This document shows, in pieces, positions 1 to 64,000 of a stretch of 64,000 nt of DNA (position 1 is the stretch's first letter; each line of letters opens with the position of its first letter). Below the pieces are notes generated by a model. It had not been told where the DNA came from. It was given only the letters and a program-made list of their open reading frames with translations, and searched no databases. The position numbers and the translations under genes were made by a program. This DNA comes from Octopus vulgaris (taxonomy: Eukaryota): the NCBI GenBank assembly GCA_951406725.2, contig OX597838.1, positions 28,830,001 to 28,894,000 of the forward strand. Reading direction: 5' to 3'.

Positions 1-59
1 TTAACAACAGAATCTTAACCCTTTAGCGTTCATATTATTCTGTCAAAAGTAACGTCTGT

Positions 60-478
60 TTCTATTCTATAGAAATTCTATGAGGAATTATTTACAATGG
101 ACAAACATGTTCCCTCCTCTCGTTTGTTTTTCGGCTGTGCAGATATGAATGTAATATGGGAACCAGTATTAAGAAAAGACAAAATACTAGGTTTAGAAGC
201 CCTATAATTCACTGTATAATTGCCCACGGGCATATAGTGTAGTGGATAAGAGTGCAGGCTACTAACCCTTGGAGTCTAAGTTCAATCCCAGGCAGGGACT
301 TGAAAAATAATAACATCAGTGGCACACCTTGGGAATGAGAACAGTGTGCCCCATTAGTCAAATAAAGGGTTTGGTTCAAAATTCCACCAGAAGACCTGAT
401 GAAGGCTGGAGAGTAGATCAGCCGAAACGTGATAAGAGCAAAGATAAGGATACCTATCCGACCATTGTAAATAATGTA
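60..478. mobile_element. Head-to-head element with tRNA-derived head and hammerhead-like motif (Penelope-like/SINE)
   Basis: Central palindrome TGCCCACGGGCA at 221-232; tRNA-like A/B boxes 228-300; CTGATGA-AGGCTG...CAGCC-GAAAC at 396-428; homologous to 41700-42190; interrupts a piggyBac-type MITE starting TTAA|CCCTTTAG at 15-26. Confidence 0.65.
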
Positions 479-724
479 ATGTTTATTTATTCACATGTCT
501 TTAATTAAACATGCATTATGTTTGTAGTTTTGAGATTTTGATAAGGTAACAGTTAAGTTTTAGAATGATATTGTAGGGTATGCATACATACATACATACA
601 TACATAAATTGCTAGCAAGGACACAGTATTTCATTTAGCAACCGTAATATACCACTGAGTATATTAAAGGTTTACAAGTAAATATTGTGCCTGTTTGTGT
701 TAACAGTGCAATATTCTCTTTTTT

Positions 725-905
725 TAAGTGTGAAACTATAGATTTTCTATAGAATTCGGAGCCAACGCTCTAAATTATGACATTTTCTATACAAATGTCT
801 TTTGTATACAATGCAATCACATTTGCATATTTGTATATTTGTATATAAAACATACCTTATGGTGCTGAATCTGAATTCTGTAGAAAATCTATAGTTTATC
901 ACTTA
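725..905. repeat. Short inverted-repeat element
   Basis: TAAGTGTGAAACTATAGATTTTCTATAGAATTC / GAATTCTGTAGAAAATCTATAGTTTATCACTTA arms. Confidence 0.6.
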
Positions 906-1018
906 TATGATATATATATATCACATACTTGTATAAGTTTGATATGTGCTAATGCATGAAACTCTTGGACCATGAGTCACTCTGTTGCTTTTGCTGAATA
1001 TTGACAAATATATATATA

Positions 1019-1673
1019 TCATCATACGTCCGTTTTCCATGCTAGCATGGGTTGGACGGTTTTGACTGAGGGCTGGCGAACCAGATGGCTGCACCAGGCT
1101 CCAATCTTGATCTGGCAGAGTTTCTACAGCTGGATGACCTTCCTAACTCCAACCACTCCGAGAGTGTAGTGGGTGCTTTTTACGTGCCACCTACACGGGG
1201 GCCAGTCAGGTGGTACTGGCAATGACCTCGCCCGAATCTTTTTACACATGCCACCGACACAGGTGCCAGTGAAGCGACGTTGGTAACGGTCACGCTCGAA
1301 TGGTGCCCTTTTACGTGCCATGTGTGTGTGTGTGTATATATATATGTATATATATGTATATATCATCATCATCATCATCATCGTTTAACGTCCGTTTTCC
1401 ATGCTAGCATGGGTTGGACGGTTCAACCGGGGTCTGGGAAGCCAGAAGGCTGCACCAGGCTCCAGTCTGATCTGGCAGTGTTTCTATATATGGCACATAA
1501 AAGCACCCACTACACTCTCAGAGTGGTTGGCGTTAGGAAGGGCATCCAGCTGTAGAAACTCTGCCAGATCAAGATTGGAGTCTGGTGCAGCCATCTGGTT
1601 TGCCAGTCCTCTGTCAAATCATCCAACCCATGCTAGCATGGAAAGCAGATGTTAAACGATGATGATGATGATG
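1019..1673. mobile_element. Cluster of three RTE 3' tails, two minus and one plus (inverted pair)
   Basis: CATCATCGTTTAACGTCCGTTTTCCATGCTAGCATGGG-type tails at 1019 and 1362; reverse-orientation copy at 1491-1673. Confidence 0.8.
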
Positions 1674-2469
1674 ATATATATATATATATATACTAAGCAA
1701 TTAAGGGTTTAGCAACGAATTGCCTCACCACACACCGAATTTAGAAATAGCAGTCAAAGAGTTATAGCTATTCTTTCTACTAAAAGGGAGATCTCAGTAA
1801 AAACACAGCACTTGAAAGGCAAACACAGACAGGTAAGAGAGAATGAATGAGAATATGTATATTTGTTGTTTTGTTGTTTATTTTTTATACTTTATTTTAC
1901 CGTTATTGTTTTTACGTTTTTGTATTCTTATTGTTGTCACGTATTCTGTATTTTTGTTCGTGTACTTTGTTCGTTTTCCGTCCTCGTGTTGTATACATTC
2001 GAAGCTTTCTTCCAGGGGATCTAATGCACTTGGCTTAGATTTCCCTTGGCGGGCTGCCCATATCGGAGCAATCTCAAGATTAATCAGCCGAAATTGCTAA
2101 GATGATCTGGTTCTTGACTGATGACTGAGGGCTTCGAATGTCCCGTCCTGTGGTTCTTGTGTCGTCTCTGTGGCGTTTCATGTTCTTGTCCATGTCTGTA
2201 ATTATTTTTACTGTTTACCTATATATATATATATATATATAATTGTGTCAAGGACTCATAATCCTTTAAGGGATGCTAGCATCCTAGTTCTCTGGTTTAT
2301 ACCAGTGTTCAGTGAAAACTAAGTATATTAGTTTTGCGTTGACACACATATATATATATATATATATTATTTATGAATGAGAAAAGGAAGAAAATGGAGA
2401 AATTGACATAAAGACATCAGTTTCTTCAAAAGAGTGGGGGCAGTACCACCCACTTTGGGAACCACTGGA

Positions 2470-3720
2470 CTAGAACGTGTATGTTAGGGATTTAATACCA
2501 ATTACATGAGTGGTTCTTCTCTGGATGTGGTCCAGGCTAGTTGTGTGTCTTGCAGTGGTACCGTCCTAGTTGTGGGGGCTTTACTTGAGCCTTGGAGAGT
2601 TTCAGCAACTATTAAGGGCTGAAATATTTTTAACTTGTCTTTAGGATGCGATCCTATTTATTGATAATAAATAAGGACCAGTATTAAGAGCAGTGGGTCT
2701 CAACCATTTTGTTACCCATGGACCCCTTTCATTCCTATTTTACTCTCTTGGGCCCTCGTATCCATTCAGTGTTTCAAAATAATCCTATTCTATTTTTTTG
2801 CCTTTCATCCTTTCAGGGTTGAGAAATTAAGAAGTAGCATTGAAACACAGGGGTTGATGTAATTGATTAGTCCCCTTCCCCCAAAATTTCAGGCTTTGTG
2901 CCTATTCTAGAAAGGATAATTAAAAAATATCAGGAATTGTATGAAAAAAAACATTAAAATGTTTTGTTATTGTAAACAATTAATTGCACATGAATTTTAA
3001 AAACAAAACCTTATGTGGACCCTCAAGGTTCTTGTGGACACTGGTTGAGGACCTCTGATTTAGAGTGACTATGAGGACTGTGTCTGAGTGCTGTTTGTAT
3101 TTAATGGGAGGCGGGGTGTATTGTGGTGGTGTTTTCTTGATGTGTGCAGTGCTTTTTTTTTTCTGTTGAAAGAAACAAAGTTGTTAAACCACCCCCCACT
3201 GAAGGATTCTCTCAAGGTTGCTGTTTATAGAATCAATGTAGGTTTAGTGTGTGATGTGTAGGTTGTGTGTGGCTGGTGCATGGTTGGAGTATGTTAGAGA
3301 AGAATGAAGAGTCATATTATCTGCATTAGTGTGGGCATTGTTGGATGTCGGTAGCAAGTAGGTCATTGATGTTTCAAAGATTGTGTGTGTACGGGGTGGG
3401 GGAACATCAGAGATAATCAAAAGTGGGGCAGCAAGAAAGAGCTCCATCAACTTTATGCCATGGTGGTGGCAGTCAGTCAGATTATGAAGTGTCAATGAAA
3501 GAGATAAGAGATAGGTGGAGTTTATAGGCAGGAAGTTTCGATAAGAGATTTGCATGCCAGACATGATTGTAATTTTTGCTGAGATCTCAGGGACAACAAC
3601 ATTGTTTTCACTCAGTGGTGAGCAAAACAAGAGTGTAGCTCTCCACTGAATCTGGCTCTGTTGAAGCTATACCAGTGATGATTGAGGGGAATTTAAGATA
3701 TTGAAGAATACCTCCATTAT
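2470..3720 (-). mobile_element. Degenerate LINE reverse transcriptase fragment (jockey/L2/CR1 group), split by a hAT MITE
   Basis: Frameshifted minus-strand motifs VWHANLLSKLPAY, KVDGALS, INDLL..NADNMTLHSS (YADD-like), NLERILQWG, YFSP..LLKLSKAQVKP, SLDHIQRRT. Confidence 0.75.
2691..3057. mobile_element. hAT (Charlie-like) MITE
   Basis: TIRs CAGTGGGTCTCAACCA / TGGTTGAGGACCTCTG; 8-bp TSD ATTAAGAG / ATTTAGAG; contains a SINE fragment at about 2795-2920. Confidence 0.8.
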
Positions 3721-4298
3721 CTTTGAGATGTAAGAGGATATAAAATCATCATCATCATCATCATTTAGCGTCCGCTTTCCATGCTAGCATGGGTTGGACG
3801 GTTCAACTGGGGTCTGGGAAGCCAGAAGGCTGCACCACGCCCAGTCTGATCTGGCAAAGTTTCTACGGCTGGATGCCCTTCCTAACACCAACCACTCCGT
3901 GAGTGTAGTGGGTGCTTTTTACGTGCTAGACGGGGCTGGCAAATTGTCACGGTCGGATGGTGCTTTTTACGTGCGACCGGCATGGGGCCAGGCGAGGCTG
4001 GCAACACCCACGATCGGATGGTGCTTTTTTATGTGCCACCGGCACGGAGGCCCATTAGGGCGGCACTGGCAACGGCCACGTTTGGATGGTTTGCTTACGT
4101 GCCACTGGCACTGATATCACAGCTACAATTTCCATTGATATGACCATAAAATAGTTCCTCCGTTATTAATTTAAGAATGTCTCTTCATCCTGCTTGTATC
4201 TTAACATGGTTGTCTCTACTCTGTGCATGTGTGTATAATATATGTATATACAAAATCTGTCAAAAAAAATGTATACACATCTTAGTAAAGGAGAAATA

Positions 4299-4442
4299 TC
4301 TATAAATATAGATACCTCATTCAAAGTTTTATCGAATTGTAATTAGGCTGAATTAAAATACTTATACAGATTTCTTTCCTATTTTAATTCAGCATAATTA
4401 CAATTTGATAAAACTTTGAAAGAGGTATTCTATATTTATAGA
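4299..4442. repeat. Inverted repeat (62-bp arms, 19-bp spacer), probable DNA transposon remnant
   Basis: 4299-4360 is the near-perfect reverse complement of 4380-4442. Confidence 0.75.
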
Positions 4443-4664
4443 GGTGATTATACAAGTTGAATATTTATACAGATTTTCCCATTCCTGAAGTGTAGAAACT
4501 TTGCCAGACCAGATTGAGCCTGGTGCAGCCTCTGGCACACCAGTCCTCAGTCAAAATGTCCAACCCATGCCAGCATGGAAAGCGGACAGTAAACGATGAT
4601 GATGACACACAGACACATAATTATACCAAAAACAGAAGGGTATTAAAATACCAATTGCAATAAA

Positions 4665-4695
<31 letters not shown>

Positions 4696-4732
4696 GAAAG
4701 TACAATTTACTCACTATATACTAAATTGTGGT

Positions 4733-4776
<44 letters not shown>

Positions 4777-4814
4777 TTTATTGCAATTGGTAGGCCTAAA
4801 CTTGCTAGCCACAC

Positions 4815-4846
<32 letters not shown>

Positions 4847-4911
4847 GTATTAATGATACATATTATTGATGATACATATTTAAATTTATATGTATTTGTT
4901 TCTTTGTTTAG

Positions 4912-5108
4912 CAACAAGAATCTGGATTTGGCGGCAATTCTGTGTCTTACCGAGGAGGTGAGAACCGGATCTACGTTGGCAACCTTCCCCCTGATATTCG
5001 TGCCAGAGATATTGAAGATCTCTTCTACAAATTTGGCAGGATAACCTTTGTGGACCTGAAAACCAGGCGAGGACCACCATTTGCTTTTGTGGAATTTGAA
5101 GACCCTAG
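4912..5108 (+). CDS. SRSF1: SRSF1/SF2-family splicing factor, first visible coding exon (RRM1 N-terminal half)
   Basis: Acceptor tctttgtttAG at 4910-4911; reads [65 protein letters not shown](R) with RNP2 IYVGNL and RNP1 PPFAFVEF; donor AG|GTATGT at 5109 (phase 2). No ATG in the exon. Confidence 0.95.
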
Positions 5109-7373
5109 GTATGTTGTTACTGTGTTTCTTTGTGGGTTTCTTTTTTTCTTTTTCTTCAGCTAGACCATCAGACCATTGCATGGTTCAACACTACCACCGT
5201 CACTATCACCTTTGCCACCACCATGACCACCACTGTCCAAGTACTCGGAGTAGGCCCTCTGCTTTAAAGGCAACTCCATATATTGATGTGCTACTTCCTA
5301 CTGCTACTGCCTGTAGATAGCTGAATCAGTAAGGGATGGTCACATATGGAAAGCTTTTGATGATGAGTATTCTTATTCATTGTTGACTGGGGCTAAACAA
5401 AAACCTCTCAGACATGGAGATGCTGTCTTTCTCATCATCATTGCCATTTTAAGTCCTGTTTCTAAACCAGCATGGATTGGACGGGAGGTTATTTCTGCCC
5501 TTCTGATTAGGGTCTGGAACCACATATCGATCATAAATTTTTATTTTCGGATTTGGTTTCTACAGTTGACTGTCCTTAATACCAGCCACTTCACAGAGAG
5601 CACTGGGCGACCTTTTTCCTTCTTCATGGCACCAGCATCAGAAAGGTTGTTTGGATAAACTACACATATGCACCTCCATCACCCGTCCCAACACCCTCAC
5701 TTTGTTTCTCTGTAACTTTCTGAAAAATCTTTTGTCTTTAACTTGTTTTGGTCATTAGACTGTGGCCATGCTGGGGCACTGGCTTGATGAGCTTTGTCGA
5801 ACAATTTGACCCAGTACTTATTTATTAAATCCTGATACTTATTCTATCGGACTCTTTTTGCTGAACTGCTGTAGCACAGCAGTGACACACACAAACTAGT
5901 ACTGGCTGGGAAGCAGTAGTGGAATGCATGTACACACACGACAGGCTTCTTTCAGTTTCCGTCTACCAGATTCACTCACAAGGCTTTGGTTGACCTGGAG
6001 CTATAGTAGAAGACACTTGTACAAGGTGCCACGCAGTAGGACTGAACCTGAAACTAGGATTATTATAAGTATTTTTATTGAGTGAGACAGCAGCACATGT
6101 CATCAAAGTGACCGTGGGGTACAAAGATATGAAACCCAGTATATCTATCATGACTACCCGTCTGATTGGGGTACACCAGCTACATGCATCACAACCATTT
6201 GTACACGACATGGTGACCGCATATCAAGATAAATGGTGCATGACCTTGCAGGTGAGGTCCAGTTAGAATTTTCTTCAGGTCAAGTAGCCCATCTTACCCA
6301 AAAAGTCCCTCAATAAGTGTTGTTTAAGGCTGATGAACGAAACGGTACACGGATGGGATGTCAAATGCACTTTTACCGAAGGACAAAAAGCTGAACGGAC
6401 AAGATGCTGAAAAGACATACGAAAATTAAAATCATCATCATCGTTTAACGTCTGTTTTCCGTGCTAGCACAAGTTGGACGGTTTGACCGGGGTCTGGGAA
6501 GCCAGGAGGCTGCACCAGGCTCCTGTCTGATCTGGCAGTGTTTCTACAGCTGGATGCCCTTCCTAACGCCAACCACTCCGTGAGTGTATTGGGTGCTTGT
6601 TACGTGCCACTGACACAGGTGCCAGAGGAGTCTGGCAGCGGCCACGATCGGTTGGTACTTTTTACGTGCCACTGGCACAGAAGCCAGTCAAGGCGGCGCT
6701 GGCATCGGCCACATTCGGATGGTGCTGTTTACGTGCCACCGGCACAGAAGCTGGTCAAGGCGGCACTGGCATCGGCCACGTTCGGATGGTGCTTTTTACA
6801 TGCCACCAGCACAGTTATCACAACTACTATTTCCATTTGATATTTATTTCGATGTTCATGTACTTGACTCAATAGGTCTCCTGAAGCACAGCAGGTTGTT
6901 CTGAAATGTATTAAAAAATTGCCATAGGTAGAAATGTTTTATTTTTTTTATTGTGTCTGTTTGGCTTCTTGTCCGTGCATGGAATGAAACACCCATGTTT
7001 CCAGAGGTGAGTAATTCAAACCCTAAAGAATCCCTCTCAACACATGGCTATGATGCTCCCTCACTCCTCTTTCTCATGCACAGAGATGCACATATCGTCA
7101 GCTACCAAGGGGCCATGCTCAACTGGTTTAGGTCAAGCAACTTACAAGAAGATCTGTGGTATTGAACAGAATATTTGCTGTAGCCCTTCTTTTGCACCAA
7201 GATAAAACATTGTACATGATAACTTCCTGTCAGTTAAGATCAGAAGCCATGAGAGTCACTGATTGGTATTGAATCAGGGCATCATTATTATTGAATGAAA
7301 CAGCAGCACACACCATCAACATGCCCAATATAGCCATCATGATTGCCCGTCTGATTATTGAATCACATCAACT

Positions 7374-7765
7374 CTTTACTCTTTTACTTGTTTCAGTCAT
7401 TTGGCTGCGGCCATACTGGAGCACCGCCTTTAGTTGAATAACTTGACCCCAGAACTTATTCTCTGTAAGCCTAGTACTTATTCTATCAGTTTCTTTTGCC
7501 GAACCGCTAAGTTACAGGAACGTAAACACACCAGCATCGGTTGTCAAGCGATGTTGAGGGGACAAACACAGACAGACACACACACACACACACATATATA
7601 TATGATGGGCTTCTTTCAGTTTCCGTCTACCAAATCCACTCACAAGACTTTGTTCGGCTCGAAGCTATAGTAGAAGACACTTGCCCAAGATGCCACGCAG
7701 TGGGACTGAACCCAGAACCATGTGGTTGGTAAGCGAGCTACTTACCACACAGCCACTCCTGCGCC
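7374..7765 (-). mobile_element. tRNA-derived SINE family A
   Basis: Head GGCGCAGGAGTGGCTGTGTGGTAAG (A box), GGTTCAGTCCC (B box), internal (TG)n and (AAAGAGT)n tail. Further copies at about 5740-6050, 26885-27225, 28081-28465, 34474-34888, 35911-36549, 39810-40314 and 60308-60720 (-). Confidence 0.88.
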
Positions 7766-8338
7766 TGCTTATTTTGTTAGAAATATTAGTAATAAAAGGG
7801 TTAACTGTCCACCTTCAAAGTTACTGCCCGACTCTACCATTTGTAATATTCCATTATCACTTCCATTCCCAACCTGAGTATCTGATAATTGAGTTTTGTT
7901 GCTCTCTCTCGTTGAGTCTTAGAATCTCTCCCTCTCTTGATATCATTTCGTTCTCCATTTGAGGTGCTCTGTGTTTGGACCCTTATCACGATATTTTCAT
8001 TACCATCGTTGAGAGATTTCTGATCTTATCTTGTTGTTTGCTGCTGATTTCTCTACAAACACATTATTTTATCACTGCATTTGTCTTTCACTGGAAACAA
8101 ACAACCGACTTTTGTTACTTACTTCTGTGCCAGGAGGCAACCTGAGTTAATAAATCTCCGCCCCGCCCTTAATTTAGCGAAACTTAAGCCCTCACTGTTA
8201 TCTGAAAAACAGATCAGATGCCATTCGGAAAACCCGTTTCTCTTTATCATTTAACATTCTTGGCTAAATATATGTACACACAATATATGTAGGTTGTCTT
8301 ACTGCATATAGAGTTTAGTTTCAAATTATATATATGTA

Positions 8339-8788
8339 TGGCTGTGTGGTAAGTAGCTTGCTTCCCAACCACATGGTTCCGGGTTCAGTCCCAATGTGTG
8401 GCACCTTGGGCAAGTATCTTCTACTATAGCCTTGGGCCGACCAAAGCTTTGTGAGTGGATTTGGTAGATGGAAACTGAAAGAAGCCCATTGTATGTGTGT
8501 GTGTGTGTATGTATATATATATATATATTTATATATATATTTATATATATATATGTATATGTATGTATATATGTATATGTATGTATATATGTATTTGTGT
8601 GTCTGTTTGTCACCCCGCCATCACTTAACTGATGTTTGTGTGTTTATGTCCCCATAACTTAGTGGTTTGGCAAGAGAGACTGATAGAATAAGTACTAGGC
8701 TTACAAAGAATAAGTCCTGGGGTCGATTTGTTCAACTAAAGGTGATGCACCAGCATGGCCACAGTCACATGACTGAAACAAGTAAAAG
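8339..8788 (+). mobile_element. tRNA-derived SINE family A
   Basis: Same sequence in + orientation; others at 9045-9338, 25093-25435 and 28677-29067. Confidence 0.88.
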
Positions 8789-10206
8789 TGTATCTATTTT
8801 ACTAATATTTAGCAGAAGTAACAGGAGTGACTCAAAGTCCGAGTGTTTCGTGTATTGGCACTTAATCAGACTAGCCACAGGTCGAAGGCCAGTGTGTCTT
8901 TGATGTTTGTCCCCCATCATTGCTTGATGACCAGTGTTGGTTTGTTTATATCTCCATAACTTAGCAGTTCAGCCAAAGTACCAGGCTGAAAAAAAAGAAA
9001 AACAAAAGTGCTGGGGCTAATTCATTTGACTATAAATAAGAATACCTCGGGCCGACCAAAGCCATGTGAGTGGATTTGGTAGACGGAAACTGAAAGAAGC
9101 CTGTTGTATATATGTATATGCATGTGTGTATATATGTTTGTGTGTCTGTGTTTGTCCCCCTCAACATCGCTTGACAACCAATGCTGGTGTGTTTACATCC
9201 CCATAACTTAGCGGTTCGGCAAGAGACCGATAGAATAAATACTAGGCTTACAAAGAATAAGTCCTAGGGTTGATTTGCTTGACTAAAGGCGGGGCTCCAG
9301 CATGGCCTCAGTCACATGACTGAAACAAGTGAAAGAGTATTACTTTGTCAAATTTGCATTGTTTTGAATTGTGCATTACCTCATAGCTTCAAGATTTCAG
9401 TGATGTTATTGTTTTTAGAATGACCATGTATGGCGGGTGTGAGAGGTTGGATCTGGCTAGTTTTAATGTAAAACCGGTAGAATATTAGGGCCTTTAAATG
9501 TTAAACGGTTAATAATGACAGTTACTTTATTAAATTCATTATCTTAAAAATCAATTGAAATAGCGAAATTGTATTTAATTAGAAATACAGTAACAAAAGA
9601 GTTAATTACAAAATTAATTACATATTTCATATGCGAGATGGTTGTCTGAGTGAAATTGACACACTATTGAAATTGGTGCCCTCCCCCTTTTTTTTTAATT
9701 GTTTTAAATTCTTTGATATTTGGCCTCATTCAGCTGAATGTAAACATTTTTGGATGTGGTTTGGTGTATGGAATTCTTTTGGCTCTGTAGACTTTTGAAT
9801 ATTTGTTGATTCTACAACAGAGAGGGTGTAGAGAGAAATTGAGGTGGGGAGGGGTTCTACAACAGAGTAGACATTACTTCTACAACAGAGGAAGGTGGAG
9901 TTTTTTAGTTTTTTTTTTTGAAATTTTAAATTTCTTTCAGATTTGGCTGTTGCAACTCAACATTTTCTGTGTATCAAAAATAAAGGATTCTTGCCATTAT
10001 GAAGAACTTTTCCTATAACGGATCAAAGTAAAACTTTTAGAGGATGGCAGTTTAACATTTCTAGTTTTTTTAAAAATAGACACTGGTATGGTTGTGTGGT
10101 TAAAATGTTCATTTCCCAACCCCGTGGTTTCAGGTTCAGTCCCACTGCGGGGGCACCTTGATTGAGTGTCTTCTGCCAAAGCTCTGGGACTTGTGAGTGG
10201 GTTTAA

Positions 10207-10426
10207 CCCTTTAGTGTTCAGATTATTCTGTTAAATGTAATACTTTTTCACTCAAATTGTTTTGAATTAATCATGCATTATCTTATAGCTTTGAGGTTTC
10301 AATGATGTGATTGTTTATTTATAGAATGACATTGTAGGATAGGTGTGAGAGACTAGATATTGCCAGTTTGAATATAAAACATGTGGAATATCTGGGCCTG
10401 ATATGGCCGGTTTAAACACTAAAGGG
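10207..10426. mobile_element. piggyBac-type MITE
   Basis: TTAA|CCCTTTAG...CTAAAGGG|TTAA: TTAA TSD and CCC termini; 220 bp. Confidence 0.8.
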
Positions 10427-10850
10427 TTAACGAAAGGAAACTGAAGGAAGCCTGTTGTATGTGTGGAGTGTGTCTGTCTTTGTCTTGACAACAGGAAATT
10501 GTTGTGAATGTGCCTCACTGGTGTGATTCAAGTGTAGCTTCCATTTCCAGTATTCTTGGGGAACATGCCTGTCCACAGGCGAGGGAACAGTTGAGGGTTG
10601 ATGACAGGAAGGGCTGTAGAAAATTTGCCTCAACGAATTCTGTCAGACCCATGGAAATGTGGATGTTAAAACGATGATGATGAGGAGGCAGAAGATGATT
10701 TCTAATTTTTTTTCATCATCATCATCCATCATTTAAACGTCAACTTTTTCATGCTGGCATGGGTTGGACATGGCTTGTTTTCGATACCATTTTGCATTTT
10801 ATGATTCTTCCTTGTTAACAGTCCGTTGTCTTTACGTATTCATCTTCTAG

Positions 10851-11011
10851 GGATGCAGAAGACGCTGTACGGGAAAGAAATGGCTACAACTACGACAACT
10901 ACAAGTTGAGAGTTGAATTTCCACGTGGAACTGGACCTGGTGGACGGGGCCGAGGTCGCGGAAAAGGTGGACCCCCTTCGCGTCGCTCCCAGTACAGAGT
11001 GTTTGTGTCAG
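10851..11011 (+). CDS. SRSF1: SRSF1-family exon 2 (end of RRM1, Gly/Arg linker)
   Basis: Acceptor catcttctAG; reads [53 protein letters not shown](G); donor G|GTAAGC at 11012; phase matches exon 1. Missed by the ORF track. Confidence 0.96.
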
Positions 11012-11317
11012 GTAAGCGGCCCTTTTGTTGATTAACCAATTTTCATAAAGTTGAGGCCTAAATTTGGATTACTTACAACTCCCTTCATTGTCCCTTTATT
11101 TGATGACAGGCTTACTTTTTAACCTCTGTCAAAATGTTTAAAAATGAAAAAAAAAAAAATTCCTAGGTTCCTATATGTGAAGTTGGACCTCCTATAAACT
11201 TTGATAATGATGAAAGGAAATGAATTGTAATTGAAATTTTAAAATAAGGAAAGATATTGTATAACCTGTTATTAAAAAAAAAACAAAAAAAAAACTAAAA
11301 ATAATTGTTTATTTAAG

Positions 11318-11490
11318 GTTTACCAAAATCTGGCAGCTGGCAAGACTTGAAGGATCATATGCGTGAAGCTGGTGATGTCTGCTATGCAGATGTCTTCAAT
11401 GATGGCTCTGGAATGGTGGAATTTCTGAGATATGAAGACATGCGGTATGCTGTGAAGTACCTGAATGAATCTAAATTCCGATCTCATGAG
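11318..11490 (+). CDS. SRSF1: SRSF1-family exon 3 (pseudo-RRM2)
   Basis: Acceptor tttaAG; reads (G)[57 protein letters not shown] with the diagnostic SWQDLKD motif; donor GAG|GTAAAA (phase 0). Confidence 0.96.
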
Positions 11491-12578
11491 GTAAAATATT
11501 TATTATTATTATTATTGTTGGTGTTGTTGTTAAGGTGGCAAGGTGGTAGAATCATTAGCATGCTGAACAAAGTGCTTAGCAGCATTTTATCTGTCCTGAG
11601 TTCAAATCCTACTGAGGTCAACTTTGCCTCTCATCCTTTTGGGGCTGATGAAATAAGTACCAGTTGAGCACTGGGGTTGATGTAATTGACTAGCCCCACC
11701 TCCCCTCAATTTCAGGCCTTGTGCTAATAGTATAAAGGGTTGTCGTTAAGGTGGTGAGCTGGCAGAACCATTAGCACCCTGGACAAAAAGCTTAGTGGTA
11801 TTGCATTCTGAGTTCAAATTCTGCTAAAGTTGATTTTGCCTTTTGTCTTTTGAGGGTTGTTAAAATGCATAACCTGTCAAGAACTTGGGGTCGATGTAAT
11901 TGATTAACCCCCTTTCCTTCGAAATTTCAGGCCTTGTGCCTATAGTAGAAAGAATTGTTATTATTAAGACAAGTGATTGGATAAAAAGGTAAAGACCTCC
12001 CTTTCAGTCAAGAATGAATCATGGGATTGCATCTAGAATGTTCCCCTGCAAGGCACAAGTCTGGGCAAGGTTGTTTTATGGAAGGCCAGCAGTTGGGCCA
12101 TGCATACCAGCCTCTCCTCTCCATGTCACTGATGTCATCCAAGGGAAAGGCAAAGGCTGACACAGCTCAGCATCAACAACATCGCAACTCATTTCTACAG
12201 ATCAGTGAACTGGAGCAATGTGAAATAAAGTGTCTTGCTCAAGAACACAACACAGAGCCTGGTCCGAGAATCGAACCCACTACCTCATGATTGTGAGCCC
12301 AATATTCTAACCTCTGAGCCATGCGCCTTCTTCTGGCTCAGTGATAGTGGAATTGGTAAAGTAATTAGTTACATTCTTCTGTGTGAATTCCCAATTTTGA
12401 TTCACCAATTCCACCAAGACTCTTCCTGCTTCCATGATACAAATTTCCTGTTTCAAAATGATTGAAATTAAAACCTTGCATTGAAATTCCAGGTTTAATG
12501 ATGTTCCAAACACCAGCTTGATAAACACAGTTAATTTAATAAATTCTTCTTTATTTTCAAAATTAATTGAAGCATATA

Positions 12579-13115
12579 GGCATGGCTCTGTGGTAAGAAG
12601 GCGGCGAGCTGGCAGAGTCGTTAGCACGCCAGGTGAAATGCATAGCTGTATTTCGTCTGCCGTTACGTTCTGAGTTCAAATTCCGCTGAGGTCGACTTTG
12701 CCTTTCATCCTTTTGGGGTCGATAAATTAAGTACCAGTTTTGCACTGGGGTCGATGTAATCGACTTAATCCCTTTGTCTGTCCTTGTTTGTCCCCTCTAT
12801 GTTTAGCCCCTTGTGGGCAATAAAGAAACAAGAAGCTTGCTTCCCAACCACACGGTTTGGGTTCAGTCCCACTGTGTGACACCTTGGGCAAGTGCCTTCT
12901 ACTTTATCCTTGGGCTGACCATAGCCTTGTGAGTGGATTTGGTAGGTGGAAACTGAAAGAAGCCTGTGGTGTATATAAATATGTATATCTTATGTGTGTT
13001 TGTCTTTTGTCTGTTTGTTCCCCATCAGCACCACTTGATAACTGGTGTTGGTTTGTTTACATCCCTGTAACTTAGTAGTTTGACAAAATGAGGCCGATGC
13101 AATAAGTACTGGGTT
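12579..13115 (+). mobile_element. SINE family A with a family B SINE nested in its head
   Basis: Family B copy at 12601-12829 flanked by TSD AAGAAG (12595-12600 and 12830-12835). Confidence 0.85.
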
Positions 13116-13411
13116 TAGCTACCTGTTTCTTTACCTGCCTATCGGTTTTGCTACCTGTGTGTTTCTGTATCTATGTATTAGTCTATCAATTAATCTATTT
13201 ACTTGTCTGTGTAACTCATGTAACTTATTTATATCTCTCTTTCTCTATTTTCTCTGTATATCTACCTACCTACCTACCTACCTCTCTATCTACATGTCTA
13301 CCTATCTGCTATCAACCTATTATACAGGCCCAAAAGTCATAAAGGTGTTAATTCATTTATGCTGCTTTAAATTTATAACTTAGCATGTCATACCGTATAT
13401 ATATATATATA

Positions 13412-13914
13412 TCAATCCTAAATCTGATTTTTCCCTGTAAGTTTGGATTTATTCCCTAATATTTTATTATTAATTAATATATTGATAAATTACGTATAAT
13501 ATAATATTTTACTATAAAATTGGATTCAATCCTAAATCTGATTTTTCCCTGTAAGTTTGGATTTATTCCCTAATATTTTATTATTAATTAATATATTGAT
13601 AAATTACGTATAATATAATATTTTACTATAAAATTGGATTCAATCCTAAATCTGATTTTTCCCTGTAAGTTTGGATTTATTCTAATATTTTATTATTAAT
13701 TAATATATTGATAAATTACGTATAATATAATATTTTACTATAAAATTGGATTCAATCCTAAATCTGATTTTTCCCTGTAAGTTTGGATTTATTCCCTAAT
13801 ATTTTATTATTAATTAATATATTGATAAATTACGTATAATATAATATTTTACTATAAAATATTCAATCCTAAATCTGATTTTTCCCTGTAAGTTTGGATT
13901 TATTCCTAATATTT

Positions 13915-13920
<6 letters not shown>
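13412..13920. repeat. Tandem array, 114-bp unit, about 4.5 copies
   Basis: Unit TCAATCCTAAATCTGATTTTTCCCTGTAAG... starts at 13412, 13526, 13640, 13752 and 13863; flanked by (TA)n. Confidence 0.95.
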
Positions 13921-13958
<38 letters not shown>

Positions 13959-14325
13959 TTAAAATGAGGGTGAGAAATTGGCTATTAAATTAATTAAATA
14001 ACCACAAGTGTAATTGGTAGAACTAGCTACAGGTCTGACCATGTGCAGACGTTCTCGTATATAGTTCTGCAAATTATATTCGTATAGACGGCCACACTGA
14101 AGATCTACGGGCAAATTGCGTAAGTAAAATGACGTAATCTGTTAATAGTGAAACATTTATGTGAATAATCTATATTTTGTTACTTTTCATTTGTCTTGCT
14201 CGCTTACCTTCTGGTGTTTGCTAAATTTTTCTTGAGAACATTTCTTAGTGGTAAGACCATAGCAGATCTGCTTCTAGCATAAGGGTTGTCCACATAGTGG
14301 TCATCTCTTTTATATGTGTGTGTAG

Positions 14326-14926
14326 AGATCGAGACCTTTGGAAGTATGCTGTGCGTGGGAAGACCCGGCAGGACAAGTGAGACCATAATCCGTGGCCTCT
14401 ACCTGGGACGTAGCCAGCCCACTTATGCATACCTTTCCTTCTTGTGACACAAACCCTACTTGTGAAGATGTGTTGAGGCAAGTGAAAATCAAAATCGAAA
14501 TCGAATGTTTCAACATCAATGGAAATTGTAGCTGAGATACCAGTGCCGGTGGCACGTAAGAGAACCATCTGAACGTGGCCGTTGCCAGCGCCGCCCCGAC
14601 TGGCCCACGTGCCGGTGGCACGTAAAAAGCACCATCCAATCATGGCCGTTGCCAGCCTCGCCTGGCCCCCATGCCAGTGGCACATAAAAAGCAACATCCG
14701 ATCGTGGCCGTTTGCCAGCCTCGTCTGGCACCTGTGCAGGTGGCATATAAAAAGCACCCACTACACTCATGGAGTGGTTGGCGTTAGGAAGGACATCCAG
14801 CTGTAGAAACACTGCCAGATCAGACTGGGCCTGGCGCAGCCTCCTGGCTTCCCAGACCCCAGTTGAACTGTCCAACCCATGCTAGCATGGAAAGCGGACG
14901 TTAAACAACAATGATGATGATGATGA
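14326..14926 (+). mobile_element. 5'-truncated RTE-clade LINE (ORF end, 3'UTR, (GAT)n tail)
   Basis: DRDLWKYAVRGKTRQDK-stop followed by a 3'UTR with GGCACGTAAAAAGCACC subrepeats and a (GAT)n tail. The same tail recurs at 1019, 1362, 1491, 3746, 6431, 30511, 32253, 38660, 41300 and 58487. Confidence 0.8.
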
Positions 14927-15073
14927 TATATGAAATATATGCACATTAAGAGTAATGTCAGATTTTGTGAATTAAACATAAAAATGTAATTAAAACAAAT
15001 TTATTAAACTTTTAAACTCCTCTGTGACATCTGGCCCAACCTCTATGTATGTATGAATGTGTGTATGAGTATA

Positions 15074-15439
15074 TCTCTATCTATGTAAACGGCAAAATGT
15101 CTGTGTGTGTGTGTCCTTTGTACAAATCCACAATTTTTCAGTTAGATGGCTCGCACTTTCTATGGTCATTCAAAACCGTCCAAGGGTGGTCGTGCACATC
15201 TTTACATTTCCCCAGTCACACTGCAAAGCCGTTAAAAAATCAATAGAAGTGACTTTTTTGTGAATTTTCTATCCAAAACCCAATCAAAATGCCCAAAACT
15301 TGATACGCCAATTGAATGCCAGCTAGCTGTATGTGATTGGTCAGAGGTTTGGACAGTACTCGCGTGTATGTGTGCATGCACGCAGCTGTATATGCATGCA
15401 CTAGCACTATGACCCAGCAACGCCGGGTCATAATGCTAG
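15074..15439 (+). mobile_element. Non-autonomous Helitron
   Basis: 5' TC(TCTATCTATGTAAAC), 3' hairpin TATGACCCAGCAACGCCGGGTCATA then CTAG, between A and T; lies in SRSF1 intron 3. Confidence 0.75.
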
Positions 15440-15587
15440 TATATATAAATTTCCCTACCTGCCAATTGGTCCCTCTCTCTCTCTCTCTCTCTACCTGTCT
15501 CTGTTTTTCTCTTATATATTTACTTCTACCGTATTTTATTTCTGTTTCACTCTCACTTGACAAAAAATATTTATTTATTTACCCCAG

Positions 15588-15764
15588 GGTGAACAAGCCT
15601 ACGTCCGTGTGAAGCAAGACTACCGGGGACCTTCCCGTTCCAGAAGCAGAAGCTATTCTCCACGACGCACTCGAGATTCGCCACGCTACACACCGATGAG
15701 GCTGCGCTCTCGCTCACCCTCATCTCTCTCCACATCTTACTCTCGTTCCAGATCACCTTTTTGA
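15588..15764 (+). CDS. SRSF1: SRSF1-family last coding exon (short RS domain, stop)
   Basis: Acceptor accccAG; reads GEQAYVRVKQDYRGPSRSRSRSYSPRRTRDSPRYTPMRLRSRSPSSLSTSYSRSRSPF then TGA at 15762-15764. The four exons join in frame (708 nt); intron positions after FEDPR, VSG and RSHE match vertebrate SRSF1/SRSF9. Confidence 0.94.
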   Translation, partial: GEQAYVRVKQDYRGPSRSRSRSYSPRRTRDSPRYTPMRLRSRSPSSLSTSYSRSRSPF

Positions 15765-16463
15765 ACTGAAACAAACCATTTTTTTTTCCTTTTATTAATC
15801 TGTCTGTGTGTATGGGTCAAGTATGGCTCCAATGGATACGACACTACATTTTTCTTTTCTCTTCTCTTCCATTTCTCATTGTTTAGTTGTCACATTTTTC
15901 ATCAAATCTGGTGTGTGGATGGATTAAGGACTGGGCATTGAAAGTAGGGATGGGGGTGGGGACCAATCTTTAGACTAAGATAATTGGAACTTAGCTTCAT
16001 AATCTTTGAATTCCTTTCTCCTTTGTTTTCAGCTTTTACCCCCCCCCCCCCACCTTATGTTACGATTTTTTCCCAGCCAATTTCTTTGTATTTTTTGATG
16101 CTTTCACATTACAATTTAGCATAGAATGAAATAATTTGTGATTATAACCACAACAATAACAAAAACAATAATAATAATCCAACCCCCTCTTAATTTTTTT
16201 GTTTTCAATTTTTTTTTCTTTGAGTTCTTTTTGTAGTAAAATAACAGAAAAAAATTATTTGGGTTTCACTTCTAAATAAAAGTTTGGTGAAACGCTTCAT
16301 TAGAATTTGATAATATATACGTATACTTATGAGTGTGTGTGTATATTTCTATACATACATACACACACATTTCTGCTTACTTCGTGGTATAAAAAAACAT
16401 AACTATATACATGTTGTGTGTTAGAGGTGTGTATAGCTTGTCATATACATAGAGTGAGTGTGT

Positions 16464-16523
<60 letters not shown>

Positions 16524-18034
16524 GAAGCTGTTGCAATGTACTTTTTGACTTGACCTTGCTTTGAATATCACATCTTTTCCTTTTCTTCTGCATCTGTTCT
16601 CGACTCCTCTCTCTCTCTCTCTCTCACCCTCCATCCTTCTTGTTTTACCATTTTCCTCTTCCAGCTGGGGGGTTTTGTTTCTCTATGCTTTAATGATTGT
16701 TTATTGTGCTCCTCTTTCCTAGATCCTGTGTGTTGGTACTCACAGTTACTGTGGAGCAGCAAAGGAATGTACCTACCTACCTACGTACCTAATCTACCTA
16801 TCTACCACACACACTCACAGAGCCGTCCAGATCATTGATTTACGGACACACACCACATTAACTGCTGTTTTCTCTCTCTCTCTCACTCTCTCTCACTCTC
16901 TCTTTCTCTCACTCTCTCTCTCTCTTTCTTTCTTTCTCTCTCTCTTTCATTCAGCGGAATATTGCTCCAAGATTTCCAATGCCACAAAAAATAAAAAGAA
17001 AGAAATTATATATATCTATAAAAAAAATGTGTAAACAAAACAAACTACAAAAAGTACAAAAACAAAACAATGAACTGGTATGCATCTGTGTAGTCCTTTC
17101 AAAATTTCTTTAAAAAAAATTTTTATCTTTTTCTGTTATTATTAATTTTTCTTCATTATTCTTTAGAATTTTTATTAATTAGGATTAAAAAAAAATATAC
17201 GTAACAAAAAAACATACGAACAATATAAAACATTAATCTATCTATGTGTACACACACACACACTGCATGTATACACTGCATATACATACGACCGACCGAT
17301 ATACACACTCACAAAAAAAAACACATATACATGTGTTTAAAAAAAAAAACTTAGAAAAAGAATAAAATTGCTATCTTGCAGTATTTTACATAACAAAAAA
17401 AAAGTTTCCTTAATCTTAAGTAACTTTAATTATTTTTAATTACGTTAATTAAAAGTTAATATTTTATATTTAAAAGGTTAAATGCGAAAGGACAGTTTTT
17501 ATCTCTTTGTGAGATTTTGTGGTGTTGACAAAAAAAAAAAAAAAATGAAGCAAAGAGCTTTGTCAAATCTATGAGGGGGAGAGAGAGCATCGTTTTCTTT
17601 CCGTTTACTGTTAGGTTCTGTTTCTGTCATCTCGTTCTTTTCCACTGAAGAACAAACAAAACAAAATGACCTTCTATTAGAATTATCCCATACAGTTATA
17701 TAACATTATACACACACACACACACACTCTCTCCTCTTTCTCTATGTATAAACACTTCTAGTCATTCGGTAGTTTCTTTTTTTCTGTCCAACCTCGTTTG
17801 TCAATGAATGCCCCCCACTTCTTCACACCCCTGTATACATAAACACTAAGAACACGAGACACACACCCAAAACGCAAATATAACCATATTTGGAAGAAAA
17901 GAAAATGTACTTTTTTTTTTTTTACCATATATGGTGTTGACTCACCACCCCCTAGTGTTCTTCTTGTGTATCTATTGGTCCTGAATGTAGTAATTATTTT
18001 CATTCTTTCTTCCTATACAGTAATATACAATGAT

Positions 18035-18079
<45 letters not shown>

Positions 18080-19811
18080 CTCTCTCTGTAGTGGTCATTT
18101 CTGTTGGTTAGCAAAAAGGAAATCCTACTGCATAACCTTGAGATTCCCTTCTCTTTCCTTTCAACTCTGGCAAGTCTGAAGTTGTTGTTGTTGTCATTGT
18201 TAGTAGTTGCAGACGCTTCATACTTAATAGACTGGCAAAGTAATGTCTTCTGAGTACCATCTTTGCCATTTTGAATGTGTCTTTCCATTCCTTTGTAATT
18301 CAAATTTATAAAGACAAAAAAAAAAAAACAATAATTATATTCTAGATTTCTTTGTTCCTAGTTCACCTGTCTGTCTATATATACATATACACACATATAC
18401 ACTCCTGTCTGTTGTTTTGCTTATACACACACATCACATGCATTTCTTTTAAGTGTGGGCCCATTTCTATGCAAATGCTGGGAGCCACCGAGCGTTATTT
18501 CTTTTCTCTCTTTGTTCTTTTCATTTCCCCAAATTTTATTTTCCATTCTTCTTCTTCAAAGTTGTAGTGGACCAGAAATAAGGTTTGTTATTTCAGTATC
18601 TCTGCTCTTCTGTTCCAAATATTTCACAGAAATATATTATAATTTTTACACATGATGATGATGATGACGATGATCACACACATGCACACACTTAAACACA
18701 CGCTACTATTTAGTTTTGTCCATTTTCCATGACTGTAAACACACGCACTCACACACATACATAGGAAAGAGGAAACCTTAAAGTTTAATCGCATTCATAT
18801 TTTCCATATAACAGTCCTGTTCCCTTAATGTTTTTTTAATGTTAAAGCAGTATTGATTTTGAGAGTGTTATATATACATATAGGTATACATATGTGTGTG
18901 TGTATATATAGATGTATAGATAGATGTATATAAATGACATGACTGGTATGTAATAACAGTTTATAAATTTATTTCTTTAAATGGCCACAGCTGAGATGCA
19001 TTTCACAACAACACACCAGGAGTGTCTCTCTTCTGCCACCTTTGGTAGATCTCTAGTTTCTGTGTGTGTGTGTGTGTGTGCTTGTATTTTATATTCTAGT
19101 TAGCAGCCTAGTTATATACATACAGTATAGTTATATTACACTCACTCAGTATCATTAAAGGTTTTGGTTTTTATTTTTAGCTTCAATTCAGTCCCAACAA
19201 AGATGTCATTCCATCCATGACTCTCTCTCTCTCTCTCTCCTTTTTGTACAGCTTGGACAATGTTGTCCTCTGTCGTCTTTTGCTTCGTATAATGTGGTAG
19301 GTAGAGGTGCAATTTGACTCCTATTTCTAGAGGGCTGCATAACTACATAGAGGCTCCCATTTATGCCTGTTGTTTCATACAGTTTTGGCTACGTCTATAT
19401 AAACTGCTCTCTCATAAATATATACATAATACCATATCTGGAAAATTCACCGCAAGCATTTTTTGCCATGGGAAATTTCGCTGTAGGAAATTTTCCCATA
19501 ATTAGAGAAAATTACCTTTCTCTAATTGGTAGGTTAGTTGATGAAGTTGCCATTTTAATAAAACAGCTAATCTTTATTTTTGCTATTAATTTTTTTTTTA
19601 CGGCAAAAATGCTTATAGTGAAATTTCCTATAACCACATAATACATACATTTTACACACATGTAAACACCCACATTATTTTCACTGACCTTCATGTCTAC
19701 CTGGAAAATAGAATCAATGTAACCCTGGGCTAAATTGTTGCTTTCTATTTAGTTTATGTATTTCTGTAGTTCAAGCCCTGTTGAAATTAATTCTCTCTTT
19801 CTTCCTTCGGC

Positions 19812-19850
<39 letters not shown>

Positions 19851-22800
19851 TGAAACAGCTGTAGGGGATGTTGGTGGCATGTCTTTTGATCAGCTCTAGT
19901 CCCAAATCTCCCCCTCATGGCATTATGGATTTATGTATATCAGAAAAAAATAATTACCAGCTTCGTCTATTTTCAACTCTAAGAGTTAATACTTTTTAAA
20001 AAAAAAATATTTTCTTCCTCCTCCTCCTATGCTCTCTCTCTCTCTCATAAATTAAGCCCCATCCCTTCTATTATTATTATTATTATTATTGCATACACTG
20101 CCTCTTTCCATGTTGTTTAGTCTTGATGTTGCTTTTTTATTTTCTTATTTTTACTGCATAATTTGAAAAACCAAAATTGTCTTGTAGTTTTATTCCATGA
20201 ATGATATAAAGATATGTAATCTTTGTTGATTTCATAACATTTGTATTTAAAAAGTAATATTAATAATGATATAATAATAATAATTAATAATAATAATAAT
20301 GATATTATTATTATTATTTAGTCAGTTCTGATGGTGTCGGCGAGGTGTTTCTAATGGTATTCTTCCTTTTTTTTTTTCATGTACTTCTAAAGGTTAAATA
20401 CTTAAAGGATGGATTGGAAGCTAGGAGCATTCATTGTCTGGAGACAGGATCCTAGGAACCTGGGTGGAGGGTGAGGAAAAAAAAATATTAAAAAAAACAG
20501 AGCAAAGGAAATTTAGTCATGTTTGTTGTTTTCTCTCCGGAAAAGAACAAAAAACAAAAATACACAAATGCAGGAAAGGATTTATTAAGGATGACTTAAT
20601 TTTTTATATTTTTAGCCATTTAAATAATGCAAAAAAAAAAAAAAAATTATTTTTTTTTTTTTTGCATTGAGAAATTGGCAAATTTCAAAATCAGAACAAC
20701 AACAAAAAAAGTCAAATCAAGCTAAGCAAAAAAAATATCAGGAGAAAGGAAGGAGAAAGAATGTAAAGCCAAATGGCTATATATACATATATATATATGT
20801 GTATATATATTATATATATTTATATATATATATTATATTTTTTAAACTATGTCTTAATCACTTGTACCACCAGATTCAGGATAACAAAGGATATACCATT
20901 TTTTTTTATTGGAAAGCAAAATGAGGCAAATATCGAATTAATTTTAAAAAGGAGGAAAAAAAATATATATATATAAAAAAAAAAAAAAAGCAAATATAAA
21001 CGAGGCAAAAATCGGATTAAATTCACTTCTGGTAAAATACTTCCTACAGGAATTCTTCATCTGCTTTTCTTGGATTTCTTTTAACAGAATAATGGATTTA
21101 ACCTGTAATTGGAATTTTTCATAATTTAACGGATTGCTTTCAATGAAAAAAAAGGTGGCATCGAAGGAAGGAAAGAGAAACAAAAACCTATAAATATAAA
21201 TATTAACGATATAAATAATTATAATCTTTAACGGAACTCCTGCAAGTAATTCCTATGGAAAATAAAATTTCAAAGGAGAATGTTTTAAGGGGAGAGTTTG
21301 AGAAAAACAAATTGTTCTGTAATAGGGTTTATTGAAAAGACTAGTTTTTAGAGTTAGTGGGGCAAGTTTAAAAAGTGTCAGGGGTTTACTCTAACAGTGA
21401 AATCTTTGGTCTAGCTGCTGCCTTTTCCAGCTTATAGAATGAATCTCTCTTGTAGAATTATTTGGTGCTTAGGTAGTATTTTTGCATGCTTGTGATAGTT
21501 AATCTTAGTTGTGATTATGGTATGTCAGTGTGCGTGTTTGTATAGTCTGGTTCAATATAATGAAAGTTATTTGATAGCTTTTGTTGTAAAATACAAAGAT
21601 GATTTGAGTGTTGCTGGTAGCTGTTACTCCTTCTGTTTGGGAGTTTCTTCATTTAGTAATTAGTGTTACTGTTAAAGTATTTAGCCACTGAGTCCGTTAG
21701 GTAAGTTCAAAAGCTGCTCTTGTTGGGGGCAGGGGGCAGAGAATCGGTTTTTTCTTTTATCTGTTAAGAGCTGCTAAATTAGTCTTAGATAATTTGAATC
21801 AGTTGATTTTCTCATAGAGTTGGTAATGTCAAAGTGTTAAGATTTTAATTGGGGAAATAATGAGTAGAGCTGTTCAAGTGTTTAAGATTTTAAAAGACAA
21901 AAATCTGAAATGATATCTTGATTAAACAGTAATGCATGTGTTAAGGGTTAGATTTTTTCCCTTCCTGAAAGTTTTCTAGTTGGCTCAGAGGGTGGTCTAT
22001 CAGCAGAGAAGTCTTTGTATCTTTGTTGTCATACTTGTTCCTCAGTTTTATCAGTCAATTAAGAATTAATTAGGCACACTTGTATGTTGGGAGAAAGACC
22101 GGTCGTTTATTATTGTTCAAATTCTCTTGTGTATTATTGGTATTATTTTTTTAGCTCACCTCTTCCATCTGTATCTCTATGCAGTTTTTACTGATTGATC
22201 CAGTCTACCTGATTTTCAGGTGAGTGTGATCTGTATAGATGGAGGTGCATCATTATAGCTAGCAAGATAGGGTGCGACATCAAAGTGTATTATCCTTTTG
22301 GAAAGGGATACAAAATCAAAACCCCAAAAAAAGTCTTCCCATGATGGGATTTAATCCATACATTTTGCTTAGATGTAATTGGAAAGTTATTCACTGGTTT
22401 AAGAATGAAGACAGATAATTTGTTACGAAAGTAACTATAGATTTGACTACTGCTGCCTTTAGAAATTTTTCTGTTGGGTTACTGTAGATTGTGGCTTTTA
22501 ATTTTGTTTAGTTTTAACAGAAAATAATGAGGAATTGAGCTCCACAGACCAGATTTGTAAAGTTTAAGGCTTGGCTTTGTTTTCATGGTTTATCTCTTGT
22601 TTTTAGGTGTTTTTATGCTGTGTCGTAGAGCAAGACTCGCTATTGTTGAAACTGCATCGGTCTGATATAAAGGACAGAATAGCTAAACAAACAATGGTCA
22701 GTGGAAATAATTTGGTGTATGAAAGGGGTGGACGTTGAACTCGATTTAAAAGAGTAATAGTGAACTAAGGGTCAATGAAATTTCAATTTACTGATTCAGT

Positions 22801-24100
22801 GCAGAACACCATTTTGAAGAATTAACTTTTCTCCCCGTCCCTAAGGTCATCTTATTTCTTCATTTTACTTGGAATCTGTAACAGGAAAGGAATTCTTAAA
22901 CTATATTTCTCGGTTCTATTTGGATTCTATAACAGGAAAGGAATTCTTAAACTATCATGAAAGTGGATCCTAGGCATTGAATAAAATCCCTTTGGACGAT
23001 TCTGACGAGGATTTTTATTTCTTTTTACAAGGATAAAAATATCTGCTAACCTTGATGGTGTCTTGGTCGGCTGGCACCATTGAGGCCCATCTGTCCTGTC
23101 TGTCTCTGTCTCCAATAACACCAGGAAAATTAGAGGCACCATTTGGAAGGATTCTCTTTCAACCGCTAAGGAACATAACATCTTGTCTGTCTCCCCATTT
23201 TTTCTGTTTTTTTTATTAAATATATATATTTATATATATATATATATGTATTATAAAATTAATTTTCCCTCTTGGTCAGGAAAAGGAAAGGAAGGAAGGA
23301 AAAATTGGAATTTCATTCGGATCGCAAGCTAAGCAAACATACAAAATAAAAGTAACAACAACAACAGCAACAACAATAAAAAAAAAAAAAAAAACAGACA
23401 AGCAAAGCGAGACAGGAGACAACAACAACAGCAACAAAAAACAAACATAACAAAAAAAAAGACAAAATTAAACATTACAGCAATTATTTAAAGGCCCCCC
23501 TCAGTATAAGGAACATTTTTTTCAAGGGAGATTCTAAGCTTGTTCACAGACAACAGGGAGGATAGGCTATCACAAGGCACTGGCTTCTTCGTCGATAACA
23601 CTAGGATACCTGCTGGATTTAAAACCGGTAAATTATAACTAGTATACTTTTTTTTCCTCTCCATTACTATTATTACTACTACTACAACTATTACTACTAC
23701 TACTACTACTACTTTATATTTTTAAAATTTAATATTACGGTTGAATGTTTTAAATTTTGACATCTACTCATCTTTATATATATATATATATGCTACTTTA
23801 ATTTTGATAATTTCATATTTTTTCTTTTTATCCTTTTTTTTTTTGTGTTAATTAAAATTAAGTCGTTAGAGCAGAAAAGTAATGTCTCTTAATTATTTTT
23901 TATTTTTAGTTTTTTGCAAATTTTTTTTCTTTTTTGTCCCCTTACTGATTTTTTTTTTTTTTTTTTGAAAATTCATCTAGTGTTAATAAATTAAAAATAT
24001 TGATTGCTTTTTTTTTGTTAACCCCATTCCAACCACCATCCTATAAATGTGATTCTTTTCTATATAATTCCTTTTTCTAGCAGATTTAATGTGAAAATAT
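15765..24100 (+). other. Putative long, possibly spliced 3'UTR of the SRSF1-like gene
   Basis: About 8.4 kb without intact SINE/LINE copies; AATAAA at 16275-16280 followed by a GT-rich tract, and at 23985-23990 followed by a T-rich tract; GGA-rich blocks and candidate splice sites. Confidence 0.55.
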
Positions 24101-25559
24101 AAATTCATATATGTAATAACTCAGTGTTTTGCTTTTCAGGTTTTCGCTGTCGTCTCTTTTCTTTCTATCCTTCTCTTGTTTTAATTATGCTTTGCATTTA
24201 TCAATTAATGTTTGATTAATATTACATGTTATTAAAAGGTGGTGAGCTGGCAGAGTCGTTAGCATGTTGGGCAAAATGCTTATCAGCTTTTTCATCTGTC
24301 TTTACGTTCTGAGTTCAAATTCCACCGAGGTCGACTTTGCCTTTCGTCCTTTCGGGGTCAGTAAAATAAGTACCAGTTGCATACTGGGGGTTGATGTAAT
24401 CGACTTAGCCCCCCTCCCCATGAAATTTCTGGCCTCGTATCAAAATTCGAAACCAATATCATATGTTGTTAAGTTTTCCTTCAAGAGCAGCAGGGGGGGG
24501 GGTACTCCCAGAATTGTTAGAGCTTTAGAGACGAAACAAAAATACCTTGTGGTATTTCTTCTGGCATGCTTGCTTAACATTCTGAGTTCAAACCCTGCCT
24601 GGGGTCAAATTTGCCTTTCCGCCCTTCCGGTTCCGGTTGGGGGTGGGTGGTGGTGGTGGGGAGGATCGGTAAAATAAAGTACCAGTCGAAGTACGGGAGG
24701 TTGATGGTATCAGCTGACCTTTCCCTTTTCTCAAACCTGCTGGCCTTGTGCCTAAATTGGAAATAAACAAATTTTTTATTTGTCGTAATATGTTTTGTCA
24801 ATTGTCGCTGCTGTCTTAAGGGTTACATGTTCCCAGTATTCCAGCATTTGTCCCTGTTTCAGTCCCCCCTCCCCCTCCACCCCATTCCCATCCAAACTAA
24901 CTGACATAATAAAACTCCATTTTATAACAAAAACACTTTGATCTTTCTTTAGTTTTATTTTTTTCTGGTTTTTTTTTTTCTGCATGAGATTTTTTTTTAA
25001 AATCCCCCTTTTTTTTTTATCTCTGTCTTTTCTTGGTAATTTTCTTTGTGAAACTAGCCAAATTAATTATCCAATTAACGAAGGTGTACTTAGGTGCAGG
25101 CTTGGTTGTGTGGTTAAGAAGGTGGGCTTCCCAGCTACGTGATCTTGGTTTCAGTCCCACTGAGGCACCTGAGGCCAGTGTCTTCTCCCATAACCCCAGA
25201 CCGGCCAATGTCTTGTGAATGAATTTGGTAGATGGAAACTGTGTGGAAACCTGTTGTGTGTATGCGTGTCTTTGGGTTTGTTCCCCCCACCCAATTCGAT
25301 GCTGGTTTGTTTACATCCCTGTAACTTAGTGGTTTAGCAGAAGAAACTGATAGAATGAGTACTGGAGTCTGTCTATTTGACTAAACCTTTCTGAGCAGTG
25401 CCCCAGCATGGCCACAGTCCATTGACTAGAACAAGTTCCCATCTACTACATTCTCCATTGGCTGTCCGTGGGCTACAGTGCAAGACCTTTGTCCAAGGTG
25501 CCGCACAGTGGGACTGAACCCGAAACCACGTGGCCGCAAAGCTAACCCCTCAATTCCAC

Positions 25560-26050
25560 AACCATACTTGTATCTGTCTGTCTGTCTGCCTGACTACATG
25601 TCTCTCTGCCTGTCCGTCTGTCTATCTGTCTATCTTTTAGTTGTTTCAGATTTTTGACTGCCGTCATGGTGGGGCACGCTAGAGAGTTAATCATATTGTA
25701 CCAGAAATTATTTTAATAAAAATGTTTAGTGTATGTGGATAAAATTAATATATAATACAAAAATAACTTCCATCTCTCTCTATTTCTCTATCTCTATAAC
25801 TCATCTGTGTATCTGTCTGTCTGTCTGTCTATCTATTGCTCTGTCTGTCTATCGCTCTGTCTGTCTGTCTATCTATTTATCTGTCCATCCATCTATCTGT
25901 CTGTCTGTCTGTCGCTCTGTCTGTCTGTCTGTCTGTCGCTCTGTCTGTCTGTCTGTCTATCTATCTATCGCTCTGTCTATATATCACTATCTAACTCTCT
26001 CTCTCACTCTCTCTCTATCACTCTGTCTGTCTGTCTGTCAATCAATCAAT
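25560..26050. repeat. (CTGT)n/(CTAT)n microsatellites
   Basis: Direct inspection. Confidence 0.9.
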
Positions 26051-27351
26051 TAAAAAAGTGCTGGAAATGTTTTCTAAACAGGTATATATACTATACATAA
26101 CTTTGTTAATGGTATCATGTTCAGGTGGGTATGAGTTACTCATGAGATGCGCTAAAAATAACAGCTAGATAGACCTTAAATTATGCACCAAAATTATAAT
26201 TTTATATATATATATATATATGTGTGTGTGCGTGAGTGTGTGTCTGCAAGTGATGATGTTTACAGAGCTGCTTTTAATTTGTTTACAGTATTCTTCGACA
26301 CCATGTCTGGCCGTGCAGAAATATTACTCTTGCTTTGAAAGAGGTAGGAATTGGTGACAGGAAGGGCATCTGGCCATAGAAAATCTACCTCAATAAACTC
26401 CATCTGACCCTTGAAAGCTGGGAAAATTAGATGTTAAGAAGATGATAATGATACAGTGGTCATGGTTCAACTGTTAGGTCTTTGTACCAGGTGAACTTCA
26501 GTATATTACCTGTTTTCCTTTCCCAGAGCAGTGATCTAGATTTCATCCACTTTGTGGCTCTGATCCCAGAGAATTAAGGGACCAGGAACAAGCCTTTGAA
26601 AGGCTTCCTCCACCCCACACCTATCTGTTTCTTTTCACGATATCTTGACCATCTGCCATCACTCTACTGGGCTATTGAAGGGGCCTGTATGTAGTATGTA
26701 CTCAACAAGCAAGAAATAGTAGCCGGATTTCCCTCAGATCACATCTCACCTTCTGGGAGAATGGAACTTCTGGGACACATTGATGTGTCCCCTAAAGAAT
26801 GGTAGGGAAACATCTGTGATGACAACTGATCCCAAGCAGCCTTTCTATTCTGTCTTTTATCGTGTACCTTTTATGTGTTTCCCTCATTGGACTGCGGCCA
26901 TGTTGAGGCACTGCCTTGGAGGGTTTAATAGAACATATTAACTCCAGTATGTATTTTATAATGCCTGGTACTTGTTCTGTTGGTCTCTTTCTGCCAGACT
27001 GCTAAGTCACAGGGACATGGACAAACCAATGGTTGTCAAGTAGTGATTGGTGGCAGGGGACGAGACAAGCATGCACACACACACAATGGTGAACTTCTTT
27101 AAGGTTCTGTATGCCAAATCCATTTTGGTTGGCGTGAGGCTATAGTGGAACACACTTGCCCAAGGTACCACACAGTGGGACTGAACCAGAAACCACGAGA
27201 TTGCAAAGCAAGCATCTCTACACATTGGTGACATGAAGAAGAGAGGCTTGCATGCAAGGGTAACTGCTAGTTTTCCTCAAAAAATCTTTCTCAGACCTCC
27301 ACGTGTGTGTGTGTGTGTATATAAATATATATGCATGTGTATATGTGTATA

Positions 27352-27561
27352 CAGGGTGGCCCAAATGTAGGTTTACAGTTATCACGTAGGCACTTTAAAT
27401 TTCTTTAAAAATATTTTATTACATTTAAATTTCTATCTTACAATTAACTAAATTAGCATAGAATAATGGTTTCACAATTTTTTATAATTAAGATCTAAAC
27501 TGTTAATATATGAATGCGAAAAAGATAGTTGAATAACTAAACCTGCTTTTGGGCCACCCTG
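27352..27561. mobile_element. Tc1/mariner MITE
   Basis: TA|CAGGGTGGCCCAAA...TTTGGGCCACCCTG|TA. Confidence 0.8.
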
Positions 27562-27565
27562 TATG

Positions 27566-27629
<64 letters not shown>

Positions 27630-27631
27630 TA

Positions 27632-27846
27632 CAAGGGGTTGTGTACAGTTCCTGGTTTGGCTAAAAGAAAATACAAGAGGATCAGTTAATTACAATTTTA
27701 TTCAACATATTCTCTTCTCAGGTTCACACACTTATTGCAGTGATCCTTCAGTTTTTCTAAGCCCTGTGAAACAAGTGGGAAGGTTGGGCCTCCAACCAGG
27801 CCTTTTGCGATACCCTTCAAGCCAGGAACTTTTCAGTACCCCCTCG
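27632..27846. mobile_element. mariner-type MITE
   Basis: TA|CAAGGGGTTGTGTACAGTTCCTGG...CCAGGAACTTTTCAGTACCCCCTCG imperfect TIRs within TA/TG repeats. Confidence 0.65.
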
Positions 27847-27855
27847 TGTATGTAC

Positions 27856-27894
<39 letters not shown>

Positions 27895-28676
27895 CACAGT
27901 GGTTGTATACTGTCAACGTGACAGTCCCATAAGGGAATTACACTACCGCTGTTTAGCCCTAGGAAGCATCGACGCTTCCTGTCGGCTTTGACACATTTCC
28001 TGTGTCCTTATATTTGCGAAGGGGAGGCAAGCACCCCCACCAGCTAGGGTTCACATATATATATTAATGTTTGTGTTTATACTCTTACTCTTTTACTTGT
28101 TTCAGTCATGTGACTGCGGCCATGCTGGAGCACCACCTTTAGTCGAGCAAATCGACCCCGGGACTTATTCTTTGTAAGCCCAGTACTTATTCTATCGGTC
28201 TCTTTTGCCGAACCGCTAAGTGACGGGGACGTAAACACACCAGCATCGGTTGTCAAGCAATGCTATGGAGACAAACACAGACACACAAACACACATACAC
28301 ACACACACATATATATACATATATACGACAGGCTTCTTTCAGTTTCCGTCTACCAAATCCACTCACAAGGCATTGGTTGGCCCGGGGCTATAGCAGAAGA
28401 CACTTGCCCAAGATGCCACGCAGTGGGACTGAACCCGGAACCATGTGGTTGGTTAGCAATGCGCCTATATATATATATTAATGTTTGTGTTTATGTTCAG
28501 TTATAATTAAAATTTCACATTAAGTTGATGGGTTCCTCTATACTTTTGTAGAGTACAGGTTGATTTATGCTTAGACAAGAATATTGTTGACAGTGACTTC
28601 GAAGTTTTGGCCAGCTAAGCCATCATCCTTAACTGGCCAACACTTTGAAGTCAGAATAATATATATATATCTTATA

Positions 28677-29067
28677 GGCGCAGGAGTGGCTGTGTGGTAA
28701 GTAGCTTGCTAACCAACCACATGGTTCCGGGTTCAGTTCCACTGTGTGGCATCTTGGGCAAGTGTCCTCTCCTATAGCCCCGGGCCAACCAATGCCTTGT
28801 GAGTGGATTTCATAGACGGAAACTGAAAGAAGCCTGTCGTATATATGTATGTGTGTGTATATGTTTGTGTGTCTGTGTTTGTCCCCCTAGCATCGCTTGA
28901 CAACCAATGCTGGTGTGTTTATGTCCCCGTTACTTAGCGGTTCGGCAAAAGAGACCGATAGAATAAGTACTGGGCTTACAAAAGAATAAGTCCCGGGGGT
29001 CAAGTTGCTCGATTAAAGGCGCTGCTCCAGCATGGCCGCAGTCATATGACTGAAACAATTAAAAGAG
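28677..29067 (+). mobile_element. tRNA-derived SINE family A, full length
   Basis: Complete head-to-tail copy, head-to-head with the minus copy at 28081-28465. Confidence 0.9.
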
Positions 29068-29474
29068 TATATAACTTGGTCAGCATTGACTGCAGATTCA
29101 GTTGTTTGGTCAACTGAATTTCCTGTTTTCCATTGCATTGGTGTGTGATTGGCTAAATCTAAAGGGATATGAAAATTTAAATGGCAGTTGTTAAAGTGTA
29201 TATACTTTTTTTTGGTGTGTGTGTGTGTGTGTGGGGGGGGGGGGCAACCTGTGTATGTAACATGCTTCATGCTTCATCATAACAATAACTGTTTTCAAAA
29301 TAGCATCACTCTTCCAAGCATTTTCCGATGAAACCTTAACGCAGACTCTAAGGAACAATAGAACCAAACAAGAAGTTGTTCTATCTTGGGTAAGTAAAAT
29401 AATTCAAGCAGGACAGTGACGGCGAGCAGAGACATTAATGGGAACAGAGAAAAAAAAAAACAAAACATTTTTAA

Positions 29475-29690
29475 CCCATTAGCATTAAAGCCAGCCACAG
29501 CCAGCCGAAATATCCTACATGTTTTATGTTCAAACTGGTCAGATCCAGTCTTTCACAACAACCTTACAATTTCATTCTGAAAATAAGCAATCACATCATT
29601 GAAATATCAAAGCTATGAGATAATGCATGGTTAATTCAAAACAATGTGAATAGATAACACATTTGACAGAGTAATCTGAATGCTAAAGAG
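29475..29690. mobile_element. piggyBac-type MITE, same family
   Basis: TTAA|CCCATTAG...CTAAAGAG|TTGA; internal sequence homologous to 10207-10426 in reverse orientation. Confidence 0.7.
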
Positions 29691-30057
29691 TTGATTTTAC
29701 TGGCGATTTCCCCTTCATCAGCTGCCTGTCAAATATCCATGTGATTTTGACACTTGCTGTTGACATTATGATTGATTACTCTACACCAGGCATGAGCAAC
29801 CATTTTTGAGAACTGGGTCACATGCGACATAGCTTACCATCCATCAGGCAGACCACATTACTGAAAAAAATTCAAGGGGTGCCATTCATAAAGCCCTGTG
29901 GGCTGCAGTTTCCCCACACACATATATGATGGGAATTTTTTTTTTTTTAGTTTCCACACACCAGATCTACTCTTAAGGCTTCAGTCGGCCCGAGGCTATA
30001 GTAGAAGACACTTGACCAAAGTGCTATGTTGTGAAACTGAACTCAGAACCATGTATC

Positions 30058-30270
30058 CCTACTTAAATGTGGATGTTCTTTTGGAACAAACTTTACTGCT
30101 GTAGAAACCATGAGAGATCTTGGGTCTCAGCATTGGAGTTGCGGTTTTATCTCCCTGCTGGCGATATAACAAACAAGCATATGTTCTGCACCAAAGCCTG
30201 TATGGGAGTTTCTCTCATGGTTTCTATCACAGTATAGTTTGTTCTAACAGAACATCATGTTTAAATGGGA
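30058..30270. mobile_element. Foldback MITE (long TIR)
   Basis: About 60-bp inverted arms ACTTAAATGTGGATGTTC...AAACCATGAGAGA / TCTCTCATGGTTT...GAACATCATGTTTAAAT; related copy at 49232-49652. Confidence 0.65.
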
Positions 30271-31382
30271 ATAAATATTTATTTCTTTATTATTCACAGG
30301 GATCTAGACATAGAGGGGACAAACAAGGACAGACAAACAGATTAAGTCGATTACATCGACCCAGTGCATAACTGGTACTTATTTAATTCACCCCGAAAGG
30401 ATGAAAGGCAAAATCGACCATGGCAGAATTTGAACTCAGTACGTAATGACAGATGAAATACTGCTAGACATTTTACCTGGCGTGCTAATGATTCTGCCAG
30501 CTTGCCACCCTCATCATCATCGTTTAACGTCCGCTTTCCATGCTAGCATGGGTTCAACTGGGGTCTGGGAAGCCCAAAGGCTGCACCAGGCCAGTCAGAT
30601 CTGGCAGTGTTTCTACAGCTGGATGCCCTTCCTAACGCCAACCACTCCGTGAGTGTAGTGGGTGCTTTTTATGTGCCACCGACACAGGTGCCAGACGAGG
30701 CTGGCGAACGGCCACGCTCGGATGGTGTCTTTTTTTGACGGGGATAAATATTATCTCTCAACTCCTATTGGTGTTACAAGGGCACCATCACGAGATACAG
30801 TGGTGTTCATGTTTCTGAATTTTGGGATCCGGCCGAGTTAAGCCCGCTATGGTGTCGATAGGGGACTGATGCTTTATTTATTGAGCTCCTCCCCCACCTC
30901 CACTCCACCCCACCCAAAAGAATAAAATACAAAGTTAACCTTGGTGTGGTTTGAACCTCAGACTGCAGAGAAACAGAATGACTACCACAAAGCACCATTC
31001 AGTCCAGTGCTTTAACAACTGTGCCGACCCACTTCTATAACTGGTACTCGTTTATTGATCCTAGACAAATGAAAGGCAAAGGGTGGATCTGAGCAGTGTT
31101 TGAACTCTGAATGCAGCTGCCATCAATAACCACAAGGCATTTTGTCTGCTCTGATGATTCTAGCATTATCTCCCCACCCAGCTTCCTCTCTATCATCACA
31201 TTAAATAAATCAAACTTTCTCCAATTTGTCTGATATTTTAACAGTGAGTTGGCAAGAAGCCACACAAAGAGAACATGGACTCTTTAACCCTAATCCGCTG
31301 CCATAATCTCAGTATACTCTTGCTAGAAATAGCAGCTATATTCCCTTGTATCAGATTCTATTATCTTGAAGAAATAACTTAG

Positions 31383-31688
31383 ATATACGACGGGCTCCTT
31401 TCAGTTTCCGTCTACCAAATCCACTCACAAGGCTTTGGTTGGTCTGAGGCTATATACGGCGGGCTTCTTTCAGTTTCCGTCTACCAAATCCACTCACAAG
31501 GCTTTGGTTGGTCTGAGGCTATATACGGTGGGCTTCTTTCAGTTTCCGTCTACCAAATCCATTCACAAGGCTTTGGTCAGTCTGAGGCTATAGTAGAAGA
31601 CACTTGCCCAAGGTGCCACGCAGTGGGACTGAACCTGGAGCCATATGGTTGATAAGCAAGCTACTTACCACTCAGCCACTCCTGCGCC
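31383..31688 (-). repeat. SINE A fragment with an internal 69-bp triplication
   Basis: ATATACG..GGGCT.CTTTCAGTTTCCGTCTACC... at 31383, 31452 and 31521. Confidence 0.9.
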
Positions 31689-33199
31689 TATTGATGTTTA
31701 TTTTATTGAATTGCTAAACCACATTTTTAACAAAAAAATGTATGCAGCCTACACACCATTTTACATTCATTTCTTCATGATTGTATGGCTTGGACAGGTC
31801 CTCTCCTAAACAGCCTCAGACTATTCCTTTTACTCTCTGCTTGTTGCCTTTCCTTGCCTTTGGTCTTCAATACTATTCTGATATTTCCTCATGATGCGCT
31901 CTGGTTGATGGCCAACACACTGTACCACATATCAGACAGGGCTTCTTTCAGTTTGCTCTTTGAAGGGCACACACAAATATCCCCGCTCTTCATGGGGCAG
32001 AGCTATGCCACTTCACACTACGCTTGCTCTTGGACAAGCTAGGATGCCTCTAGCAAGAATTCACACCGCTTGTGACATATCATTGACGTACCATTTCTTT
32101 CTACAAGTTGATGCTATCCATGTCCTGAAATTTCCTCAGACAAGCAACATTAGTAAAATGCTTCCAGAACCATTAACATTTAGGTTTGGTCAAATTTTTC
32201 ATGTATCTTTGAGTCTTATTGTTTTCCTGTTTTGCTGCTAATGTCTAAACCAATCATCATCATCATCATCGTTTAACATCCATTTTCCATGCTAGCATGA
32301 GTTGGACGGTTCAACCGGGGTCTGGGAAGCCAGAAGGCTGCACCAGGCTCCAGTCTGATCTGGCAGTGTTTCTACAGCTGGATGCCCTTCCTAACGCCAA
32401 CCACTCTGTGAGTGTAGTGGGTGCTTTTTACGTGCCACCAGCGCAGGTGCCAGGGTAGGCTGGCAGTGGCCACGATCGGTTGGTGCTTTTTACGTGCCAC
32501 CGGCATGGAAGCCAGTCATGGTGGCGCTGGCATCGACCACGTACGGATGGTGCTTTTTACGTGCCAGGGGAGGCTGGCAACGGCCACGATCGGTTGGTGG
32601 GTTTTACGTGCCACCGATTAGTAGCAAAATTTTGAGCGAGGGGTAAGTTGATCACATTGACCCTTCCCCCACCGATCAAAGATCGTCACCATTTTTCTCT
32701 TATTAACTAATCATCCCCCCCACCCTACTGTATATCTGAATGACGGTTTTAGCTTATTCATGTTCAGCGTTTTCCCTTTTGTTAAAAGTCTGCATTAATC
32801 CTTTTTTTCAACACATTTATTTATTTTTTTCGGGTGGGGTTGGTTTGGAGGGGTTGTTATTGTTTCTGTTGGGGTTACCACTTTAGTGGTATGCATGTCT
32901 TCTCGTTACTTCCCTGCAAGAAACCATGTTAAATTGTGAGTAAGTAAAACAAGCTAAACGAAAAGTGTGCCAACATATTTTTTCTCCCCACAAAGAAATG
33001 GGAAAATATTTAAGAACAGTCTTTCACTTTTCTTTGATATAAGTCACATGTACCAGTTACATACTAGGGTTGATCTATTTGACTAGCCCTTTCCCCAGAA
33101 ATTTCGGGCCTTGTGCCTAGAGTAGAAAAGAATAAATCACTACAGACTGAAAGAGATTATCTTCCCACAATAAGTAAAAGGGAGCAATTTGTAACATAT

Positions 33200-33660
33200 A
33201 ATAATGATATTATTGTATACAGTGCTCAGGTGCACCACAACTTGTCAGAAAGTGCATATAAAGCACATGCAGTAGTGTACAAATGTCCTGGAAAGCGAAC
33301 AATGCATGAGTCAGGTACATGCTTGTGTGTGTATGGAGGGGAGAAAATCAGGTGTAGTGTTGGCGAATCTCAGAAAGCATGGAAGTTTTGAAGGATGCAG
33401 TGCTCCGACAACTAACAACTGATGCCGGCAGTTTGTTCCATGCTTCAGCAACTCTCAGCGTGAAAAAATGTTTCCTAAAGTCATGGGAGCTGTGCTGTTT
33501 TCTGACTTTGTAAACATGTCCACGGGTGTTATACAGGTGGAGTTTGAAAAGGTGCTCAGAGTTATTGTTTGTGCGATGGTTAATAATTTTATGGGTGTCT
33601 ACCAAGTCAGCTGCCAGACGTCGGAGTTTCAATGTGTCCATGTCCAGGGAAGTAAGGTGT
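33200..33660 (-). mobile_element. CR1-clade LINE 3' fragment
   Basis: LKLRRLAADLVDTHKII...NTRGH...RKHFFTLRVAEAWNKLPASVV...FK: typical CR1/L2 ORF2 C-terminus, followed by a short UTR. Confidence 0.85.
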
Positions 33661-34679
33661 TCACTTTCCAGACAGTCAATAATTAATAATAATAATAATA
33701 ATAATCCTTTCTACTATAGGCACAAGGCCTGAAATTTTTGGGGAGGGGACTTGTCGATTACATTGACCCTAGTGTTTCACTGTTACTTAATTTATTGACC
33801 CTGAAAGGATGAAAGGCAAAGTCGACCTCTGCAGAATTTGAACTCAGAATGTAAAGACAGATGAAATACCGTTAAGCATTTTGCCTGGTGTGCTAACGAT
33901 TCTGTATTTGACTGGTACTAAATTTATTGACCCTGAAAGGATGGAAGGGAAAGTTGACCTTGACATAGTTTGAACTCAAAACAGCAACAGGTGAAATACC
34001 ACTAAGCATTTTGCCCAGAGGGCTAACGATTCTGCCAGCTTACCACCTTTAATAATGATAATAATAATAATTCTGTTAGCTCACTGCCTTAATAATAATA
34101 ATAATAATAATAACAATAACAATAATAATAATAATTCTTTCTACTATAGGCACAAGGCGTGGAATCTGAGAGCAGGGTACTAGTTGATTACATTGACCCC
34201 AGTGCTTCACTGGTACTTAATTCATTGACCCCCGAAAGGATGAAAGGCAAAGTTGACCCCAGCAGGATTTTAACTCAGAACATAGCGACGGGTGAAATAC
34301 CACAATGCATTTTGCCCAGCATGTTATTGATTCTGCCAGCTTGCCACCGTAATAATAATAATAATAATAATAATGATTATGATAATGGTTTCAAATTTTG
34401 GCACATGGCCGTCAGGTTTTGAGGGAACAAGCAAGTCAATTACATATATACCCCCAGTATTTGACTGGTATTTACTCTTTTACTCTTTTACTTGTTTCAG
34501 TCATTTGACTGCGGCCATGCTGGAGCACCACCTTTAATCGAGCAACTCGACCCGGGACTTATTCTTTGTAAGCCCAGTACTTATTCTATCGGTCTCTTTT
34601 GCCGAACCGCTAAGTGACGGGGACGTAAACACACCAGCATTGGTTGTCAAGCAATGCTAGGGGGACAAACACACACACA

Positions 34680-34723
<44 letters not shown>

Positions 34724-35373
34724 TACGACGGGCTTCTTTCAGTTTCCGTCTACCAAATCCACTCACAAGGCTTTGGTCGGCCCGAGGCTATAGTAGAAGA
34801 CACTTTCTCAAGGTGCCACGCAGTGGGACTGAACCCGGAACCATGTGGTTGGTAAGCAAGCTACTTACCACACAGCCACTCCTGCGCCTATATTATCGAC
34901 TCTTGAAAAGATGAAAGGCAAAGTCAACCTCGGTGGAATTTGAATTCAGAATGTAAAGACAGAGGAAATGCTGTTAAGCATTTTGCCGGGGCATGCTAAC
35001 GATTATTAATTTAATTAGACTGGTACTCCATCAGTTACGGAAACAAGAATTCCAGTTGATTCGATCAACGGAACAGCCTGCTCGTGAAATTAACGTGCAA
35101 GTGGCTGAGCGCTCCACAGACACATGAAACGCTTAACGTAGTTCTCAGGGAGATTCAACGTGATGCAGAATGTGACCAGACTGGCCCCCCCTTTGAAATA
35201 CAGGTACTACTCTTTTTTGCCAGCTGGGTGAACTGGAGCGACAAGAAGTAAAGTGCCTGTTCAAGAGACACAGTGTGCCACCGGGAATTGAACTCACCTC
35301 CTTACGATCATGAACCAAACACCTTAACCTCTGAGCCACGTGTTTTCAACAAATAATATCATTCACCTTTTAA

Positions 35374-35595
35374 CCCTTTAGCATTTAAACCGGCCATATC
35401 TGGCCATAAGTATTCTGCCTATTTTATGTTCAAACTGTCCAGATCTGGTCTCTCACACCAACCCTACAATATCGTTTTAAAAATTAACAGCTACCTCATC
35501 AGAATCTCATAGCTACAAGATAATGCATGATCAGTTCAAAACAATGTGGATAAAAAAAGTATTAATTTTGGCAGAATAATGCGAACACTAAAGGG
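35374..35595. mobile_element. piggyBac-type MITE, same family
   Basis: TTAA|CCCTTTAG...CTAAAGGG|TTAA. Confidence 0.8.
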
Positions 35596-36710
35596 TTAAG
35601 GTTAGGTGTGGCTTATTAACACAACGTGCTTTCTTCTGCAGAGAACAGGTGGAGCTTATCGACACACTGCTAAATTATGAAGATGGGTGTATATAAGCCA
35701 CATTTGTGTTATAAGCTGTTTGATTGATTATCATCTTGTATTTTTTTGCCCTTTTTTGCATCCTGCATGAAAAGTCTTGCTGTTTATACCTGACCTCAAA
35801 GGGTGGTGGCTTGCTACTAATAACATTTATAATACTTTAAAATTTTGGTACAACACCTGTAATTTTTTTTTTAGAAGGAGGTGTTTTGCGAACTACATCA
35901 AGATCAATATACTCTTTTACTCTTTTACTTGTTTCAGTCATTTGACTGCGGCCATGCTGGAGCATCGCCTTTTAGTCGAGCAAATCGACCCTAGGACTTA
36001 TTCTTTGTAAGCCTAGTACTTATTCTATCGGTCCCTTTTGCCGAACCGCTAAGTAACGGGGACATAAACATACCAGCATCGATTGTCAAGCGATGTTGGG
36101 GGGGACAAACACAGACACACACACACATATACATACATATTTATATATATATATATATATATATACGACAGGCTTCTTTCAGTTTCCGTCTACCAAATCC
36201 ACTCACAAGGCTTTGGTCGGCCCAAGGATATAGTAGAAGACGCTTGCCCAAGATGCCATGCAGTGGGACTGAACCCGGAACCGTGTGGTAAACATACCAG
36301 CATCGATTGTCAAGCGATGTTGGGGGGGACAAACACAGACACACAAACAAACACACATATACATATACATACATATATATATATACATACGACGGGCTTT
36401 CAGTTTCCGTCTACCAAATCCACTCACAAGACTTTGGTCGGCCCGAGGCTATAGCAGAAGACACTTTCCCAAGGTGCCACGCAGTGGGACTGAACCCGGA
36501 ACCATGTGGTTGGTTAGCAAGCTACTTACCACACAGCCACTCCTGCGCCTATATGTGTACTTTATTTTCTCAGCTCCTAAAGTACGAAAGGTAAAGACGA
36601 CCTCCGCTGAATTTGAACTCAGGAACAAAGAACTTTGAAGGATACAAGGAATGGCATCAAGTATTTTGTCCGATGTAACTCGCAGTTCTACCAGCTTATC
36701 GTCTTAGTGA

Positions 36711-37107
36711 TCTGCTGTTATAATAAACACGAAATTCTGTCTGTTCATCTGTCCAAGACCCCTGGTATCTAAGTCTACATAGACACATTACACCTTTCTG
36801 GAATCAGGATGATCCTGGAATTGAAAATCTGCCCTTCATTTGGTTCTTGAACACCCAGCATTGGGATCAGGTCTGGACGAGGTTGTGTTATGAGCTAACA
36901 GTTGAAAATTCCAATTTTAAATGAACTTCCAAACTTTGCGAACTTATGGGCTTTTCATATAAACTGAATTTAAAGTAATACCCTATTTGGTAGGGGACCA
37001 ATAACCGTTTTATCATTACTTTCTTTAGTTTTGGCCCAGAAGAGCTTCAGTTAGCCCTCCACAGGAGCTAGCTTAAAAATCTGCATAGAGTGTGACTTTT
37101 AAGCTAG
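36711..37107 (+). mobile_element. Possible older Helitron
   Basis: A|TCTGCTGTTATAATAAACACGAAATTCTGTCTG start, weak subterminal hairpin and CTAG|T end. Confidence 0.45.
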
Positions 37108-37842
37108 TATCTTCTTTTCTACTCTTGACACAAGGCCTGAAATTTATGGGGAGGGGGGTCAGTTGATTAGATTGACCCCAGTATGCAACTGGTGCTTAAT
37201 TTATTGACCCTGAAAGGATGAAAGGTAAAGTCGACCTCAGTGGAATTTGAACTCAGAATGTAAAGACATGAAATACTGTTAAGCATTTCACCCAGCGCGC
37301 TAATGTTTCTGCCAGCCCGTCGCCTTCTTAAGCTAGTATATTACAAATGTAAACCTGATCTCTGTCTGTCTGGCCTCATGAAGGCTAACAACTTTGAAGT
37401 GAGGGGGTAAGTCAGTTATATTTGTCCCCAGTATATAACTGGTGTTTCATTTTATGAATCTTGAAAGGATGAGAGACAACATTGATCACGGCAGACATTT
37501 GAGGTCAGAATTTAAAGAACTAAAGGAAATACTGCTAACCATTTCCTCTGCCGCCGGCTCACTATTCCTGTAATTATTTTCGAATTTTGGTACAAGGCCA
37601 GTAATTTCTTTAGGAACGTTGTCAGCTGATTACATTGACCCCAGTACGTGACTGGTACTTATTTAATGAACCCAGATAGGATGGAAGGCCAATTCGACTT
37701 TGGTGGGATTTGAACCCAGAACATAAAGAGCCCAAAGAAATACATTTAAGGATTTTGTTTGACATGTTAACAATTCTGCCACACTGTTGCTCTAAACAAT
37801 AATAATAATAATAATAATAATAATAATCCTTTCTTCTATAGG

Positions 37843-38208
37843 TGAAGGTGCATGGCTCAGTGGTTAGAGCATCAAGCTCACAATCCTGAGGTAGTGAGTT
37901 CGATTCCTGGACCAGGTTATGTGTTGTGTTCTTGAGCAAGACTCTTTACTTCACGTTGCTCCAGTTCACTCAGCTGTAGAAAATGAGTTGCGACGTCACT
38001 GGTGCCAAGTTGTATCGGGGCCCCTTTGCCTTTCCCTTGGATAACATCAGTGGCATGGAAAGGGGACACTGGTATGTAGTGGCATGGAGAGGGGGAGGCT
38101 GGTATGCATGGGTGGTCTTCCATAAACATCCTTGCCTGGACATGTGCCTCGGAGGAGTTCTTTCTAGGTGCAATCCCATGGTCATTCATGACTGAAGGGG
38201 CTCTTTAC
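37843..38208 (+). mobile_element. tRNA-derived SINE family D
   Basis: TGGCTCAGTGGTTAGAGC A box, GAGTTCGATTCC B box; reverse copy at 11986-12328, fragment at 47565-47720. Confidence 0.8.
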
Positions 38209-40361
38209 CTTTCTTCTGCGGGCACAAGACCTGAACTCAGAACATGTAGCCAGAAGAGATGCATTTTGTCCAGTGTGTTAACAACTCACCCAGCTCATTA
38301 CCCAAACAACAACAACAGCAACAACAACAATAATTTCTGTCATAGGCACAAAGCCTGAAATTTTTGGGGAGGGCACTATCTGATTACATTGATTGCCAGT
38401 GTTCAATTGGTACTTATTTTATTGATCCCGAAAGGTTAAAGGGCCAAAAATTGACCTTAGCAGAATTTGAACTCAGAACATAAAGACAGATGAAATGTCT
38501 CTAAATATTTTATCCAACATACTTACAATTTTAAGGGGATTGGGCTTAGTTGATTGCATCAACTCCCTTTTTTTCCCCAGAACATGACTGGTATCATAAA
38601 CCATATATTTTTATGGAAGTGACCTGTCAACCTCATTTATTCAAATGACTTCAGTTGGTCATCATCATCATCATCGTCGTTTAACATCCTCTTACCATGC
38701 TGGCATGGGTTGGACGGTTTGACTGAGGGCTGGCAAGCCAGGAGGCTGCACAAGGCTCCAGTCTGATCTGGCAGAGTTTCTACAGCTGGATGCCCTTCCT
38801 AACGCCAACCACTCTGAGAGTGTAGTGGGTGCCTTTTATGTGCCGTGTTTGGCAAAACGGTTCTTTTTCTCATTGCAAGGATGCCTCAGTGACGGTAAAC
38901 CTACATCACTAATAACTTCAGGAAAGGCATGAATGTCACAGATTCCTATTTCACTCTCTTTTTTTTTTTTACTATTTATTAATTCAGTATTTTTTATTCA
39001 TTTATTTATTAATTTTTTTTATTTAATCTTGTTGCTTAAACTTAGTTCCTCACATCGGAACAAGACTGCAGGTTATTTAGGAAGAGGAGGTGGAGGGCAA
39101 GTGTGAGTAGCTGAATTGACACTCCCCCCTCATCTTTGCCCACCACACTATATATCTAAGTACGTTTTTTCCATTGACCTCAGAGAGAAGAAAGAAGTTG
39201 GCATCTGTGGAATTTGAACCCATAATCTTGAGGAGTGGAACTAATTACTGCAAGTCACTTTTTTAACCCTTTTTTTACCTATTTTTTGACAGTCCCAACT
39301 CTCTATATAGATGAAAAAAACCCCCCCCCCGAAATGTGGCCATCTCTTGTGAGCGAGTGTGACTTGGTGGTGTGTACCATGGTTTTTTAAAATTGTTTTA
39401 GGGGCCTGAGTGGTCGCAAGCAGACACAGGCACCCTCTTGGCCTGCCCATCCTTTGACTCTGCAGAACCTCCATGGGGCGACAGCTAAAGAAAGAAAGAG
39501 AAATGGCCACCACCACTAGACGTGTTCGTTTTTCAGCTCTGGATTCTGGGGCATTGTCAAACGAAGTGCCTTGCTCAAGGGCACAGTATGGCACACGGTC
39601 CTGGCATTGAGCCCACAGCTTTATGGTTGTAAGAACAGCCTCTGTTGATTAACGAATGGCTTCTTTCTCTCAGTGTGAAAGGCAGATTATATGATGGTTG
39701 TGTACAAACAGCAGTGGTTTTTGAGCGTGAAATGAGGGCCGTCAACGTAGGGGACATGTGAAGGCTTGGAAGAAACGGGGCAAGTGTGTTCTGCTGGGTT
39801 TGCAATGTCTCTTTACTCTTTTACTCTTATATCTGTTTCAGTCATTTGTCTGCGGCCATGCTAGAGCACCGCCTTTAGTCGAGCAAATCGACCCCGGGTC
39901 TTATTCTTTGTAAGCCTAGTACTTATTCTATTGGTCTCTTTTGCCGAACTGTTAAGTTATGGGGATGTAAACACACCAGCATAGGTTGCCAAGCGATGTT
40001 GGGGGGACAAACACAGACATATGTATATATATATATATATATATACATGTATACGACGGGCTTCTTTCAGTTTCCGTCTACCAAACTTGCCCAAGGTGCC
40101 ACGCAGTGGGACTGAACCCAGAACTATGTGGTTGGTAAGCAAGCTACTTACCACACAGCCACTCCTATACATATATAAAACGGGCTTCTTTCAGTTTCTG
40201 TCTACCAAATCCACACACAAGGCTTTGGTCGGCCCAACGTGCCACGCAGTGGGACTGAACCTGGAACCTTGTGGTTGGTAAGCAAGCTACTTACCACACA
40301 GCCACTCCTATGCCTGTGTGAATGTAACAGCAAAGTGCTAATGTACTGAGAGAAAAGTTAA

Positions 40362-40964
40362 CCCTTTAGTGTTCAGATTATTCTATCAAATGTGATATTT
40401 GTTTATTTATATTGTTTTGAATTAATCCTGCATTATCTTGTAGTTTAGGGATTTCAGTGATGGGATTTTTTAGTTTTAGAATGTTGGAAGCACTCCGTCA
40501 GTTACGACGACGAGGGTACCGGTTGATCCGAATCAACGGAACAGCCCGCTCGTGAAATTAACGTGTAAGTGGCTGAGCACTCCACAGACACGTGTACCCC
40601 TAACGTAGTTCTGGGGATATTCAGCGTGACACAGAGAGTGACAAGGCCGGCCCTTTGAAATACAGGTACAACAGAAACAGGAAGTAAGAGTGAGAGAAAG
40701 TTGTGGTGAAAGAGTACAGCAGGGATCACCACCATCCCCTGCCGGAGCCTCGTGGAGCTTTAGGTGTTTTAGCTCAATAAACACTCACAATGCCCAGTCT
40801 GGGAATCGAAACCACGATCCTATGACCGCGAGTCCGCTGCCCTAACCACTGGGCCATTGCGCCTCCACACGGTAGGGCTGAGGTGAGAGGTGAGATCTGG
40901 TCAGTTTCAATATAAAACAGGTTAAATATTTTGGCCGGATATGGCCAGTTTGAATGCTAAAGGG
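40362..40964. mobile_element. piggyBac-type MITE interrupted by a tRNA-derived SINE (40483-40868, -)
   Basis: TTAA-flanked CCCTTTAG/CTAAAGGG termini; the inserted SINE has head GGAGGCGCAATGGCCCAGTGGTTAGGGCAGCGGACTCGCGG with B box GGTTTCGATTCCC. Confidence 0.8.
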
Positions 40965-41026
40965 TTAAATATAAATGGAATCAGATATAGCTTGCAAGAG
41001 AGAAGACTGTGCTCATATGATTAGAT

Positions 41027-42327
41027 CAGGGGTTCTCAACCACTTCTTATCTATGGACCCCTTTAGCTACCATTTTTTTCTGGTGGACCTCCGTAGCCAT
41101 TTGATGTTTAAGAACTAGTTTTATAGGAACTCCTTTCAAAATTCCTATTTTGCTTATCACACATTCCCTTCTGTAGGTTGAACTATGTAAAATGTGGTTC
41201 TCAACCATTTTTTTTTTTTTTTACCTAAGGACCCCTTTGGTAATTATTTTGCCCTGGTGGACCCCCGTGGCCTCTCGTTTAAAAACTAGTTTCAAAGATC
41301 ATCATCATCATCATCATCATCGTTTAGCGTCCGTTTTCCATGCTAGCATGGGTTGGATGGTTCAACTGGGGTCTGGGAAGCCAGAAGGCTGCACAAGGCC
41401 CAGTTTGATCTGGCAATGTTTCTACGGCTGGATGCCCTTCCTAACGCCAACCACTCCGTGAGTGTAGTGGGTGCTTTTTACATGCCACCCGCACAGGTGC
41501 CAGACGGAGCTGGCAAACGGTCACGGACGGATGGTGCTTTTTACGTGCCACCGGCACGTGGGCCAGGCAAGGCTGGCAACAGCCACGAACCGTCTTTCAA
41601 AATTCCCATTTTGTTTCACACACATTAACTTGTGCAGGTTGAACCATGTAAAATCTTAGAGAAAAAAAAACCTAACTCTCTCTTGGAGTACATACAAATA
41701 CATATTATTTACATTATTTACATTTGATGGATATTTGTCCTCATCTTGTTTGTTGTTAACAGGTTTTGGCTGATATACTCTCCAGCCTTCATCAGGTGTC
41801 TTGGGGAAATTTCGAATTTGGGTTCTCATTCCTAAGGTATTTTTTGATGTTGTTATTATTATTATTTAGGTCTCTGCTTGGAATCAAACTCGGAATCTTG
41901 GGGTTAGTAGCCTGTGGGCATATGGCGTAGTGGTTAAGAACGTAGGCTACTAACCGCAAGATTTCAAGTTCGATTCCAGGCAGTGACCTGAATAATAATA
42001 ATAATAACATCGAAAAATACCTTAGGAATGATAACCCAGGTTCGAAATTTCTCCAAGACACCTGATGAAGGCTGGAGGGTATATCAGCTTGTGTTAACAA
42101 CAAACAAGATGAGAACAAATATCTGTCAAATGTAAATAATGTAAATAATATAAATAATGTACGTAATTCCTCATCTCTTAAATATAGAACTGTATTATAC
42201 AAATACATCTAAAGCAAAATTTTTTCAGGGGTCCCTTATAAAACTTTTGTGGGTCTCCAATTTACTATTTTGTTATGTAGCCTCCTCCCCTACAAAATCT
42301 GATATGGATTCCGGTTGAGAACCACTG
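41027..42327. mobile_element. hAT MITE of the same family with nested insertions
   Basis: TIRs CAGGGGTTCTCAACC / GGTTGAGAACCACTG; degenerate TSD GATTAGAT / GTTTAGGT; contains an RTE tail (41300-41590) and the tRNA-hammerhead element. Confidence 0.7.
41700..42190. mobile_element. Second copy of the inverted tRNA-head/hammerhead element
   Basis: Arms 41700-41912 (-) and 41916-42190 (+) are reverse complements; each contains GACAC-CTGATGA-AGGCTGGAG..TATATCAGC; tRNA-like head at 41916-41985. Confidence 0.75.
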
Positions 42328-42344
42328 GTTTAGGTGAGGTTTAT

Positions 42345-43370
42345 GAATGAGGACAGCTGCAATGTGGATGGAACTTGTGGAAGAGGAAGACCCAGGAAGA
42401 CGTGGGATGAAATAGCGAAGAATGACATCCTGATGCTGAGCCTCACAGAGATGACAAAAGACGAAGATGATTTGTGACTTGCTGTGCTCGAGAAGACCCG
42501 TCCATCTCAGCTAAAACGAGGCTCTTGAGGTATGTTGCTAATGTCTCTGCCCCTGCACCCAATCTGTCCCTGATGAATTCCCTCCACCTCCCACAACTCA
42601 TCTTCCCAGTACCCACTCCTCCATCACTCTTCTGTCTATGATACTGCTTACTCAGCTGCTGTAATTACGAGAAGCCAACTGCACACATTTCATCTCCACA
42701 CTTCTCGCCCTTCGTGGGACCACCTCCCTTGTCTCACACATTCTCATTACCTTAGTTTCCACTGAACATCCCTTTCATTGCCCCTTTCCCTTGTGCCTCA
42801 CCCTTTCCTTCGTTTTGACAACAGCAACCCTTTTCCATTGCCTCCATTTGTCCCCCCCCCACTATTTCCATCCTTATGTATCTCTAACTTCATCCCTGGC
42901 ACTGTGCATCTTCCCTTGCACACCACCCTCCCATACCTCACATCATCTCTGCTGCCACCTGTCACCTCCCTGACCCACATCTACCCCCCCCCCATCTTCC
43001 TCTCCAAACGACTGGCCTGCCACCCATATTCACCATCCACTGCATTTTCCTCTCTATCCTCCTCTCTCCATCTCCCATTTTTCTTTCCCACTCTCACAAA
43101 CTCACCTATCCATTCACCCTATCCAATCGTCTGGACCCCTTTCCTTGTAGCCCTCTTCCAGTCACTTGAAGGAACACCCTCATACCTCTTCACCATCTCT
43201 CTTTTCCAACTGGAGTTGCCATATATCTCCTCTACTGCAGGACCTCTGTTCCTGTCCCCCAATACTACTCCCTCTACAGATTAGGGATCTTATATGAGGG
43301 ACTTTGTCATGCAAGTTACTCGTTGACTTCACTGACACCAGTGCCATGTAAAATGCAGCCAGTATACTCT
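42345..43370 (+). mobile_element. Older RTE-clade LINE 3' fragment with pyrimidine-rich UTR
   Basis: VDGTCGRGRPRKTWDEIAKNDILMLSLTEMTKD...LAVLEKT motif at 42364-42500. Confidence 0.7.
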
Positions 43371-43572
43371 AGACCAGTTTTTCTCAATCAGGGCTCCCCA
43401 GAAGCCTAGGGTTCCACAAAAGGTTCATGATTGTAATACTGTACATGCACAACATGTTATTGGTTATTATAATATAGACATCATCCTATCTAACCAATTA
43501 TGTTACAAAAAAAATAATACAACCATTGGGGATATATTTAGTAATGCCTGTAGTTTATGGACACCCTATAAA

Positions 43573-43611
<39 letters not shown>

Positions 43612-43995
43612 TCTGGTGTTTCTAATGATTCTGCCTGCTTACCACTGCCACCGCCAACAACAACAATAACAACAATAATAATATAGATAATTACTAGTCT
43701 CAGAAATTCGAAGAAAATTGTTTTAATTTGTTTATTATTTGAATGGGAAGTTGTGTTGTCTCGTGGTTAGGGGGTTTATCATTTAAGGTCCATTTTCTAT
43801 GCTAGCATGAGTTGGATGGTTCAACAGGAGCTTGTCCATCCACCCTCTGATTTCGCCCCAAATCTGTGCCTATAGTAGAAAGGATTTATTATTATTATTA
43901 TTATAGGGTATTTCCTCTGCCGTTATGTTCTGAGTTCAAATTCTGCCGAGGTTGACTTTGCCTTTCATCCTTTCAGGGGTCGATAAACTAAGTAC

Positions 43996-44307
43996 GGAGG
44001 CGTAATGGCTCAGTGGTTAGGCAGGCGGACTCGCAGTTGGAGGATCGTGGTTTCGATTCCCAGACCGGGCGTTGTGTGTGTTTATTGAGCGAAAACACCT
44101 AAAGCTCAATGAGGCTCCGGTAGGGTGTGGTGACGACCCCTGTTGTACTCCTTCGTCCCAAATTTCTCTCACTCTTTCTTCCTGTTTCTTGAGTAAAGCT
44201 GCGGTGGACTGGCGTCCCATCCAACTGGTGGGGGGGACACATACGCCACAGAAACCGGGAAACCGGGCCCATGAGCCTGGCTAGGCTTGAAAAGGGCGCA
44301 TAAATAA
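43996..44307 (+). mobile_element. tRNA-derived SINE family C nested in a family B SINE
   Basis: Head GGAGGCGTAATGGCTCAGTGGTTAGG; TSD AAGTAC on both sides. Related copies at 35020-35345, 40483-40868 and 62370-62640. Confidence 0.8.
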
Positions 44308-44761
44308 AAGTACCAGTTGTATACTGGGGTCGATCTAATCAGTTGGCCCCCTCCCCCAAAACTTCGGGCCTTGTATCTAGAGTAGAAATGCTTCTTCTTC
44401 TTCTTCTTCTTCTTCTTCTTCTTCTTCTTCTCATTATTATTAGGGAGGTGAGCTGGCAGAATCGTTAGCATGCTGGACCAAATGTTTGGTGGCATTTTGC
44501 CTGTCTTCATGTTCTGAGTTCAAATTCCGCTGGGGTTGACTTGCCCTTTCATCCTTTCAGGGCTGATAAATTAAGTACCAGTGAAATACTGAGGTGTGTG
44601 TGAGTGTGGGTGTGTGGTGGTGGTGGTGGTGTCACTGTAGTCGACTAGGCCCCCTCCTCGCAAATTCCAGGCCTTGTGCCCTCAAGCCTTCTGGCCTGGC
44701 ACTGCTCTCTCCCTTCCGCCACCACCTTCCTCTTGTCTCTGTTCTCCTGATGTCACTCTAT

Positions 44762-45280
44762 CATTTCTACTCCTCCCACCACTCTTTCCACTGTCGGACC
44801 ATTTCTCTCCTCCCCTCCCCCTGCCACTGTTTTTTTTCCTCACACCACCCCCTTCTCAGTCCTCTATCGTTTCTATCCCTCCCATTACCTCTCGCCCCCC
44901 CCGGCTCCGATAGGTATCTGTCGCTCCCACCCATTTCTTTATCTCTCTTCCCACCACCCAATTCCTCCCTCCACCATTTCTCCCTCTCTTTCTCTTTAAC
45001 CCTTCAACATTTCTACTCCTCCTACCACTCTTTCCACTGTCGGACCATTTCTCTCCTTCCCTCCCCCTGCCACTGTTTTTTCTCCTCACACCACCCCCTT
45101 CTCAGTCCTAAATCGTTTCTACCCCTCCCATTACCTCTTCCCCCTCCTCGCCTCCGGTAGGTATCTGTCACTCCCACCCACTCCTCAATCTCTCTCCCCA
45201 CCACCCAATTCCTCTCTCCACCGTTTCTCCCTCTCCTTCCCTTTTAACCCTCCAGCATTTCTACTCCTCACACCACTGCC
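44762..45280. repeat. Pyrimidine-rich direct repeat, about 247-bp unit, 2.1 copies
   Basis: CATTTCTACTCCTC..ACCACT starts at 44762, 45008 and 45256. Confidence 0.85.
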
Positions 45281-45699
45281 CCTCCTCCTCCCCCTTTCAC
45301 TACAACGTCGCAAACGTAAAATCGGAGGTGAACGGAAAACGTGCACGACACAGGTAGGTAAGGGTTATCTGCCCTTGTTTTGTTTCACTTCTTCTCTTAC
45401 CACCTCCCCTTCTTTACCTCCACCCATTACTCCTTTGCTTATATTATGGATGGGATTACAAAAACACAAAAAAGAAACCAAAATAACAACCAAAAAAAAT
45501 ATTTCAAACAAGGAATGAGGTGGTGGTGGAGGTGTATGGGGGGTAGATGGGTGGAGATGTCATGTTATTCCTGTTTATTAAATAAAAATAAAATATGTAA
45601 GAAATGTAAAAAAAAAATGCAATAAAAATTTAAATTACATTTAATTTGTTTTTTTATTTATTTATTTTGTATGTTCTTTTTTTACCATTTGTATTTCAG

Positions 45700-46910
45700 G
45701 CACATAAGATAGTGTAGTCCTTGATATACTATGCCTGGAAATGAAAAAAATGAATAAAAGACAGCACTCCAGCATGGCCACAGCCTAATGGCTGAAACAA
45801 GTAAAAGATAAAAGATAAAAGAAGGAAAAGACGAGATGGTCATGGCTGGAACGCCTTTGGTTCTTGGTCTGTTGGATCAAGGTCGAAGTGAAGCTCTGGT
45901 GGTGATGTTGAATTTCAGAACAAGCTCCATGAAACATTCGTTAATTAATGCAGTGCTCCCACTGTTTGCAGCAACGAAGATGGACCAAGTTATGATGAAC
46001 TGAGACAAGATGGAGTCCTAGATGCATTATGTTTCAGAAACAAAAGATGGGATGGTCATGGCTGGAATGCCTTTGATCTTTGGTCTGCTAGATCAAGGTC
46101 GATGTCCTGATGATGATGATTTTGATTTTGGAACACTCCTTAATTACTCACTGCTCCCACTGTTTGCAATGGTGAAAATGATCCAGGGTATTCCATCTGT
46201 GACCATCCAGTCTTTTGAGTTTGACACAGTGTATCTAGGACTACATTCTCTAATGTGTCCTGTGTTTTTTTTTTTCAAGACAATAAGATGGTGATGATTC
46301 CAACAGTGACCATCCAGTGTTAACATTTTCTGACATAGTGTATCTAGGATTACAATATCAAATGTATCCTGTTAATTTCAAGACAGTAAGATAGTGCTTC
46401 CAGTCATGCCCATCCCAGTCTTCAGTTTCACATGTCACAGTGTATCTAGGACCACGTTATCTAATGTGTCCTGTCCATTTTTTCCCAAGAGAGTAAAATG
46501 GTGCTTCCAGCTATGACCTTCCCAACTTAATTTTCATATGCCACAGTGTATCTAGGACTACATTATCTAATGTGCCCTGTCCATTTTTTTCCTAAGAGAG
46601 TAAAATGGTGCTTCCAGCTATGACCTTCCCAACTTAATTTTCATACACCACAGTTTATCTAGGACTACATTATCTAATGTGCCCTGTCCATTTTTTCCCT
46701 AGAGAGTAAAATGGTGCTTCCAGCTATGACCTTCACAACTTAATTTTCATATACCACAGTTTATCTCAGACTACATTACCTATAGTGTCCTTCAATTTTT
46801 TCCTTTTAGTTTTAAGACAGTAATATAATGCTTCTAGCTGAGGCCACCCAATCTTTCCATTTTTAAATGCCACAATGTATCTGGGACTACAGTATCTAAT
46901 ATGTATTTCC
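45700..46910. repeat. Diverged ~107-bp tandem array (7 copies) preceded by 2 inverted copies
   Basis: Core CAGTGTATCTAGGACTACATTATCTAATGTG at about 46228, 46337, 46438, 46544, 46651, 46758 and 46872; reverse-complement units at about 45700-45890 and 46005-46105. Confidence 0.8.
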
Positions 46911-46967
46911 TTATTTTACAAAGAAAGAATATTTACATATAGGAGCAAGTATTTTGTGACAGACCCC

Positions 46968-47410
46968 CCATGGTTCTTGGTCTCAAGCATTTGTCTTATG
47001 AAGAAAGGCTGAAGACGCTCGACCTTTATTCTCTAGAAAAACGCCGCTGCCGTGGTGATCTCATTCTTGCTCACAACATCATAAGTGGAAAGTGTAACCT
47101 CTCGAAAGAGCTGTTCTTCACTCCTGCTCCAGAGGCGTCGGCTGCGGGGTCACCCCGAAAAGCTCTATCTGCAACGATTTCATCTCAATCAAAGGAGAGA
47201 GGCTTTCTCCGTCCAGGTTGTGGATCTGTGGAATAAGCTGCCGGACGAGATAGTGAAAATGCCGATGACTGCTCGGTTCAAAGTCTCTCTTGACCAGAAA
47301 TGGCCTGAACTCTTTGCATGAACACCCTCCCTGTACAGAACTCCATGCCTCCCTACATGGCCTTGCTTTTTGCTTTTTGAGCCAAAAAATTAACTTAACT
47401 TAACTTAACT
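46968..47410 (+). mobile_element. CR1-clade LINE 3' fragment
   Basis: LKHLSYEERLKTLDLYSLEKRRCRGDLI...LRGH...FSVQVVDLWNKLP...FKVSLD with one frameshift; (TAACT)n tail at 47391-47410. Confidence 0.88.
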
Positions 47411-48295
47411 ATGTTTTCATTGCAAAACTGGCCTGTTGTCAGCCAGGTAGACTGAGAAAAAGAACCCCGTTCCATTATTTCTACTATTTCGTAAAAAAAA
47501 ATTTGCTCAGTCAGTGTTAGGTCAATGTCGACTATTTTTTACCTACGGACTCAAACAGTATTGGCCTTTGCCTTTCCCTTGGGTAACTTCCATAGCATGG
47601 AGAGGGGAGACGGGTATGCGTGGGCAATTGCTGGTCTTCCACAAACAATCTGCCTGGGTTTGTTCCACAGAGGGAAACATTCTAGGTGCAATCCCATGGT
47701 CATCCATGACCGAAGGGGGGCCTTAAACATTTAACCTGGCCATATCCAGTCCAAATATCCCACCTGTTTTATGTTCAAACCAGCTAGATGTAACCTCTCA
47801 CACCTGCCCAACAATATCAGTCTATAAATAAACAATCACATCCTTGAAGCCTCAAAACTATGAGGTTTGCATTATCAATTCACAACAATATGAACCTCTG
47901 CCAAAGCAACACCAATGTCCTCTCAACGATTAGTCAGAGATGATTTTTAAAATGAGAATGTCTGAAATAAACTCGACTGCTCTTACAAATGAGAATACTA
48001 AAAATGAACCCAACTGCTCTCAAAGGTTAAGTAAAAAAAAAGGAAAAATAACCCAGTATCCTTATCTGGAATGGAATCAATGTCTAAATCTACTCAGTTT
48101 GTGCCAGTCATGAGGCCAAACATCCCTGAAAGTTTTATCCAAATCTATCCAGCAGCTCTTGAGGTATCTTATCCATGGACAAACAAACAAGCACAACTGA
48201 AAACAATATATCCGCCTTCTTCTCTAAAGCAGAGGTAATAGAGAAGCATTACACATGACAAAATAACTTGAAAGCTAAACTGTTTCATATATATA

Positions 48296-48427
48296 TATAT
48301 AAGAATTTTTGCGTAATAAGATAAAAAAACCAAGGCTGTGTAGACATTAGAGCATTTATATCTATAAATGCTCTAATATCTACATGGCCTTGGTTTTTTT
48401 ATCATATTACGCAAAAAATTCTTATAT
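48296..48427. repeat. Foldback palindrome, Penelope-like remnant
   Basis: About 65-bp inverted arms (AAGAATTTTTGCGTAAT...AGAGCATTTATA / TATAAATGCTCT...ATTACGCAAAAAATTCTT) with a 2-nt centre. Confidence 0.75.
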
Positions 48428-48562
48428 ACACACACTGACATATAACCAATGTTGAACCCTTTATTCACAATATTACCGAATCTGGAACTTAACTATGGTC
48501 TGTCTATAGCACTTATTCAGCATTACCTGACACCTTTGGGTCTCAATGACACCATTATCTCT

Positions 48563-48596
<34 letters not shown>

Positions 48597-48656
48597 TATA
48601 TACATACACATATATATATATACATACACACACACACCTATATATATATATATATA

Positions 48657-48822
48657 TACTTTATTTAAAAGCAGCAGAAAATTCAACAAAACCTGTTACT
48701 CTAAGTTTCACGTTCCCGTTCGTCGGACAGTTTTTGCTAGAAAAAACTGTCTGACGAACGGGAACGTGAAACTCTGAGTAACAGGTTTTGTTGAATTTTC
48801 TGCTGCTTTTAAATAAAGCATA
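48657..48822. mobile_element. Palindromic Penelope-like pLTR remnant
   Basis: About 78-bp near-perfect inverted arms around 48736-48740, each carrying a hammerhead motif; flanked by (TA)n. Confidence 0.7.
48743..48789 (+). ncRNA. Minimal type I hammerhead ribozyme motif
   Basis: CTGT-CTGACGA-ACG(GGAA)CGT-GAAA-CTCTGAG-TA-ACAG: stem I CTGT/ACAG, intact CUGANGA and GAAA core, 3-bp stem II with GNRA loop, near-palindromic stem III, GUA cleavage triplet. Confidence 0.75.
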
Positions 48823-49231
48823 TTACTCCTGGTATTTGAGTACTCTTTTTTCCACCTTGTTTCACATTTATGTGTTTACTCCAGTATATATATATATATA
48901 TATATATATTTGTATGTATATATATATAAATGCTAAAAATAAATAATCATATCATTGAAACCTAAAAACTACAAGATAATGCGTGATTAATTCAAAGCAA
49001 TGGGATTGAATAAGCATCCCATTTAACAGAGTAATCTGAATGCTGAAGGGTTAATCCCAATTACTTGAGTGGCCCTTCTCTGGCCCCCGAATGGTTTTGT
49101 GTGTTGTAACAGTACTGTCCCAAACATAGGAGCAGTTTCTTTATTATGAACCTCATTTGAGCCTTGTAGCATCGGTAAGTATTGAGGGCCAAAGCATTTT
49201 CTGGCCCTGTTACTGAGAGGTAATATTTATT

Positions 49232-49466
49232 GCCACTTAAACATAGATGTTCTCTTAGAACAAACTATACTGCAATAAATATCACGAGAGAAACTCCCAC
49301 ATTGGCTTTTGATACAAAATTCACTCTAGTTCATATTGCTAGTGAGGAGATAAGTCCTCACCATCTCCAGCACCAAAACCACCAGTTCATGTGGTTTTGA
49401 CCTTTCTAGGTCTTATCAACAATGGATACATAACTGCTAGAAATAGCAGCGACTTATCTTTCTGCC

Positions 49467-49503
<37 letters not shown>

Positions 49504-49652
49504 AAAAACTGCCAGAACAGGTGTTGGTTTTATCTTCCTGTTAGGGATATAAAAAGGAGTTTATTTTGCATCAAAGGCCAATATGTGAGTTTCTCTCGTG
49601 GTATCTTCCGCAGTATAGTTTGTTCCAACAGAACATCCACATTAAATTGGGG
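49232..49652. mobile_element. Foldback MITE, same family as 30058-30270
   Basis: About 85-bp inverted arms at 49232-49320 and 49565-49652. Confidence 0.65.
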
Positions 49653-50442
49653 ATAAATAATAAAAATATATCCCATGAGAATTTCTAGTGAAGAAGATAG
49701 AACTTGTAATGCAAAACAGTCTGTGCTACATAACCACCCCCTACAAAAGACCCCCCTCACCTCAAAAAAATAAGCGACAACATCCACCAGAAGAGAGGCT
49801 GATGTACTGGGATGCAATAGGTCGAATGTCATGCTCACATACTAAAAAGCTATTGGTCGTCTTACCCCTGGCATTTTCATCATGATATACCCTTGTGAGG
49901 CTCAGCATTTGGGGCTATTGAGAGGGTTCTGGTTAAGGGCTGCTCATATTCAGAAGGAGATGGTGGTGATGGTGGTGGTGGTGCAGTAATTGAGAATAGA
50001 ATAATGTATATAAAATCCTTGTTCTTGTAGTTTATCAGACTATGGTCTGAGGAGAGGTGGATTAGCATAATCATGAGAGCATTGGACTAAATGCTTTGCC
50101 GTTAGCAAGTTGGCTAATTAAGAAAATCTCCCATAGAGATGAAAGCATTTATACTAAGAGATACTGCTTATTACCTATTTCTTTACTGCCCACAAGGGGC
50201 TAAACACAGAGAGGACAAACAAGGACAGACATAGGTATTAAATCGATTATATTGACCCCCAGTGCGTAACTGGTACTTAATTTACTGACCCCCGTAAGGA
50301 TGAAAGGCAAAGTCGACCAGCGTGCTAACGTTTCTGCCAGCTCGCCGCCTTAATGCTTATTACCACTCAAACATGACCATTCCGTAGGAACCGACATCAC
50401 TGCTATTTTTAACCCCAGGAAGACTCCTCCTCCAGCTAGTTA

Positions 50443-50834
50443 TCTTTATATATAAAAGTGAGGTTGTGTGCTGTCTGTCTCCTACGATTTAGATTCCTAA
50501 CTACTCCCACATTTTGCGGTGCAGTTTAACCAAAACCGGGTATCTTATAGTCGTGATTCATATCGAGCCCTTCTGGGTATTAGCGCGCTTTTACGATGAG
50601 TCTACGATTTTAAAAATAATTTACCATCAATTTTTCCCATTTTTAATGCATTTTTGGCATATATAAGGGAAGTAACTCTCTAAAAATTTATTATTAAATC
50701 TCAGAACGTAAAAAGCTACAGTAACCCCCTTTGTGGTTAGCCATATTGAGATGGCTATTATACTTTACATCTCTAAAAATGCTTATATAGTTATTTCCCT
50801 TACAAACCCGAGCAACGCCGGGCGATACTGCTAG
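50443..50834 (+). mobile_element. Non-autonomous Helitron
   Basis: A|TCTTTATATATAAAAG...CCCGAGCAACGCCGGG-CGATACTG-CTAG|T; no TSD; a paralogous empty site is at about 51185-51200. Confidence 0.85.
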
Positions 50835-51427
50835 TTCAATGTAATCTGCGCCTGACATATATTGCCAACAGGGGAGTGAATCCCTACCATCTTCCAGCCA
50901 TGAGACCACCAGACTGTACGGTTTCGTCCTCTTTGTTTGTCATCCTTGATGGTGGATATTCGTCCGCTAACGATAGCAGTAGTTTACTCCAGCTGGTAAT
51001 ATGCAGAAAACAAGGGACCTACAGTCACTGTCTTTGCAACAGGCAAATTAGCTGGTTAAGAAAATCTCTTATAGAGATGGAAGCAATAACTACACCAAGA
51101 AGTAATGTTTATCGCCATTTAATCATGGCTGTTCCGTAGGAACCAACATGACTGCTATTTTAGCCCCAGGAGGATGCTTCCTCCAACTGGTTATTCGATG
51201 CAATCTGCACCCGATATACATAGTAAGCAGGGGAGTATCCACCACTGAGGATGACTGTCTGGTGGTCTCGTAGTTGGAAGATGGTAGGGGGTTCACTCCC
51301 CTGTTGCTATATATATCTGGTGCAGGTTGCATTGAGTAACCAGCTGAAGGAGGCGTCCTCCTGGGGTTAAAATAGCAGTAATGTCGGTTCCTATGGAACA
51401 GCCATGATTAAATGGTGATAATCATTA

Positions 51428-51660
51428 CCTATTTCTTTACTACCCACAAGGGGCTAAACACAGAGGAGACAAAGAAGGACAGACAAAGGAAATAAGTCGA
51501 TTACATGAACCCCAGTGCGTAACTGGTACTTAATTTATCGACCCCGAAAGGATGAAAGGCAAAGTCGACCTCGGCGGAATTTGAACTCAGAACGTAACGG
51601 CAGGCGAAATAACGCTAGACATTTCGCCCGGCGTGCTAGCGTTTCTGCCAGCTCGCCGCC
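51428..51660 (-). mobile_element. tRNA-derived SINE family B (Meta-domain-like)
   Basis: Head GGCGGCGAGCTGGCAGAA, B box GAGTTCAAATTCC, core GCCTTTCATCCTTTCGGGGTCGATAAATTAAGTACCAG resembling the MetaSINE domain. Many copies: 11535, 11750, 24238, 30285, 33706, 34137, 37110, 44445, 50172, 55950, 56125. Confidence 0.8.
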
Positions 51661-51861
51661 TGATAAACATTACCGCTTTGCAGTTAGTTATTTGATTGCG
51701 GCTCTTTGCATTCCAAGTTCAAAACTTGTCAAGGTCAATTTTGACTTTCATTGATGCAACCATTCCCACTGCACACACACCATTCCCACCGCACACACAC
51801 ACACACACATCAACACACAAATTCTGGGCTTGGGCGACGAATTCTCGATGCGCAGTACCAC

Positions 51862-52239
51862 ATTTCCGTGGGCAGGTCTTGTAAATCGCTCGTCGTCTCC
51901 CAGAGATTGTTCTTCAACTTTTGAAGCATCCGTGTAACTCGAAACACTGCATACGACCCATTTGCCTCGCTGCCGTAAAAGCTTGCCGAAATATACTCGA
52001 TGTCTCTGTAGCAGACTAACGCAAAAATTTCACGTTGGTTCTTTGTCCATGACAAAATCGCAGATTACAGCATACACACGATCACAAAACCACAAATTTC
52101 ACAACTTGCGAAGTAAACACAACGATGTCATTCGGGACACCGTCTCATGAAGGTCACTGCTAGCTCTAACTGCGCACGCAACCGTGTGCTGCCATCGGTT
52201 GGCGCGCTACGGAACTAGTCCCGAGAACTTTTTTAATAC
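51862..52239 (-). mobile_element. Degenerate 5' end of a mariner transposon
   Basis: TIR-like AAAAAGTTCTCGGGACTAGTT; frameshifted N-terminal transposase motifs NVKFC..SATET..RQA.YGSEAMGRMQCFE..CFKS..SLGDDER..RP. Confidence 0.7.

Positions 52240-64000: not shown

Follow-up and report, generated by a model that had tools for sequence, protein, structure and literature searches.

GGA-rich blocks behind candidate splice acceptors in the 3′ tail of octopus SRSF1: probably the octopus form of an old feedback switch

Introduction

The dosage of SRSF1 is tightly held, and a feedback on it has been described in mammals, where it is linked to ultraconserved sequence. GGA is bound by the SRSF1 pseudo-RRM through its SWQDLKD helix, with an affinity that rises as more GGA motifs are present (PMC7813835). 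The productive human isoform retains an intron in its 3′UTR and overexpression of SRSF1 promotes splicing of this UTR (PMC9262138). The spliced form is a substrate of NMD, and its junctions lie within ultraconserved elements (PMC2953442). The 3′UTR poison exon and terminal intron of SRSF2 (SC35) resemble the arrangement proposed here in that a non-coding exon lies past the stop and its inclusion makes the normal stop a trigger of NMD. They differ in gene and motif and have been described in mammals and chicken, and the available text reports no poison isoform in the fly data that it cites (PMC7726792). For SRSF5, Lareau and Brenner (2015, PMC4379411) described unproductive splicing that is likewise an event in an SR gene and has been kept across animal phyla, but there the intron concerned interrupts the coding region, in the SRSF4/5/6 family, and the octopus SRSF4/5/6 intron is not rich in GGA. 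The available portion of that paper names SRSF1 once, for human autoregulation only.

We found no report of feedback exons in the 3′UTR of an invertebrate SRSF1, in a search that extended to few subscription journals and to no supplements, so that lists of NMD targets in flies and worms could already include tail isoforms of SF2 or rsp-3. The available portions of PMC4274639, PMC4617965, PMC7726792, PMC3173450, PMC4937301, PMC11346455, PMC12179342 and PMC3794575 contain nothing on SRSF1 tail exons in invertebrates. The vertebrate loop is known, and what is likely to be new here is a set of candidate SRSF1 3′UTR feedback exons in invertebrates.

The DNA considered is a stretch of 64,000 nucleotides from Octopus vulgaris (the window). 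Coordinates are those of the window, and the exons, blocks and candidate signals described lie on the + strand. Compared with the autoregulation of human SRSF1 (SF2/ASF) through its 3′UTR, the octopus locus has the orthologous gene, candidate splice sites behind the stop where the human gene has real ones, and, over the 166 nt covered by contigs, an unspliced tail as the form that is seen. In the human tail, an isoform-1-specific primer covers four GGA in 23 nt (PMC9262138). The human junctions, however, lie in ultraconserved elements about 1 kb apart, whereas the octopus has two GGA blocks of 0.8-0.9 kb, 4.6 and 7.1 kb behind the stop, with low-complexity interruptions.

The octopus SRSF1 gene

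Four exons of the window were translated and compared with P0121, a 238-residue protein named SRSF1B-like and recorded from Octopus vulgaris and O. bimaculoides. The letter-for-letter identity between this protein and the four exons identifies the gene as the SRSF1 ortholog, with the SWQDLKD pseudo-RRM intact. They are coding exon 2 with the first half of RRM1 (4912..5108), exon 3 with the end of RRM1 and the glycine linker (10851..11011), exon 4 with the pseudo-RRM and SWQDLKD (11318..11490) and the last coding exon with the RS domain (15588..15764), which ends in a TGA stop at 15762-15764. The pseudo-RRM exon has a single match in the genome (one of two candidates was scored), and a search elsewhere for SWQDLKD with two patterns returned three matches, none of which resembles an SR gene. 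No other gene was found 3′ of SRSF1 within the window, on inspection of the open reading frames by eye. With the exons and the stop mapped, the start of the first GGA block is placed 4.6 kb behind the stop.

Two minor features of the gene may be recorded here. A candidate exon 1 is located some 7 kb upstream of the window (L120:3051); it consists of three codons (Met-Asn-Tyr) and is followed by a consensus donor. An AT-rich tandem array with units of roughly 120 nt, seen by eye, occupies window positions 13400-13950 within the last coding intron.

Two GGA-rich blocks and their borders

A sequence-only reading of the window had pointed to a branch point and acceptor behind SRSF1, followed by a block in which GGA greatly outnumbers TCC. 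The motifs are as it described them: a branch-point-like CTAAT (20351-20355), a pyrimidine run (~20360-20378) and AAG (20390-20392) followed by G at 20393 make up acceptor 1 (20351..20392), and the AG is the first after the branch-point-like motif. A further AAG (20405-20407) could serve as an alternative acceptor, with an exon start at 20408. The counts also stand, with 34 GGA and 5 TCC in 20393-21300 (about 37 GGA per kb) and 3 GGA in the 850 nt that follow (21301-22150). Block 1 itself, a candidate non-coding exon or series of exons, extends over 20393..21293, and its first 100 nt are the densest, with 9 GGA. The enrichment is specific to the triplet. Of 47 GG dinucleotides 34 are followed by A, GAA occurs at expectation, GAG is not clearly enriched and AGA is depleted; when GGA is masked, the excess of G vanishes (77 G, 96 C). 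Shuffled versions of the block average 10.1 GGA under mononucleotide shuffling and 18.6 (sd 2.8) under dinucleotide shuffling, and 34 or more were reached in 0 of 2000 of either kind.

A twin block, absent from the sequence-only reading, lies further downstream. Acceptor 2 (22822..22845) consists of a branch-point-like TTAAC, a pyrimidine run and AAG, and is followed by block 2 (22846..23627), with 28 GGA and 6 TCC, a count matched by 0 of 2000 shuffles. This block contains a 51-nt tandem duplication (22853-22954). A candidate donor, CCG|GTAAAT (23628..23633), begins 13 nt past its final GGA and is similar to the GTAAAT donors that end clusters in three of the animal loci described below (L007, L011, L017). 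The next 673 nt contain no GGA. A candidate downstream acceptor, TTTTCAG|G (24115..24140), is a possible partner of this donor.

Candidate donors are also associated with block 1. AGG|GTGAGG (20471..20476) would end a 78-nt exon (20393-20470), and its score ranked third in 15590-24500 with splice-site matrices that are approximate and generic rather than trained on octopus. A weak candidate, CAA|GTAATT (21246..21251), lies 13 nt past a GGA near the end of the block. As a separate observation, the start of block 1 (20393-20407) resembles the start of the intron behind exon 4 (11491-11502), both reading Val-Lys-Tyr-Leu in frame; this is probably chance.

In 15790-24400, 19 strong sites with a pyrimidine tract and AG were found. 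Four of these have a branch-point-like motif, and in two of the four, namely at 20393 and 22846, the AG is followed by G; the 150 nt behind these two contain 11 and 7 GGA, respectively.

Comparison with the genome background

In both blocks GGA is 3.4 times as frequent as their composition predicts. Its density per kb between the stop and 24300 is 6.1 in the intron-like stretch, 36.7 in block 1, 7.7 in the spacer, 35.8 in block 2 and 0 downstream, and the two blocks are the top two non-overlapping windows among 107 across the 64 kb. For a wider comparison we used 40 stretches of 10 kb from the octopus genome (38 arbitrary and 2 adjoining the window), which gave 7342 overlapping 900-nt windows on both strands; these represent genomic DNA rather than true A-rich UTRs. 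Whether the skew would exceed the genome-wide background was a question left by the sequence-only reading. After normalisation for composition it does so in this sample, in which block 1, with a z of 7.4, stands against a background maximum of 7.26 from a (GGAT)n microsatellite. Among background windows with GC of at most 32% (n=1418), the GGA count is at most 20. A raw excess of GGA over TCC as large as that of block 1 is present in several background stretches, which are at least partly microsatellites. An automatic cluster test applied to the octopus UTR alone was not significant, because low-complexity inserts break the blocks into 9 clusters.

A DNA search showed both blocks to be single-copy in the genome, so that an origin from a transposon was rejected. 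No Rfam family was detected within 11000-26000 and no informative hairpin in 20300-24300, where a repeat search returned low-complexity pairs and the one 51-nt duplication only. As a control from the same genome, the 60 kb around the octopus SRSF4/5/6 gene contain no GGA block (maximum z 2.98). In this ortholog (L131; G000:C6:629454-634600), a 2.7-kb intron that is not GGA-rich parts SWQ from DLKD, a position that we take to be the site of the conserved SRSF5 unproductive intron.

SRSF1 tails in other animals

Aligned SRSF1 proteins from animals (34 in number) served as the query in a scan of metagenome contigs, which yielded 80 loci, mostly transcript-like. Three have no stop, 31 are plant-like, 9 are of other types and 37 are animal-type; removal from the last group of 2 duplicates, 1 locus with an odd C-terminus and 6 with tails below 300 nt left 28. 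For four genomic or intron-containing loci the stop was set by hand. In the 28 animal-type tails, with at least 300 nt past the stop, there are 591 GGA versus 351 TCC, with 301 expected. A significant 120-nt GGA peak occurs in 16 of the 28, compared with 3 of 20 plant-like SR contigs. Among the 16 tails of at least 700 nt, 14 contain a distal GGA cluster and 11 contain two or more. Clusters are absent from several animal-type loci (L004, L020, L021, L031, L057).

The borders of these clusters resemble those in octopus. The mean acceptor score ahead of 46 GGA clusters is 1.55, against -1.26 for random placements (equalled in 0 of 2000) and -1.28 for GGA-free windows (0 of 5000). The donor score behind 47 clusters was equalled in 1 of 2000 random placements, and neither signal appears at TCC clusters or at plant clusters. 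A G|GTR lies 9-14 nt past the final GGA at 14 of 49 clusters, from 9 loci, versus a background of 2.5%, with the distance window picked after the data were seen; block 2 of octopus fits, at 13 nt. Taken locus by locus, the polarity of the acceptor signal (before rather than after the cluster) is modest (12/16, p 0.018; p 0.16 under another definition of clusters) and that of the donor signal is not significant (p 0.09-0.25). The contigs are mutually related and several are crustacean-like, so that they are not independent. A preference for the weak AAG at cluster acceptors was considered and dropped, since 8 of 17 versus 33% is not significant (p 0.16).

A quick tree, which allows rough grouping only and leaves out L032 and L073, places L003 with aphid, L011 with beetle and L018 with crab, and eight related loci fall beside the crab clade. 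Three loci (L005, L012, L015) group with gastropods, whereas L023 and L029 have no clear position. In the pair L012 and L015, the acceptor together with the first part of the GGA array is 82% identical over 101 nt, compared with 77.7% for the coding DNA, and this is the sole conserved island of the two tails, save internal repeats of the same block. The octopus tail region, which is about 8 kb long versus 1-1.6 kb for most contigs, has no stretch that can be aligned with the 80 non-cephalopod loci.

The odd C-terminal tails of some arthropod SRSF1 records (P0051, P0046 and others) were considered as spliced-in distal GGA exons. This was rejected: the tail of P0051 gave a match of 7 residues (E 0.005) in the proximal UTR of L065, and such tails are therefore no evidence of a distal exon.

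Several loci deserve separate mention. In L018 (799-1117) and L027 (832-1030; not clearly animal), GGA-rich sequence directly follows the stop, and these contigs may be already-spliced isoforms. No spliced and unspliced pair was identified among the metagenome contigs. An intronless SRSF1-like gene on a 56-kb contig (L020:10001-11110) has no GGA cluster behind it and is a possible natural negative control. Some plant-like SR30/34 contigs (L039, L041 and L081) have a short GGA-rich stretch too, in the first 200 nt of the tail and immediately after the stop or a premature stop; the acceptor signal of the animal type is missing there. Two divergent genomic contigs, possibly from early-branching animals, contain GGA arrays after an AG downstream of the SRSF1 stop (L073:13933-14400 and L032:1890-2150).

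Octopus transcripts

In 20 sequencing runs from 7 studies, 68-88% of the sampled words of 15580-23800 are present. None of these runs is recorded as RNA; 14 were guessed to be RNA, and these carry 74-88% of the words. Their assemblies mostly contain 46-199 million letters, compared with 2.8 billion for the genome, so that RNA is likely. The sequence-only reading had suggested that spliced reads should be sought at 20393. In three of four runs (X1, X7 and X14, probably RNA), contigs cover acceptor 1 and cross it unspliced over 20321-20486; the fourth (X20) has no contig there. Over these 166 nt the contigs of the three runs pass through 20393 and 20471 with neither a joint nor a loose end, save a variant in a run of T, and contigs of this kind drop rare forms. 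In X7 the depth is 12 upstream of acceptor 1 and about 97 downstream. This step would fit use of the exon, and it was given no weight because contig depth cannot rank parts. The unspliced contigs would agree with the human case, in which the productive mRNA keeps its UTR intron, and would agree equally with a site that is not used.

Interpretation of the GGA-rich blocks

The feature is real and non-random, and it is larger than had been supposed. In the sequence-only reading it was an SRSF1-sensing UTR exon. The identity of the gene, the non-random block, its twin and the layout in other animals all favour that idea; the junction at 20393 was not seen in the contigs over 20321-20486. The same reading took it to be one exon and a mollusc counterpart of the vertebrate loop, which appears too narrow on both counts: octopus has two or more GGA units, each followed by candidate donors, and units made of an acceptor, a GGA cluster and a donor recur in other SRSF1 tails, probably across animals. 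We consider it probable that the two blocks are regulated non-coding exons of the 3′UTR through which SRSF1 senses and limits its own level, as a counterpart of the vertebrate loop. Its parts may be graded separately. That the candidate acceptor is spliced at some level is what we would expect with most confidence. That a negative feedback dependent on SRSF1 operates here seems a reasonable expectation, somewhat less secure, whereas the case for NMD as the sink of the spliced RNAs is evenly balanced.

The proposed mechanism may be described as follows. When SRSF1 is low, the UTR would remain unspliced, or would be cleaved early, at a proximal poly(A) site, and the mRNA would be translated. When SRSF1 is high, the protein would load onto the GGA arrays and activate both acceptors (20393 and 22846) as well as the donors that follow, and the arrays would be defined as exons. 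One of the donors close to the stop codon (15821 or 15911-15956) would be joined to 20393, to 22846 or to both, and the resulting junctions would lie over 50 nt beyond the stop. The spliced RNAs would then be lost, most likely through NMD and possibly through nuclear retention. The sequence offers motifs for such junctions, all of them over 50 nt from the stop: candidate donors from 15821 on and at 20471 and 23628, and candidate acceptors at 20393 and 22846.

Since the layout of acceptor and GGA recurs in other invertebrate SRSF1 tails, the octopus feature is probably the local form of an old feedback switch, one that is likely to be animal-wide. We can argue with about equal force for and against a more specific proposal, that the sensor is an ancestral feature of animals, shared by molluscs, insects and crustaceans, perhaps also by earlier-branching animals, whose grammar has been kept without alignable sequence. 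This grammar would consist of an acceptor, a GGA array and a donor about 12 nt past the final GGA, usually occurring twice.

Other explanations must be weighed against regulated exons. The blocks may be landing pads for SRSF1 in a long 3′UTR that is not spliced, acting in translation, export or nuclear retention, with splice-like motifs that are rarely or never used. The only transcripts seen, the unspliced contigs over 20321-20486, are what this explanation predicts, and human SRSF1 autoregulation has a translational layer as well (PMC4379411, citing Sun 2010). It leaves unexplained, however, why clusters begin right after acceptors and end at a fixed distance from donors in many animals, and why the acceptor is conserved between L012 and L015; we therefore regard it as unlikely. 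A weaker case can be made that the blocks arose by compositional chance, as A-rich, microsatellite-laden non-coding DNA beside ordinary pyrimidine tracts. Raw GGA skews of similar size do occur in the background sample, the region offers 19 strong pyrimidine-tract AG sites, and the contigs over 20321-20486 show no junction. But the GGAs are dispersed rather than in tandem, neither block was matched in 2000 shuffles, all 1418 low-GC windows contain at most 20 GGA, and the layout recurs in orthologs, so that chance is hardly a credible source of this pattern.

It is also conceivable that the exons are real and answer to another signal, either a different GGA-binding protein, such as the SRSF4/5/6 ortholog with its own pseudo-RRM, or a splicing event that shortens the 8-kb UTR and stabilises the mRNA rather than destroying it. 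NMD in flies and worms relies more on the length of the UTR than on junctions, and the octopus tail region is far longer than most of the contigs examined. Moreover, SR proteins cross-regulate one another (PMC4379411). Against this, GGA is the structurally defined target of a motif encoded by SRSF1 itself, no GGA block accompanies the SRSF4/5/6 gene, and a stable spliced product should dominate the contigs, which spliced forms do not over 20321-20486; a signal of this kind is quite unlikely. Finally, 20393 could begin an alternative last coding exon joined to 11490, which would replace the RS domain with a tail of 20 residues (stop at 20453-20455) and produce an SRSF1 without RS. The matching phase is indeed open for 20 codons. 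Such a C-terminus is nevertheless absent from the 9 members of the cephalopod protein cluster, block 2 is open for only 10 codons in the matching phase, and the GGA array extends 800 nt past the stop, all of which makes an RS-less isoform very improbable.

If the GGA exons are real, regulated exons as we favour, the loop is far older than vertebrates and has survived by motif grammar alone, which would qualify the view that most unproductive events in SR genes are separate and late in origin. If they are ancestral as well, they would constitute a second unproductive-splicing event in SR genes with an age like that of SRSF5, and one invisible to conservation tracks based on alignment. They would also raise the question of what molluscan NMD responds to, exon junctions or the length of the UTR. 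Exact points at which the proposal can be tested are the junctions at 20393, 22846 and 23628 and, in crustaceans and insects, versions of the units that are 70-250 nt long.

Other candidate signals in the octopus tail

Near the stop, the generic donor matrix identifies a candidate proximal UTR donor, CAA|GTATGG (15821..15826), 56 nt past the stop, with alternatives at 15911, 15944 and 15956. A small cluster of 6 GGA (15887..15988) follows a pyrimidine tract and TAG and is a possible extra UTR unit; no branch-point-like motif was found ahead of it. A motif scan identified AATAAA and ATTAAA followed by a T-rich stretch (23985..23995), a candidate distal polyadenylation signal, and seven further AATAAA lie between the stop and 23985, the proximal ones at 16275-17361. 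The best two donors of the region, the near-consensus TAG|GTAAGT at 21701 and CAG|GTGAGT at 22220, sit in the GGA-poor spacer. The second of these is 35 nt past a CAG acceptor at 22185 and could end a micro-exon or be a recursive site.
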